Below, piece after piece: positions 1-54,158 of a stretch of DNA of 54,158 nt. This DNA comes from a virus (lineage: Duplodnaviria; Caudoviricetes), in IMG/VR virus record IMGVR_UViG_3300022200_000061, positions 1-54,158 of that record; one strand, given 5' to 3'. Both the position numbers and the translations under genes were made by a program. The number at the start of each line of letters is the position of its first letter. Positions within the stretch are counted from its first letter, which is position 1. The notes beneath the pieces are model-generated. The model worked only from the letters and a program-made list of their open reading frames with translations. It was not told where the DNA came from and did not search any database.

Positions 1-360
1 GGAATTGGCATCGCGACGGCTGGGCCAGCCGATCTTGCGCCAGCCGGTCAGCCAACTATTTATGCGAGTATAGGCGTCGAGAACGTCCTGAATGTCGGTG
101 TATTGCGTATCGTTCAGCCCGCCATCCCAGACAAACGTTGGGCGGTCAGGCTCGTTGACTGCATATAGCGCGGTTTCGATGTCGAAAATCGAGATGCCGC
201 CGCTACCGTATAGGGTTACGTCAGGATAGCCGCGCAGAATCCCGCCAGTCTTTGGGTCTGAGGCCACCGTTCCATTGGGGTAGCTATCGCCGCCAATGAC
301 CATAGGCTGGGGGGTGTAGCTTGAGCCCCCACCCGCTCTTAGGGTGTTTGGTAGCGCTAG
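1..360. repeat. Imperfect direct repeat, copy 1 (copy 2 at 51549-51908)
   Basis: Manual alignment at offset 51548: 1 mismatch in 1-177, 23 in 178-274, 3 in 275-360. Confidence 0.97.
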
Positions 361-510
361 TCCAATACCAGACTTACCAATCATATCAGATAGTGTGCCT
401 GTGTAGCCAAGGCTACGTAGGTATTCAGCATGGAGGTCATTGTAGGAGCCACTGCCTGAGCTAGTGACCCCTTTCAAGAACTCGAATGCTTCATCATTAA
501 TTGTTTGCAT
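1..510 (-). CDS. 5' part of phage SGNH-hydrolase (putative tail esterase / receptor-binding) gene; runs off the window start and continues in frame at 51548->50940 if the genome is circularised (372 aa)
   Basis: Not in ORF track. ATG at 510 overlaps the upstream TAA (TAATG). Reads MQTINDEAFEFLKGVTSSGSGSYNDLHAEYLRSLGYTGTLSDM...VIGGDSYPNG...DGGLND with SGNH blocks I-III; frame matches ORF 50940-51932. Confidence 0.85.
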   Translation of the reverse strand, partial: MQTINDEAFEFLKGVTSSGSGSYNDLHAEYLRSLGYTGTLSDMIGKSGIGLALPNTLRAGGGSSYTPQPMVIGGDSYPNGTVASDPKTGGILRGYPDVTLYGSGGISIFDIETALYAVNEPDRPTFVWDGGLNDTQYTDIQDVLDAYTRINSWLTGWRKIGWPSRRDANS

Positions 511-2834
511 TAAATAGCTCTCCGATATCCAAGCAGCTTAGAGGCATCAAAGTTGTCAATGCTGACACTATCACCCTGATTACCGCCCAGCACCTTGATG
601 GTGCCATCTGCGTTCATGCCAGCATAGAAGCCAACATGTCCCTGCCAGCCATTAGGATCGCCACGGCTAAACACCACAACGTCACCAACCTGTGGCGTAC
701 TTACTGGCTTACCCCAATCGAGGTATGACCGAGCATTCAACTTACCAGTCCCAGCATTACCAGTACTAGCATGGAGGACAGCATCAACGAATGCAGCACA
801 CCAAGCAGTCTGTGCGGGATTGATCTTAATACCAGCCGTGTTCTGAATGAACGCTGACAGAATCTGCACGTCCTCTGCATTGTTCTCGTTCTTGCCAATA
901 AAGGCTTCAGCGAAAGCTACAGGGTTAGTTGCATCTACAACAGCAGGTGCATCGACAGCAGAAGTCTGTTCCACAGAACGTTCAGCATAAGCTCGTGCTT
1001 CTACTGGGTCAGGGTTAAAATCCTCAAGGGTTAGCTCGTGGGGATTAACCGAGGCAGCAGCGGCAAGGCCTTCAGTACTGGTGATAGGGTCAGCTACATT
1101 AGTTGCAGCCGGTGTAGGGGCCTTAGCGGGCTCTACAGGGGCATCAGGATCAACGAGTGGGTTGCCACTACCATCCTGATTAAAGATACGACCTGCAAAG
1201 TTCTGTTCCCATACAGTCTTAGCATCTACACCAGTCACGTTAGCCTGTGCATTGATGAGGTTGTTCAAAGGAACGCCCATCGAATTGTCACCGCTATTGG
1301 CCTGATCAGCAATAGACTGAACACGTGGATTACCTGCGTACTGATCACTAGGAACAAACTCCACAGCGGCACCATTCCACACAGGCTTCAGAAGCTGTGA
1401 CATTGGAATGTTTGTAACACCACCGGAGTTACCAGCACCGACACCGGCCTTGCTAGGATCGGATACGGGAACAGTTTCCCAGTACTGCTGGATTGCTGGG
1501 ACAAGCTCAGAGGCATAGTTCTCTTCGAGAATACCCACCAACTTATCTGCATGTTCCGCAGAGACACCCCCACCCAATTCAATTAGGTTTCGTACCTCTG
1601 GACTACCAAGCGTTTCGACAGTATCCTTGTAGCCAAGGGCACCCTCAGTGTTTGAACGCTCATTGACATAGGCACCATCAATGATGGCGTTAAGGTTGTC
1701 AGTAGTCTCCTGAATAACTTCAGGACTAGACGAGCTAGTCAGGCTACCAGCAATCTTACGGATGTTCTCAACGTATCGAGCAGACTCTGGAGAATTGTCA
1801 ATAATGCTAACAGCACCTCGCTTGTCAATCTCTTCGAGCTTCTTAATCGTCTCAACATCCCACATACCAATACCAAGGCTGGTGTTAGCTAGGCCAAGGT
1901 CGTTCAGCAATGCTGACTTGGCAATCTTGGCAGCGATCACAGGATCAGCGTTATACATCATCTGATACTGTAGGCCCACATTCTTGATAGCGCCTTCCAT
2001 GACAGAAGTTTCTACCGAGCCAGTAGACCACTCATTGAACGTAGTGAGAAGTTGCTCAATAGGCTCAACGATGTATGAAGCATCAGAGTTAAGCGCAGCG
2101 TCCTTGATACCAGCAATACTACCATTCAAAGACAGGTTAAGCTGAGCAGCAATGGCTGCCTTGTTCTCCGGGTTGGCACGAATTTGTTCCATGGCCTGAT
2201 TGATCTGTGTCTGGGCTGCAGGGAATGCACTATCTGCTAGGCCGATGATTGTGTTGGTTGCACGGTTCTTCATCGACTCAGTGACAATGCCACCCTCAGC
2301 CCTAATAATCTCAAGCGACTGATTAAGGGCCGTAGCCTCACGAGAACGAGCCTGAAACACCTTATACTCTTGTGGCGTGTAACCAAGCTGTGCAGCTTCT
2401 TTGTTGGCTGCATCAATACCCTGTTGCTCAATAGTACCCTCAACCACAACGTGGCCAAGACCGTTGGCACCAGCGAAGTTGGACCACACCTTATCAAACT
2501 CAGCCTGTAGGGCTGGGGCGTTGCTAAGATACTGGCGACGCAGGTTACGTGCCTTTAGCATACCCTCTTCTTTACCCATCACACCCTGATCAATTGCATC
2601 AGCAATGTCAAGAAGCTCAGTCTCATATCCTGTCAGTACCTTCGTTGACGCATCAACTTGGCTCTGTTTAAAGATGGAGCCAGCGATAGCGCCGATAGTA
2701 CCAAACGCATCGCCTAGTCCATTGGCAAGGACTTCACCACTACGGTCTGGGGCTGGGGCTTGCACAGGAGCTTGAACACGGACGGACGGCTCAATGCCGC
2801 CCTCCATGATCGTATTCCCAAAGTCAATTGCCAT
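510..2834 (-). CDS. Internal virion (ejection) protein with C-terminal NlpC/P60/CHAP-like peptidoglycan hydrolase domain
   Basis: C-terminal AWCAAFV...ARSYLDWG...GDVVVFSRG...GHVGFY...LGGNQ (Cys-His papain-like fold, TIGR02594-like); follows the other ejection genes. Confidence 0.8.
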   Translation of the reverse strand: MAIDFGNTIMEGGIEPSVRVQAPVQAPAPDRSGEVLANGLGDAFGTIGAIAGSIFKQSQVDASTKVLTGYETELLDIADAIDQGVMGKEEGMLKARNLRRQYLSNAPALQAEFDKVWSNFAGANGLGHVVVEGTIEQQGIDAANKEAAQLGYTPQEYKVFQARSREATALNQSLEIIRAEGGIVTESMKNRATNTIIGLADSAFPAAQTQINQAMEQIRANPENKAAIAAQLNLSLNGSIAGIKDAALNSDASYIVEPIEQLLTTFNEWSTGSVETSVMEGAIKNVGLQYQMMYNADPVIAAKIAKSALLNDLGLANTSLGIGMWDVETIKKLEEIDKRGAVSIIDNSPESARYVENIRKIAGSLTSSSSPEVIQETTDNLNAIIDGAYVNERSNTEGALGYKDTVETLGSPEVRNLIELGGGVSAEHADKLVGILEENYASELVPAIQQYWETVPVSDPSKAGVGAGNSGGVTNIPMSQLLKPVWNGAAVEFVPSDQYAGNPRVQSIADQANSGDNSMGVPLNNLINAQANVTGVDAKTVWEQNFAGRIFNQDGSGNPLVDPDAPVEPAKAPTPAATNVADPITSTEGLAAAASVNPHELTLEDFNPDPVEARAYAERSVEQTSAVDAPAVVDATNPVAFAEAFIGKNENNAEDVQILSAFIQNTAGIKINPAQTAWCAAFVDAVLHASTGNAGTGKLNARSYLDWGKPVSTPQVGDVVVFSRGDPNGWQGHVGFYAGMNADGTIKVLGGNQGDSVSIDNFDASKLLGYRRAI

Positions 2835-5800
2835 AAGATTCTCCTGCTATATCATACATTTCCAGAAGCACATCCACTTGTTCCTGTGACATGTTGCTGG
2901 CGTTAATCATTCTGATAGCATCATCTGGGTCGTAGAGGCCCGAGCCCTTAAAGAGCTTCTCAAACAATACATCAGGGTTTTGCCCTGCTTTGAAGGCATA
3001 GTAGTCGGCTACCTTATCCATGTAGTTGGGGTTATTCCCAAACACACGGGATGCCTCAGACAAGACACGCATCTGGATTTCAATGTCAGCGACATCCTCG
3101 CCCTGACGTGTATAGACCATGAACAACTTGTCCACAATCTCCTTGATATCCTCATCAATCTTATCACTCACTTCCCACTCAATCTTGTTAGACTCCCAAT
3201 AGCGAGCCTCGTCAAGAGTGGCAAAGCCAGCAGCCTTAGCCAACACTTCCATGAAGGAAATGTCGTCATCAACTACCTGACCAGTGCGAGTTGTGATCTT
3301 CCCAAGCTCCATCATATACTGAGCCTTCATCGTATTCGATAGGCCAGTGAACATTTGCATGAACGTCAGACCAATCTGCTTATACTCATCAACGCTCTCA
3401 TATTGACCGGGAACGAAGGGAGCAGCAACAGCCTTGATGAACTCACCTACACGACCACCATCAGCGATAAGCGATGGAGCAGCGGAGCCAGTGATCATCT
3501 CAGGAATAGATGTAGACAGGATGCCCTGCGCGAACTCAATCATCGGAGTGATAGAGAAAGGCTGCAACCTACCAGCGAAGTCGATACCAACATCAGTGCC
3601 AGTCATTGACGACAGCATTCTGTTGAGGACAAGGTTGGACAAGCCACCCTTCACAACTTCTTTAAGTTCAGTCTGTTCAGGAGGCATGAGCTTATCCACC
3701 ATCGTATTGATGATGGGGATACCCGGAACACCAAAGGCTACAGTGTAACCAGTGGCCAGCTTGATACGATCAGTCTTACTTAGGGCCTTATGGCCCAAGA
3801 TCAAGCCAGACGAGATTTTATGAGGCGACTGCAAGAACTGCATGATGACCGACAACGTATTCGAGTTGTATGGCATTTCACCGCCACGGTTCATGTCACC
3901 AGTCAATGCCCGTACCCGTACCGAAAGGTTTTCCCGTTCAGCAGCAGTGAGCTTGTTACGGCCCAGCTTACGAGTGAGTACATCTCGTTCAGACAACCAG
4001 ATCAATGACATCAGTGTTTGTTCACCAAAGTCAAAGCCGACAGCCTGTGAAATCTGGAGAGGCTTGCCAGCCACAGACATAGCCTTCTGAGCTATGTTAC
4101 GATCAGCAAGACGGCCCATCTGTTCAGAGATGTACGAGTGAGCGTTAACAGCAGCACTCATCCCACTAAGCTCATAATCCTTGAGGATTTCACGCATGTC
4201 CTCGGGCTTAACGCCAGAGAACTTACCAACCTTCATGGAAGTTGAAAGATCAACACCACGATGGAATGCACCAAGGATACCCATCTGCTGAACCACACGA
4301 CCCCAACCCAGAGGGTTAAGGCTAGAGATCACAGGGATGGCAGGAGCGAACTGTAGGATAAACTGTCCATGCGGGTTAGAGGCAAGGAACAGTCGGAATG
4401 CAGTCAGTCGGGCTGCGGACGATGGAGAAGCCTGTGCTGCCTTGCGAGCAAGCTTGTCTACCCACTGCCAACCCTTCTCACCAGCCACATCACTAGCGGC
4501 TGCGAAGAAGCGCTTAGAACCCTCATCAATCATATTCACATACCCATCCTGTAGACCAGAGATGTAGCGGTATGCGTTACGTGCTTCGTTGCTACCCTTA
4601 CCACCACGGATATCATTGATATCTGAGGGGAAGTGCATCTTGTCTTTAGGCAGGAGGTCTTTGAACTGTGACATCCAACGACGCTTATCTGCTTCAAGTA
4701 CCTGACGGAAGCTAGTGCGATTAGACACACTGGCGATGGAGCGGGTCAGGCTGTCGATAGGGGACTCAAGCCCCATATCGCCAATGGTCTTATCCGTACC
4801 AACTCGTTCTAGACGCTTGCCACGAAGGCGCTGCGTTGAACGGCCAGCAGAGAACTGAACATCAAGATTGTTGTCGAAGCTCTCATCAACAGACGTTTTA
4901 CTGTCTGCCTTCCAATCGTATTCAAATCCGTCATTCGTATCAGACAGACGGGCTGCTTCTAGTTCAGCTTCACGACGAGACTGGGCACGAGCAATAGTCT
5001 TACGTGCCTTGGTCTTTGGATCGAAACGCGTCACATAGTAGGGATCAGTGTACCGAACATGGTAGTACCCATCGCGGTAAGCAAGAGTCCTATCATCATC
5101 TCGAATACGGCGATTATAACCACTATTAGGATTATTCCCAACAATGATGTTCTCGACCTGTTCCCCATCAAACTCTTCTGCCTTACGTAGTTTAGCAGTT
5201 GTTCCACCTTGTTCATAAAGCTCATCTAGTTCCTTGTTGGTCAGTGTTTTAGTCCGGCCAGTTGCAGGATCATAGTAGCGAGTTACGTTGTCACTAGCGT
5301 TGCGGCTAGTTGGTTCGACAATAAGTTTGGTGTCACTTGGACGGTGTTCAAAGACTTCAAAGCCACGGTTACGGAGCGTACGATTAACGTCAGTGTTCTC
5401 AAGAGCCCACTGCGTATCCTGTACAGTCTTCCAATCAACCAGCACATCAACACCTGCATCATCAATACCACGTGCCTTAATGGCTGAGGTGTTGAATGGC
5501 AGCTCTTGATCGTTAGCATCACGGATGTACTTGTCCACAGCTTCCTGCTGCTTCTTACCAAGCTTCTTCCACTTCTGTAGCATCCTCTTTTGATACGCCA
5601 GAAGCTGTTGGCCCAGACCAGCAGACTTGTCAGCAGCAGAGACACCAGCACCATAGGCACGTTCGTCAATGTTCACTGCCTTCGGAATGATCTGTTGTAG
5701 CACACCACCCTGACCAGTCTCAACACTGCCCAGCTTAATGTCAGGCAACCGAAGCCAACCCCACAGTGGGGAGACATCGAAACCATCGAAGCCAATGTCC

Positions 5801-7806
5801 TTGGGATCGAATGAGTAGTCATGCTTCACTTGAACAAGGAAGTCACCATTCTTCAAGTCCTGCTTAGGAACTGCAGGGGCGTACGTACCATCCTTCTGTC
5901 GTGCCAGTACAGTGATCTCATCATCTGAAATACCGTACTTACGCAGGGCTGCCTTCACAGTGTCAACACCATGAATAGCGTTGGTGAAACCACCCTGCTT
6001 AGGACCAAACACCTGATTGAACAGGATGCCACTACTCTTACCTTCGATAGAAGGCTTGAGGTCAGCAAGGGAGGCCATAGCACTACGGTTCGAGAGACCT
6101 ACGACATTCTTCCAGTCACGTGTGGCCTGAGACTGCGTAGCAGCCTTCTCAGCGTCACTTGCCCAGATAGCGCCATCAGCCTCCTTGACATTCTCAATGA
6201 TCTGCTTGTCAGGCTGTGGCAGAGCTTCATCGAACTCCTGCTTACTACGCAGACGACCTTCACCACCAATCTCTGGCAGCAAGTCATTACCGATGGCACT
6301 GTTACGATCCGTACCATAAAGGATACGAGCAGCATTGCCAGTGGTGTCCTGAGACAAAGCCTTGTGGGCGATGTCGGCCTTAGACGGGTTGGTGTCCTTA
6401 TACACCTGAGAGATAGATGTGGGCTGGACGTTGCTAGAGATATGAGCCTTCTGTGCTTCAACAAACGATGGGTCTGGCTTTGGCACAACAGTATTCAAAT
6501 CCTTAACACGCTTATCACGAATAGTGCTGAGGTTCTGACGCAACGTGTTGATCTCGGTGGTATTCAGGTTATCAGTGAAGGTGATTTGATCAATAACATT
6601 GTCGATACTAAACCCATCGGGATTACCAATCTCATTCATCACAGCTTCACGAAGCTCGTTGATCTGTGCAGAGTTAGGTTCACCGGGGAGGTTATCAACC
6701 ACATTGTTGATATCGTCACCATAAGACGTTGGGGATGGCTTGTATTCAATGAGCAACTGCTCAGGAGCCGAGTCAATCACACCACCTGCTTCAGCAGCCG
6801 CAGCACGTTCACCACGGGCAATAGTCTCAGCAGCAGCCTCACTACCCTTGACAGCACGGCCAAGTGCCTTAGCACCGCCCGCTACCTTAGCCAGAGGGGA
6901 AAGGAGGATGGTGTCGTCAAGAACGGAGAAGATATTGTCAACCCACCGATCAGTGTTGTCGTAACCACCGGGGGTCAGCATCTGTTCCATCATCTGGATT
7001 TGACGCATGGCCGAGGTGTTGTTACCAAGACTGCCAGTGTTAGCCTTAATGGCAGCGACAATCTTTTCAACCACAGGACGGCGTTCTTCCCTTGGGAGAC
7101 GCTCAAGAGTATCACGGAGACGTTCCTTACCCTCACCGAGAGCCAGCAGTGTCTGAGTGGTATTCAATGCACCGCCAGTACCTTCAACGTCCACAAGGCC
7201 CTCAAAGAAAGCCTGATCTGCCGCATCGGCAAATGGGATGATGGAGGTAATGAACGAGGTGACTTTCTCACCCCAACCGGGGTTGTTATCGTTGTTCAGT
7301 GAGTTGATGCTCTTCTGAACCCATGCGTTATACTGGTCCACCTCGTTATAGGCAGTGGCCAGCTTGACACGAATCTCTTCCTGCTCACCATTCTCACCGG
7401 GGCTATCAGAGATAGCAGCAGCCGTAGCCACTCGCCCAGCGATACTGGTGTTCTTAGGGATGTTCTGGAAGTTGGTAATAGCACCCTGCTTCTGCTCATC
7501 CGTATATGCTGGATCAATCAGCACATCCTTCATTACCTCAAGGTCCTCAGCCTGACTACGCTCGTCCCACTTACGAAGGATGGCGTCCAAAGTACTGGAA
7601 CTGGTGGAGTATGAAAGCTGTGTACTGATCGAGCTATACGTAGCATCAATGTTGCCATCAGGGGCCATAGCAGCACCATAGGATGCAACCGTATTAATGG
7701 TTGCTGGATTAGCCGATGGAGAGGGCTGCTTAGCTGGCTGGAAGGCATTCATACGCAACTCTTTAGTGGTGCTGCCCTTATTGAAGTCTCGTAGCGTAGG
7801 TGCCAT
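2824..7806 (-). CDS. Large internal virion (ejection) protein, 1660 aa
   Basis: Size, helical composition and position after nozzle and small ejection gene, as in T7-like podoviruses; no catalytic motif recognised. Confidence 0.7.
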   Translation of the reverse strand: MAPTLRDFNKGSTTKELRMNAFQPAKQPSPSANPATINTVASYGAAMAPDGNIDATYSSISTQLSYSTSSSTLDAILRKWDERSQAEDLEVMKDVLIDPAYTDEQKQGAITNFQNIPKNTSIAGRVATAAAISDSPGENGEQEEIRVKLATAYNEVDQYNAWVQKSINSLNNDNNPGWGEKVTSFITSIIPFADAADQAFFEGLVDVEGTGGALNTTQTLLALGEGKERLRDTLERLPREERRPVVEKIVAAIKANTGSLGNNTSAMRQIQMMEQMLTPGGYDNTDRWVDNIFSVLDDTILLSPLAKVAGGAKALGRAVKGSEAAAETIARGERAAAAEAGGVIDSAPEQLLIEYKPSPTSYGDDINNVVDNLPGEPNSAQINELREAVMNEIGNPDGFSIDNVIDQITFTDNLNTTEINTLRQNLSTIRDKRVKDLNTVVPKPDPSFVEAQKAHISSNVQPTSISQVYKDTNPSKADIAHKALSQDTTGNAARILYGTDRNSAIGNDLLPEIGGEGRLRSKQEFDEALPQPDKQIIENVKEADGAIWASDAEKAATQSQATRDWKNVVGLSNRSAMASLADLKPSIEGKSSGILFNQVFGPKQGGFTNAIHGVDTVKAALRKYGISDDEITVLARQKDGTYAPAVPKQDLKNGDFLVQVKHDYSFDPKDIGFDGFDVSPLWGWLRLPDIKLGSVETGQGGVLQQIIPKAVNIDERAYGAGVSAADKSAGLGQQLLAYQKRMLQKWKKLGKKQQEAVDKYIRDANDQELPFNTSAIKARGIDDAGVDVLVDWKTVQDTQWALENTDVNRTLRNRGFEVFEHRPSDTKLIVEPTSRNASDNVTRYYDPATGRTKTLTNKELDELYEQGGTTAKLRKAEEFDGEQVENIIVGNNPNSGYNRRIRDDDRTLAYRDGYYHVRYTDPYYVTRFDPKTKARKTIARAQSRREAELEAARLSDTNDGFEYDWKADSKTSVDESFDNNLDVQFSAGRSTQRLRGKRLERVGTDKTIGDMGLESPIDSLTRSIASVSNRTSFRQVLEADKRRWMSQFKDLLPKDKMHFPSDINDIRGGKGSNEARNAYRYISGLQDGYVNMIDEGSKRFFAAASDVAGEKGWQWVDKLARKAAQASPSSAARLTAFRLFLASNPHGQFILQFAPAIPVISSLNPLGWGRVVQQMGILGAFHRGVDLSTSMKVGKFSGVKPEDMREILKDYELSGMSAAVNAHSYISEQMGRLADRNIAQKAMSVAGKPLQISQAVGFDFGEQTLMSLIWLSERDVLTRKLGRNKLTAAERENLSVRVRALTGDMNRGGEMPYNSNTLSVIMQFLQSPHKISSGLILGHKALSKTDRIKLATGYTVAFGVPGIPIINTMVDKLMPPEQTELKEVVKGGLSNLVLNRMLSSMTGTDVGIDFAGRLQPFSITPMIEFAQGILSTSIPEMITGSAAPSLIADGGRVGEFIKAVAAPFVPGQYESVDEYKQIGLTFMQMFTGLSNTMKAQYMMELGKITTRTGQVVDDDISFMEVLAKAAGFATLDEARYWESNKIEWEVSDKIDEDIKEIVDKLFMVYTRQGEDVADIEIQMRVLSEASRVFGNNPNYMDKVADYYAFKAGQNPDVLFEKLFKGSGLYDPDDAIRMINASNMSQEQVDVLLEMYDIAGESYGN

Positions 7807-7817
7807 TACTTTTCCTT

Positions 7818-8303
7818 TTAATCAAAAATACTAGAGAAACCACCGATGCCCTTTTGGATAGCACCAGTCCATGCGCCAATAGTGTTACCACGCTGGGTGG
7901 CTTCATTAGCTTGCCCAATAAAATCAGCACTGCGCTGATTAGCGGCATTAATACCTGTAGCTGCAGCGGCTGTGCCGAGGCTAGAGCCCAGCATACCACT
8001 AAGGTTAGTTGACAGTGCGCCAACAGCACCCACCTGACCACTGGACTTAGAAGTCCCTTGGTTTTCAGAAGCAGCGATAATCTGCGCCCGCCTGATGCGA
8101 GCCTCTCTTACCTTCTGCCTCCGGCTGGTAAGAGCATTGTTTTGATCGTTTGCTGCACTAATGCTGTTAGCTTCTTTTTGCTGGTCGGCGGCCTGACGTT
8201 GCAGAGCGGCAGACTGACTGGCAGCACTTGTAGCACCGATAGCCCCAAAAATACCGACAACAGCAGTGACACCAGCAAGAATTAGTTCAAGTCCCATTCC
8301 CAC
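7818..8303 (-). CDS. Small internal virion (ejection) protein, T7 gp14-like position
   Basis: Hydrophobic Gly/Ala N-terminus, Ala/Gln coiled coil, synteny. Confidence 0.65.
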   Translation of the reverse strand: MGMGLELILAGVTAVVGIFGAIGATSAASQSAALQRQAADQQKEANSISAANDQNNALTSRRQKVREARIRRAQIIAASENQGTSKSSGQVGAVGALSTNLSGMLGSSLGTAAAATGINAANQRSADFIGQANEATQRGNTIGAWTGAIQKGIGGFSSIFD

Positions 8304-8587
8304 ACCTCATAACCATTGCTCACATCAATCAATGTGGCATTACCGATATAATCAATAATACGCCTGTCTTTCGTATAGGCATAAAGTTTATCATATCCAG
8401 CCGCATACGTTTTTGTAGCAACATCAAACCACTGTTTTTTAATTTCTCGAATGACGGAAGGCCGAGCTTTATAAATGGCCACATGTACTACCACGCAGCC
8501 ATGAATCTCTTCAAGGTAGACCTTATAGTCTTCCGTCTCTTTATATGTACGACGCTGGAATCCAGCTTCTTGGAGTTGTTTGTTCAT
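8282..8587 (-). CDS. Hypothetical protein, possibly GNAT-like (T7 gp13-like position)
   Basis: 101-aa ORF between nozzle and ejection genes; function from synteny only. Confidence 0.45.
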   Translation of the reverse strand: MNKQLQEAGFQRRTYKETEDYKVYLEEIHGCVVVHVAIYKARPSVIREIKKQWFDVATKTYAAGYDKLYAYTKDRRIIDYIGNATLIDVSNGYEVWEWDLN

Positions 8588-10908
8588 TACACATTCTGTG
8601 ACATATCAAAGAGCATCGACCAACCGTATAGGTGGAAATCTCGCTCTGGCTCTGATCGGAACTTAAGACTAAGCACCTTGCCACTGCCTCTCAACTTGTT
8701 TTTGGTAACAACTGTTTCAAACCCGTTGTCGAAATCGTCATCTGATCCTGTTGGGATATATAGACGCCGATACCGATATGCCTGAAACTCTCTGCCCCAT
8801 TTACCAGATGAGGTGCTATTAGACCAATCCCACCTAGCCTGTACCAAGATAGATGACCGACCCACAGGGATAAGATCATCTCCATCTTCCTGATAACCAC
8901 TCTCCGTGCGTTTGGAGTGAATGGTGATATAAGGAACTTGTTTTTCTCGTTGGAAGTCTGTGCCTGACAGGTAGCTGGTAACTACATGAGCGTCAGCATC
9001 AACACCAACCCCATCAACTGAGAACCAATCCTTGAAGTCTGTGTTACGGTAGATTGCAAACGTATATTCCACCACAGGCGAAACACTTGTCACTACAACA
9101 TAACCAATTTCTCGCTGAGCAATGCCCTCTTTAGTATTAACAGTGAGGACAACAGGGTCAGTGCCAACGACAACATCGTCAAGACCTGCAACCAAGTTAA
9201 CCTCGCTACCAACAACTTGATATGGCAATGCAACAAAGATTGTGGCGGCACGTGGGAAGACTTCCCCATCCAATTGCTTGATAGTGTTTGTGTAGTATGC
9301 CTGAAGCTGGAGGTCTAGGACCAACTCTTTTGTAGGCTCATCGTCTGCAGTACGGTTGTAGTACAGCCACCGAACCTTACGCTCGTAGCCATCATACTCA
9401 CCCTTGGCTGCTCGTTTGTCCTCAATATTAATACTGTCGTACAACTTTTGAATACGACCAAATGTAATATTATTGGCAACAAGCCCACCAAACTGATCTG
9501 GAGCTACGTGATAGATTGCATCATCACCCCAGTACATAAAGGTGTTGTCGATTACAGCGATAGAGTCTTTAGCAGTACAGCCTCGGTCACTAATCTTTTC
9601 CACAATATAGTTCGTGGCAGTGAAGCCTTTGTCAGTACCACCAACGATACGCCAGACGCCATTAGCTGCAACAACAATAAGGGCAGAGCCCAGATTGATG
9701 AGACGCTTGATGCCGTAGGCTTCATTGATACGAATAAATCCACCATCCGTATCCACGATGTCAGGGTTGTTTTTGGACGTAGGATCGCCCTCTTGATAAC
9801 AAAGGTTCAGGTCAGCGGTGCTATCCACAACCTTACTAAACAACACATAAGAGGACATCTTTGGGGAGTGCCTGTCTCCATCAATAACGTCACCGGGGAA
9901 ACCACTGTAGAACACACGACCTGCAAATTCTGTAATTGTTGACGCTCCACCGGGAGTCTCATCACTTGGCAACGTGTCAACAGGGAGAGAAGTCAGTTCA
10001 GAATAACGGGCTCGGTTAGCTGCTTCTTCTGTATTACGGCTACTACCACGATCAAGAGCATCAATAATAAAATACCCTTGAGCAGCTCTTGTTGTACCCA
10101 ATGGGTTACTGACCAAGTTCGCTGCAAAGAATCTTTCAACAGTACGGTTGTCACTATCCCCAGCATCTGGGTACAGGGCTTCTGTGATAGTATCTGAGTT
10201 AGCCGGATAAAGACCGGTGGACTGCTCAAAGAAATACAGTACAGGATCACCCATATCCTCAGTGTTACCACTGACGCGGGGGATGCCCCAAGACTGGTTT
10301 CTCAGATTGTACAGATGAGCGTCATCCAAAGTTATTGGGCGGTTCTGCACATCAGAGCCACGAGTAATATCAACACCATCGAAAACATCAGCGATGCCAA
10401 AGAAGTCCCGAACGAGTAGCCGAGAAGTGGTTACTGTGATTCCGTCTGGGGCAGTGTATTCCAGAGAATAAATCTCTTTTTCACCAGTGGACACAACCAG
10501 AATACCGTCAACCACTGTGAAAGAAAAGATAAAATCAGTAGGCGCTGTTATAAGCAACTCGGTGTGGAAAAGTCCCTTAGACACTGAAGAGGCGTTGAGG
10601 TCAAAGAACTTCAACTCATTGCCGACCTGCACAACCTCTACAGATTTTTCAGGGTCACCACCAGCGTTGTCCCAACGATAGGATGAGATGCCCACCTTAG
10701 TGTCACCGGCATCTTCGATTGTGGTAGTGATGATGTCGTAATCACTCTCATAGTCCATTCCAAGACGACGAGAACGAGAGCCGTCAATGTTCAGCACCAT
10801 GTTATCCTCTTCAAGAGAGGAGTTATCTGGTGTTGTTAGCGGACTCGCATCTGTGATGAGGCCAGCATTAAACTTGTTTACTTCTACGGCTGATACGCTT
10901 CTTGCCAA
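8587..10908 (-). CDS. Tail tubular protein B / nozzle
   Basis: 773-aa beta-rich protein, N-terminal FNAGLITDASPL, follows adaptor gene; TTG start. Confidence 0.8.
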   Translation of the reverse strand: MARSVSAVEVNKFNAGLITDASPLTTPDNSSLEEDNMVLNIDGSRSRRLGMDYESDYDIITTTIEDAGDTKVGISSYRWDNAGGDPEKSVEVVQVGNELKFFDLNASSVSKGLFHTELLITAPTDFIFSFTVVDGILVVSTGEKEIYSLEYTAPDGITVTTSRLLVRDFFGIADVFDGVDITRGSDVQNRPITLDDAHLYNLRNQSWGIPRVSGNTEDMGDPVLYFFEQSTGLYPANSDTITEALYPDAGDSDNRTVERFFAANLVSNPLGTTRAAQGYFIIDALDRGSSRNTEEAANRARYSELTSLPVDTLPSDETPGGASTITEFAGRVFYSGFPGDVIDGDRHSPKMSSYVLFSKVVDSTADLNLCYQEGDPTSKNNPDIVDTDGGFIRINEAYGIKRLINLGSALIVVAANGVWRIVGGTDKGFTATNYIVEKISDRGCTAKDSIAVIDNTFMYWGDDAIYHVAPDQFGGLVANNITFGRIQKLYDSINIEDKRAAKGEYDGYERKVRWLYYNRTADDEPTKELVLDLQLQAYYTNTIKQLDGEVFPRAATIFVALPYQVVGSEVNLVAGLDDVVVGTDPVVLTVNTKEGIAQREIGYVVVTSVSPVVEYTFAIYRNTDFKDWFSVDGVGVDADAHVVTSYLSGTDFQREKQVPYITIHSKRTESGYQEDGDDLIPVGRSSILVQARWDWSNSTSSGKWGREFQAYRYRRLYIPTGSDDDFDNGFETVVTKNKLRGSGKVLSLKFRSEPERDFHLYGWSMLFDMSQNV

Positions 10909-11101
10909 TTGCTGGTTCCTCCTCTACACTTTCCACCTCGGTGGGCTTGGTTAACTCATAGGCGTCAATAACTTTTTTGGCAATACCCTCTGAAGTGAAC
11001 CGCCCTCTAAGAGACAAATGGACACTACCACGGCCAATAGGCTCGATCCGCTTCGACATAAATTCAGGATCGTTAACAATATTATAGCCTTTGTATTCCA
11101 T
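10868..11101 (-). CDS. Hypothetical protein
   Basis: ORF tightly coupled to neighbours in the structural operon. Confidence 0.6.
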   Translation of the reverse strand: MEYKGYNIVNDPEFMSKRIEPIGRGSVHLSLRGRFTSEGIAKKVIDAYELTKPTEVESVEEEPAIGKKRISRRSKQV

Positions 11102-11889
11102 TAGTTATTCCTAAAAGTTGGGTCCCGATATCGTCCACGACGGCCACGACCATAGTTATTTGGATAGATATCCTTCTCATGAACCTTCCAAGCCTTTTGT
11201 GAAAGCCAGCGGTTCTGACGACCTGCCTCTTGCTCTGCCTTAACATCCTGCATTTGCTTGAGCTTAAACATAGCTTTGCTCTTAGCCTCTTCAATGAGAG
11301 CAGAGAATGCTTCATCAGGAAGGTCAGGAACAAATTCGTTAGTCAGTTCAAATGGAGGGATACTGTATGCACGAGCTTGAGTTTTGTTAGACTGGATAGT
11401 AGTATCCACCAACATGTCATAAGAGTCAAACACCATAGTGTTGTCATCAAACGATGTGTAATACTCTGGAGCCTTGTTCTTCATCAAAATCAGCTTAACC
11501 CCGGTAGGGTCATTGATTACTGAAGCATTGGCTGAGTCACTATTACGAGCATTGGTGTATCGCAGAAAGTCATCTGGGTCAAGGTACTTTAGCTGACGGT
11601 ACTGGAGACGCGTCTCGCCGACCTTACGTACGTCATAGAATACAGACACCAATTCTTTCACATTGTCAGGCATAGTCATGTGGGTTGGAAGCGTGTTGTC
11701 AGCAGGAGCTGTCAAGTTCAACATACCCAGCGTATGTGGCCAATTCCTATTAGACATCATAGCCTGATAGGTGGTCTTAACGATCTGGGCTACCTGTGCA
11801 GCTTCATCAGTATCATTAATGTCGCTGACAAAATCACTATCCATGTCATTAAGGATATCAGATACAATCTCTAGTAGGTTATATTTCAC
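11101..11889 (-). CDS. Tail tubular protein A / head-tail adaptor
   Basis: N-terminal LLEIVSDILNDMDSDFVSDINDTDEAAQVAQIV typical of gp11-like adaptors; synteny. Confidence 0.75.
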   Translation of the reverse strand: MKYNLLEIVSDILNDMDSDFVSDINDTDEAAQVAQIVKTTYQAMMSNRNWPHTLGMLNLTAPADNTLPTHMTMPDNVKELVSVFYDVRKVGETRLQYRQLKYLDPDDFLRYTNARNSDSANASVINDPTGVKLILMKNKAPEYYTSFDDNTMVFDSYDMLVDTTIQSNKTQARAYSIPPFELTNEFVPDLPDEAFSALIEEAKSKAMFKLKQMQDVKAEQEAGRQNRWLSQKAWKVHEKDIYPNNYGRGRRGRYRDPTFRNN

Positions 11890-12494
11890 AGCGTATCTCC
11901 CGGCTTAATAACCCGGACATACCAGCCGTTGATAACAACAGTAGAGCCTGTGGCATCAGCCCGAACACGAAGACGTGCTGGGTTGCCTTGTGTTAGTGCG
12001 CTGCCAAGGAATGTACCAAAGGTTGTAGTGATTTGATATGTAGCGGCAACTTTAAAGTTGCGGGTGAATATAGGGATGGTGATTGGGGAGCCTGAGCCAG
12101 TAGCCAGCTCCAAAACCAAATCCACACCGGTATTACTTGCCCCCGTAGTGACAACCAAATCCACTCGGATGTCAAGAGTATCCCCCACTTCAAGATCAGT
12201 GAAATCAAATCGGTTGGTACTAGTATTCCAAACATCATCCACACCGGGCAGCTTTTGGAAACTGTAGGTGTTAGGACCAGCCCCGTCATTAATCAGGTCG
12301 TAGTAGGTAGCAGCAGCAGTGATGGCTACTGAGGCACCATCGTGATCGTAGTTATACCAACCCATCATCATGGGGGCACGAAATGATGTAGTGGTATCGC
12401 CATCAGAGCTTAGTACATGATTGATTGTGGCGGTACTAGCGCCCTTCGGTTCATGTCGTTCAGCGTCCGACACATTCTTATGTTGAATAGCCAT
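11886..12494 (-). CDS. Virion fibre / structural protein
   Basis: N-terminal QHKNVSDAERHEPKGASTA then beta-rich domain; between capsid and adaptor genes. Confidence 0.55.
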   Translation of the reverse strand: MAIQHKNVSDAERHEPKGASTATINHVLSSDGDTTTSFRAPMMMGWYNYDHDGASVAITAAATYYDLINDGAGPNTYSFQKLPGVDDVWNTSTNRFDFTDLEVGDTLDIRVDLVVTTGASNTGVDLVLELATGSGSPITIPIFTRNFKVAATYQITTTFGTFLGSALTQGNPARLRVRADATGSTVVINGWYVRVIKPGDTL

Positions 12495-12508
12495 CTATTC
12501 CTCCTTAT

Positions 12509-12547
12509 AAAAGAAAAGGGGCAAGCGGCATATAGCCACTGCCCCTT
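12509..12547 (-). terminator. Rho-independent terminator after capsid genes
   Basis: Stem AAGGGGCA/TGCCCCTT with U-rich tail on the minus strand. Confidence 0.8.
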
Positions 12548-12561
12548 GATAATTCGGAAGA

Positions 12562-13089
12562 TTAGCTTGCGAGAGCAGGCGACACCGAACGATTAACCCG
12601 ATCAAACAGGATAGTAATTCGAGCCTTACCGGCATCAGTAACAGCAGGCGTAGTACCCGAGAGGGCAAAGCCAATCACTGTATTAGCTGCAAGAGGTACT
12701 TCAGCATCCCACGTACCCGAGAGGGCAGAGGTAAGATTGACCGAAGCGGTAGCCTCAAGCTGGGCTTCCGTAATAGTAAAGCCGTTGGTTGCTTCAGAAC
12801 CATTCGTACCGACTTCAAGAGCGGGCGTGGTGCCAGTGACTACGAAAGCCTCTTCAACATCCAGATATACCGACTTGACCACTGCACCAGCAGGGAGTAC
12901 GAAAGGCACAAGGCCATCAGGTAGGTCATTAAATCGCTCGCCAGTGAAATCAATCACAAGCTGTTCACTAATGCCTTCGACCTTATTTACACCAATGGTG
13001 CCGCCGACTTCTCGGGGGCCAAAGTTGTTATGCACGTTGGAGACGGTGTTCGTGACACCATCACCGAAAGGGGTTACGTAAGTAGCCAT
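12562..13089 (-). CDS. Capsid-associated (decoration/minor) structural protein
   Basis: Directly after major capsid gene, same codon bias, before terminator. Confidence 0.6.
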   Translation of the reverse strand: MATYVTPFGDGVTNTVSNVHNNFGPREVGGTIGVNKVEGISEQLVIDFTGERFNDLPDGLVPFVLPAGAVVKSVYLDVEEAFVVTGTTPALEVGTNGSEATNGFTITEAQLEATASVNLTSALSGTWDAEVPLAANTVIGFALSGTTPAVTDAGKARITILFDRVNRSVSPALAS

Positions 13090-13102
13090 GTTCTATTCTC
13101 CT

Positions 13103-14050
13103 TTAAGCTGCGACGCGGTTGGTACGGTGAGTAGCCAGAACGCCAACAGTGTCAAGGCGCTGGATACCCAGACCATAACGGGAGCGAACAACAAATTCAT
13201 CACGAGCCCGATCCTTGTTACGCTCGCCTTCGGCCTTGGGGGCACGACGGAGGGCATACATGATAGGCTTGGTCTGATCATCTGCGACACACATGAACAG
13301 GTTCCAGACAGCATCAGTAATGGACGTAGTGCCATCATTAGCCGTGCCGGTGTACAGGCGGTTCGAGGTAATCACGTTCCAACCATAAATCTGGGTGGTA
13401 AAGCGCTGACCACGTGCGAGGCCCATCTCAAGGATTTCCTTCGGCCATGCCGTGATATCCGAGGTGAGGGTTACGAGGCCGGACAGGGTAGCTTCTACGA
13501 TTGGATCAACAATCGCTACTCGACCTTCAGCGGGTACGTTAGCCTTGTCGAAGGCCAGACGGAACGCGAGGAAGTGATCGAGGGTGGCAACACCATTACC
13601 ATCAGCCGACACAACCTTATGGGCAAAGCCATTCACATTGTATGGGTCAGAGGCAGACATAGCCAGAGGGGCGGTTTCTAGGAAACGCGTCTCAAAGTTT
13701 TCCTGAAAGGCACGGGTCGATTCAGAGCCACGCTGAGCCATGAGCATGTCGATGTTCGTGCCGTCTTCACGGAGGTCATCGGTCACATACCAAGCATCAC
13801 CAACGTAGTCGGTGAGTCGCATCGTGATTTCACCAGTTTCAATTGGATTGTAGACCAGTGGAGTGTCTTCGGCAGCTTCCTGAAGGGTCACAGTACCGAC
13901 GGTCTTAATATGGAGGGTATCACCCGAACCAAAGTCAGAAACGTTACGATAGAAGGACTCGGGCAGGAGGCCATCGTGGAGATTCAGAAGGATGAACGAA
14001 GAATACTGTTCGGCTTCAATAAAAGCCCGAGTATTGGTAGTCAGTTGCAT
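13103..14050 (-). CDS. Major capsid protein
   Basis: 315 aa after scaffold; GDTLHIKTVG, LAFDKANVPAEGRVAIVDP, RYGLG motifs typical of podovirus HK97-fold capsid proteins. Confidence 0.88.
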   Translation of the reverse strand: MQLTTNTRAFIEAEQYSSFILLNLHDGLLPESFYRNVSDFGSGDTLHIKTVGTVTLQEAAEDTPLVYNPIETGEITMRLTDYVGDAWYVTDDLREDGTNIDMLMAQRGSESTRAFQENFETRFLETAPLAMSASDPYNVNGFAHKVVSADGNGVATLDHFLAFRLAFDKANVPAEGRVAIVDPIVEATLSGLVTLTSDITAWPKEILEMGLARGQRFTTQIYGWNVITSNRLYTGTANDGTTSITDAVWNLFMCVADDQTKPIMYALRRAPKAEGERNKDRARDEFVVRSRYGLGIQRLDTVGVLATHRTNRVAA

Positions 14051-14060
14051 TTTCTATTCC

Positions 14061-14819
14061 TTATGTAGAAATGCCATGCTTCTTGTAAACGTTAGCACGA
14101 ATCTTCGCCATGATGTCAGCACGATTGCGGTCTGTAGCCGCTGGTCCAGAAAGCAAGCTTTTCTCAGGACGTTGGATTTCATCATCGGGTGCTGGCTTGT
14201 AGCCTAGATTCAGTGTGCCGGAGTTAACCGAAGGAGTGGCACTTGGCGTATTGCCAAAAAGTTCAAGGACCATCTTAGGGTCCGTAGCTGATAGTTCTTT
14301 AAGCTTGGCATTCGTAGTACCGAGGGATTTCACTTTAGCAGCGATCATCTCCACGGCCTTAGCCTCACCATACTTCTTAACGAGTGTATCTTGAACAAGC
14401 TTAACGTTGTTCACTGCCGTAGTCACCTGATCGCGTTCAGCGAGACTTTGGTTCAGTAGACGCTTAACTAGTTCTTCAGCCGCTTCTGGACTCTGGCCAC
14501 CATTGGCAGGGGGTGTACCTGCCGGTTTTTCTTCGTTCATTTTATTACTCTCCAAACGCGTAAGTGTTTCTTTAAGCGTCTCAGCTTCAGCGGCCTTAGC
14601 GGCCAGCTCTGCTTTTTCACGCTCAATCTTGCTGATATGTTCCTGTGATGCCTTCAACGCATCAAGGGCAGCTTCAACACTTTCGTACTTGGGAGTGCCA
14701 TCTTCACGCTGGATACCACCGAGTTTCTCAACCCAGATATCAAGCTGTGGGACTGGCGCAGCTCCATTTTCGATAGTAGGGGTGTTACCATCGTTATTCT
14801 TATCTTCAAAGACATCCAT
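14061..14819 (-). CDS. Capsid scaffolding protein
   Basis: KYESVEAALDALKASQEHISKIE coiled coil; directly upstream of capsid gene. Confidence 0.8.
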   Translation of the reverse strand: MDVFEDKNNDGNTPTIENGAAPVPQLDIWVEKLGGIQREDGTPKYESVEAALDALKASQEHISKIEREKAELAAKAAEAETLKETLTRLESNKMNEEKPAGTPPANGGQSPEAAEELVKRLLNQSLAERDQVTTAVNNVKLVQDTLVKKYGEAKAVEMIAAKVKSLGTTNAKLKELSATDPKMVLELFGNTPSATPSVNSGTLNLGYKPAPDDEIQRPEKSLLSGPAATDRNRADIMAKIRANVYKKHGIST

Positions 14820-14936
14820 GGGTATAGATGATCCTTTCTGTATACTAATAGCTATTACTATAACCTTAAGCTTACTTATCTTAATTAATATGGGTATATT
14901 AAATTGTAGTAAATACTTAAGAGGTTTATATCTATA

Positions 14937-14964
14937 TATACCGCCTATCGGCCCTGTTTGTGAG
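14937..14964 (-). promoter_or_regulatory. Putative phage-sigma late promoter for scaffold/capsid operon
   Basis: CTCACAAACA-N12-GGTATA; one of four exact copies. Confidence 0.75.
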
Positions 14965-14979
14965 AGACGGTGTTAAATT

Positions 14980-15219
14980 TTATTCGATAAGAGAGATAAT
15001 TTCTGCGAGTGCGCGTTCATATCCAATCGAATCAGCAACGTAATTAGCCCAATTAGGCTTATCGTAGTTAGCATCTTTACGAACTCCTACTCGTTTGGTT
15101 TCAATCTTATCCTCAAGAATCTTCTTCATGCGCTTACGTAGAAGATGGGAGGACGTAAAGTCCCCCTTCATCTCTAGCGTGGCGTCTGGCTCTAGGCCAT
15201 CAACCCAAATTGATTTCAT
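14980..15219 (-). CDS. Hypothetical protein
   Basis: ORF with RBS after portal gene. Confidence 0.7.
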   Translation of the reverse strand: MKSIWVDGLEPDATLEMKGDFTSSHLLRKRMKKILEDKIETKRVGVRKDANYDKPNWANYVADSIGYERALAEIISLIE

Positions 15220-15228
15220 TACTATTCC

Positions 15229-16998
15229 TTAGAGGTCAGTTGGAATTGATTCAGGATCGGCTGGCGTTTGCTGCTGTACTTCCATATCCTCGGAAGCCTG
15301 GTCCATCAGTGAAGCAGTTTCCTGCTGTTCAGCCACTGCAACGTTCGGACGGAAGATATCGTAACCACGCATGTTCGTAGTATCCTTGATAAACTCCGTA
15401 AGAGCGATAGCGGACGTGTGTGGCATGACTTGCTGCCAGATGGGGGTCTGACTAAGGCCAATGATGTTTTGCAGCTCAGTGGCTTGCTGTGCGAAGTGAC
15501 GGGCACCTACAGGACGGATAACACCGCTTGCAGTAATGTCTTCCTTCGTGATCTCAAAGAACTTCTGACTACCAAGTGCTGTGTCAAGTACACGAACAGT
15601 CTCGACAGCATCAAAGTTACGACGAGCAGCTTCAAGCATACCGTTCAGTGCGGGCTCAAGGAACTCAAGCTCAAAGTTCGTGATCTTCTCTTGGAAGATA
15701 CGAGCAGAGGCATTATCCAGAAGCTGTACCTCAAAGGCGGTCTTCTCACCGGGACTACGGACACCCATTGCTTCACGCGGAGCGCCAGCAAAGAGTTCCA
15801 TCTGATCCATGATTGCCTGAATCTCATTGTTGGCAACGATGATGGAGTTGAGGTTCTGACCAAGCTCCTGAACGTCACCGTTCTCATCAATATGGATAGG
15901 GACACCCGGACCCCAAGTAAACTGCTCAACCTCACCAATGATCTTCAGAGGCGGGTGAATAGTCAGGTCCATAGCGTCGGCCTTCAGGTTCTCAAGGTGG
16001 TCAATGCGATACTGCATGCCAACAAGATTGTCCAGCGGACCCATTGCCCAGAGGTTATCTGGACGGAAGCGCCAACCAACGTGGAAGATGGGGGCTGTGC
16101 CACCATACGTAGGCATCTCAACATTACGAAGCTCAACAGAGCGGTCAGCAATAGTGATCAGCCGGTTGGTCTGCAGTTCGCCTGTGTCAGCGTTATGAGA
16201 GTCGCCATAGAACTCAAGAAGCTCAACATACTCGCCCATATAGTATTCGTACAGACTGCCGAAGCCATCTACCTGATACTGAGAGGCTGTGTTGAAATCC
16301 TCGCGCTTATAGCCACCAACCAGTTTACGCACAGCGTCACGATGCTCAAGCACCTTATTCAGATACGCATCATCAGGGTTGGTCATAGCTCGCTTCTTCA
16401 GCTCACCAAGAGTGGTGGTGGAGCGTACGATCTTAAACGTATCCTTAAACGACGTTGCAAGGGGGTTGAAGACGATGTTCTCTGGGGAGATGCGCATAAG
16501 CCGGGGGCCAATGTAAACAGGCGTCTGATCCCCTGTCTCGTCAGTGAACACTCGGTTCTCATAAACCACAGTACCAAAGGCATTGCCATAGTCGATGTAG
16601 TCATAGAGAAGCTTGCTTACCTCAGTACGGAACTTACTCTCACGAGTCTTGTTTTCCATATAGGCGGTGATGTTACGAGACTTCTCTTTCTTAGCAGCAT
16701 CCTTGGTGTATGCTTGCCAAGACAACCACTTATCATTCGGGAATGCCGAGGTGAGATAGTTGGAGTGGAGGTTATCACGAATCTGTGTTAGCTTTGGCAG
16801 CGTAGTGCTGTTCTTCCAAGGCAATGTCTGATTACTAGTGCTACTAGTATCGGTGGCAAACAAGTACTGCTTAAGCTCCAACCATTCTGCCATCTTGTTA
16901 GATCGCTGGTTGTTGTACGTGTCCCACATATTAGAAATCCATCCAGCCGAGGGCTGTGGAGCAAGCACGGCTTGAATTTCTGCTACTGCGTCTGACAT
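15229..16998 (-). CDS. Portal protein
   Basis: 589 aa after large terminase; PWKNSTTLPKLTQIRDNLHSNY and GWRFRPDNLWAMGPLDNLVGMQYRIDHLEN motifs. Confidence 0.88.
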   Translation of the reverse strand: MSDAVAEIQAVLAPQPSAGWISNMWDTYNNQRSNKMAEWLELKQYLFATDTSSTSNQTLPWKNSTTLPKLTQIRDNLHSNYLTSAFPNDKWLSWQAYTKDAAKKEKSRNITAYMENKTRESKFRTEVSKLLYDYIDYGNAFGTVVYENRVFTDETGDQTPVYIGPRLMRISPENIVFNPLATSFKDTFKIVRSTTTLGELKKRAMTNPDDAYLNKVLEHRDAVRKLVGGYKREDFNTASQYQVDGFGSLYEYYMGEYVELLEFYGDSHNADTGELQTNRLITIADRSVELRNVEMPTYGGTAPIFHVGWRFRPDNLWAMGPLDNLVGMQYRIDHLENLKADAMDLTIHPPLKIIGEVEQFTWGPGVPIHIDENGDVQELGQNLNSIIVANNEIQAIMDQMELFAGAPREAMGVRSPGEKTAFEVQLLDNASARIFQEKITNFELEFLEPALNGMLEAARRNFDAVETVRVLDTALGSQKFFEITKEDITASGVIRPVGARHFAQQATELQNIIGLSQTPIWQQVMPHTSAIALTEFIKDTTNMRGYDIFRPNVAVAEQQETASLMDQASEDMEVQQQTPADPESIPTDL

Positions 16999-17007
16999 AT
17001 TATTCCT

Positions 17008-18612
17008 TTATCTAAATGCTACGCCGCCGAAGCGGGATTGCTTGGGGCCACTAAGCAAGAAGTCGGCAACTGCCGCCCCTGAGTTCCTCTGTGGCTTTAC
17101 GGCTATACTGACGGCTGATGCTAGGGCATCCTTCACGTCATCATGAGATGGACGGGCCTGAACAAGCTCTTCTTCGAGAACTGGTGTCCAACCACCCTCA
17201 AAATGCCACATCTTGTCGTCGTCGTAGCGAGGCTCTAGGGCTGCAGCAATACGCTGTTCCTTCGTACCCTCTTGACGGGTTGGTCGGTATTCTACAATGG
17301 AGAGGGACATGCCCTTCCGTTTAACGTGGTCCTTGATCGCTTCCACAATGACAACCTGTGCCACCGTGACTTCGGCCTGAAGTTTCTGGAACTTCCATTT
17401 GGCATGAAGCGTTGCGATATGCTCGAAGTACTCGATAATCTTCTTCGTCTTGAAACGTTCGATGTCTAGGACATAGATGTTGGACTCAGAGTCGATACCA
17501 ATCACTACAATAGCTGTCCAGTCGGCTGCGCGGTTCAGAGAGAAGGCAAAGTCAACTGCAGCATAGATGTTAAGGCGATTGCCATTGTACCGCCAGCGAC
17601 CCCCTTCTAGGCGAAGGAAACGTGGATTGAAATACTGGAATTTGTTCCGATCAATTCGGTTGGAGCTACTGTCGTTTGGATTGTTGTAGTACTGTGCATA
17701 GAATTGTGTCTGATCACTGTACTCAGCCTTAATACGAGCCAGCGTACCACGGTCAAAGCCGAATGCCTTGTTATCCGAAGGACGTACCATACGTGGCCAC
17801 AAGAACAAACCATCCGTCTCAACAACGTATTCCTGAATTTCCCACACATTCTTCTTATCGAGCAGTAAGCCCTCGTCGTCATACACTTCGTATGACTGTT
17901 CCTTCCACAACGCGTAAACGTCATTCGGATGGTAGCGAGTGCCACAAGCTAGGGTGAAGCCACCGGGATTACGAATGGAAGTAAACTGTGAAGCTTTCTT
18001 CGACACGTTATCTCGGCCATCTTCTGTGTAGGCATTCTCAGGCACAACCAAGTCATCGCCCAGAATGATGTCAGCATGCCACCCAGTCGTGTTGGTAGTC
18101 AAACCAGCAGTGGAGATGGTGGCATCTCGGATACCCTGCTTACGACGCTCTACGTGGTCTACAGACATCTTCTTGACTGACCACTTCTCTCGCAGACCCT
18201 CCTGCGGGTTAATGTACTCAGGGTAGAACCGTTGGTACACTGTGGAGCCAAGGATATTCTGAATAGCAAAGAGCTGCGTTTCAGCTAGTTCCGCGGTAGC
18301 GGAAAGGTATAGCATTGTTACTTCAGGATGACGAGTGATGATCCAAGCTGCCCATGTAGCCACCATGTGGGACTTAAGATGTCCACGAGGAAGCATGATA
18401 AGCTTATTGCTAGTAAGGTCATTACTTCGACCAAACAGATTGTACTCCTGCATCCAACGGAAGATTTCACGATGAATCTCTCCATACATATAGCCGGGGT
18501 TCACTAGTTTGGCGAAGTAATACAAGTCTTCTTTGGCACGTTCACGGATATCCAAAGCTTGCTTCGGCATACGCTCAATCTGACTATAGGCGTCTACAAG
18601 CCATTGGTCCAT
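17008..18612 (-). CDS. terL: Terminase large subunit
   Basis: Walker A-like LPRGHLKS, Walker B ILGDD, GTRY, nuclease AVDFAFS...DWTA and HDDVKDA. Confidence 0.93.
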   Translation of the reverse strand: MDQWLVDAYSQIERMPKQALDIRERAKEDLYYFAKLVNPGYMYGEIHREIFRWMQEYNLFGRSNDLTSNKLIMLPRGHLKSHMVATWAAWIITRHPEVTMLYLSATAELAETQLFAIQNILGSTVYQRFYPEYINPQEGLREKWSVKKMSVDHVERRKQGIRDATISTAGLTTNTTGWHADIILGDDLVVPENAYTEDGRDNVSKKASQFTSIRNPGGFTLACGTRYHPNDVYALWKEQSYEVYDDEGLLLDKKNVWEIQEYVVETDGLFLWPRMVRPSDNKAFGFDRGTLARIKAEYSDQTQFYAQYYNNPNDSSSNRIDRNKFQYFNPRFLRLEGGRWRYNGNRLNIYAAVDFAFSLNRAADWTAIVVIGIDSESNIYVLDIERFKTKKIIEYFEHIATLHAKWKFQKLQAEVTVAQVVIVEAIKDHVKRKGMSLSIVEYRPTRQEGTKEQRIAAALEPRYDDDKMWHFEGGWTPVLEEELVQARPSHDDVKDALASAVSIAVKPQRNSGAAVADFLLSGPKQSRFGGVAFR

Positions 18613-19115
18613 TACACCACCTCATTCATACGGATAACATCTGCAGTGAGTTCTTCGTTGATCTTGTTGTCAATCCGATTCTCACGATCCTGCTGGGCCT
18701 TAGAAGGTCGGCCAGCACCACGCTTATCCCAACCACGATCAGCAAGCCACTTGGCTGCCTGAAAGTTGCTACCATCTGCAGTCATGTCTCGGATCGCCTG
18801 AATAGCGTCACAACGCATGACAACTTCCAACTCTTCACGCCACTCATCGAACTGCTCTCGGAGCATCTTGTTCTCGTTAAGGCGTTTCCAGTGGGACCAG
18901 TTAAGAAGGTACTTCTTAGCGAACTGGTACTCGGTGGGGTCTTCTGTCTCTAGGTAGAGCTTCTTGAGCGAGGGATACACTCGCCCATCATATGTCTTAT
19001 CCTCGTCATTGAAGGTGAATACAGCATACTGGACATTGTACCCACATTCTAGAAAGAGAGACTGCGTTAGCGGCCTCCCCATCGTATCCAATAGTTTTGT
19101 CTTATCAATTTTCAT
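18612..19115 (-). CDS. Probable terminase small subunit
   Basis: Coupled upstream of terL; basic C-terminal RGAGRPSK. Confidence 0.6.
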   Translation of the reverse strand: MKIDKTKLLDTMGRPLTQSLFLECGYNVQYAVFTFNDEDKTYDGRVYPSLKKLYLETEDPTEYQFAKKYLLNWSHWKRLNENKMLREQFDEWREELEVVMRCDAIQAIRDMTADGSNFQAAKWLADRGWDKRGAGRPSKAQQDRENRIDNKINEELTADVIRMNEVV

Positions 19116-19117
19116 AA

Positions 19118-20782
19118 TTACTCCACGACACTGCTTGTGCCATCATTCGTTACAAAGTCAGTCGATGGACCACACCCTACAGTACCACCAGTGTCAGTGT
19201 CGGTATAGTTGATGCAGGTACGAGTATCTACATGAACGCCCACAGACCCAGTACGAATTAGGATAGGTGGCACAGTGTTGCCAGTGGACTCTAGGTAGAT
19301 GTTAGAGATAAACCAACGGCGACCAACAACGTCAATAGCACGACTAGTACCACTGCCCCAACGCTGGATAACATTGTCTCGGATGACACCACGGGCACCA
19401 CCATACGAGTTCACAACGATTGGCAGAGTACAGTCACTGATCTCGTTGTTTACAATACGCAGGGCTTCGGGACCGGGGTTATTCACAGTACCAAGGCCAG
19501 ACTGAATACCACGGCCCATCCAGTAGATGTAGTTGCCCTCAATATTGAAAACGTCTCCACCGATCTGGCGAACAGTATTTGTATTGATCTTAATGGCGAT
19601 AGTCCCAGAGAGAACAGACTGATTGAGGTTCCCCTGTTCATCACCATGCGTCTGGCGAGTAAACATACAGCCACGAATATTACCACGACCAGAGTGCGCC
19701 ACATTGAGTGCAACTTGGTTGGCAGCAGTTAGAACGAAACGAATATCCAGAATCTCGATATGAGTGGATCGCTCGTTGTTAGCATCAGCTTCACTGAATG
19801 GGCGAGTGAACATTGTACCAGCCACCGCAGTAGCCTTTAGGATCGTGACACCATGGCCCTGTCCCTTAATACGCAGGTAGTCGGAAAGCTCAAGCTCAGC
19901 GTCACCATCAATGATGAAAAGACCGGCTGGGATATTTAGCTGTGCTACCACATTCTCTGGAGAGCCAGTAGCCCACCAATTGGCCTGAATGTACGCCATA
20001 GCATTAGTGAACGCTGTAGTGTCATTGGTAGTACCATCACCCTTAGCGCCCCACCACTTGACATTAAAGCCCTGTGCTGTGTCTCGACGAACCCATACGC
20101 CAACAGTTGCTGCAATGGCTGTAGCCTTCACGTAGATTGCTTCTGATGTATCGGCAGCTACTTCCGCACTATAGTCGCCAGACGCCCAGACGAACCAGCC
20201 ATCCTTACCGCTCTCAAGCACGAGTACGCCATTGTAGTCTGAAGTGTCCACAGCCTTCAGAGCTGTGATAGTGGCAGCGGCTGTTACTGAACTCCCGACA
20301 GGGAATACAATAGCGCCAATCATATCTGCTACCAACTTATTCGTTGGGAGTACAGTGTCGTCAGTAGGCGCTGTGCCTTCTACGCTGGTCTGTACGAGAG
20401 CAGGGGCGAGTTTAGCTAGTGTGACTGCACCGTCTGCAATCTCAGTGTTGCCCACTGCGTTGTCGGCAATATTATCTGAATCAACGGCGTTAGCATTGAT
20501 TGTCCATACACCACCACCACTAACTGTGATGTCACCCTTATCGCCAGAAGGGATACCTGTTACTGAAGATGTGATAGCAACGCCATCAATGTTCACAGCG
20601 TTGAAGTAACCGACATTCGCATTTAGGATGTCATTGCTATCCATGTCAAGATCAGCACCCATACTATTAGGCACAGTACCGGCTGTACTAACAGCTTCCT
20701 GCAGGGCAGCTTCAACACGAGTGAAGTTGGTGGTGATGTTGTCTAGGCTATTACTATTTAGGAGGCTTACGTCAATTGCCAT
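19118..20782 (-). CDS. Tailspike with pectate-lyase-like beta-helix (putative depolymerase)
   Basis: FNVKWWGAKGDGTTNDTTAF beta-helix cap, LRIKGQG, Asn-ladder repeats; N-terminal anchor MGADLDMDSNDILN. Confidence 0.8.
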   Translation of the reverse strand: MAIDVSLLNSNSLDNITTNFTRVEAALQEAVSTAGTVPNSMGADLDMDSNDILNANVGYFNAVNIDGVAITSSVTGIPSGDKGDITVSGGGVWTINANAVDSDNIADNAVGNTEIADGAVTLAKLAPALVQTSVEGTAPTDDTVLPTNKLVADMIGAIVFPVGSSVTAAATITALKAVDTSDYNGVLVLESGKDGWFVWASGDYSAEVAADTSEAIYVKATAIAATVGVWVRRDTAQGFNVKWWGAKGDGTTNDTTAFTNAMAYIQANWWATGSPENVVAQLNIPAGLFIIDGDAELELSDYLRIKGQGHGVTILKATAVAGTMFTRPFSEADANNERSTHIEILDIRFVLTAANQVALNVAHSGRGNIRGCMFTRQTHGDEQGNLNQSVLSGTIAIKINTNTVRQIGGDVFNIEGNYIYWMGRGIQSGLGTVNNPGPEALRIVNNEISDCTLPIVVNSYGGARGVIRDNVIQRWGSGTSRAIDVVGRRWFISNIYLESTGNTVPPILIRTGSVGVHVDTRTCINYTDTDTGGTVGCGPSTDFVTNDGTSSVVE

Positions 20783-20985
20783 TACTTACGTCCCGTCTTT
20801 CTACTTGGTTTCTTTGTAAACTTATTATATGAGTTGGTATAAGAACTGGCTTTACCCACCCCAGCAAAACTCTGTGTCTTGAATGAAGTGCTTGACGGTC
20901 CTTTAGGTGTAGCAATGCTCTGTGTTCCGAAATATGCTCGAACGTCCATCACATTCCCACTTTGCTTTCTGCCTGATGTTTTCAT
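20782..20985 (-). CDS. Small basic hypothetical protein (first gene of structural arm)
   Basis: RBS, stop overlaps tailspike ATG. Confidence 0.55.
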   Translation of the reverse strand: MKTSGRKQSGNVMDVRAYFGTQSIATPKGPSSTSFKTQSFAGVGKASSYTNSYNKFTKKPSRKTGRK

Positions 20986-21231
20986 TGTCCTACCTATGTC
21001 GATATCTTATTGATGAATTGTAATGAACTGTTATCGACTCACTGCGTTCGTCACAAATACTGATGGGGTTTCCAACTCTGTGGATTTCCCGGAGAAAGTT
21101 TGGAGGTGTAATGCACTATAATCACACCCCCCACACACCCCCTTGTACCCCCTACGGTATTATTGTACCGCTTGGCCCCGGTGTGTGTTGCATTGACCCT
21201 CCCTCCCTCTGACCACATTCCTATCTACTCC

Positions 21232-21244
21232 TAACCCGTTGATA
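21232..21244 (-). promoter_or_regulatory. IHF binding site
   Basis: TATCAACGGGTTA matches WATCAANNNNTTR exactly; a 1-mismatch site lies at 21467-21479. Confidence 0.55.
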
Positions 21245-21337
21245 TTAAAGGGGTTATTGTTATTAAACGCCTACGGCACACGACTCTGTTCCTATTTGTG
21301 TATGACGATAGGTGTGTAGTCCTATGAGTGGTGATGT

Positions 21338-21403
21338 TGGCACGGTTATTGATAGATGCATATATCATGCCATGTTGTGTTAGTGGTTGGCATGGTACTT
21401 GCT
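21338..21403. promoter_or_regulatory. Three sigma54 (-24/-12)-like sites
   Basis: TGGCACGGTTATTGAT (+, 21338), TGGCATGATATATGCA (-, 21372-21357), TGGCATGGTACTTGCT (+, 21388) versus consensus TGGCACG-N4-TTGCW. Confidence 0.65.
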
Positions 21404-21523
21404 ACAGGTGTGTGCGTTTCCATGTTTGGACTGTTATGTAGTGCCATTGACTGCTATTTCATGGCGTAACCTATTGAGATATATACATAAACCAAAATAG
21501 TTTGATGAATATGCGTTTTCTTG

Positions 21524-21559
21524 TTGCAACGGATGATAGCCTATGACATTGTTGGTTCA
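21524..21559 (+). promoter_or_regulatory. Putative sigma70 early promoter
   Basis: TTGCAA-N17-CATTGT-N6-A; initial transcribed ATCGAAAGGGGCACAGCG resembles T7 A1 (ATCGAGAGGGACACGGCG). Confidence 0.55.
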
Positions 21560-21593
21560 TCGAAAGGGGCACAGCGTCCTTTAGATCACCGGG

Positions 21594-21930
21594 GCGTCAT
21601 ATGCTAGCGGTGGGATAGGTTACACAGACCTTGTAGTTAGGGTATTGGGCCGGTCTATTGGTTATCGCCGTCGGTGATGATCGGGTAGAACGCCGCTAAC
21701 ACAAGCAAGTGGTTGGCCGCGGGAACGTTGATAGCCTTGCCATATGCAAGGTGTTATCATCGGCAAGTCAGCACGACTTCGCAGCACTTCCAAAAGCAAC
21801 AGAACATATGTGTGTGTTGAATGAGCGTTGGCGTTAGTTGACAATCGTTTGGCCTTGACATGGTGGGCGGTCTGACAACCTGCCCTTGATTGATTATGTA
21901 TGTTCTGCCCTCACCTTTAGCATATGACGC
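21594..21930 (+). ncRNA. Putative large structured non-coding RNA (~340 nt)
   Basis: 13-bp perfect closing helix 21594-21606/21918-21930 enclosing at least eight compatible helices; no convincing ORF. Confidence 0.6.
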
Positions 21931-21956
21931 TTATACTATCACGAAAGGAAACCGTA

Positions 21957-22142
21957 GTGTTCACTCATAAAGAATGCCCCCAAGGCTTGGTTACTGCCAA
22001 GCGTGTGCCTTTTGTCCATGTCAATGGTCGCATGACCCGTGACAATCGTGGGCGTGAGGTAGAGCTATCTTGCACTGTCAAAGGCTCAAGCACGGAACGT
22101 TTCAACACTGGCTATCCTATTGGCTTTCATAAGTGGTATTAG
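21957..22142 (+). CDS. Early hypothetical protein
   Basis: GTG after AAAGGA RBS, in frame with ORF 21924-22142. Confidence 0.55.
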   Translation: MFTHKECPQGLVTAKRVPFVHVNGRMTRDNRGREVELSCTVKGSSTERFNTGYPIGFHKWY

Positions 22143-22242
22143 CTAATCACTACGTTTGGCACTTCTCATAATGCAGGTATCTCAACTGTGTTAAGAAGTG
22201 CCAAAGGCGGCGATTAGTGCCGAAAACAGGAAAGGTATTGAT

Positions 22243-22833
22243 ATGACCAAACTCTCACTCTCGAAGATGGGCCTTGATGGCAAGGCAACTATGGCTTTTG
22301 TTGTGGACACAAACAAGCAATACACAGCTCTGTCAGTCCGCCTTCACCAGACCGCTTGTGTGGCTCTCTATCGTGCTGCCCAATTCGGTGATCCCGATGC
22401 GCTCAACATGTTCTATTCCGACCTTCGTGTGAACGATCAGACCGCATTGCGTGTTTGGGTTGGTCAGCACTCAAGCTATGTGGACCTTGACCTTGGCAGC
22501 ACTCGCAATTGGATCAAGTTTGATACCAAGAAGGGCTTCACTCTCGTCAAGGATGTGGAAAGCCATCGCAAGGACATGTTTACCGTCGAAACCAATGAGG
22601 GTGGTAAGCAGATGCTTCTTGCCCTCAAGCCCTTCTATGACAAGAATGTCAAGGACAAGGACGCCATCACTCTTGAAGTGTTGATGAACATGATGAAACG
22701 CACTGCCGACCAGATGACCAAGAAGGCCGATGCTGAAGGCATCAAGCTGCCAGCCGACGTTCTCAAGCTCACCACGTCGATGAAGAATACTGCCGCCAAG
22801 GAATTGGCCGCTATCGAACGTGTTACCGAATAG
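22243..22833 (+). CDS. Early hypothetical protein
   Basis: ATG after GGAAAGG RBS; strong codon bias. Confidence 0.75.
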   Translation: MTKLSLSKMGLDGKATMAFVVDTNKQYTALSVRLHQTACVALYRAAQFGDPDALNMFYSDLRVNDQTALRVWVGQHSSYVDLDLGSTRNWIKFDTKKGFTLVKDVESHRKDMFTVETNEGGKQMLLALKPFYDKNVKDKDAITLEVLMNMMKRTADQMTKKADAEGIKLPADVLKLTTSMKNTAAKELAAIERVTE

Positions 22834-23671
22834 CATCAACGTCTAACGTTTGATACTTAGGACACACGCAACAGGCTGTTAGACCGGCACACAACACCGG
22901 CTTGATGAGCGTGTGTCTCTATGTGTCAATCATGGCACGAATAGGAGATAATACCATGAATGCTTTTACCGCTCGCAAGGTCACTGAAGGCCGTCGTCTG
23001 TATGAAGCTATGTGCAAGGGCAAGGTTGCCATGCGCGGCATCCACAAGGTTCGTAATGGCCGCAAGTGTGCGCCTATCGTCCCTTCAGGCTTTCCCTATC
23101 ACGGTCACGTGAGCTTCAACTAGTTTTGAAGTGCCGTAACCCGTAATTTCCTGTGAAAGTGTATGACATGATTGGAAAGTATTCTGTGTCTCAATCAGCC
23201 GCACGTGAAAATGCCGATAGGAGTATCTCCGTACATGGCGTCACTCTCCGACTGACCACTGAATTGGTCAATCCGTTTTATATGGCCCGACTACCTCACT
23301 ACAGGTTTGCGACATTCTGGTCCCGGATCAGTAATGAGCGGATCGAGGACAAACCCGTACGTTTTGAAACTGACGGTTTTGAAATCTTCAAACTTGAACG
23401 TGCAGGCCACAGCATTGTTTATGTTGTGTCTTGTTCCATCGAACATGGCGACAAGCTGGTCCTGTCACAAGTTGCCATTCCCAAATTGATTGATCAGCCC
23501 GCTATTGCTGGCTAATAACAAGAGTGTATGACATGCGTACAATCAAGCTCATGATGCGCTATCGTCCAAAGTCCACAATAGGGCTTTTCGGATTGGCTAT
23601 GTTAATACTGGCCATCATCGTGTTCGGACATATGCCATGCACCACCATTCCATATTGTTAGGAGAACAAAC

Positions 23672-23884
23672 ATGGCTAAGGCAAACGAAAAGATGTACGT
23701 CATTGGTGACAAGGACAATTTCACTGATGGGAATGAAGCCGGTATCATTGTCTCAACTGAAGAGAACTTAAGCCAAGCTGTGTCCGATTGGCTTGCCGAA
23801 ACCTTTACATCTGAAGAAGATGTCCTGCTATACGAGGTCGGTCGTAAAGGCATCCTGCCCAAACGTGAAATTCAGTTTGTGTAG
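23672..23884 (+). CDS. Early hypothetical protein
   Basis: AGGAG RBS, acidic 70-aa ORF. Confidence 0.65.
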   Translation: MAKANEKMYVIGDKDNFTDGNEAGIIVSTEENLSQAVSDWLAETFTSEEDVLLYEVGRKGILPKREIQFV

Positions 23885-23948
23885 TTAAGAAGTGCCGATG
23901 ATGTGAATTTGTTATGAAAATTGATGGGGCTTACGAGCCCTGTCTTAT

Positions 23949-24014
23949 GGGTGGGTCGTCTAATTGGTTAGGACAACTCCGGAGATAATGCAGGTTCGAC
24001 TCCTGTCCCACCCT
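23949..24014 (+). tRNA. tRNA-like RNA lacking the anticodon loop (tRNA-Glu-like body)
   Basis: Acceptor GGGTGGG/CCCACCC, D-arm GTCT-AATTGGTTA-GGAC, T-arm GCAGG-TTCGACT-CCTGT; only 15 nt between D- and T-arm; no encoded CCA. Confidence 0.75.
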
Positions 24015-24122
24015 TATAATTGCTTTGTGTGTGTCCCACTATTGTTGTGGACAGTTAAGCTGGCCACTCCTTGGGTCAGTGGGGGCACACTCATGGCAAT
24101 TATGCCCTAATGGAGAAGAAGA

Positions 24123-24302
24123 ATGAAGATCGTTCCCGGTGATACTGTTCGTACGGCTGATGGCAAGGTGTTGGATATCAGTGAGCGTACTCCTGACAAC
24201 TACCTGACCAGCGTTGATCGCATGGGCAATGCTCGTTTGTTCAAGCCCAATGGCCACTATGCTGGTGGTGATCGTGGCAAGAACGCTGTGGAGGTTCTGT
24301 AA
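24123..24302 (+). CDS. Hypothetical protein (59 aa)
   Basis: MKIVPGDTVRTADGK...; RBS GGAG; stop overlaps next ATG. Confidence 0.6.
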   Translation: MKIVPGDTVRTADGKVLDISERTPDNYLTSVDRMGNARLFKPNGHYAGGDRGKNAVEVL

Positions 24303-24685
24303 TGGGTAAGTTTAATATTGGTGACAAGGTTCGGCGCACAAGACACTCTATGGTGTCCGAGAAGAAGTATGGACGAATGGGCGTGGTGTATACAATTGCG
24401 TCCGAGAGAACTGTGGGTATGGGGTACTTAACCGAGTGTGGTATCATAGCCTGTGAAGCTAATTTTGAGTTGGTTGGTCCCCTTGAAGAAGCCAAGGCCA
24501 CTCTCGAAGCTGCTGGCTATATTATCTCACCCCCACTACCAAAACTGACCGACAAGATCGCGATATGGCGTTTCAAATTCAGTAGACGAGACGACTATCA
24601 CGTCACCACATTATCCAAACATATCCCTATGTCCGACAAAGAGCTGATTGCTATTGTCGACTGGACAGAAGGAGATGGGCTATGA
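24302..24685 (+). CDS. Hypothetical protein, paralog of 27693-28103
   Basis: Shared EEA..L...GY....P.P and IA.V.W.EG motifs. Confidence 0.7.
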   Translation: MGKFNIGDKVRRTRHSMVSEKKYGRMGVVYTIASERTVGMGYLTECGIIACEANFELVGPLEEAKATLEAAGYIISPPLPKLTDKIAIWRFKFSRRDDYHVTTLSKHIPMSDKELIAIVDWTEGDGL

Positions 24686-25550
24686 GTTTTGATACAGCAA
24701 ACCTTGTAATGTTCTTTGTCTTCGTCCTTCCAGTCGGTTTGTTTATGTGGATGGGCGTGGCCTACTGGGGCCTCCAAACATATAAAATGTGGAAGAATCG
24801 CTGATGTATTTCATTGTAACGTTCGCCGGGTCCAAGGTGATTGGGCCTTTCACATGTGAGAAAGCCGCTCTCGAATATAAGCGCCAGTACCCTAAGTTTG
24901 CTGGTGTTGTACGAGACGTACAGAAACCATAGGTAATGTCATGCTTGAGAACTCTCTCTACTTCATTGGTGGCGTACTCGTCACTGTAATGTTGTTTCTC
25001 CTGTTCTCCATATACGGTTATGCCGTATGGACTTGGTTCACTTCACAGTTTAGGAGTGCCAAAGCCGAGGATTTCTTGGAAAAACATTTTAAGGATGATC
25101 TGTGATGAAGGTTTATTTAGTGATCACAGCCTATCAAGACGAGTACGAAATTCATGGGGCCTACCTTGATTCAAATCAAGCTTTGGTCCGGCAACAAGCT
25201 GAGCGTCGTAAGTTTCTAGAATACCTTGGCAGCTACAAGCCACGTCGTCTGGACGACATGCTTGAGGCCATCCATATCAAAGAAATGGAAATCAGTGATG
25301 CAAACGAACAGTGATAAGGTGCGTACCTTCCGTAATGAGGATAAGGAACCTCGTTTGGACCGTAAGCGTGACAAGATGAGCCCGAAAGAGCTTCGTAAAC
25401 AGGCAAGACGTGTCAAGCACGTTGGCCGTGATATTGAAGACTGATTGGTATTTGTAGTATCACTCTAACTTCTTCATATTATACTCTTCTAAACTTCGTT
25501 ATCTTCCGATTATCATCGGTATAGAGTATTATATAGATATCATATAGATA

Positions 25551-25578
25551 TATACCGGCTGAGAAGCCTGTTTGTGAG
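25551..25578 (-). promoter_or_regulatory. Putative phage-sigma promoter, antisense to the early arm
   Basis: Exact CTCACAAACA-N12-GGTATA on the minus strand, followed by an AT-rich tract. Confidence 0.7.
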
Positions 25579-25592
25579 AAAGGAAATGAAAA

Positions 25593-26474
25593 ATGGATGC
25601 AAAAACACTTCGTCGTGTTAGTCCATTGGTTAAGGAATACGCCAAAACCCGGTTCGTTCATGACTATCAAGATAGGAACTCCAACGCTATCAATGCGCGT
25701 GTTTCAATTGGTCTTTCAGGTAAAGCTAAACTTGATCGTGGTGCGCCATATGTATGTTATGGCAATCTGAATCGTACTGTCGATCCTGATACGAAGGCCA
25801 TTCTTCTTCAGATTCAGCCCCGTAAAGAAGCTGTTACTGAAGAGGCATTCCGCCACTACATCCATTGGGTTATTAACCTCTCCCCTTGGCGTCATGCGTT
25901 CATCAGCAAGAACATTGATCGTGTCATGCGTGATGGTGTTGTTGTCGTTGATGCTACATACAAGGGCAACACTGTCTCTGGTGGCATGATTGCACTACGT
26001 CAGGCTTGGGAAAACTACAGTGCAAACTTCCGCCACAAGGGTGTTCAAGCATGGTATGAATTGCTTGGCCAGACTGACCCTGTTGTAGCATTTGCTGCAA
26101 GCTGTTTGTTCTCTTGGGTAAATGACCATGCTGTAATCCCAACGCCAACGTTTGCTGGGCATACCCCTCTCAATCAGGATGGGTCCAACCGCCTTGACTC
26201 GTTTGTTCGTGGTAACATGGTTGATAATTCTGAACCTTGGTGTGTTGGTGCTATCCATCGTCTAGCATCTGGTGCATGGCCACCAGCAACAATGACCCCC
26301 AAATCTTTCGCACCATTCGTTCACAAGCTTGTTGAACAAATTGATAGCAAGAAGACTAGCGCCAACCCTTTTGCTGCAAGAAATGAGACTAAGGTGTATG
26401 AGCGTAACAGGCTTATTACCTTCCTTGCTGAAAACCTCCAGCCTGAATGGGATAAGTTGAATGGCACGGCGTAG
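25593..26474 (+). CDS. Hypothetical protein heading the amidoligase cluster
   Basis: 293-aa ORF with RBS. Confidence 0.75.
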   Translation: MDAKTLRRVSPLVKEYAKTRFVHDYQDRNSNAINARVSIGLSGKAKLDRGAPYVCYGNLNRTVDPDTKAILLQIQPRKEAVTEEAFRHYIHWVINLSPWRHAFISKNIDRVMRDGVVVVDATYKGNTVSGGMIALRQAWENYSANFRHKGVQAWYELLGQTDPVVAFAASCLFSWVNDHAVIPTPTFAGHTPLNQDGSNRLDSFVRGNMVDNSEPWCVGAIHRLASGAWPPATMTPKSFAPFVHKLVEQIDSKKTSANPFAARNETKVYERNRLITFLAENLQPEWDKLNGTA

Positions 26475-27153
26475 TGTTTTAATCAGTAATGGCAGTGGTG
26501 CAGGTGCTGTACGTACAATGTTTATGGAAGAGGGATGGGATATCTGTAGTGATATCGACGATGCTGATTTGGTTCAGTTCGTTGGTGGTGCAGACGTTGA
26601 CCCTGCTCTCTATGGGCATCACAAGCATCGTACTACAACCATTGACGCCAATCGTGACCTCCGTGAACAAGAGCTATACACTATGGCCCTTGATCGTGGT
26701 ATTCCTATGGCTGGTATCTGTCGTGGTGGTCAGTTCCTCAATGTCATGAATGGTGGGCTGCTCTATCAGGATGTTGATGGACATGCTATGGGCACTACAC
26801 ATGAGGCATGGCTTAAGGGCGCGCCCTTGCCTGTCAAGGTAACATCAACCCATCACCAGATGATGGAGCCTAACTACGATGCTGATGTGCGTGTACTGAT
26901 GCAAGCCAAGGCTTCGTCCGTTAAGCGTATGATGTCGAACAAGAAGAATGGCATCTATGAAACCAAGATCGTCATGAAGGATGGGTGTCAGCCCTCTGAT
27001 GTTGAAGCCCTCTACTATCCGGGTACTCGTTGCCTGTGCTTCCAGCCTCATCCAGAGTTTACGGCAGCCTATGCTCGTGAGACTCGTGAGGTGTATTTCG
27101 TCTTTATGGCTGATTACATCACAGGTGATCCGAACGACCACGTTCCATATTGA
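26461..27153 (+). CDS. Class I glutamine amidotransferase-like (peptidase C26 / PuuD-like)
   Basis: GGADVDPALYG, GICRGGQ nucleophile elbow, STHHQ, FQPHPE. Confidence 0.9.
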   Translation: MARRSVLISNGSGAGAVRTMFMEEGWDICSDIDDADLVQFVGGADVDPALYGHHKHRTTTIDANRDLREQELYTMALDRGIPMAGICRGGQFLNVMNGGLLYQDVDGHAMGTTHEAWLKGAPLPVKVTSTHHQMMEPNYDADVRVLMQAKASSVKRMMSNKKNGIYETKIVMKDGCQPSDVEALYYPGTRCLCFQPHPEFTAAYARETREVYFVFMADYITGDPNDHVPY

Positions 27154-27206
27154 GTTATGAAGTGTGGATAGTGGTAATTTTGTGAGAAAATAACGGAGAT
27201 TTTGAA

Positions 27207-27596
27207 ATGAACATGCTGTCTGTATTCCTCCTTCTGTCTGATATCGTGCCACGTCTGGCTATTTTGGGCATTATCTTGATAGTTGCTGCTCTGGCCCTCC
27301 TGTTCGTCCTGCCCAAAAATGATGAGATCGAAATGTTCTCATACGAACATGCCCCGTTTCAGGGGCTAATGAGAAAAGAGCCGTACATTGTGGGTATTAT
27401 TGGTCTCGTCTTGCTCTTCTTCACTCCAAGCAAGGAAGCCTTTCGACTAATTGCTGCCAGTCAGGTTGGCGAACAGATTATTCAGCTTGAAGAGGTGCAG
27501 GAAATTGGTGGTGAGGTTGGTGGACTGGCCAAAGATGCCATTGAACTGCTGCGCCAGCAGGTGAATAACAATCTTCCACAGAAGCCTACTGAATAG
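27207..27596 (+). CDS. Membrane protein
   Basis: Two hydrophobic segments. Confidence 0.65.
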   Translation: MNMLSVFLLLSDIVPRLAILGIILIVAALALLFVLPKNDEIEMFSYEHAPFQGLMRKEPYIVGIIGLVLLFFTPSKEAFRLIAASQVGEQIIQLEEVQEIGGEVGGLAKDAIELLRQQVNNNLPQKPTE

Positions 27597-27692
27597 GTGT
27601 AAGTGTTTTAGGCCATGTTGGGTCATCTGACATAGCTAACCTCTCTCAGCGGCCTTCTCTGTGGCCGCAATCAACCTTCTAGGAGCATATTA

Positions 27693-28103
27693 ATGACTGT
27701 TGATGTAAAAGTTGGCGATGTTGTACTAATTAAAATTGGTGTTGGGTTCAGCCTTAGTGGCAAAGCTGTCTCAATCTCTTCTGTGAACAATGAACACTTC
27801 ACTACACCTGTTGGCACTAGGCTTGGCCACTACAAGTACCCGCTCCATATTATCGAAAAGGTTGTCAAACCTCTTAACCCAACTGAAGAGGCTATCAAGC
27901 ATCTTACATCCCTTGGTTATAAGGTGGAAGAACCAACTCCGCCTCGTGAGGGTATTGGTGTTGTGTATAGTTTTCAGTTAGCTGCTCAAGACAAGGTTGT
28001 GACCGCTATTATGGACCAAAATGCGTGGGGCACCTACTACGAAAAAGATGAAAAGTATACAAAGATTGCCACAGTGAAGTGGGTTGAAGGAGAATACGTC
28101 TAA
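27693..28103 (+). CDS. Hypothetical protein, paralog of 24302-24685
   Basis: AGGAG RBS; shared C-terminal motifs. Confidence 0.7.
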   Translation: MTVDVKVGDVVLIKIGVGFSLSGKAVSISSVNNEHFTTPVGTRLGHYKYPLHIIEKVVKPLNPTEEAIKHLTSLGYKVEEPTPPREGIGVVYSFQLAAQDKVVTAIMDQNAWGTYYEKDEKYTKIATVKWVEGEYV

Positions 28104-29530
28104 TGTGCGGTTTGGTAGGTATGGCGGGTAACATTGTCGATGGGGACAAGAAGGTGTTGAAGCATCTTCTCATCTTCGATGTTCTCCGTGGTGACGATAG
28201 CACTGGTCTTGCTGTTGTCTCTGAAAAAGATGATAGTATCTCTCTTGTCAAGGAAGTGGGGGCTCCCCATAACTTGTTCCGTAAGAGCGAGTTCGATAGC
28301 AAGGGTGTGTACACCAGCCAGCGTGGTAAGGTGTTCATTGGTCACAATCGTGCAGCCACCAAGGGTGCTGTGACTAAGAAGAATGCTCATCCATTCCACC
28401 ATGGCAATGTTGTTGGTGCGCACAATGGCACACTGCGTGGTGCCTTTCGTCTTGAAAACAGCGCCAAGTTTGATGTTGATAGTGAAGCTATCTTCTACAA
28501 CCTCGCGAAGTACACTATCGAATCCACGATGGGTAATGTCGATGGTGCCTATGCACTGACTTGGTACGACAAGGACGACAACAAGGTGTATGTCATTCGT
28601 AACAACGAACGGCCCCTGTACTGGACACGTCGCACTGATTTGGACGTTATTTATTGGGCATCTGAGCCTTGGATGCTTGAGGTTGCTCTTGGTCGTTGCA
28701 GCATCAAGCATGGCGACATCGTAGAGTTTGAAAAGAATACGCTCTACAGCCTTGACGTATCCAACGTTATGCCTAGCACCTTCCGTAAGGTTGAGTGGGT
28801 TGAGAAGAAGAATGTTGAGGGCTATAAGTATAAGCCTGTGGTTCGTCATAACAACCATAACAATGGCTCTCACATCTTTAACAACCCAAGCAATGTCAAT
28901 CAGGGAGGCCGCAGTAATGTCATCCCTTTCTCTCCCACGTCGAACGGTGGCTCGACTCAATCTGCTGGCCGGACGGCGACTGAACTATCTGTCATGAAGC
29001 AGATGGAAGGACAGACAATCCGGTTTCGTCTTTCCGGGGTTAAGGTGGGGGTAAGCAAAAGTCGCTATCTCTCTGCATTTCCTGACAACCCTCTTGCTGA
29101 TTGGGATATTCGCATCTATGGCCACAAGAATAGTTTGTGGGGCAATTGGGTGGATGCAGCTAAGGGCAAGAACCTCTTCTCGGGCAAAATCAAGAAGGTT
29201 GTTGACACGTGGCACTCGGGTGGCAAGCGTGAGACCTACCTCCTTATCGACCTCCGCTCAATTGAGAAACAGGTTGAGACAGAGGTTGAAGAGGAACTCC
29301 CGAAGAGTAACACGGTAAGTGATACTGATTGGTACGAAGGTTTTGGTGGCCGTTTCCTTACTCGTGATGAGTGGGATAACGCTACTAAGGATGGTTGTGC
29401 CAACTGTACAGCCGATGCTGATCCCGACGACCAACTCCTGACATTCTTTAGCCACAATGAACATTTCTGTGGCAAGTGTGCGGATGCTAATACCAAGGCT
29501 GAATCTAACCCACGTTCTAATCTCAACTAA
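28103..29530 (+). CDS. Class II (Ntn) glutamine amidotransferase with C-terminal Zn ribbon
   Basis: MCGLVG N-terminal Cys, RGDDSTG, GHNRAAT, NAHPF, HNGTL, DSE; C-terminal CxxC...CxxC. Confidence 0.9.
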   Translation: MCGLVGMAGNIVDGDKKVLKHLLIFDVLRGDDSTGLAVVSEKDDSISLVKEVGAPHNLFRKSEFDSKGVYTSQRGKVFIGHNRAATKGAVTKKNAHPFHHGNVVGAHNGTLRGAFRLENSAKFDVDSEAIFYNLAKYTIESTMGNVDGAYALTWYDKDDNKVYVIRNNERPLYWTRRTDLDVIYWASEPWMLEVALGRCSIKHGDIVEFEKNTLYSLDVSNVMPSTFRKVEWVEKKNVEGYKYKPVVRHNNHNNGSHIFNNPSNVNQGGRSNVIPFSPTSNGGSTQSAGRTATELSVMKQMEGQTIRFRLSGVKVGVSKSRYLSAFPDNPLADWDIRIYGHKNSLWGNWVDAAKGKNLFSGKIKKVVDTWHSGGKRETYLLIDLRSIEKQVETEVEEELPKSNTVSDTDWYEGFGGRFLTRDEWDNATKDGCANCTADADPDDQLLTFFSHNEHFCGKCADANTKAESNPRSNLN

Positions 29531-29547
29531 ACATTACGGAGTGTTAA

Positions 29548-30633
29548 ATGACTGAATTTCTTATCGGCGCTGATCCAGAATTGTTTGTTCGTGATCGTAA
29601 GGGCGAGCTTGTCTCCGCTCATGGTATGATCCCCGGCACTAAAGCCAATCCCCATCAGGTTGAGGGCGGTGCGGTTCAGGTTGATGGTATGGCTTTGGAG
29701 TTCAATATCAATCCAGCCAGCACCTATCAGGAATGGGAAGCCAACATCACTGGTGTAATGGCCCAGCTTAAGGAAATGATCCCAACGGGCTACACCTTTG
29801 ACTTCTCCCCTGTCGCTGAATTTGGTGCTGACTTCATCAAGACACAGCCTGAAGAGGCTCGTGACCTTGGTTGTGACCCTGATTTTAACCCATACAATAG
29901 TAATCAGCCATTCCCCCGCCCTGATGCCAGCACTTCGTTCCGTACTGCGTCTGGTCATGTCCATATTGGTTGGACAAAAGATCAGTCAATTGATGACCCC
30001 GATCATTGGGAAGCTTGCAGTATGATGGCACGTCAGCTTGACCTTGCCCTTCTTCCTCACTCGTTCATCTGGGATCGGGATACGAAGCGTAGCTCACTTT
30101 ATGGCAAGCCCGGTGCTTTCCGCCCTAAGTCTTATGGTGTTGAGTATCGTTCTCTGTCCAATGTCTGGGTGGACAATGCTGACACTCGCTACATTGTGTA
30201 CCATCGTACACTGAACGCTGCTCAGATGCTGTTGTCTGGTCGTCGTATGTATGACTATGACAGCCATCGTGATCCTGTCATTTATCACAAGAAGGGTGAT
30301 CTCAAGTCTGTGAAGATGTGGTCGGACCATCTGCATGCTGCTTTTGATCGGTATGACCCTGATGGGATTATTCGTGCCAAGATGGCTACCATCTACAATC
30401 AGAACAAAACCCCTGTAAAAAGCTCGATAGTCAAGCCTAAGACTAAGACAAATGATGCGGAGTTTAATCCAGCGCTCCAGTGGAATCTGGCTGTGCGAGA
30501 GGCACGAGAACGTATCCGTGAACGTGCAGCCATTGGTGTCCCCGTAGCTGCTGGCATTGGTCGTGGCCCTCGTCGTCGTGGCGCAGGTCAGATGGCTGTA
30601 CCTGCCGCGATTCTTGATGACGATTTCCTGTAA
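29548..30633 (+). CDS. phiEco32-like COOH-NH2 ligase (type 2)
   Basis: IGADPELF, DGMALEFN, GCDPDFN, GHVHIG, YGVEYRSLSN. Confidence 0.88.
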   Translation: MTEFLIGADPELFVRDRKGELVSAHGMIPGTKANPHQVEGGAVQVDGMALEFNINPASTYQEWEANITGVMAQLKEMIPTGYTFDFSPVAEFGADFIKTQPEEARDLGCDPDFNPYNSNQPFPRPDASTSFRTASGHVHIGWTKDQSIDDPDHWEACSMMARQLDLALLPHSFIWDRDTKRSSLYGKPGAFRPKSYGVEYRSLSNVWVDNADTRYIVYHRTLNAAQMLLSGRRMYDYDSHRDPVIYHKKGDLKSVKMWSDHLHAAFDRYDPDGIIRAKMATIYNQNKTPVKSSIVKPKTKTNDAEFNPALQWNLAVREARERIRERAAIGVPVAAGIGRGPRRRGAGQMAVPAAILDDDFL

Positions 30634-30642
30634 GGAGTAGCT

Positions 30643-31224
30643 ATGAAACACTACGACACTGTAGAGTATGCCCAGTCACGATTGGTTGATACTATCGTAC
30701 GTCTTGGCAACAAGCCAATTTTGGTACGGGCTGTTGGCGGTAATAACCGCAACATCATCGTTCACTACGAAGAGGTGTTGACTACTGTTGGTGGTATGAA
30801 AGAGGTGGCTCTTACTGAGTTGAACCTTGACCCTGTACCACTGGGCTATGTTAACTTCGATGGCCTTGCTCACTACCTTACACGAGCCCCAATGCGTCGT
30901 GACTGGCGGCAGGGCCTTCGTATGCTCAACATTATGGTCCCCAATGGGGGGCAGCCTCGTGCTATCCCCTATCGCACAATCGCCAACACAATCATTGGCA
31001 AGTACCCCACCTTCAACTCAGCTCTTGATAAGCTGAACAAAACCACTAATTCCTCACGGGCATTGGCATTCTGTCGTGACTTTGCTATGACACGAGAGAA
31101 GCTGTGCTATAAGGGCGTCTTTGATGTTGGTAGTGTCAACATGGACAATGGCAACATTGAAATCAATCGCAAGTTCGATTGGGTCCGAGAGGCCCTTGAA
31201 CAGAATATGGAGAAAGCAGCATGA
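30643..31224 (+). CDS. Hypothetical protein of amidoligase cluster
   Basis: Strong RBS; PLGYVN and RDWRQGL; embedded in cluster. Confidence 0.7.
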   Translation: MKHYDTVEYAQSRLVDTIVRLGNKPILVRAVGGNNRNIIVHYEEVLTTVGGMKEVALTELNLDPVPLGYVNFDGLAHYLTRAPMRRDWRQGLRMLNIMVPNGGQPRAIPYRTIANTIIGKYPTFNSALDKLNKTTNSSRALAFCRDFAMTREKLCYKGVFDVGSVNMDNGNIEINRKFDWVREALEQNMEKAA

Positions 31225-32075
31225 AGCCAATGAAGCAAGTCCTACGGTTGGACCCTTCAACATACCGTGATGCCTTGTATGGTGTAGAGATTGAGGTGGA
31301 GGGGAACAACCTCCCCACCCGCCTCAGCAGCTCTGTGTGGCGTATTGAGCGGGATGGCAGCCTCAAGTCTGCGGAAGCCTACGAGTATGTGACACCACAC
31401 CCACTGTCATTGGCAGGTGTACGGTCCTCGTTGGACTATCTTGGTGCTGCTTACGCAACGTCCCGCACTTCTGTTGACGAAAGCATTCGTGCTGGTGTAC
31501 ATGTCCATATGAATGTGCAGGACTGGAACATCAAACAGTTGTTCACCTTCACCACCATGTACTATGTCCTCGAAGACATCCTTACTCGTTGGTGCGGCCC
31601 GGCCCGTGAGGGCAATCTGTTCTGCCTTCGTTCTAAGGACGCTGAGTTTGTTCTGTTCCGTGTCCTTGAGGCATTGAACAACAAGAACCTTCGTCTGTTG
31701 AAGGACGATACCATCCGCTATTCCTCCCTCAACTACTGCTCACTGTTCAAGTATGGCAGTATTGAGTTCCGTGGGATGCGTGGTACAGGTGATCTGGATG
31801 CCATCTACAACTGGGTTCAGATCATTAACGACCTCCGTGAATCGTCTTTGAAGTTTGACGATCCGGTGTCTGTCATCTCCACGATGAGTGGTGATGGTGG
31901 TCGGGCATTCCTCGACCGTGTTCTCCCCAACACTGCCAAGTTGCTTGGGGATGTCAACGACGCTGATGAGTTGATCAGTGAGTCTACCCGTCGTGTTCAG
32001 ATGCTTGCTTTTGGTGTCAACTGGGCATCAATGGGTGGCAAAAGTGTAAACATCTTTAAGGAAGAGGTTTGGTAA
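31221..32075 (+). CDS. Putative amidoligase (COOH-NH2 ligase)
   Basis: YGVEIEVEG, DGSL, GVHVHMN, SIEFR. Confidence 0.88.
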   Translation: MKPMKQVLRLDPSTYRDALYGVEIEVEGNNLPTRLSSSVWRIERDGSLKSAEAYEYVTPHPLSLAGVRSSLDYLGAAYATSRTSVDESIRAGVHVHMNVQDWNIKQLFTFTTMYYVLEDILTRWCGPAREGNLFCLRSKDAEFVLFRVLEALNNKNLRLLKDDTIRYSSLNYCSLFKYGSIEFRGMRGTGDLDAIYNWVQIINDLRESSLKFDDPVSVISTMSGDGGRAFLDRVLPNTAKLLGDVNDADELISESTRRVQMLAFGVNWASMGGKSVNIFKEEVW

Positions 32076-32470
32076 TGACTTATGTATTTGTATATGGTAC
32101 GCTGAAGCAGCGTCATGGTAATCATCGTGTCCTTGGTGACGCTGTGTTTATTGGCGAAGGTGCAACAGTAAGTGATGAGTTCACTATGTTCAACGGAGGT
32201 TTCCCTTTTGTATCCACTGGTTTTGATGAACATCGTGGCCGTGTATTCGGTGAACTTTATGAAACGGATGATGAAGGCATCCTTCGTAACCTCGACCGAC
32301 TTGAAGGCGTCCCTTATCTATACATCAAGAGGGAGGTTGATGTTACGACAGTGGACGGACAGCAGCACCGGGCAACGCTCTACGTGGCGTCGGAAGAGTC
32401 TAACCGTCGAATGAGTCATCGTGAACAGATTGTACCACGTGGCGGTACTAAGATTCTGGAGTGGAATTGA
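32075..32470 (+). CDS. Gamma-glutamylcyclotransferase (AIG2-like)
   Basis: VFVYGTLK, GELY, LDRLEG..Y. Confidence 0.9.
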   Translation: MTYVFVYGTLKQRHGNHRVLGDAVFIGEGATVSDEFTMFNGGFPFVSTGFDEHRGRVFGELYETDDEGILRNLDRLEGVPYLYIKREVDVTTVDGQQHRATLYVASEESNRRMSHREQIVPRGGTKILEWN

Positions 32471-33225
32471 TGCACGTATATTCTTACAATCAGTATAGCG
32501 CAGGTGCTACAGCCCTAGCACGTGCTGCAGGAGCTAAGAAGGTGAAGCATGAGGGTAGCCGTTTTGTTGGCGGGCCTCATAAGACTGTCATCAATTGGGG
32601 CAGTAGCTCTGTACCCCCAGAGGTTGGCCGTTGTCGTGTGATTAACCTGCCTGAGATTATTGGGCGTGTTACAAACAAGCTTACATTCTTTACCAACTTC
32701 AACATCCCTGAGCTTGTCCCTTACACCACCAGTGTTGATCAGGTACGTGAATGGTTGAACGAGGGTAAGACTGTGGTGGCCCGTAAGAAGCTCACAGGGC
32801 ACTCAGGAGAGGGTATTGTCATTCTTGAAGGGACTGATGCCGAAATTGTACCAGCCCCGCTGTACACCCTCTACAAGCCAAAGAAGGATGAGTACCGTAT
32901 CCACGTAGTTCGTACTGCGAATGGGTATCAGGTGTTTGATCGCCAGCGTAAGGCTCGTGATCGTTCTAACGACAATCCTAACTGGAAGGTACGGAATCAT
33001 GAAAACGGTTTTGTATATGCTCGTGATGGCATTGATCCTCCACGATGTGTTGAGGAAAGCGCTATCAAGATTCTTGAAGAGACAGGTCTTGACTTCGGTG
33101 CAGTGGACATCATCTATAACGACAAGGAAAAGAAAGCCTACGTCCTAGAAATCAACACAGCACCGGGCCTTACAGGCACTACACTGGAACGCTATACAGC
33201 TATGGTGAAGGAGAATTTTGAATGA
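32470..33225 (+). CDS. ATP-grasp peptide ligase (RimK/GshB-like)
   Basis: GHSGEGI, EYRIHV, LDFGAVDII, VLEINTAPG. Confidence 0.9.
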   Translation: MHVYSYNQYSAGATALARAAGAKKVKHEGSRFVGGPHKTVINWGSSSVPPEVGRCRVINLPEIIGRVTNKLTFFTNFNIPELVPYTTSVDQVREWLNEGKTVVARKKLTGHSGEGIVILEGTDAEIVPAPLYTLYKPKKDEYRIHVVRTANGYQVFDRQRKARDRSNDNPNWKVRNHENGFVYARDGIDPPRCVEESAIKILEETGLDFGAVDIIYNDKEKKAYVLEINTAPGLTGTTLERYTAMVKENFE

Positions 33226-33568
33226 GCCTAGTCCCTCGTCTATTCGTGACATTGCTTGCTGCACTAGCCCCTTGGGCTGTCTGGGCACTCATTGCTCAAG
33301 ACTACACCCATATGTTTGATCATTGGGCTAGGCGTGGCTTTTGGATTTACATCACCGTAGCTTGTGCCTTTAGCGTGTTCTTCTTTACTAACACTAAGGA
33401 CTCACGATGATTAAGAAGATTGTAGTTATTGCTGGTGTACGATACTTGTACACACAACCTGCTTGGACCAAGGGGTATCGCCCAACTGGTACGTATTCCC
33501 TGCTTTATTGAGTTCCAAAACCCGTAATTAACCTGCAAAATTTGACAGCCTTTCTACAGGAGATAAAA

Positions 33569-33814
33569 ATGGAAATCACTATCTACGGACAGCCTAATTG
33601 CTCTGGTTGTACAGCAGCTAAGACATTGCTAGACGTTAAGGGCTGGAAGTATACGTATCACAGCCTACCTTCAATGGAACCTAACGCTGCTCGCCTCGTT
33701 GTTGATGAAAGCCATATGCGATCAGTCCCTATTGTCAAGATTGACAACACATATATTGGCGGACTCAATGCCCTTGAAGGCTATATCCGTGGTGTGGAGG
33801 AGCGTAAGGTATGA
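33569..33814 (+). CDS. Glutaredoxin
   Basis: CSGC, RSVP, YIGG. Confidence 0.85.
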   Translation: MEITIYGQPNCSGCTAAKTLLDVKGWKYTYHSLPSMEPNAARLVVDESHMRSVPIVKIDNTYIGGLNALEGYIRGVEERKV

Positions 33815-34203
33815 CAGAGACAACAGGTCGCCTAGAGAAGTGGTGTGTTGATAAGGTGTACCCCTCTATCATTTGGGGCAATCTTTATGATGATCGGCAC
33901 AAACGTTGGCGTCAGGGCCAACGCATCCACACGTCAAGCATTATTACACCTCCAGAAGAGTGGAAAGAGGGGGCTGTAATCACTACAATGAACTCTACAT
34001 ACCTTCTTGGGGAGAAATTGCATCAGTATGACAAGTAAATCTTTGATTGGCATCCGTGTTAAGGTGCTTGCTGGGTATCCTTGGTGTAGTGTTGGCAAGA
34101 TTGTTCGAGAACACACCAACCATCGTGGGTATTTCGATGTGAAGTCAGATCGTGATGGTCATATGTATTGTTTGCATGTAAGTACGTTTCGTAAGGAGTA
34201 GAG

Positions 34204-34779
34204 ATGGTTGAGTTTAAAGAATGGCCCAAGATTCCACGTGGTGGTAAGGGTAATGAGAAGATTACAATCACTGAAAAGATTGATGGCTCTAATGGCTGCA
34301 TTATTATTGAAAATGGCGTGATTGTAGGTGTCCAAAGCCGCAATCGTATGCTGGCGAGTCTCAAGGACGGTACACTGACCCGTGAGGGGGATGATAATTT
34401 CGGATTTGCCCACTGGGTGATCCAAAATCAAAATGAATTGCTCTCTCTCGAAGATGGCTACCACTATGGCGAGTGGGCAGGGCCGGGTATTCAGAATAAC
34501 CCGCACAAGCTTGAAAATAAGACGTTCTTCTTGTTCAACGCCCTTCGTTGGAACCCAAATAATCCCAATACCCCTGCGATTACTCGCACTGTGCCTGTTC
34601 TTTATCAAGGGCTGGACAAACAAGGGCTGATTGATGAGGTTATGCTCGCTTTGAAGGCAGGGGCGGCTGAAAAAGACTACAAGGCTGAGGGTATTGTGGT
34701 GTACTATCAAAATACCAAGCGTCTTGAGAAGTATACGTTTGAGTTTTCAGAAGGGAAGTGGAAGAATGAATCTAATTAA
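34204..34779 (+). CDS. RNA ligase (Rnl2-like adenylyltransferase domain)
   Basis: TEKIDGSN, QSR, YGEWAG, FFLFN, EGIVV. Confidence 0.8.
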   Translation: MVEFKEWPKIPRGGKGNEKITITEKIDGSNGCIIIENGVIVGVQSRNRMLASLKDGTLTREGDDNFGFAHWVIQNQNELLSLEDGYHYGEWAGPGIQNNPHKLENKTFFLFNALRWNPNNPNTPAITRTVPVLYQGLDKQGLIDEVMLALKAGAAEKDYKAEGIVVYYQNTKRLEKYTFEFSEGKWKNESN

Positions 34780-35041
34780 GTATCAAGAAGCAGCAGTGGC
34801 CACACTAGGCCCTGATCGTAACCCACTCCTACTTGCACTTGGTGTAGGTGGTGAGGCTGGTGAGGTACAGGAAATCATTAAGAAGGGCCATCGTCCGGGC
34901 AAGGAAATTGATATTCCGCACCTCAAGGAAGAGATTGGTGATGTGTTGTGGTATCTGGCAGTCCTTGCGGACTTCTATGGCCTAGACTTTGGTGAAATTG
35001 CAATGGAAAACATTGCTAAACTGCAAAAGAGGTATGGCTAA
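34766..35041 (+). CDS. MazG-like nucleotide pyrophosphohydrolase
   Basis: GEAGEV..IIKK, EEIGDVLWY, NIAKLQKRY. Confidence 0.88.
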   Translation: MNLIKYQEAAVATLGPDRNPLLLALGVGGEAGEVQEIIKKGHRPGKEIDIPHLKEEIGDVLWYLAVLADFYGLDFGEIAMENIAKLQKRYG

Positions 35042-35271
35042 TGATCACTCGTGTAGTGTTTTATGACGACGAGGCTGAAACATCTAATACTATTGAGCTG
35101 AAAAGCGATGGCCCACATACAAATTGGAAGTACGACCGATGCGTACCGAAGGACGGGGGTGGCTACACTGTGGTAAAAGAAGGTGGGGTGGTGTTTAATC
35201 AGCCTGATGGCCTTGAAGTTGTGAAAACAGTACTTACATCATTGGAGAAGCTATAGTAGATAGGAGAGTTA

Positions 35272-36984
35272 ATGGCCGGTCAGTGCCTAGACAAACTCCC
35301 GCACTCATGCGGGTCACGTAAGGGCCTTCAAGTCTTCGCTGGTGATGATGGTAACGTCAATGGTTGGTGTTTCAGTTGTGGTACGTTTGTAGCTCATCCG
35401 TATGGTGAGCCACGAGCTACCTCAGATGTACCAGCCCCCAAGGTGAAGACTGAAGAGGAAATTAAGGAAGAGATTGGTGATATTGGGAACTATCCATCCC
35501 TCACTGTTGAATCTCGTAAGCTCCGAGCGGATGTCTTGGAGAAATTTGGTGTAAAGACATCTGTGTCAGAGTCAGATGGTAAAACACCTACAGCTTTGTA
35601 CTATCCCTACTACCGAAATGGCAAGGTAGTTGGCTATAAGATTAAGACACTTGGCGAGAAGCATATCTGGTCTGTTGGCGACCTTAAGAATGTTGCACCC
35701 TTTGGGTGGGAAGTTGCCAAGGTTACTGGTGCCAAACGTTTGATCATTACAGAGGGTGAGGATGACACACTTGCGCTTTCCAAAATCATCGAAAGAAATA
35801 CGAAAGAGGCGTATCGTGATTATATGCCTGCTGTTATCTCTATTCCTCATGGCGCGGGTAATGCTGGGCGTGATCTAACTAAGTTCAAGACCGAAATCCA
35901 ACGGTACTTCCGAGAGATTGTCCTCTGTTTCGATAACGATGAAGCAGGTGAGAAGGCTATCCGTGAAGCCAAGCTGGTGTTTCCTAATGCTAAGGTTGCT
36001 GTGCTTCCATGTAAGGATGCGCAGGAATGTCTCGCTAAGGGACATAGTAAGGCAGCATACAATGCTGTGACGTTTAAGATTGAGGAAATCAAGACAAGTA
36101 AGCTGATCTTTGGTGATCAACTGCATGATGAGGGCCGTAAAGTTCCAACATGGGGTGATCTATCTTGGCCTTGGGACCACCTCAATCAGTCCACTCGTGG
36201 TATTCGTTTCGGCGAGACAATCTACCTTGGTGCTGGCGTTAAGATGGGTAAGAGTGAGATTGTGAATGCTCTAGCAGCTCACTTCATCACTGAATGTAAC
36301 GTGAAAATCTTTATGGCCAAGCCGGAGGAAGGTAATGTTAAATCATATAAGCTCTTGGCTGGTAAGGTCGTTGGGCGGGTCTTCCACGACCCTAAACGTG
36401 AGTTTGACTTTGAGGCTTACGATAGAGCAGGTGAAATTATTCGGGACAAGGTGGCGATGGTCAACCTTTACCAGCATTTCGGATGGGAGAGTCTTAAATC
36501 GGACATCATCTCTGCAGTTGAGTGGGGCGCTAAGGTTGTATTCATTGACCCTATCACGAACCTCACTAATGGGGAGAATGCTGGCGACGCTAACAGTAAG
36601 CTCCAAGAAATCGCACAAGAGTTGGCGTCTATGGCCGTGGATTATAACATCGTCATCTTCATCTTCTGCCACCTCAAGGCACCAGAGGGGAACATCACTA
36701 AGGAAAAGCGAGAGAAGCTATACCACGATAGAAAATTTATCGGGCTTGGTAACTGCCCTCATGAGTTTGGCGGCGATATTTATTCCTCTCAGTTCGCTGG
36801 TAGCCGCGCTATGATGCGTTCATGTAACCTTATGCTAGGTATCGAGGGCAACAAAGACCCTGAACTAGACGATGAGGTTCGGAACATTCGTAACATTAAG
36901 CTTCTTGAAGACCGAGAGTTCGGTGAGACAGGGACTTATCCCATATATTGGAACAGAGAAACGTCTTTGTTCAAGGAGTGTTAA
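35272..36984 (+). CDS. Primase-helicase (T7 gp4-like)
   Basis: N-terminal Zn-binding (CFSC), TOPRIM ITEGEDD and FDNDEAG, Walker A GAGVKMGKS, FIDP, GSR. Confidence 0.92.
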   Translation: MAGQCLDKLPHSCGSRKGLQVFAGDDGNVNGWCFSCGTFVAHPYGEPRATSDVPAPKVKTEEEIKEEIGDIGNYPSLTVESRKLRADVLEKFGVKTSVSESDGKTPTALYYPYYRNGKVVGYKIKTLGEKHIWSVGDLKNVAPFGWEVAKVTGAKRLIITEGEDDTLALSKIIERNTKEAYRDYMPAVISIPHGAGNAGRDLTKFKTEIQRYFREIVLCFDNDEAGEKAIREAKLVFPNAKVAVLPCKDAQECLAKGHSKAAYNAVTFKIEEIKTSKLIFGDQLHDEGRKVPTWGDLSWPWDHLNQSTRGIRFGETIYLGAGVKMGKSEIVNALAAHFITECNVKIFMAKPEEGNVKSYKLLAGKVVGRVFHDPKREFDFEAYDRAGEIIRDKVAMVNLYQHFGWESLKSDIISAVEWGAKVVFIDPITNLTNGENAGDANSKLQEIAQELASMAVDYNIVIFIFCHLKAPEGNITKEKREKLYHDRKFIGLGNCPHEFGGDIYSSQFAGSRAMMRSCNLMLGIEGNKDPELDDEVRNIRNIKLLEDREFGETGTYPIYWNRETSLFKEC

Positions 36985-37162
36985 TGCTATCTTTCTATGG
37001 AAATGTTAAAATCGAAGGGCCTCCTGAAGAGGTTGATTTTCTTCACCGTCTTATTCAAAAGGCGGAGGCAGCACAAGTTCGTCGATCTGCCACAGTACCT
37101 TACTGTGAGGACTTCGGACGTTGTAATTGTGTGAAAGGGCAGTGTGACAAAGGGCTCGTGAC

Positions 37163-37624
37163 ATGAGTATTGTAGAAACACACTACCGAGAGAGCTACAG
37201 TAAGTTGGTTAAGATTGCCCGTGGACGTGTGGGAGACTACTCCCTACCACTGGCAGAGGAAGCGGTACAGGAGGCGTTTACTAGAGCGCTGAAGTACCTC
37301 CCAGCATATAACCCAAGGGTGCCGTTTGATAAATGGTTTATGAGCATTCTCTATAATGCTATCAACAACATCAAACGTCAGGAAATGGATGCAGGTATGG
37401 TATACGAAGAAGAAGAAGAAGTAAATTACCATAACGCTAATGACATCCTATTCACCAAGGAGATCAGTGATGCACTAAGCCGATGTAGTATTCGTGATCA
37501 GGAAATCCTGAACGCATACTTCTTCTATGGCTTTAAGTCACGAGAGGTAGCCGAGATTACCGGCACGAACCATTCAGTTGTTCGTGATGTGGTTCGGACC
37601 TTTCGCAAGAAGGTGAGAGATTAG
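37163..37624 (+). CDS. Phage RNA polymerase sigma factor (ECF-like)
   Basis: Region 2 AEEAVQEAF...FDKW...N; region 4 HTH GFKSREVAEITG. Confidence 0.85.
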   Translation: MSIVETHYRESYSKLVKIARGRVGDYSLPLAEEAVQEAFTRALKYLPAYNPRVPFDKWFMSILYNAINNIKRQEMDAGMVYEEEEEVNYHNANDILFTKEISDALSRCSIRDQEILNAYFFYGFKSREVAEITGTNHSVVRDVVRTFRKKVRD

Positions 37625-37723
37625 TGCTTAAGTACCTGTGGCAATACCCACGGGCCATCCTCAAGTTTGCAGCACCATACCTTCTAGTGATATTTGTGTT
37701 GTTCTGTTTGAAGGGGAGTAGTA

Positions 37724-39589
37724 TTGGTTGACGTAAGCATATTTGATATTGAGGGAGATGGTCTAGTCCCTACTAAAATCCACTGCCTATCCATCAATAA
37801 CAAGGATGGCAGTAAGTCTACCACAAACTATAACAATATGAGGAAGTTCTTTACGAAGGCTGAGGTACTTGTTGGTCACAACATTACCCTGTGGGACATA
37901 CCACAAGTAGAAAGACTTCTGAATATCAAAGTAACAGCTTTGTTAGTAGATACACTGGCGTTGTCATGGTATCTATACCCAAAGATGGTGAAGCACGGCC
38001 TCGAATTTTGGGGCGAAGAGTTTGGTGTTCCTAAACCGCCCATCACTGATTGGGATAACCTGAGCATCGAAGAATATATCCATCGTTGTGAAGAAGATGT
38101 TAAGATTAACAAGCTTCTTTGGGATAAAATGTGGAGGTATCTGAATGACATCTATGACACTGAAGAAGAAATCTGGGAGTTCATTCGTTACCTAGCCGCT
38201 AAGATGGATTGTGCTAGAGAGCAGGAGAGTAGTAAATGGAAGCTCGACGTTGAGCAATGCACTACAGCGCTTGAAAGCCTACTATCAATTCAGGCTGAAA
38301 CTACTGCAAAGCTTGTCTCTGCAATGCCAAAAGTTGAGAAGTATGCCAGTAAATCTCGTCCAGCACGACCTTTTAAGAAAGACGGAAGCTATTCATCAAC
38401 AGGAGCGAGATGGTTTGCTCTTGTTAGACGACGCTATCCAGAACTTTCAGAAGAAGACGTTGTTACATGGGACGGAGAAATAAAAGAACTGATAGCCACT
38501 GAGGATGGTAATCCTAACAGCCATGTGCAAGTTAAGGATTGGTTGTTCTCACTTGGCTGGAAGCCGGAGACATTTAAGTATGATCGAGATAAAGACACAG
38601 GGGATATTCGCAAGATTCCTCAGATCAATTTGGAGCAAGGTGCTGGTCTATGTCCTAGCGTTAGCAAGCTGGATGATGATGGTATTCAGTACCTCGATGG
38701 ACTCGGTGTTGTTTCTCATCGGATTTCCATCCTTCGTGGTTTTCTTTCTTCTTGCAATGAAGATGGATATATTGCAGCTTCAATCGCTGGATTAACAAAC
38801 ACTCTAAGGTTCAAACATAAAACTGTTGTCAACCTTCCAAAAGTTGGCAAGGCATATGGTGATATTATTCGTGGTGTGTTGACCGCTCCCGATGGCTATG
38901 AGCTGTGTGGGAGCGATATGGCGTCTCTTGAAGATCGTCTTAAGCAACACTACCTATACGATTACGATCCAGATTATGTAAATGAAATGAACCGAGAGGG
39001 GTATGACCCTCACCTAAGCCTAGCTGTATTGGCTAAGGCTATTAACGAAGAACAGATGGAAGCCTATATCAATGGGACGGATAAGTCTATCAAACCTATT
39101 CGTGACATCTTCAAGAGCGGTAACTACGCATGTCAGTATGGGGCAGGGCCACCAAGGCTTGCTCTTACAGCAGACATTAAGATCAGCGTAGCCAAGATGG
39201 TACATAAAGCATACTGGGATAAGAACTGGGCGATTAAGGAAGTGGCTAAGAACCAACGTGTTCGTACAGTCAAGGGCCAAATGTGGCTACAAAATCCAAT
39301 CAGTAAATTCTGGTATGCTCTACGAACCGAGAAGGATATCTTCTCTACACTAGTACAAGGGAGTGCCTCATATGTTTTCGACCTTTGGGTCGCTACTTTC
39401 CGCCGCCATCGGCCTCAGCTCACAGCTCAATTCCACGATGAGGTTGTCCTCTGCGTACGAAAAGGAAGCCAAGATAAAGCTACAGCACTACTACGCGGTG
39501 CAATTGATGAGACGAATGAACGGCTCAAACTCAACAGGGAGCTTGGGATTGATGTCCAATTTGGCTCCCGGTACTCTGAAATCCATTAG
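37724..39589 (+). CDS. DNA polymerase family A (T7-like)
   Basis: Exo DIE, GHN, DTL; motif A DMASLEDR, motif B R...KSGNYACQYG, motif C HDE. Confidence 0.95.
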   Translation: MVDVSIFDIEGDGLVPTKIHCLSINNKDGSKSTTNYNNMRKFFTKAEVLVGHNITLWDIPQVERLLNIKVTALLVDTLALSWYLYPKMVKHGLEFWGEEFGVPKPPITDWDNLSIEEYIHRCEEDVKINKLLWDKMWRYLNDIYDTEEEIWEFIRYLAAKMDCAREQESSKWKLDVEQCTTALESLLSIQAETTAKLVSAMPKVEKYASKSRPARPFKKDGSYSSTGARWFALVRRRYPELSEEDVVTWDGEIKELIATEDGNPNSHVQVKDWLFSLGWKPETFKYDRDKDTGDIRKIPQINLEQGAGLCPSVSKLDDDGIQYLDGLGVVSHRISILRGFLSSCNEDGYIAASIAGLTNTLRFKHKTVVNLPKVGKAYGDIIRGVLTAPDGYELCGSDMASLEDRLKQHYLYDYDPDYVNEMNREGYDPHLSLAVLAKAINEEQMEAYINGTDKSIKPIRDIFKSGNYACQYGAGPPRLALTADIKISVAKMVHKAYWDKNWAIKEVAKNQRVRTVKGQMWLQNPISKFWYALRTEKDIFSTLVQGSASYVFDLWVATFRRHRPQLTAQFHDEVVLCVRKGSQDKATALLRGAIDETNERLKLNRELGIDVQFGSRYSEIH

Positions 39590-39603
39590 TAAAGGAAAAT
39601 TTA

Positions 39604-40296
39604 ATGGCACTTAATGCACGTAAAGTAAAGAATACTTCTGGCCCCAAGGCCCCACTGCTTGATGAGGGTGCATATCCTGCACGTCTTGTTCAGGTAATTG
39701 ACCTTGGCCTACAGCCACAGGAATATAAGGGCGAGACTAAGCCCCCTAAGAATGAAATGTGGCACACATATGAACTCTCTGATGAGTTTATGCCCGGTGA
39801 AGATGGTGAACCAGATGAGACGAAGCCACGTTGGTTGTCTGAACGTCTGCCACTGAACAGCCTTGGTAGTGATCTCGCTAAGTCCACTAAGCGTTACTAC
39901 GCTCTGGACCCCAAGGAAGAACACGATGGTGATTGGACTGCACTGCTTGGTAGCCCAGCTATCCTTGCTGTCACTGTCAACGGTGAATACAATAACATCG
40001 GTGGCACCTCCACTATGCGTCCCAAGGAAGCGGCCAAGTGTCCTGAGCTGGTGAACGATACGAAGGTGTTCTCTATGGATGATCCTGATGTTGAGGTATT
40101 CCTCAGCCTTCCAGACTTCCTGCAGAAGATCATCAAGGATGGCCTTGAGTTTGAAGGCAGTAAGCTTGATGGCCTTCTGGCTAAGCATAAGGGTGGTGAT
40201 AAGCCAGTATCCAAGACGAAGGAGGTAGTCGAAGATGATAACATCCCTTTTGATAATGAGCCTGAAGCTGACACCGATGATGGAGACGAATGGTAA
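39604..40296 (+). CDS. Probable single-stranded DNA-binding protein
   Basis: GAYPARLVQVIDLG; acidic tail ending in Trp; follows polymerase. Confidence 0.6.
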   Translation: MALNARKVKNTSGPKAPLLDEGAYPARLVQVIDLGLQPQEYKGETKPPKNEMWHTYELSDEFMPGEDGEPDETKPRWLSERLPLNSLGSDLAKSTKRYYALDPKEEHDGDWTALLGSPAILAVTVNGEYNNIGGTSTMRPKEAAKCPELVNDTKVFSMDDPDVEVFLSLPDFLQKIIKDGLEFEGSKLDGLLAKHKGGDKPVSKTKEVVEDDNIPFDNEPEADTDDGDEW

Positions 40297-40610
40297 TGGT
40301 TGATAAGAAAGACTACATCCACCCCATGTCCTTTGTATTTGTCAACACTGACAAGTTCGAGGCTGAAGAAGGTGGTGTGAAGAAGGGTGACGTTCTCTTT
40401 GTGGTGGGCACACGTGCCCTTCCACTGTCCAAGGAAGACCCTTACACCCAGCGTGTGTTCATTATGGCTCAGCCAGTTGTTGATGATTACATTGATACCA
40501 CTGGTAAGGTGTACATCCTCGATCCTCTCAGCGTAACTAACGTTGAAGAGGGAGAGGCTAAGCGCCTTATGGAACTCGCTCAGGAACGTGCTAATGCGAC
40601 TCTTCAGTAA
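40290..40610 (+). CDS. Hypothetical protein
   Basis: Coupled ORF, phage codon bias. Confidence 0.65.
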   Translation: MVMVDKKDYIHPMSFVFVNTDKFEAEEGGVKKGDVLFVVGTRALPLSKEDPYTQRVFIMAQPVVDDYIDTTGKVYILDPLSVTNVEEGEAKRLMELAQERANATLQ

Positions 40611-40873
40611 GGTTGGTTGGTGGGTGTTTGATAACATTCCACTTGGTAATCTGGCACCCTATTGGTTTGGAATGTTGATTGGCCGTTGGCCCCACCGCGT
40701 AAAGGATAAGTGATGTATACAGTCTACCTTAAGGGCAAGTACTCTCCACACGGCACTGACTGGATGCACGGGGAGAGCGTCCGACACACTTCCACTGGCA
40801 TCTGGGTTTACCCAAGCTTCTACGACAGCAAGCCTACATTCTTTCCGTGGTCTAGTGTAGAACGGGTAGGATA

Positions 40874-41785
40874 ATGGTTCAGCCACTGATCGACGGTGAC
40901 ATCTTCTGTTACGAAATCGGTAGCGTGGGTCAGTACTTCCACGAGACTGAAACAAATGAAGATGGTACACCTAAATTGGTCATCCGGTCCTTTGACTGGG
41001 TGGCTGAGACACTAGACCAACGGATAAAGGACATTTGCGAGGCCGTAGGAGCCACTACAGCGCCTTTAGTGTACCTCACTGGGGATGAACGCCTCTGGAA
41101 GATGAAACGCCGTGTACGGCCTTCTCTGCCAGAGTATGCTCCCAACTTCCGTATTGCTGGTGCAGTCAGTAAGGAGTATAAGGGTGGACGAAAAGTTGAT
41201 AAGCCTTATCATTACAACAATATTCGTGCTTACCTCATGGTTCATTATCAAGCTTACGTGGCCAATGGTATGGAAGCTGATGATGCAATGGCGATTGAAC
41301 AAACGAAGAGGTATGATCCATCCCACGCGGACGATTATTCTTCCGCACAAACCATCATCTGTACCCGAGATAAAGACCTCCGACAAGTTCCCGGATGGCA
41401 CTACGGTTGGGAGTGTGGTAAACAGGCTGAATTTGGACCCCACCATTATGACAGCCTTGGAACGATCGAGCTTGATCGCTCAAAGAAGCCACCAAAAATC
41501 ATTGGTGGAGGATTTGCATTCTTTTGTTCACAGCTCATCACAGGAGATGTCGTTGACAACATCGGAGGGCTACCAAAACGCGGGCCTGTTGCCGTGGTTA
41601 ATATATTGGGAGGCAAAGAGACATCTTCCGAACTGCTCAATGCAGTGGTCAACGAGTACAAGATCGTTTATCCTGACGCGTGGAAGGAACGACTAAGGGA
41701 GCAGTGCAATCTGTTGTGGATGGTGCGTGGGTATAGTGAGGATGGCACATTGAAAATGTTTAACCCAAAGGATATCGGCGAATGA
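40874..41785 (+). CDS. 5'-3' exonuclease (T7 gp6-like)
   Basis: LIDGD, YKG.R, EADD, DKDLRQVPG, GD.VDNI.G. Confidence 0.9.
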   Translation: MVQPLIDGDIFCYEIGSVGQYFHETETNEDGTPKLVIRSFDWVAETLDQRIKDICEAVGATTAPLVYLTGDERLWKMKRRVRPSLPEYAPNFRIAGAVSKEYKGGRKVDKPYHYNNIRAYLMVHYQAYVANGMEADDAMAIEQTKRYDPSHADDYSSAQTIICTRDKDLRQVPGWHYGWECGKQAEFGPHHYDSLGTIELDRSKKPPKIIGGGFAFFCSQLITGDVVDNIGGLPKRGPVAVVNILGGKETSSELLNAVVNEYKIVYPDAWKERLREQCNLLWMVRGYSEDGTLKMFNPKDIGE

Positions 41786-42338
41786 AGTTGTATGTTGTGT
41801 CGGGCCAAACTGAAAGTGGTGACGACTATGTTTTCATTTGGCAAAATGAGCCTACTAAAGAGCAGATTGAAGCAGTTGGTTGGCCAGAAGAGATGGAGGC
41901 TGGCACTATGAATTTGCCATCATCTGCACAAGGTTACGAAACGGAGGATTAATGGCTAACATCACCTTGCCTAGAGGAAGTAGAAACCGTTGGTATTTCG
42001 TTATTGTTATGCCACTAGATAAGAACGGCTACGGCCCAAGTTCGGACAAGGCTTGCCATAAAATAACATGGGAGGTGTGGGATCAGGTGTGCGATACCTT
42101 TGGGTCGTACGATTATTTGTCTGATGCTATTGACCGAGCTGAAGAACTTAACGAGGAATATTATGGCTAAGTATGTTGAATACAAATCCAAGAAATTCAA
42201 ACTCCAGAAGGATGGGATTGCTTGGGCTAAGAAGATTAAGGCAAGCTTCAAGGGCGCTAAGACCATGAAGGTTGAGACTAACTATAACGCTAACAATGAA
42301 CTTGAACCGTGGACAGCCATCGTGCTGATGAAGCAGTA

Positions 42339-42755
42339 ATGGCAAGGCCATCAGGCCCTAAGACACGATGTAATGGTACATGGACTGAAGCTAAATTTCG
42401 TTCGTTCATTCGTGGCAATCTGCGGCGGGTGTCCATGAAATGGGCTCCAATTCAAACAACACTAGGCAAAGCACGGGTGAGTAGAGGTTTCTACCAGTGT
42501 GCTGGCCCTTGTCAGGAGATAGTCCCCGCTACTACTAAGGTAGATGGTAAGCGTGTGAAGAATGTTCACGTGGATCATATCGAACCAGTTATCGACCCAG
42601 TAGTTGGGTGGGTATCATGGGATAGCCTTATTGAACGTATGTTCGTAGAGGAAGAAAACCTACAAGTACTATGTGATGCTTGCCATAAGGCAAAGACAGA
42701 TGAAGAAAAAGCTGCAGCAAAGCAGCGTAGAGACGGAGAAAAAGACTTTGAGTAA
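42339..42755 (+). CDS. HNH endonuclease
   Basis: VDHIEP...NLQVLC..CH..KT. Confidence 0.8.
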   Translation: MARPSGPKTRCNGTWTEAKFRSFIRGNLRRVSMKWAPIQTTLGKARVSRGFYQCAGPCQEIVPATTKVDGKRVKNVHVDHIEPVIDPVVGWVSWDSLIERMFVEEENLQVLCDACHKAKTDEEKAAAKQRRDGEKDFE

Positions 42756-42989
42756 TACTTTCAATGGCTACGGGTTGTTCAACGATGTACTTAACCCAAC
42801 CCTAAAGACTTGGAACCAAGCTAATGTGTTCATGAATGTTCGTCAGAACCATGGCCCAGAGGTTGGTATGAGTTACCTCCGTAAACTTAAGCGTAAGGAT
42901 CAGGTAGCCTTGCATCAGCTTATGTCCCACATTCAAGCTCACGGCTACGAACAGACCCGTCGTGACATTATGCGAAAGAACAATGCCTA

Positions 42990-43337
42990 ATGAAGATTGC
43001 AATAGATTACGACAATACATACACCGAAGACCCAGAGTTTTGGTATGAGTTTATGTCTAACGCTCGTGCCAAGGGTTATGAGGCGTTCATCGTGACATAT
43101 CGAGATGAGCGATATGATATGACTGATGGGCTTGAGTTTCTTATTGAAGATGACTTTGAAGTCTACTTCACCCGTGGTGTTGCTAAGAAGTGGTGGATGC
43201 AGCAATTCGCTAAATGGGAACATAAGAGCGTCAGTGTTTGGATTGACGACAAGCCAGAAGCCATCCTTAACAACTCTTCCCTCGACGTTGAAGGTTTAGC
43301 AGCATGGCGTGAGGAGAATGCTCGTGTCAGTGCTTAA
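42990..43337 (+). CDS. HAD-family phosphatase-like protein
   Basis: IAIDYDNT, VT.R, K, WIDD motifs. Confidence 0.75.
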   Translation: MKIAIDYDNTYTEDPEFWYEFMSNARAKGYEAFIVTYRDERYDMTDGLEFLIEDDFEVYFTRGVAKKWWMQQFAKWEHKSVSVWIDDKPEAILNNSSLDVEGLAAWREENARVSA

Positions 43338-43653
43338 GACGGATAGCGCATCCCGTAAGAAGTACCCAATGGCCCGTGGGTTGTTGGACTATTTCCCAGA
43401 CGCGCTGGCTGAAGTATCCAAGGTGAGCTATCTTGGTAATGAGAAACACAATCCCGGAGAGGAGATGCACCATGCACGAGGCAAGTCTATGGATCACGCT
43501 GACTGTATCGTTCGTCATCTCGTTGGTCGGGGCGGTTTTGATGGGGAGGTGCGGGAGTCCGCAGCCTTGGCTTGGCGAGCCCTCGCCCTCCTACAAGAAG
43601 AACTAGAGAATGAATTGAATCTTCCACTACCTCGTGGAGCCAAGAAGGAGTAA
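43324..43653 (+). CDS. dATP/dGTP diphosphohydrolase-like protein (DUF5664-like)
   Basis: YFPDALAEVSKVS..GNEKH, RHL, AWRALA; start codon uncertain. Confidence 0.7.
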   Translation: MSVLKTDSASRKKYPMARGLLDYFPDALAEVSKVSYLGNEKHNPGEEMHHARGKSMDHADCIVRHLVGRGGFDGEVRESAALAWRALALLQEELENELNLPLPRGAKKE

Positions 43654-43658
43654 TTGTA

Positions 43659-44432
43659 ATCGCACGTATTCTAATCCTAGATATTGAGACAAGCCCCAAC
43701 ATTGCTTACGTATGGCGCTTCTTTAAGGAGAACGTCGGTGCTAAGCAGGTGTTGGAGAATGGCACAGTGCTGTCCTTCGCTGCTAAGTGGCTTGACAGTA
43801 ATGAAATCTACTATCAGGACGTAAGTAACGATAGTGAACTGAATATGATGAAGGTGTTGTTCAAGCTTCTGGATGAAGCAGACATTGTTATTGCCCACAA
43901 TGGTGATAAGTTTGATCTGCCACACATTCAGGGACGTGGTGTTGTCCTTGGCCTTAAGCCGCCCGCACCATACAAGACTGTAGATACAGTGAAGGTGGCT
44001 CGCTATGAGTTCAACTTCCCATCCAATTCTCTTGAGTACTTGGCCAAGGTGCTTAAGCTCAAGAACAAGAAGGATGGGCACCAGAAGTTCCCCGGCTTTG
44101 AGCTGTGGCTTGGTGTACTTGCCAACAACCCTGAAGCATGGGCTGAGATGCGAGAGTATAATGTTCAGGACATTCTCGTCCTAGAAGAACTGTACCTCAA
44201 GATGCGTCCTTGGATGCGTCGTCATCCCAACGTTGGTGTGTTTGAAGACAATGAAAAGGTTGTATGTCCGAAGTGTGGTGGTGATCATCTCCAGTATCGT
44301 GGGTATGCTCATACTAGTGTGGGACGCTTCCGTCGGTTCCAATGTAATGGCTGTGGTGGTTGGGGTCGTACCCGAACTTCTGTCTATCCGAAAGAACTAA
44401 GGGAGAACCTTGTTGTCAACGTGGCTAACTAA
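43659..44432 (+). CDS. RNase H-like / DnaQ-like exonuclease with C-terminal Zn ribbon; non-canonical (ATC/ATT) start
   Basis: ARILILDIETSP upstream of annotated GTG; AHNGDKFD, DT, YNVQD; CPKC...CNGC. Confidence 0.82.
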   Translation: MARILILDIETSPNIAYVWRFFKENVGAKQVLENGTVLSFAAKWLDSNEIYYQDVSNDSELNMMKVLFKLLDEADIVIAHNGDKFDLPHIQGRGVVLGLKPPAPYKTVDTVKVARYEFNFPSNSLEYLAKVLKLKNKKDGHQKFPGFELWLGVLANNPEAWAEMREYNVQDILVLEELYLKMRPWMRRHPNVGVFEDNEKVVCPKCGGDHLQYRGYAHTSVGRFRRFQCNGCGGWGRTRTSVYPKELRENLVVNVAN

Positions 44433-44777
44433 TTTCGCTATCTACTACCTAGCTGTCGGCTATGTGGTGAATAATATTATTGGCCTTATGGCCATCTATG
44501 GCAGTGGTGGACGAATGGGTGTCGATATTGGGGCATTCATTCTAACCATCCCCACTTGGCCCTACACATTGTATCAGGCTATTGGTGGCCTGTTCGGAGA
44601 GGAGTAATATGACTGAGATTGTACTGGCTTTTCTAATGGTGTTCACAGGCAATGGCACGTATGTGCTAGAGACTGTAACCTCTATGCCTCTGAGCCAATG
44701 TCTTGATGAAGCTGGCAAGGTCAACTTTGACGACACACATAACTATGTGATGTTCTGTGGACCAGCAGGAGAGACTG

Positions 44778-45452
44778 TTGAAGGTTGATCTTATTGATGT
44801 GATGGGTGACGATCTCCGAGTGGTTAATTCCGCTCGGGTGTCGTTCGATAAGGAGAGTGGTCTAGATTACTCTATCGAAGATGAGGGGGAGCTAAGTTCT
44901 AAAGATATCAAGCTCCTTAACTATCTAGCCAAGCATGGACACTGGACACCATTCAGCCATGTACAGATCACTATGCGTGAGACTGTCCCTATCTTCATCG
45001 CTCGTCAGCGGTTCAAGCATATGGTGGGGTTCACTTACAATGAAGTATCTCGAAGGTACGTCTCTGACGAGCCGTCCTTCTTCGTACCGGAGTCGTGGCG
45101 TAAGGCTGCTGATAATGTAAAGCAGGGCAGTAGTGACGAGACTGTAGAGCGCCATCCGTTGGCGGCTTACACTATTGCTGAAGCTTACGAGCAAGCAGTA
45201 GGGGCTTGTCAATCGTGCTACAATACAATGCTTGAAGCAGGTGTAGCCCCTGAGCAAGCCCGTATGGTGTTGCCTCAGTCTATGTACACCAGTTACTATG
45301 TGACGGGCTCTCTTGCAGCCTGGGCTCGGGCCTACAAGCAGCGTATTGACTCTCACGCACAGAAGGAAATCCAAGACCTTGCTCGTGAATGGGGTCGTGC
45401 TTTTGAACAACTGCCCCAGCTAAAACATTCGTGGGAGGCGCTAGTAGCATGA
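44778..45452 (+). CDS. thyX: Flavin-dependent thymidylate synthase
   Basis: VVNSARVSF, HWTPFSH, NEVSRRY, EQARMVLP, HAQKEI. Confidence 0.93.
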   Translation: MKVDLIDVMGDDLRVVNSARVSFDKESGLDYSIEDEGELSSKDIKLLNYLAKHGHWTPFSHVQITMRETVPIFIARQRFKHMVGFTYNEVSRRYVSDEPSFFVPESWRKAADNVKQGSSDETVERHPLAAYTIAEAYEQAVGACQSCYNTMLEAGVAPEQARMVLPQSMYTSYYVTGSLAAWARAYKQRIDSHAQKEIQDLAREWGRAFEQLPQLKHSWEALVA

Positions 45453-45628
45453 AGGTCAAATTTGATGTAGATGAGGAAGGTAGGTCAACTATGGTCTACC
45501 TTTCTGATGATGGAAAACACTCCTGTGACGCTGTGTATATGACCAACGGGCTGACCTTGCCAATTGAACAGTTGGAAAGCCGTATAGAAAGAGCCAAGGA
45601 AGCCGAGAAAAACTATTTGGAAAATTTC

Positions 45629-45656
45629 CTCACAAACAACTAAGATAGTCGGTATA
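45629..45656 (+). promoter_or_regulatory. Putative phage-sigma promoter upstream of EndoVII-type gene
   Basis: CTCACAAACA-N12-GGTATA. Confidence 0.72.
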
Positions 45657-45686
45657 CATAACTACCACTAAACAAAAGGATGGTAG

Positions 45687-46145
45687 ATGAAAATTCAGGG
45701 ATCACCCTGTCCCATATGTAACCGAGCTAGAGAATATGTGTCGGAGGTAAACGCTGCCAAAGGAAAGGGTAAGCCATGTCGATCTTGTGCCAACTCAATT
45801 AAGGGTGGTGGGGTCGGATGGAGTCCTCTTTGTGCAGACTGTGGGATAAGGGCTAAAACAGGTAAACACAACTCGCAGTGTAAAGAGTGCCATAATAAAC
45901 GTAGTAGTAAGTATCACAAAGAAGTTTATCGTTGGGCTAAGTACGGCCTGAATGGGCCAATAGCCATGGCCGAATGTGAAATTTGCAAAGCAGTTGAAGA
46001 CCTAGTTATTGATCATTGCCATGACACACAAGTAGTAAGGGGTGTGCTGTGTCGTACATGCAATATGGCTCTAGGGCTGCTTAAAGAAAATAAAAACAAT
46101 GTAAGGAGTGCCTTAAAATATGCAGAACGAACATTCAACAATTGA
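45687..46145 (+). CDS. Endonuclease VII-family protein (probable free-standing homing endonuclease)
   Basis: CEIC...IDHCH...VRGVLCRTCNMALG plus N-terminal Cys pairs. Confidence 0.8.
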   Translation: MKIQGSPCPICNRAREYVSEVNAAKGKGKPCRSCANSIKGGGVGWSPLCADCGIRAKTGKHNSQCKECHNKRSSKYHKEVYRWAKYGLNGPIAMAECEICKAVEDLVIDHCHDTQVVRGVLCRTCNMALGLLKENKNNVRSALKYAERTFNN

Positions 46146-47235
46146 TTTGCCCAAAGACATTTTGAGTCAGGTCACTATTTTTGGCAAGTATGCCCGACAC
46201 ATCCCATCACTCAACCGTCGTGAGACTTGGGCTGAGATTATTGAACGAAACAAGCTGATGCATCAGCAGAAGTATCCCAACATTGCTGACCTGATTGATG
46301 AGGTATATGATCGCTCGGTACTGACGAAACACATCCTTCCTTCTATGCGGTCCCTACAGTTCGCAGGAGTCCCTATTGAACGTAATCCTTCTCGCATTTA
46401 CAATTGTGCGTATCTCCCTATTGAGGACACTGATGCGTTTGCTGAGATCATGTTTCTACTTCTTGGTGGAACAGGGGTCGGCTATTCTGTACAAGATCGA
46501 CATGTATCGAAACTACCTGTTGTCTGCGGACCTAAGGGCAAGCCACGTCGCTATGTCATCGGAGATTCAATCGAAGGCTGGGCAGATGCTGTTAAAGTTC
46601 TTATTGAAGCATATTTCAATGGCAAGGCCGGAGTAAATTTTGACTATGGAGACATCCGAGAAAAAGGAAGTGAGCTTGTCACCTCAGGAGGCAAAGCTCC
46701 GGGACCAGAACCACTACGAGAATGCCTCAACCGAGTACGAGATGTTCTTGAGGGAAGTATCGGACGGAAACTCAGCCCAATCAATGCTCATGACATCGCT
46801 TGTTATCTCGCTGATGCTGTACTTGCTGGGGGTATCCGTCGGGCTGCTATGATTAGCCTGTTCTCGATTGACGATGAAGAAATGATTGGAGCTAAGAGTA
46901 GTTCGGTTGTATCCAACCTCATAAGTCGAGAGGATGTAGATAATAAAACCATAAAGCTTTGTATCGAACAAGGTGGTATTGTCTATAACGATATTCTTGT
47001 CAAGCGGGCCAAGGAAACAGATAAGTATTGGGACATTGAGCAGTATGAGCGAGACGGAACATTCGGATGGTGGGTCACGAACCCACAGCGATCACGAGCT
47101 AATAACAGCGTTGTCCTCCTACGAGGGCACGTCAGTGAGGGACGTTTTAAAGAGCTTTGGGACCGAGTTCGAGCTTCGGGTGCGGGTGAGCCGGGGTTCT
47201 ACTGGACGAACAATCTCGATTGGGGCACTAACCCT
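46120..47235 (+). CDS. nrdJ: Class II (AdoCbl-dependent, monomeric-type) ribonucleotide reductase, exon 1
   Basis: RRETW, LPSMRSLQF, YNCAY, GGIRRAAMI, GEPG; ends ...WGTNP. Confidence 0.9.
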
Positions 47236-47313
47236 GGTTTCTAAACAGGGGTTATAAAACGAATTGAATTCAGGGGATATCCAGAACGGACAATCCTGAG
47301 CTAAGCTTTTATT

Positions 47314-47341
47314 CTCACAAACAGGTGATTTCTAAGGTATA
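47314..47341 (+). promoter_or_regulatory. Intron-internal phage-sigma promoter for the HNH gene
   Basis: CTCACAAACA-N12-GGTATA 31 nt before the HNH ATG. Confidence 0.72.
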
Positions 47342-47372
47342 TGTATGTAGGGACTAACCAACAGGAGCTACA

Positions 47373-47702
47373 ATGAATACCTATAACTACGAAATTAACG
47401 AAGACGGGTCTATTATATCCAAGCACACTGGCAATCAAATCTATGTGGCTACGTGCAAGAAGGGGTATAGCAGAGTGAGGTTGAAACATGCTGATGGTGG
47501 TAAGCCACACTTGGTGCATAGGCTTATTGCCTTAAAGTTTATACCTAATCCCGACAACCTTCCTCAAGTTAATCACAAAGACGGTAACAAAAGTAATAAC
47601 CGCGCTGATAACTTAGAGTGGGTGACTAATAAACGTAACTGCGAACATGCTGTAGCCAACGGGCTTTATCATGTCACCAGAAAAGCGTGTGAGAATAATT
47701 GA
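47373..47702 (+). CDS. Intron-encoded HNH homing endonuclease
   Basis: VHRLIA..FIPNP...VNHKDGNKSNN...NLEW; AGGAG RBS. Confidence 0.9.
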   Translation: MNTYNYEINEDGSIISKHTGNQIYVATCKKGYSRVRLKHADGGKPHLVHRLIALKFIPNPDNLPQVNHKDGNKSNNRADNLEWVTNKRNCEHAVANGLYHVTRKACENN

Positions 47703-47868
47703 AAGTGCAACGACTATCCCGAAAGGGAGTAGGATCAAGTGATCCGAAGCGGTTCGCTCGGCATAGCCGATGATGATATAGTCTGATCTGCATAGGAATA
47801 TGCAGCAGCTTCGTAACTAACAGGGCAACGAAGCGGGGTAAGTTTAACGAACTTATCTGAACACCATG

Positions 47869-48798
47869 TGTTGTGAAATCGCACTCAAGCCCTACCAATT
47901 CTGTAACCTTACTGAAATCAATACCTCTAACATCGTTGATCAGGATGACTTTAACCAACGAGCCAGCGATGCAGCATTCCTTGGCACTCTTCAAGCAGGG
48001 TACACAAACTTCCACTACTTGCGTTCTATCTGGAAGCGAACGACTGAAGAGGATGCTCTTGTCGGTGTCGGACTAACAGGTATTGCCTCTAACGCCATTA
48101 AGGAACTTGATGAGCTTGAGGCTGCTGATAAGGCCATGATGACTAACCGTCTGGTCGCATCTATGATTGGAGTTAATGTTGCCTCACGAGTTCTTACAGT
48201 TAAGCCAAGTGGAACAAGTTCTCTGGTGGTTGGCAGTAGTAGCGGTATTCATGCTTGGCATGATGATTACTATGTCCGCCGTATGCGGTTCAACAAAGAT
48301 GAAGCGATCTTTAAGTATCTCGCCCGAACAATCCCAGCTCTGGTTGAGGATGAACACTTCAACCCCGAAAAGATGGGCGTGGTTGGTATCCCACAGGCAG
48401 CTCCTAAAGGTGCTACGGTTCGTACAGAGTCTGCTCTGGATTTGTTGGAACGCACTCGTCGCTACAATGTTAATTGGGTGGGGGCTGGTCATCGCTCTGG
48501 TGATAACCGAAACAACGTCTCTGTAACCGTGTCCCTAAAGGACAATGAATGGGGTGAAGTCGGTCAGTGGATGTGGGACAATAAGGATACCTACAATGGT
48601 ATCAGCGTTCTTCCATATGATGGTGGCTCATACATTCAGGCCCCGTTTGAAACTATCACTGAGGAACAGTACAACGAGATGGTAAAGCATCTTACAGCTA
48701 TTGACCTTACCAAAGTTAATGAGGTACATGATGAGACAAACCTTGCCGCTGAAGCAGCCTGCGCTGGCGGAGCTTGTGAGATTGGCGATTTTGTATGA
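47869..48798 (+). CDS. nrdJ: Class II ribonucleotide reductase, exon 2
   Basis: CCEI, QFCNL, VKPSGTSS, C-terminal ACAGGACEI; spliced product 681 aa. Confidence 0.9.
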   Translation, partial: CCEIALKPYQFCNLTEINTSNIVDQDDFNQRASDAAFLGTLQAGYTNFHYLRSIWKRTTEEDALVGVGLTGIASNAIKELDELEAADKAMMTNRLVASMIGVNVASRVLTVKPSGTSSLVVGSSSGIHAWHDDYYVRRMRFNKDEAIFKYLARTIPALVEDEHFNPEKMGVVGIPQAAPKGATVRTESALDLLERTRRYNVNWVGAGHRSGDNRNNVSVTVSLKDNEWGEVGQWMWDNKDTYNGISVLPYDGGSYIQAPFETITEEQYNEMVKHLTAIDLTKVNEVHDETNLAAEAACAGGACEIGDFV

Positions 48799-48887
48799 GT
48801 GCGTGTATGGTTGTAGTTACACACTCTACACCAAGGACAGTGTTGAAGTAATTCACCCATCAAGAATTAAGTATGTATAGATACAAC

Positions 48888-48927
48888 AAACCCCCAACTC
48901 GGTTTCACGCCGGGAAGGGGGTTTTCT
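48888..48927. terminator. Bidirectional rho-independent terminator between converging arms
   Basis: AAACCCCC-AA-CTCGG...CCGGG-AA-GGGGGTTTT. Confidence 0.8.
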
Positions 48928-48928
48928 A

Positions 48929-49519
48929 TTAACTAGCGCCTTTAGAGACTCTAGTTACAATAACTCTGATGTCATAGATATCGAACGTGTTGTTACCACG
49001 AATGTAGAGCGTTGCTCCATTCGCCTCCCAAGTGTCGAGGGTGTATACAGCAGTACTAAGAACGACCTGTCGCTCAACACCATTCCCTTTAGGGAATGTA
49101 ATGGGCCGACGATAAAGTTCTCCGACACTACCCCCAATATCAAACCATGTTTCAAGATAGGTGGAGCCAACGTTAGTTGGTTTAGCTGTGAAGTCTACAG
49201 TGATGATAAGACTGTCGCCCTGCTTACCCTGCACCTTACCACCGACCATCATAGTCGTATAGTCTGATGGCATATACGTCTCAATCTTACTGGCTGCATC
49301 GTTAGGCAGAACAGTGTCGGTATCAGCAGCCAATTCTAGTGGACTGCCCTCAGTGTATGTACCATCGTTGTACGAAGCCCAGCCAGTGGGATTAGTCCTA
49401 GCTGCAAAGGCTGCGATGCCATCTACAACACTCTTGCGGAAGGATCGTTCATTACTAATCCCACCGCCTGTAAACCCTAGTGCTGATAGTACAGCTCTAC
49501 GGAAATCAAATTCATCCAT
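48929..49519 (-). CDS. Probable structural/fibre protein, related to 11886-12494
   Basis: Shared GW..Y.D and GD.L.I.VD motifs. Confidence 0.55.
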   Translation of the reverse strand: MDEFDFRRAVLSALGFTGGGISNERSFRKSVVDGIAAFAARTNPTGWASYNDGTYTEGSPLELAADTDTVLPNDAASKIETYMPSDYTTMMVGGKVQGKQGDSLIITVDFTAKPTNVGSTYLETWFDIGGSVGELYRRPITFPKGNGVERQVVLSTAVYTLDTWEANGATLYIRGNNTFDIYDIRVIVTRVSKGAS

Positions 49520-49755
49520 TAGTCTTTCTCCTTACTAACTTTCATGAGGGTCTTAATATCAGACCTAATTTCCACAAGCTGACTATCAATCTTATCATCA
49601 CGTCGTTCCAAGGAAGCGTGTTGTAGAATTAGCTGCTGTTTAAGCAACTGGATTTGGGTGTTGTTTGTAAACACCATGCGTACAAGGTAAATAATACCCG
49701 CAACCATCGAGGTAATAATACCGTACAGCCACATGTTGAAGTGATCCCAATTCAT
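49519..49755 (-). CDS. Small membrane protein of lysis region
   Basis: One transmembrane segment plus coiled coil. Confidence 0.6.
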   Translation of the reverse strand: MNWDHFNMWLYGIITSMVAGIIYLVRMVFTNNTQIQLLKQQLILQHASLERRDDKIDSQLVEIRSDIKTLMKVSKEKD

Positions 49756-50114
49756 CGTTTTAACACCCTCCCTACAACTTCTGAGACGAAGTAGAAAGCT
49801 ACCACCGTGTTAGTTGTATCGAGAACAAACGTTCCCGGCTTCGTCACTCCCCAACCTAGTACGCTATCCCATAGGAACAGCTTGGCTAGGAATACTACAA
49901 TGATGTAGCCAATGAGGGTACGAGGGCTCCACCACTTATCATGGATAGTGGCAGCGACCTGTACATCTCTCTTGGCTTCGAGCCGAGCAATCTCTTGCTC
50001 AGCCCTAATCCGTTCGCCATCATTCTTGGCGTTCTCTTTTGCTGTTTGCCATTTTACTAACGCGTCAGTGATTGTGTAGAATGGGTTCAGCCAATCAAGC
50101 AAACCCATGATCAA
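49752..50114 (-). CDS. Holin-like membrane protein
   Basis: Hydrophobic segments; lysis cassette. Confidence 0.55.
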   Translation of the reverse strand: MIMGLLDWLNPFYTITDALVKWQTAKENAKNDGERIRAEQEIARLEAKRDVQVAATIHDKWWSPRTLIGYIIVVFLAKLFLWDSVLGWGVTKPGTFVLDTTNTVVAFYFVSEVVGRVLKR

Positions 50115-50290
50115 TCCTTTGTGTTAGCTAGTTGGTAAACACCAAACGAACTTGCTGTACCAATGATGACATCCAGTACCACGGAATCTAGTCCCGGAAT
50201 ACGGATATCATAATAGTGCAGGGCTACTAGAGCAGCTACGCCTAGTACAGAAGCAAAGAGCTTCTTATAATTTCCCCAATTAATTTTCAT
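50111..50290 (-). CDS. Probable holin
   Basis: 59 aa from MKINWG, two transmembrane segments, directly after endolysin. Confidence 0.6.
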   Translation of the reverse strand: MKINWGNYKKLFASVLGVAALVALHYYDIRIPGLDSVVLDVIIGTASSFGVYQLANTKD

Positions 50291-50291
50291 A

Positions 50292-50909
50292 TCACTTCTT
50301 TCCGAATATAGACATAAACACACCAAGGATGGCTTTAAGCACAATTGCTAGGGCACTGGCCCCTGCACTATCCTTACCGCTCTCCACGGGCTTCTCTGTG
50401 GACTGTAGGCCATAATTAGCCTGCCTTAGTTCCTTCTCATACTTCTCAGCCAACACGGCAATGTCATTCGCCTTGTCGGTGCCATTCACTACACGACGTG
50501 CTGCCCAAAACTCAAGGAAATCTTCCTTGTCACTCTCGTCAATACCATCAATGTAGTCGTCCATGGCTTTGCCAGTGAACCAACCCTCTTTCATTCCTAC
50601 GACACAGATTTCTGCCGAGAGGTTTGGCTCCATAGCTTTATCGGGATTGTTGATTAGATCAACGTGGAAATGATCACCTGCCTTCCTGTAATTGAAATCC
50701 CATGTGAGCTGTACGAACCCACGACCATAATAAGGGTAGTAGCGGAGGTTACGCTTACGCCAACTCTCCGCATTCTTCACCCAATAAGCTTCACGAACAG
50801 GTAGGAATGTCCCATTCGTTTCCCAATGTACTGTACCTAGTACGTAGGCTACTTCGTCACGATTAAGCTCGTGCTTAAGGCAGGTGTCAATAATCAATTG
50901 TTTATGCAT
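50292..50909 (-). CDS. Endolysin, glycoside hydrolase family 19-like
   Basis: AY.LGT..WET, YYGRGFVQLTW..NY, ARRVVNGTD; amphipathic C-terminus. Confidence 0.88.
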   Translation of the reverse strand: MHKQLIIDTCLKHELNRDEVAYVLGTVHWETNGTFLPVREAYWVKNAESWRKRNLRYYPYYGRGFVQLTWDFNYRKAGDHFHVDLINNPDKAMEPNLSAEICVVGMKEGWFTGKAMDDYIDGIDESDKEDFLEFWAARRVVNGTDKANDIAVLAEKYEKELRQANYGLQSTEKPVESGKDSAGASALAIVLKAILGVFMSIFGKK

Positions 50910-50939
50910 AAGCCATACTGGCCTCCTATTGGATTGGGG

Positions 50940-51932
50940 TTATGCTGTGGGGGAAACAGTGGCCAGAGAAACGGTCAGATTGCTCGTTCCCGCAAACGTG
51001 AGCTGGTAAGTCGTGTTGCCCAGAGCGTCGATAACCTGCGTGGTATCGCCGTTGGTCGTCACGTTGGAAAGGGTTGTGGTGCCGCCCTCGTTAAAGCGAC
51101 GGCCACAGTTGCCAGCGGTGCGGCCCTCAATCACAACGCGGCAATTGTAGGAAGCCGCAGGGGCCTCAACGTTCCATGTGGCAACCCGCGTTCCGCTGCC
51201 TGGAACGACCACGATCTTGCCATCGACAACGCTGATACCGTCACCAGTGAATGTGATCAGCTCGCTCGAAATACCGCCAAGGAGGTCAGTTGGCGCGGTG
51301 TAGGCATCGGTCGCGCCATCGGCCACAGCCAGAGACAGAATGTTCTGCTCAATGGCAATCTTGCTGGCCTGATAGAAGTGGGTTCCGTCCTTGAGCAGAT
51401 ACTCTGGAACCTTATCGGCTGCTACCGAGGCAATAGCCGCAGGGCTGCCGTCGCTGATCTGGAGGAATGGGCGCCAGTCCCAGAACGCCCCGGCATTGAT
51501 GGATTTGATATGCGCCTCAATCAGCAGGGCGTCGGATAGCTCTTGCGTGGAATTGGCATCGCGACGGCTGGGCCAGCCGATCTTGCGCCAGCCGGTCAGC
51601 CAACTATTTATGCGAGTATAGGCGTCGAGAACGTCCTGAATGTCGGTGTATTGCGTATCGTTTAGCCCGCCATCCCAGACAAACGTTGGGCGGTCAGGCT
51701 CGTTGACTGCATATAGCGCGGTTTCAATATCGAAGATGGAAAGACCGCCACTGCCGTATTGGGTGATGCCAGGATAGCCGAGCAGGATTGCGCCGGTCTT
51801 TGGATCTGATGCCACTGTGCCGTTGGGGTAGCTATCGCCGCCAATGACCATAGGTTGGGGGGTGTAGCTTGAGCCCCCACCCGCTCTTCGGGTGTTTGGT
51901 AGCGATAGCGAAAGGCCGAGCATTGTACCCAT
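50940..51932 (-). CDS. SGNH hydrolase with C-terminal beta-sandwich; N-terminus of prophage-type allele
   Basis: GDSY, GSGG, GGLND, DGTH blocks; visibly more GC-rich than the phage genes. Confidence 0.85.
   Translation of the reverse strand: MGTMLGLSLSLPNTRRAGGGSSYTPQPMVIGGDSYPNGTVASDPKTGAILLGYPGITQYGSGGLSIFDIETALYAVNEPDRPTFVWDGGLNDTQYTDIQDVLDAYTRINSWLTGWRKIGWPSRRDANSTQELSDALLIEAHIKSINAGAFWDWRPFLQISDGSPAAIASVAADKVPEYLLKDGTHFYQASKIAIEQNILSLAVADGATDAYTAPTDLLGGISSELITFTGDGISVVDGKIVVVPGSGTRVATWNVEAPAASYNCRVVIEGRTAGNCGRRFNEGGTTTLSNVTTNGDTTQVIDALGNTTYQLTFAGTSNLTVSLATVSPTA
51549..51908. repeat. Imperfect direct repeat, copy 2 (copy 1 at 1-360)
   Basis: See copy 1. Confidence 0.97.
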
Positions 51933-52094
51933 TAGAGGGGCATCCAGGCGTCATTAATCAGAACGAAGCGCTTGCCGTCCTCGGGGGTCACTGTTGGCAA
52001 AGACAGGGCAAATGCCAGAATGCGGCGGATGGGGTGCATACTGTCTCTCCATATGAGAAAAGCCCTCGGCTGGTGGGCCAAGGGCTGGAATGAG

Positions 52095-52328
52095 TTAGGC
52101 AGATGGCGCCGAAAGTTCTGGGTATTTCATCCGCTCATCGCCTTCCGGCCAACCGAGTTTCTGATGCTCAGCCCCAGCAAGCGAGCAGGCGATCTCAAAC
52201 GCCAGTATCTCGCTGTCAAATTCGCCCTTGGTTTCGCTGCCGGAGGACCGTTCGCCTTGCTCGTAACGAGTGACGACGAAGCGCTCGACCTTGCGGATGC
52301 GATATTCAACCTTGGTTAGTTCAGTCAT
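52095..52328 (-). CDS. Hypothetical protein
   Basis: AAAGGA RBS, followed by terminator-like hairpin at ~52057-52087. Confidence 0.65.
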   Translation of the reverse strand: MTELTKVEYRIRKVERFVVTRYEQGERSSGSETKGEFDSEILAFEIACSLAGAEHQKLGWPEGDERMKYPELSAPSA

Positions 52329-53028
52329 AGCAGTTTCCTTTGGAAAGCGATGGCCGCAGCCACCTATTCAGCAGGATTGCCGAATGCAAAAAATCCCCTC
52401 CTGTTAGGGAGAGGCTGGGGAGGATTGGTGTCGAGCGGGCCGGGACCCGAACCCGGATGGCAGGAACTACCCCTGCCGCCGTTTCTGGCTTGCCTGCGCC
52501 GTCAGCCGCCGCTCGATTTCGTTGCCCATTGGGCTTGTTAGGTTGGCGGGGTAAGTCTTCACCCCGAGTGCGTTCCGGTCCACAGCTCCAGCGTTACGCC
52601 ATCGCCGCCCTACGCCATCTCTACCCGCCACGGGGCCTGGATCGTAAGCCCATCGGGCTAATTCCTTTGAGGCGGCTGGCCTTCCACCAACGTAAGGACG
52701 GACTATACGTCACCGTAATCCGCGCCTCAAACTCTAATTCCTCTCCGCACCTGCCAAGGCTATTGCAGCCTCTAGTAGATCGCGGGCATTGTCTCCGCCT
52801 ATGGCATCAACGGCTAGTTCGCAGAATGCAGCGAACATGGTTGCAACCTCGGCGGGGTCGTCCTCGTCTAGCTCGACAAGCTCAAGCTCGTCCATATCAA
52901 ATTCGCGCGTCTGGCTCATGGAAGCCTCGCAGAATTTAGGGCGCAAAAAAGAAAGCGCCGAACTTTGGGGGTTGGCAGGGTCCGACCGGCGAATACCGCG
53001 CAGAACATCGGATCATCCGCCAACCACT

Positions 53029-53640
53029 CTAGGCTGCTTCGCTTTGGTCGTCAACCACAATCAGGTTATCAACATCAGTGAATTCCACCGGTGTTTCTCG
53101 CCCATTGTCGCCAAGCACTACAGCCTTAACCGTACCCTTCTTGGTCACAGACAGGATGCGGGCAAGGACGCGCTGGTCTGCCGTCATTGGCGCCGTGATA
53201 TGACGCCCGACCTGCATTGAGCCGAGCTTGGCCCGACGCTCAGCCTGGCGCACATTTGGCCGCCCCTTGCGCAGTTCAGTCCGAACCGAGCGAGTGTTGC
53301 CATCCTCGTATGCCATAGAACGCTCAGCGCGCATGATTGAGGCCACTTTCTCCCTCGCGAGGGTATAGGGCCGCCCATCGACGTAAAGCACGCCCTTAAC
53401 CCCGTTGCACTGGCGGAGCGCATACCAGTTTTCAGGGCCAGCAAAGCGCATGAAAATGTACCCGGTCAAAAGCGGGCGGCGCGTGATGATTGGTTCCTTG
53501 GTCCGGTGGTGGGTCCGCACCTTCGCCAGCCGTGGCATATGAGCCCGAAAGCCGTGGCGCCGGATTTCCGCAACCGCCTTGCGCTCGCAGTTTGGGTTTG
53601 TCTGTACGATGTACCAATGGTTTTGCGTTTGCCCGTTCAT
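53029..53640 (-). CDS. NusG-family transcription antitermination protein (phage-type paralog)
   Basis: NGN domain WYIVQTNPNCERK...PLLTGYIF...GVKGVL; KOW-like C-terminus. Confidence 0.8.
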   Translation of the reverse strand: MNGQTQNHWYIVQTNPNCERKAVAEIRRHGFRAHMPRLAKVRTHHRTKEPIITRRPLLTGYIFMRFAGPENWYALRQCNGVKGVLYVDGRPYTLAREKVASIMRAERSMAYEDGNTRSVRTELRKGRPNVRQAERRAKLGSMQVGRHITAPMTADQRVLARILSVTKKGTVKAVVLGDNGRETPVEFTDVDNLIVVDDQSEAA

Positions 53641-53665
53641 AGTAGCCCCTATGGTTGGAAATGGA

Positions 53666-54037
53666 TTAGGCGGAATGCTTCTTCTTGAGAACTCGTGCCT
53701 CGCCCATGCCAAGGCGGCGCTGGACTTCTTCGACAGAGATTTTCGCGTTTGCGTCCCGCACCGACTGAATGCGCTTTCCCTCAAAGTCTGGCAGCGGCAC
53801 CGGAAAATTACAGACCCACTCCCCGAACAAGCCGATAGCGCGCATGGCTATGAACGGCAGAAGGATCAGAAACACCGGCGTGTAAAACCAGATGCCGACC
53901 ATCAGCCAAAAGGCATTCCGGTTTATCTCGCCCGCTATCTCTGGGCAGGCATGGGCAATTCGGATGTTGCGAATGTAGGTTCTGCGGATCACGATAAACC
54001 GCCAAGGGATGCCGTCAGTTAGCCAGTGCCAGCTCAT
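53666..54037 (-). CDS. Hypothetical membrane protein
   Basis: RBS and hydrophobic segment. Confidence 0.5.
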   Translation of the reverse strand: MSWHWLTDGIPWRFIVIRRTYIRNIRIAHACPEIAGEINRNAFWLMVGIWFYTPVFLILLPFIAMRAIGLFGEWVCNFPVPLPDFEGKRIQSVRDANAKISVEEVQRRLGMGEARVLKKKHSA

Positions 54038-54158
54038 CTCACTGCCCCTTGTGATCGGATGGGGGGAGAGACTTCTTGCGCGGGTAAACGAGCATCGCCA
54101 TCAAGAACGCTAGAATGCCGGTCCAGATGATTTCGCCTCGATAGGCGTCTATCCAGAT

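Follow-up and report, generated by a model that had tools for sequence, protein, structure and literature searches.

A conserved multi-helix RNA domain of an uncatalogued family predicted at the head of the early genes of a VpV262/CW02-like podovirus

What is encoded by a stretch of phage DNA that holds no credible gene, whose two ends are complementary to each other, and that lies just ahead of the first early genes? The window analyzed here is the whole of an IMG/VR virus record of 54,158 bp, which is complete-looking. Its large terminase shares ~70% identity with the enzymes of Salinivibrio phage CW02, of phages like Pseudomonas phage PA11 and of Vibrio phages, and the phage is a VpV262/CW02-like podovirus. 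Portal, capsid, tail and terminase genes run leftward from 20782, while primase-helicase, DNA polymerase, ribonucleotide reductase, ThyX and an amidoligase cluster are encoded rightward from ~21957. The two divergent gene arms are divided by an ORF-poor region of 1.4 kb, which contains the structured element and within which the cumulative GC skew turns. No phage RNA polymerase gene was found among the ORFs scanned, and a small sigma-70-family protein is encoded at 37163-37624. Our comparative analysis shows that positions 21592-21932 (+ strand, ~340 bases) encode a conserved multi-helix RNA domain whose family is uncatalogued.

Several other features of the window were recorded. The block GAGAAAGTTTGGAGG..AATGCA..C-rich run..TGTACCCC at 21084-21165 is kept in all nine aligned relatives, including distant ones without the RNA element. 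On the side where it lies, several related contigs stop no more than a few kb from the terminase gene, and the block may mark a genome terminus or be a signal for packaging or of a late promoter. The cluster at 26461-33225 includes glutamine amidotransferase, aminotransferase, COOH-NH2 ligase, amidoligase, gamma-glutamyl cyclotransferase-like and ATP-grasp genes, a kind of gene set linked to peptide or base modification in phages. The ribonucleotide reductase gene (46120-48798) is present as two ORFs, one matching the first half and the other the second half of a single PHROG profile, with an HNH_3 endonuclease ORF (47373-47702) between them. It appears to be split by a homing-endonuclease insertion, and no intron model matched at this gene in the Rfam scan. 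The last 3 kb (51000-54158) has a G+C content of 57-58%, compared with ~47% elsewhere, and encodes a NusG-domain protein on the - strand (53029-53784); this segment may have been acquired as a module, stem from a host or be the chimeric end of an assembly.

The initial annotation, made from the letters of the window, had described a multi-branched RNA with no credible ORF, and every helix sequence that it quoted was found in place. The stretch has no ORF longer than 42 aa on the + strand or 60 aa on the - strand, and in all five alignable homologs each of the six frames contains at least three stops, so that there is no conserved open frame. The element ends 24 nt 5' of the first small ORF. 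Its closing helix, P1, ends at 21932, 13 nt short of the AAGGA at 21945-21949, and thus leaves the ribosome-binding site uncovered. No promoter or terminator belonging to the element itself was found, and no terminator-like site was seen within 21559-22200. Nor did the folds obtained show an alternative terminator/anti-terminator pairing, of the kind that the expression platform of a riboswitch-like leader may use.

Minimum-energy folding of the + strand of 21559-21935 gave -141.8 kcal/mol (z -4.25, none of 100 shuffles as good), and the - strand of the same stretch gave z -2.17 (1 of 100 as good). With the closing helix included (21590-21934) the score was z -4.33, compared with z -1.45 (5 of 100 shuffles as good) for the interior alone (21611-21911). 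The comparison with shuffles that the initial annotation had suggested as a check is therefore favorable for the whole stretch and not for the interior. Thermodynamics supports little beyond the long helix, and since the energy signal comes mostly from that helix, the case for the element rests on comparison with relatives.

Such relatives were not found by direct searches. BLAST of 21300-22200 and tblastn of the 196-aa protein encoded downstream both gave no match among GenBank phages. The exact 21-nt arm pattern had no match in IMG/VR, and single-protein scans of IMG/VR with a 211-aa ORF and with the amidotransferase found none. Among 80 terminase-anchored IMG/VR loci, most of which stop short of the early region, there was no BLAST match to the element. 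Using as search seed an alignment (A1) of 51 homolog sequences of the 196-aa protein, we identified two IMG/VR and seven JGI metagenome loci, one contig being common to both sets. In all six distinct loci whose upstream flank measures 100 nt or more (L083, L085, L087, L088, L089 and L091) the element lies 5' of the 196-aa gene, 30-570 nt apart; L086 and L090, with less than 60 nt of flank, were left out of this synteny count. The nhmmer E-values were 1.9e-29 for L087, 4e-12 for L085, 1.9e-9 for L088 and 6e-4 for L083. The 5' arms of L083 and L088 turned out to lie upstream of where the first alignment had put them, and insertions lengthen these copies to ~400 nt and ~660 nt, respectively. In L089 and L091 the arm sequences and their position are kept and the interior is unrecognizable. 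Together with the window this gives seven sequences in total, five of which are alignable for the interior.

Each genome record contains one copy of the element, and its position is syntenic in phages whose neighboring protein is only 38-63% identical. A ~90% relative in the marine run X5, left out of the covariation counts, provides a contig that matches the window over 21593-22142 and carries unrelated sequence to the left; its homology thus starts at the first P1 pairs. Taken over the longer sequence, identity is 60-73% for the element, compared with 65-72% for the neighboring coding DNA and 26-29% for the preceding leader. Degenerate patterns of the 3' domain recovered only the L083 contig from IMG/VR. 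The single match among GTDB genomes (L093) was rejected as chance, being AT-rich coding DNA with no P1 arms. The covariance model R1, run over 91 sources (895,091 bases), found nothing beyond its five training sequences and L093.

The two ends of the element are joined by P1, which comprises 20-22 pairs in the window and is formed by the following arms:

21592-21614, + strand: 5' arm of P1, containing the invariant GCGUCAUAUGC; paired in all seven minimum-energy folds
21908-21932, + strand: 3' arm of P1; homology to the relatives ends here

As the initial annotation had described, 21594-21606 and 21918-21930 are perfectly complementary over 13 nt with an imperfect extension, which the repeat finder placed at 19 nt with 89% matches. 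The motif GCGUCAUAUGC has no second occurrence in the window, and each arm holds the palindrome GCATATGC. In the seven-sequence alignment A5, P1 has 18 pairs with 92.9% of cells paired. Shuffles reach 83.3%, none of the 500 being as high, and slid partners 31-59%. Five of the pairs show compensatory change, and the inner part of P1 covaries. The outer 11 bp are sequence-invariant, even in L089 and L091 with their differing interiors, except for one C-G to U-A change in L088. The L088 copy also has a terminator-like hairpin with a second copy of the arm motif just before P1 (77-103 of that locus) and a ~300-nt insertion rich in GGA-containing hairpins (130-435). A CsrA-type sponge, an idea taken from these GGA hairpins, was dropped because the copy in the window is without them.

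For the interior we used the five-sequence alignment A6, from which RNAalifold gave a structure of 88 pairs in 14 helices. Of its 427 cells 88.1% are paired, compared with 72.3% in shuffles (0 of 500 as high) and 35-42% with slid partners, controls that are inflated by the structure having been derived from the same five sequences. Relatedness alone can beat shuffles, yet the slid controls keep that relatedness and are far lower. Compensatory change was found in 48 of the 88 pairs, in an alignment whose central region aligns poorly, and the pairings are thus maintained by compensatory changes, in agreement with the covariation in homologs that the initial annotation had put forward as a check. 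The cells contain 83 G-U and 13 A-C combinations, and since G-U pairs outnumber A-C to this extent, the RNA corresponds to the + strand; read on the - strand, 71.7% of the cells of the same pairs are paired. Both the covariation and the G-U bias bear out the proposal of a non-coding multi-helix RNA, read from the + strand, ahead of the early genes. The parts of the interior with comparative support are:

21659-21683, + strand: hairpin H5, TTATCGCC/GGTGATGA (21659-21668 with 21674-21683); 8 of 9 pairs compensatory
21763-21782, + strand: hairpin H10/H11, AAGTC/GACTT (H11, 21765-21769 with 21775-21779); 4 of 5 H11 pairs compensatory
21794-21799, + strand: unpaired AAGCAA preceding the 3' domain; kept in four of five aligned sequences
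21800-21907, + strand: 3' domain closed by H12 (21800-21812 with 21895-21907); 10 of 12 pairs compensatory, 88.1% of cells paired
21814-21854, + strand: hairpin H13, UUGAAUGA with UCGUUUGG (21814-21832 with 21837-21854); 18 pairs, 95.6% of cells paired
21854-21859, + strand: unpaired CUUGAC; invariant in all five sequences
21865-21885, + strand: optional hairpin GGGCGG...CUGCCC; window and L088 only, with a G-U to G-C change

The layout is a variable 5' and central part followed by a conserved 3' domain, both inside P1. The 3' domain consists of a 12-bp helix around the G-U-rich 18-bp hairpin H13, the unpaired CUUGAC and the optional hairpin. Ten of the 18 pairs of H13 are compensatory, and its base is rich in G-U, the invariant base being half G-U. 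All five copies score 71-78 bits with the covariance model R1. The purine-rich stretch 3' of P1 is conserved. A pseudoknot scan among the conserved unpaired columns gave nothing convincing.

The inner helices of the initial annotation fared unevenly. Its hairpins TTATCGCC/GGTGATGA and AAGTC/GACTT correspond to H5 and H11 and are supported, and about half of all the inner helices that it proposed are not. GGGCGGT/ACCTGCCC is seen in the window and in L088; it is deleted in L087, L085 and L083 and is thus optional. AGACC/GGTCT, the long-range AACGCC..AACACA/TGTGTT..GGCGTT helix, AAGTG/CACTT, GCCG/CGGC and the TGATAGCC hairpin are not conserved. Jointly these five have 67.7% of cells paired in the five-sequence alignment, compared with 63.2% in shuffles, 12 of 500 of which reached that level. 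The long-range helix competes with the well-paired H13.

No known RNA family was recognized, as had been suggested from the sequence. With the Rfam 15 covariance models, among them those for tmRNA, RNase P, 6S, riboswitches, introns, GOLLD, ROOL and HEARO, we found no match in the element when the whole window was searched at gathering score, and none in 20783-22250 at E up to 10. The eight related loci at E up to 0.1 gave only tRNAs, located elsewhere. RNase P-like motifs were dropped as a candidate, no Rfam model matching, and full-text literature searches returned no title naming this RNA.

Among characterized systems, the early-transcript RNase III sites of phages are similar in that a long duplex lies in the leader just before the first early gene and further long intergenic hairpins occur in the same operon. 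As in T7 and lambda, the duplex lies 3' of tandem early promoters, which are candidates here, and host polymerase is relied on. The phage sites, such as that before T7 gene 0.3 and the lambda N-leader hairpin, are single hairpins of some tens of nt, whereas the duplex of the element closes a multi-helix core of 300-660 nt and is invariant in sequence, and its cleavage is only proposed. In the precursors of 16S and 23S rRNA, distant flanks pair over ~20 bp or more and bracket a large structured RNA. The element resembles these processing stalks in its ~20-bp duplex of distant flanks around a structured RNA, its tandem promoters and its leader; unlike them it brackets a small RNA, and there is no relation in sequence or family.

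Two sets of RNAs from phages and viruses invite comparison. GOLLD and ROOL, Rfam families that are also the subject of a cryo-EM preprint (10.1101/2024.12.08.627333), are likewise large multi-helix phage non-coding RNAs with peripheral insertions of variable size, and tRNA genes occur nearby in the loci that carry homologs of the element. The element differs from them in having no covariance-model match, in being smaller and in always occupying the same site within an operon leader. From IMG/VR, candidate structured viral RNAs were identified by covariation by Fremin, Bhatt and Kyrpides (2023; PMC10690425). Their motifs are 29-151 nt long, were required to match at least three IMG/VR regions and are in some cases 'consistently positioned upstream of genes'. 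The data source and the covariation in viral intergenic regions are shared with our analysis; the element is set apart by its length of 300-660 nt and the occurrence of its 3' domain in one other IMG/VR contig, and a sub-motif of it may overlap with theirs.

The initial annotation had placed a T7-A1-like promoter directly upstream of the RNA, and this was not borne out. Conservation begins exactly at P1, with no conserved block directly upstream in the seven loci (alignment A9), and the X5 relative has unrelated sequence left of 21593. The only nearby sigma-70-like site is TTGAGA-16-AATAGT at 21474-21501, and the five sigma-70-like sites in the region compare with 5.6 expected from shuffles. 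No site with at least 9 of 12 matches was found in 21502-21593, and none lies at a constant distance from the element across the seven loci. Further upstream we identified motifs of another type:

21338-21352, + strand: sigma-54-type variant TGGCACG-N4-TTGA, the first of two tandem rightward copies; one mismatch
21388-21402, + strand: sigma-54-type motif TGGCATG-N4-TTGC, candidate early promoter; exact consensus match
21415-21591, + strand: non-conserved leader from candidate promoter to element; 26-29% identity to L087 and L083

The -24/-12 consensus of sigma-54 promoters is TGGCAYG-N4-TTGC, with GG and GC elements 10 nt apart; transcription starts 11-12 nt downstream and requires an activator ATPase. 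The match at 21388-21402 is the only exact one in the window on either strand, and the block is 87% conserved in L089 and L084 and also present in L087 and L083. In L087 and L083 the homolog of the motif at 21338-21352 is the leading member of a tandem set of three. Three tandem copies are present in L087 (1523-1772), L083 (2022-2241), L059 (1208-1260, - strand) and L040 (56-260), and two in L004/L082 (L004 218-363, - strand). In L083, L087, L089, L091 and L059, where the downstream genes could be read, all copies point to the early genes, the L091 copy having one extra base of spacing. The window motifs form an inverted repeat (21338-21402) with a TGCCA copy between them, possibly an operator. 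In place of the leader at 21415-21591 the X5 relative has a different sequence, and the element lies ~190 nt 3' of the conserved motifs; if these fire, the element would start ~180 nt into the transcript. Full-text literature searches returned no report, by title, of sigma-54-type early promoters in phages, and tandem sigma-54 promoters, if that is what these are, would be an unusual start of early transcription for a lytic phage.

Downstream of P1 the early operon begins with the following features:

21957-22142, + strand: first small ORF, 61 aa from GTG, with AAGGA 8 nt upstream
22143-22217, + strand: intergenic hairpin with 24-nt arms, from the inverted-repeat search
22243-22833, + strand: gene for the 196-aa early protein, always 3' of the element; 56 metagenome homologs, most of them from Logan assemblies, none named

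The 61-aa ORF is conserved at the DNA level in the X5 relative and L087 and belongs to no Pfam or PHROG family. The hairpin at 22143-22217 is not conserved in the X5 relative. A second intergenic hairpin of the early operon lies at 24016-24103, the arms of the two being 22-24 nt, and both are possible further processing sites. At 23949-24014 there is an Rfam tRNA match of 45 bits that was not called by ARAGORN, and stronger tRNA matches of 82 nt occur in a similar place in L083 (4600-4681), L087 (4259-4340) and L091 (6173-6255). The 196-aa protein has no Pfam family and no Foldseek match in the PDB at E <=0.001. VIA-align returned generic helical hairpins only (Z <=8.2 over 57 residues), and the ESM Atlas unnamed viral clusters only. 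The gene is absent from the records of all five other relatives, four of which are at least 90% complete, and the element is inherited together with it.

With a probability that we put somewhat short of even, we favor the reading that the element is a processed structured RNA domain in the leader of the early operon, with P1 as a recognition or processing stalk that releases the core. An RNase III-type nuclease specific for double strands would recognize and process P1; the cut would free a core of ~300 nt from the early transcript, and the early mRNA would keep only a short leader. Through its invariant unpaired nucleotides the core might then bind the 196-aa protein or a host factor, and it could act after release or only in cis. 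An RNase III-type stalk is suggested by the length of P1, by its place before the first gene and by the two further hairpins with arms of 22-24 nt. P1 is a near-continuous duplex of about two helical turns, long enough for the RNase III substrate that the initial annotation had envisaged, cleavage itself being a proposal. The arms are invariant while the interior is replaceable, which suggests that the duplex itself is read by something. RNase III is not known to need an invariant duplex sequence, and the reader of P1 may therefore be other than RNase III. The invariant unpaired bases in a conserved core suggest that a partner binds there. The terminator-like hairpin before P1 in L088 fits poorly with simple read-through from upstream.

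The same position would also suit a purely cis-acting leader, in which the fold stays on the early mRNA and nothing is released, either as a shield of the long untranslated leader against Rho and ribonucleases or as a sensor or operator of early expression, to which the 196-aa protein, for example, might bind. In every locus the element is part of the 5' leader ahead of the first early genes, it has no promoter or terminator of its own that we could find, and it is co-inherited with the 196-aa protein, which the records of five other relatives lack. We give a purely cis-acting leader well under an even chance: P1 stops before the ribosome-binding site and leaves it uncovered, no alternative terminator/anti-terminator pairing was seen, and a mere shield needs neither invariant unpaired nucleotides nor an invariant 11-bp duplex.

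The invariant arms around a replaceable interior (L089 and L091) could instead be explained at the level of DNA, the arms being inverted protein-binding sites of a looping operator pair, a replication origin or a miniature mobile element with exchangeable cargo. The palindrome GCATATGC in each arm and the turn of the GC skew in the intergenic region are in line with this, as are the terminal inverted repeats for a mobile element, and the - strand of L089 also folds well (z -4.47). We consider a DNA-level element improbable, since the interior covaries with an excess of G-U over A-C that only a + strand RNA explains, and the inner part of P1 covaries as well. Moreover, there is one copy per genome, no target-site duplication or direct repeat was found at the flanks in alignments A5 and A9, and the place is the same in all loci although the neighboring protein is so diverged. 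That the fold has no function, being the by-product of a chance long inverted repeat with similarity due to shared ancestry, is very improbable in our judgment: the interior is no more stable than shuffles, the sequences are few and related sequences can beat shuffle controls, but slid partners reach less than half of the 88% pairing observed, 48 pairs carry compensatory change, and the element can still be aligned, unlike the leader that flanks it.

A more far-reaching version, which we regard as unlikely, is a cassette class of large phage RNAs in which a sequence-invariant clamp of 11-12 bp surrounds interchangeable structured cores, two unrelated ones having been seen; the cassette would be excised from an immediate-early transcript driven by sigma-54-type promoters and act in trans, perhaps as a particle with the 196-aa protein, in host takeover or counter-defense. 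The initial annotation had likewise conjectured a first early transcript made on DNA entry, possibly a host-takeover factor or anti-defense decoy. The element sits where a phage wholly dependent on host polymerase begins its program, and it therefore probably acts in the first minutes of infection. Judged by sequence comparison, the element is a real, conserved and previously uncatalogued structured RNA. Few structured RNAs are large and have a conserved core, and time and again such RNAs have opened up new biochemistry; the invariant closing duplex provides a simple experimental handle. Even if P1 should prove to be a mere processing stalk around a stabilizing fold, the element would be a clean new RNA family for the databases.

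Follow-up and report, generated by a model that had tools for sequence, protein, structure and literature searches.

A tRNA-like body without an anticodon loop, set between two hairpins in the early operon of a freshwater phage genome

The window, meaning the whole stretch of DNA that was analysed, is a complete virus record of 54,158 nt from freshwater metagenomes. Inside its early operon, a 238-nt intergenic region between two co-directional open reading frames (ORFs) holds three RNA modules that fold independently, namely a tRNA-like body and the two hairpins on either side of it (Table 1). The upstream ORF matches no Pfam or PHROG family, and a site scan revealed nothing promoter-like from 23885 to 24122.

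Table 1. Features of the locus, in window coordinates, with example arm-less bodies from other viral contigs
Feature	Position	Strand	Description and basis
Upstream 70-aa ORF	23672..23884	+	same early operon; ORF list
Upstream hairpin	23923..23944	+	9 bp, UACG loop, ends 4 nt before the 5' end of the body
tRNA-Glu-type body	23949..24014	+	RF00005 match; acceptor stem, D arm and T arm; without anticodon loop
Anticodon-stem remnant	23976..23985	+	stem halves abut, zero loop; alignment and pair list
Downstream hairpin	24015..24104	+	90 nt, imperfect, first base directly after the discriminator
GGAG ribosome-binding site	24112-24115	+	sequence
59-aa ORF	24123-24302	+	after the downstream hairpin; ORF list
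Example arm-less bodies	L101:535-594, L106:5316-5379, L139:1432-1499		IMG/VR scan

The body is the sole Rfam match in the 54,158-nt window. The model RF00005 aligns with it on the plus strand over its full length (1-71) at 45 bits, where the gathering score is 29, with an E-value of 2.1e-6 for the whole window. Read from the sequence, the acceptor stem has 7/7 Watson-Crick pairs, the D stem 4/4 pairs with one G-U, and the T stem 5/5 pairs, again with one G-U; GG is present in the D loop, and the T loop is TTCGACT. Pair 3-70 is G3-C70, the discriminator at 24014 and the base at -1 are both U, and CCA is not encoded. At the anticodon loop the RF00005 alignment counts seven positions in the model ([7]) and none in the sequence ([0]), and the spacing from D stem to T stem is 15 nt, as compared to 22-23 in tRNA. 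An earlier reading of the letters, referred to below as the sequence-only reading, had described intact acceptor, D and T arms, an anticodon arm without its 7-nt loop and 15 nt between the D and T arms; the alignment, the reading of the stems and the count all agree with this description. It had also expected tRNA finders to report a pseudogene or no anticodon, and ARAGORN called 0 tRNA and 0 tmRNA genes in the whole window. The body passes the RF00005 threshold and has the acceptor, D and T arms of a canonical decoding tRNA, but not the 5-bp anticodon stem and 7-nt loop with an anticodon. Because the loop is absent and ARAGORN returns nothing, the body is not classed as a tRNA.

The two hairpins were likewise part of the sequence-only reading, and both fold better than all of 200 shuffled versions. 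The upstream hairpin has a folding energy of -13.5 kcal/mol (z -4.3), and the downstream hairpin one of -40.3 kcal/mol (z -3.8), with 0/200 shuffles as stable in either case. Only one inverted repeat in the window is longer than the downstream hairpin (I2), whose end is separated from the GGAG site by 7 nt. The strongest hairpin of the genome lies elsewhere in the same early operon, at 22143-22217 (-40.6 kcal/mol, z -7.0), between a 72-aa ORF and a 211-aa gene whose first possible GTG start it spans. Its role could be to be cut by RNase III or to stabilise the message, as is considered below for the hairpin that follows the body.

Downstream of the operon slot, the genome carries an amidoligase cluster of the phiEco32 type (26461-33225), which is common to the phages CW02, PA11 and G001. 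It encodes a class I amidotransferase (Peptidase_C26), a 475-aa class II amidotransferase, a COOH-NH2 ligase type 2, an Amidoligase_2 protein, a gamma-glutamyl cyclotransferase and an ATP-grasp protein; in the window, 3.4 kb of extra genes separate the cluster from the tRNA slot. Several other genes were noted. A 191-aa protein encoded at 34204-34779 matches RNA_ligase (PF09414, E 7e-13) and PHROG 548, "RNA ligase", over positions 2-225 of 341; by these matches it is a short adenylyltransferase of the Rnl2 type, and no equivalent was noticed in the CW02 annotation. The ribonucleotide reductase at 46120-48798 is in two pieces (374 aa and 310 aa), split by an HNH_3 endonuclease ORF at 47373-47702, which looks like an intron or the insertion of a free-standing homing endonuclease. 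The phage also encodes its own sigma-70-like factor at 37163-37624 (+) and, at 53029-53784 (-), a NusG-like protein (PF02357, E 4e-16; PHROG "transcription antiterminator").

The kinship of the phage can be placed by its terminase, which is 71% identical to that of CW02 (a Salinivibrio phage), 70% to that of PA11 (a Pseudomonas phage) and 80% to that of G001, the closest long relative. On this evidence the window phage belongs with the Zobellviridae-like podoviruses. CW02 has a normal tRNA-Arg(UCU) in the same place of the early operon, preceded by the 211-aa gene and by two small genes, and G001 has a normal tRNA-Arg(UCU) (67.4 bits) in the same slot, just 5' of the homologue of the 127-aa gene and of the amidoligase cluster. 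Both of these tRNA-Arg genes encode CCA. The early region of PA11 holds an unannotated, odd-shaped Arg(UCU)-like gene. The slot is therefore one that normally holds a working tRNA within the message, and in the window it holds a non-decoding body of Glu type. Since real tRNA-Arg(UCU) genes fill it in CW02 and G001, tRNA-type processing of the transcript would be ancestral. A proposed likeness of the downstream hairpin to the spacer upstream of the CW02 tRNA was given up, as blastn did not support it; the spacers of CW02 and G001 fold no better than shuffles, except for one CW02 segment with a z of -2.05.

The gene in PA11 (L011, NC_007808.1) is unusual in its own right. It is an 80-nt tRNA-like gene at 47672-47751, scoring 38.7 bits, with a UCU anticodon loop, a D arm that is almost absent and a variable region enlarged by 20 inserted nt, among which are D-arm-like letters. 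It has a G3:U70 pair and overlaps the end of an HNH endonuclease gene, and a weaker match of 54 nt lies at 47136-47189.

The assignment to Glu comes from a metagenome contig, L098, on which tRNA-Arg(UCU), tRNA-Phe and a normal tRNA-Glu(CUC) stand together in an array of phage style. Over 20 nt, the body matches the D arm of the L098 tRNA-Glu(CUC) letter for letter, and the two share their T loop; the 7-nt anticodon loop and one base of the variable region are missing from the body. By its letters, then, the body is of tRNA-Glu type, and the element is best read as a phage tRNA-Glu gene minus that loop and that base, a form that cannot decode. Set beside the ordinary phage tRNAs of L098, CW02 and G001, it shares its D arm with the Glu gene and its operon slot with the Arg genes, and it differs in having no anticodon loop, a variable region one base shorter and no encoded CCA.

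Independent assemblies bear on whether the missing loop is real. Logan contigs of three sequencing runs carry the region without any difference, and one of them, from run X3 (another sample and another study), covers 23328-25100 with 0 differences and 0 gaps, although such contig comparison speaks for presence only, as rare variants would drop out. None of the listed runs holding this DNA is an RNA-type record. A diverged version is present in run X5, a marine metagenome of 2024, whose contig aligns with 23946-24315 at about 95% identity, with 15 differences and 0 gaps. Because the alignment runs gap-free across the body, the X5 relative is also without the loop, and given the identity of X3 as well, the loop-less form is not an assembly error. 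The loop deletion of the sequence-only reading has thus been recovered in other data, and its description of the body as a non-decoding tRNA mimic holds, with the same form preserved both by a separate assembly and by a relative that has diverged. The loop-less state is older than the split from X5, from which the adjacent gene differs at 6/52 third codon positions.

The substitutions that separate the window from X5 are few. Differences are listed only where they lie more than about 35 nt from the ends of an aligned piece, such that the visible part of the body is 23982-24014, and three of the 15, at one or other piece end, are unlisted. The 70-aa ORF is about 8% divergent, with changes at all codon positions. 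The 59-aa ORF has 6 listed differences, all at third positions (6/52, with 0/105 at first and second positions), and this restriction identifies it as a real gene under purifying selection. Neutral divergence from X5 would be about 10% by these counts. In the visible body 3/33 positions are changed. One change, 23984 G>T, breaks a pair of the anticodon-stem stub, which for this reason does not look constrained; another turns a G-U of the T stem into G-C, and the third is in the discriminator. None of the visible changes disrupts the acceptor or the T arm. The downstream hairpin has 3 differences in 90 nt, of which one turns G-U into G-C, one turns C-G into U-G and one breaks the second pair of the stem. 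Body and hairpin together (6/123) do not differ significantly from the third positions (6/52; one-sided Fisher p 0.105), and the visible body by itself, at 3/33, is no slower than the adjacent third codon positions. This pattern is compatible with constrained arms and an unconstrained stub, with too few changes to set it apart from a young relic. Upstream, 23897-23945 is swapped in X5 for 87 other letters, with homology restarting 3 nt before the 5' end of the body, a replacement that takes in the upstream hairpin.

Searches among relatives place the element outside the common inheritance of the family. No stub occurs at any of the 80 loci that flank the terminase in relatives (L012-L091), and for this reason the stub is not a family trait. 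Related loci were sought through the neighbouring 127-aa, 120-aa and 59-aa proteins, with none found in IMG/VR; the DNA of 23400-24700 matched nothing in 50,697 phage records; and blastn of the intergenic region against 91 loci returned only the self match. Seven distant loci reached through the class II amidotransferase have 2 normal tRNAs and no stub. The sequence-only reading had looked to relatives for the same loop-less form with compensatory changes. X5 supplies the loop-less form, and among the relatives searched none beyond this one, at about 95% identity, has the element. In the contig of one distant relative, a group I intron (RF00028, 62.7 bits) at L006:13848-14390 has an insertion of 333 nt.

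Bodies of the same architecture do occur in unrelated viruses. A Glu-type pattern, consisting of Glu-type arms with a shortened middle, found in IMG/VR one other, unrelated viral contig, L009 (119,863 nt), with two aberrant tRNA-like genes about 500 nt apart (1057-1124 and 485-552). One is a Glu-like stub of 68 nt (41.3 bits), with a hairpin of -23.9 kcal/mol that ends 3 nt upstream, and the second has a 5-nt anticodon loop (34.8 bits) and is called by ARAGORN as Phe, 68 nt. Scans for Glu-type stubs found only a normal tRNA-Glu, that of L098, in metagenomes, and in species genomes they gave 0 and then 2 irrelevant matches, a tRNA 3' fragment and a chance match. A 60-nt stretch on a Halorubrum sp. 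F4 scaffold (L099:2667-2726, minus strand), with a tRNA-like T arm, a D-arm-like hairpin and 6/7 acceptor-type pairs, may be due to chance.

A broader scan of IMG/VR asked for a common D arm followed by 12-20 free bases and the T-loop motif, with no acceptor stem demanded, and returned 101 stretches, of which 80 were retrieved (L101-L180). That a single pattern finds so many indicates that the loop-less body is not a one-off. Sixty-nine of the 80 are arm-less bodies of 59-67 nt with at least 6/7 acceptor pairs and 5/5 T-stem pairs, for which the chance expectation is about 1% by our own arithmetic. The linker from D to T arm is 9-17 nt (counts by length 21, 12, 10, 9, 10, 2, 2, 2 and 12), and as the counts peak at the minimum length of the pattern, forms with shorter linkers may exist. 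Members with a 17-nt linker have a small stub hairpin, like the window body. The 69 stubs fall into 34 clusters at 85% similarity, and 52/69 have no ARAGORN tRNA within 1 kb. Among 40 representatives, the elbow (the GG of the D loop, and the T loop) and the acceptor stem are kept, and two-sided changes are seen at all 7 acceptor pairs and 3/5 T pairs. Their covariation score is 0.80, as compared to 0.15 for shuffles and about 0.1 for slid partners; the percentage of paired cells is inflated by the acceptor and T filter, and the pattern itself dictates the D stem and two of the T pairs. Covariation of the acceptor stem across 34 clusters shows that the arm-less class is selected.

The surroundings of these stubs have one feature in common with the window. 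A stable hairpin ends at most 7 nt upstream of 25/56 distinct stubs, as compared to 288/1500 random positions (Fisher p 2e-5) and 52/189 normal tRNAs (p 0.02), p-values that are generous in that the stub sequences are related and their independence is overstated. Directly after the 3' end, hairpins are not enriched (10/56 stubs, 443/1500 random). No flanking protein family is common to more than 2 stub clusters, and this want of a recurring partner fits an element served by host enzymes. The window body has the architecture of the class, with its 7-bp acceptor stem, D and T arms and a linker of 15 nt (within the 17 nt of the class), and also the upstream hairpin (-13.5 kcal/mol, 4 nt away). 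It is set apart by the Glu type of its D arm and by its downstream hairpin; the likeness is one of architecture and not proven kinship. A covariance model of the stub class, R1, gives the body 19.9 bits (E 5.6e-4) and scores normal tRNAs with a matching D arm higher; as it ranks normal tRNAs above stubs, R1 was dropped as a test of membership.

Quite possibly, and this is the explanation that we favour tentatively, the body serves as a non-decoding "t-element", at which RNase P and RNase Z cut the early message. The parts that it retains are those used by end-processing enzymes, and neither RNase P nor RNase Z nor the CCA-adding enzyme needs an anticodon arm. Within the early operon, the body would have been retained as a module for RNA processing. 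Host RNase P would cut at 23948/23949 and leave the upstream message with the upstream hairpin and a 4-nt tail as its 3' end, which may have a protective role. RNase Z, or RNase BN, would cut after the discriminator at 24014, a site predicted from the fact that CCA is not encoded. The message of the 59-aa gene would then start exactly with the paired hairpin, followed by the ribosome-binding site, and this hairpin may stabilise the downstream message at its 5' end or be cut by RNase III. A paired 5' end slows 5'-end-dependent decay, and a hairpin-ended layout protects bacterial messages. The excised RNA of about 66 nt would probably be CCA-tailed and then degraded, or have no further role; the genome has no phage-encoded CCA-adding enzyme (PF01743). 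In all of this the body would act like a plant mitochondrial t-element.

The sequence-only reading had proposed three roles, and of these an RNase P/Z processing signal is the best anatomical fit, with the cuts themselves as predictions. It is favoured because the body lies within a co-directional operon, with one hairpin ending 4 nt upstream of it and another starting directly after its discriminator. Some observations count against processing as the role: the upstream-hairpin half of the layout is replaced in X5, the only relative with the element is about 95% identical, the visible body has changed no more slowly than the third codon positions beside it, spread in the family is absent, and the class has no downstream hairpin.

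An unlikely alternative to the processing role is that the body is a neutral relic, a tRNA-Glu that lost its loop by one deletion and is otherwise undecayed, maybe still excised but not selected. The substitutions would suit such a history, in that the visible body rate (3/33) is near that of third positions (6/52), the combined test is not significant and one change in X5 breaks a remaining pair of the stub. The element is absent from relatives beyond the one at about 95%, and the phage is without any decoding tRNA, which implies that tRNA genes are dispensable for it. Against this, each of the 16 pairs in the acceptor, D and T stems still forms, and none is broken by a visible change. The sequence-only reading had held that random decay would not be expected to spare every other arm, a reasonable argument that stays unproven here because the substitutions in X5 are too few. 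The loss, moreover, corresponds exactly to the loop and leaves the stem halves abutting, which is rare for a random deletion, and hairpins lie flush at both ends of the body. The architecture also recurs in 34 viral clusters with covarying acceptors, a class that neutral decay cannot yield.

Equally doubtful is a role in trans, in which the excised and CCA-tailed body would act as a decoy, or as a sponge, for some host factor that recognises tRNA by its acceptor end and elbow. A toxin of host defence that alters the 3' ends of tRNA is an example of such a target, for which a body of this kind would leave decoding undisturbed. An RNA without an anticodon loop is a poor mimic for the anticodon nucleases, which are the best-known tRNA-directed defences. 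The elbow and acceptor stem are fully kept, here and across the 40 representative stubs; 52/69 stubs are solitary by the ARAGORN count; and a target encoded by the host would leave no partner protein to recur, as is seen. The Rnl2-type RNA ligase of the phage hints at tRNA conflict. However, the present analyses point to no target, the body was found to have no promoter or terminator of its own and gives no sign of high expression, and the discriminator differs between the two known variants, those of the window and of X5. Broader and rather less probable still is the proposal that the arm-less bodies as a whole are a widespread class of phage small RNAs which act in trans on host proteins that read the acceptor or elbow, with the window body as one member. 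Such RNAs would go unseen by the ribosome and by anticodon nucleases, and would sponge or misdirect, for example, toxins that modify 3' ends.

It is very improbable that the body is an aminoacyl carrier, charged for instance with glutamate, that feeds the amidoligase, amidotransferase and ATP-grasp cluster; the sequence-only reading had proposed an aminoacyl carrier for the downstream ligase cluster. The body is of Glu type and lies 2.4 kb upstream of the cluster. However, glutamyl-tRNA synthetase reads the anticodon, and the ligase families of the cluster are ATP-dependent and are not known to use aminoacyl-tRNA. CW02, PA11 and G001 share the cluster but have a normal or Arg-type tRNA in the slot, with tRNA-Arg(UCU) in cluster-bearing relatives, and plant t-elements are CCA-tailed and base-modified but not aminoacylated (bioRxiv 10.1101/2024.09.09.612099). 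An assembly error or an attP leftover has next to no probability: three runs are identical, one of them from another sample and study, and X5 is gap-free, while an attachment-site fragment of a tRNA fails as a candidate because both tRNA halves are present, not just the 3' part, and the genome, that of a T7-like lytic type of phage, has no Phage_integrase match.

The recurrent class is of more interest than the window locus, which is itself of moderate interest. tRNA finders skip arm-less bodies, and phage annotations miss them as a result. If the bodies are cutting marks, phages use organelle-type tRNA punctuation to shape the ends and stability of their messages, and such elements would predict transcript boundaries straight from sequence. 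Action in trans would instead make them counter-defence RNAs of a new kind. In either case, the arm-less set is a ready collection of minimal RNAs, drawn from nature, that could serve RNase P, RNase Z and the CCA-adding enzyme as substrates.

Several known RNAs resemble the body in part. The tRNA-like domain of tmRNA is likewise the top half of a tRNA and does not decode, but it lacks a D stem and has G3:U70 as its alanine mark, whereas the body has a full D arm and G3-C70; with no tmRNA called by ARAGORN, this identity was ruled out. The mascRNA of MALAT1, the tRNA-like RNAs of gammaherpesvirus 68 and the bacterial YrlA Y RNAs are tRNA mimics with a reduced or re-routed anticodon arm, which are cut by tRNA-processing enzymes or mimic the elbow and do not decode. 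The first two are eukaryotic, and YrlA is circularly permuted and Ro-bound, unlike the window body, for which tRNA is the only Rfam match. Phage genes for a tRNA without an anticodon arm are not described in the literature searched, which was mostly that outside subscription journals and supplements. The "anticodon-less tRNA" of PMC13434031 is the cleavage product of a defence nuclease and not a gene.

The closest parallel is with the t-elements of plant mitochondria. These are tRNA-derived, with a non-canonical cloverleaf and a conserved T arm, and lie within messages (PMC1920247); at their borders, RNase P and RNase Z generate the termini of mRNAs (Forner et al. 2007, PMC1920247); and they acquire a CCA tail and base modifications but no amino acid (bioRxiv 10.1101/2024.09.09.612099). 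The phage body is likewise tRNA-derived and non-decoding, with its T arm kept and its place in the message between genes. The t-elements differ in being organellar and in having mapped cleavage, whereas the phage body is known from its letters; it is also cleaner, being reduced by the anticodon loop only, and hairpins abut both of its ends. It has, in short, the tRNA-derived cloverleaf, T arm and intergenic position within a message that define a t-element, but it lies in a complete virus record and not in a plant mitochondrial genome. The body would therefore work like a t-element without being a member of that family.
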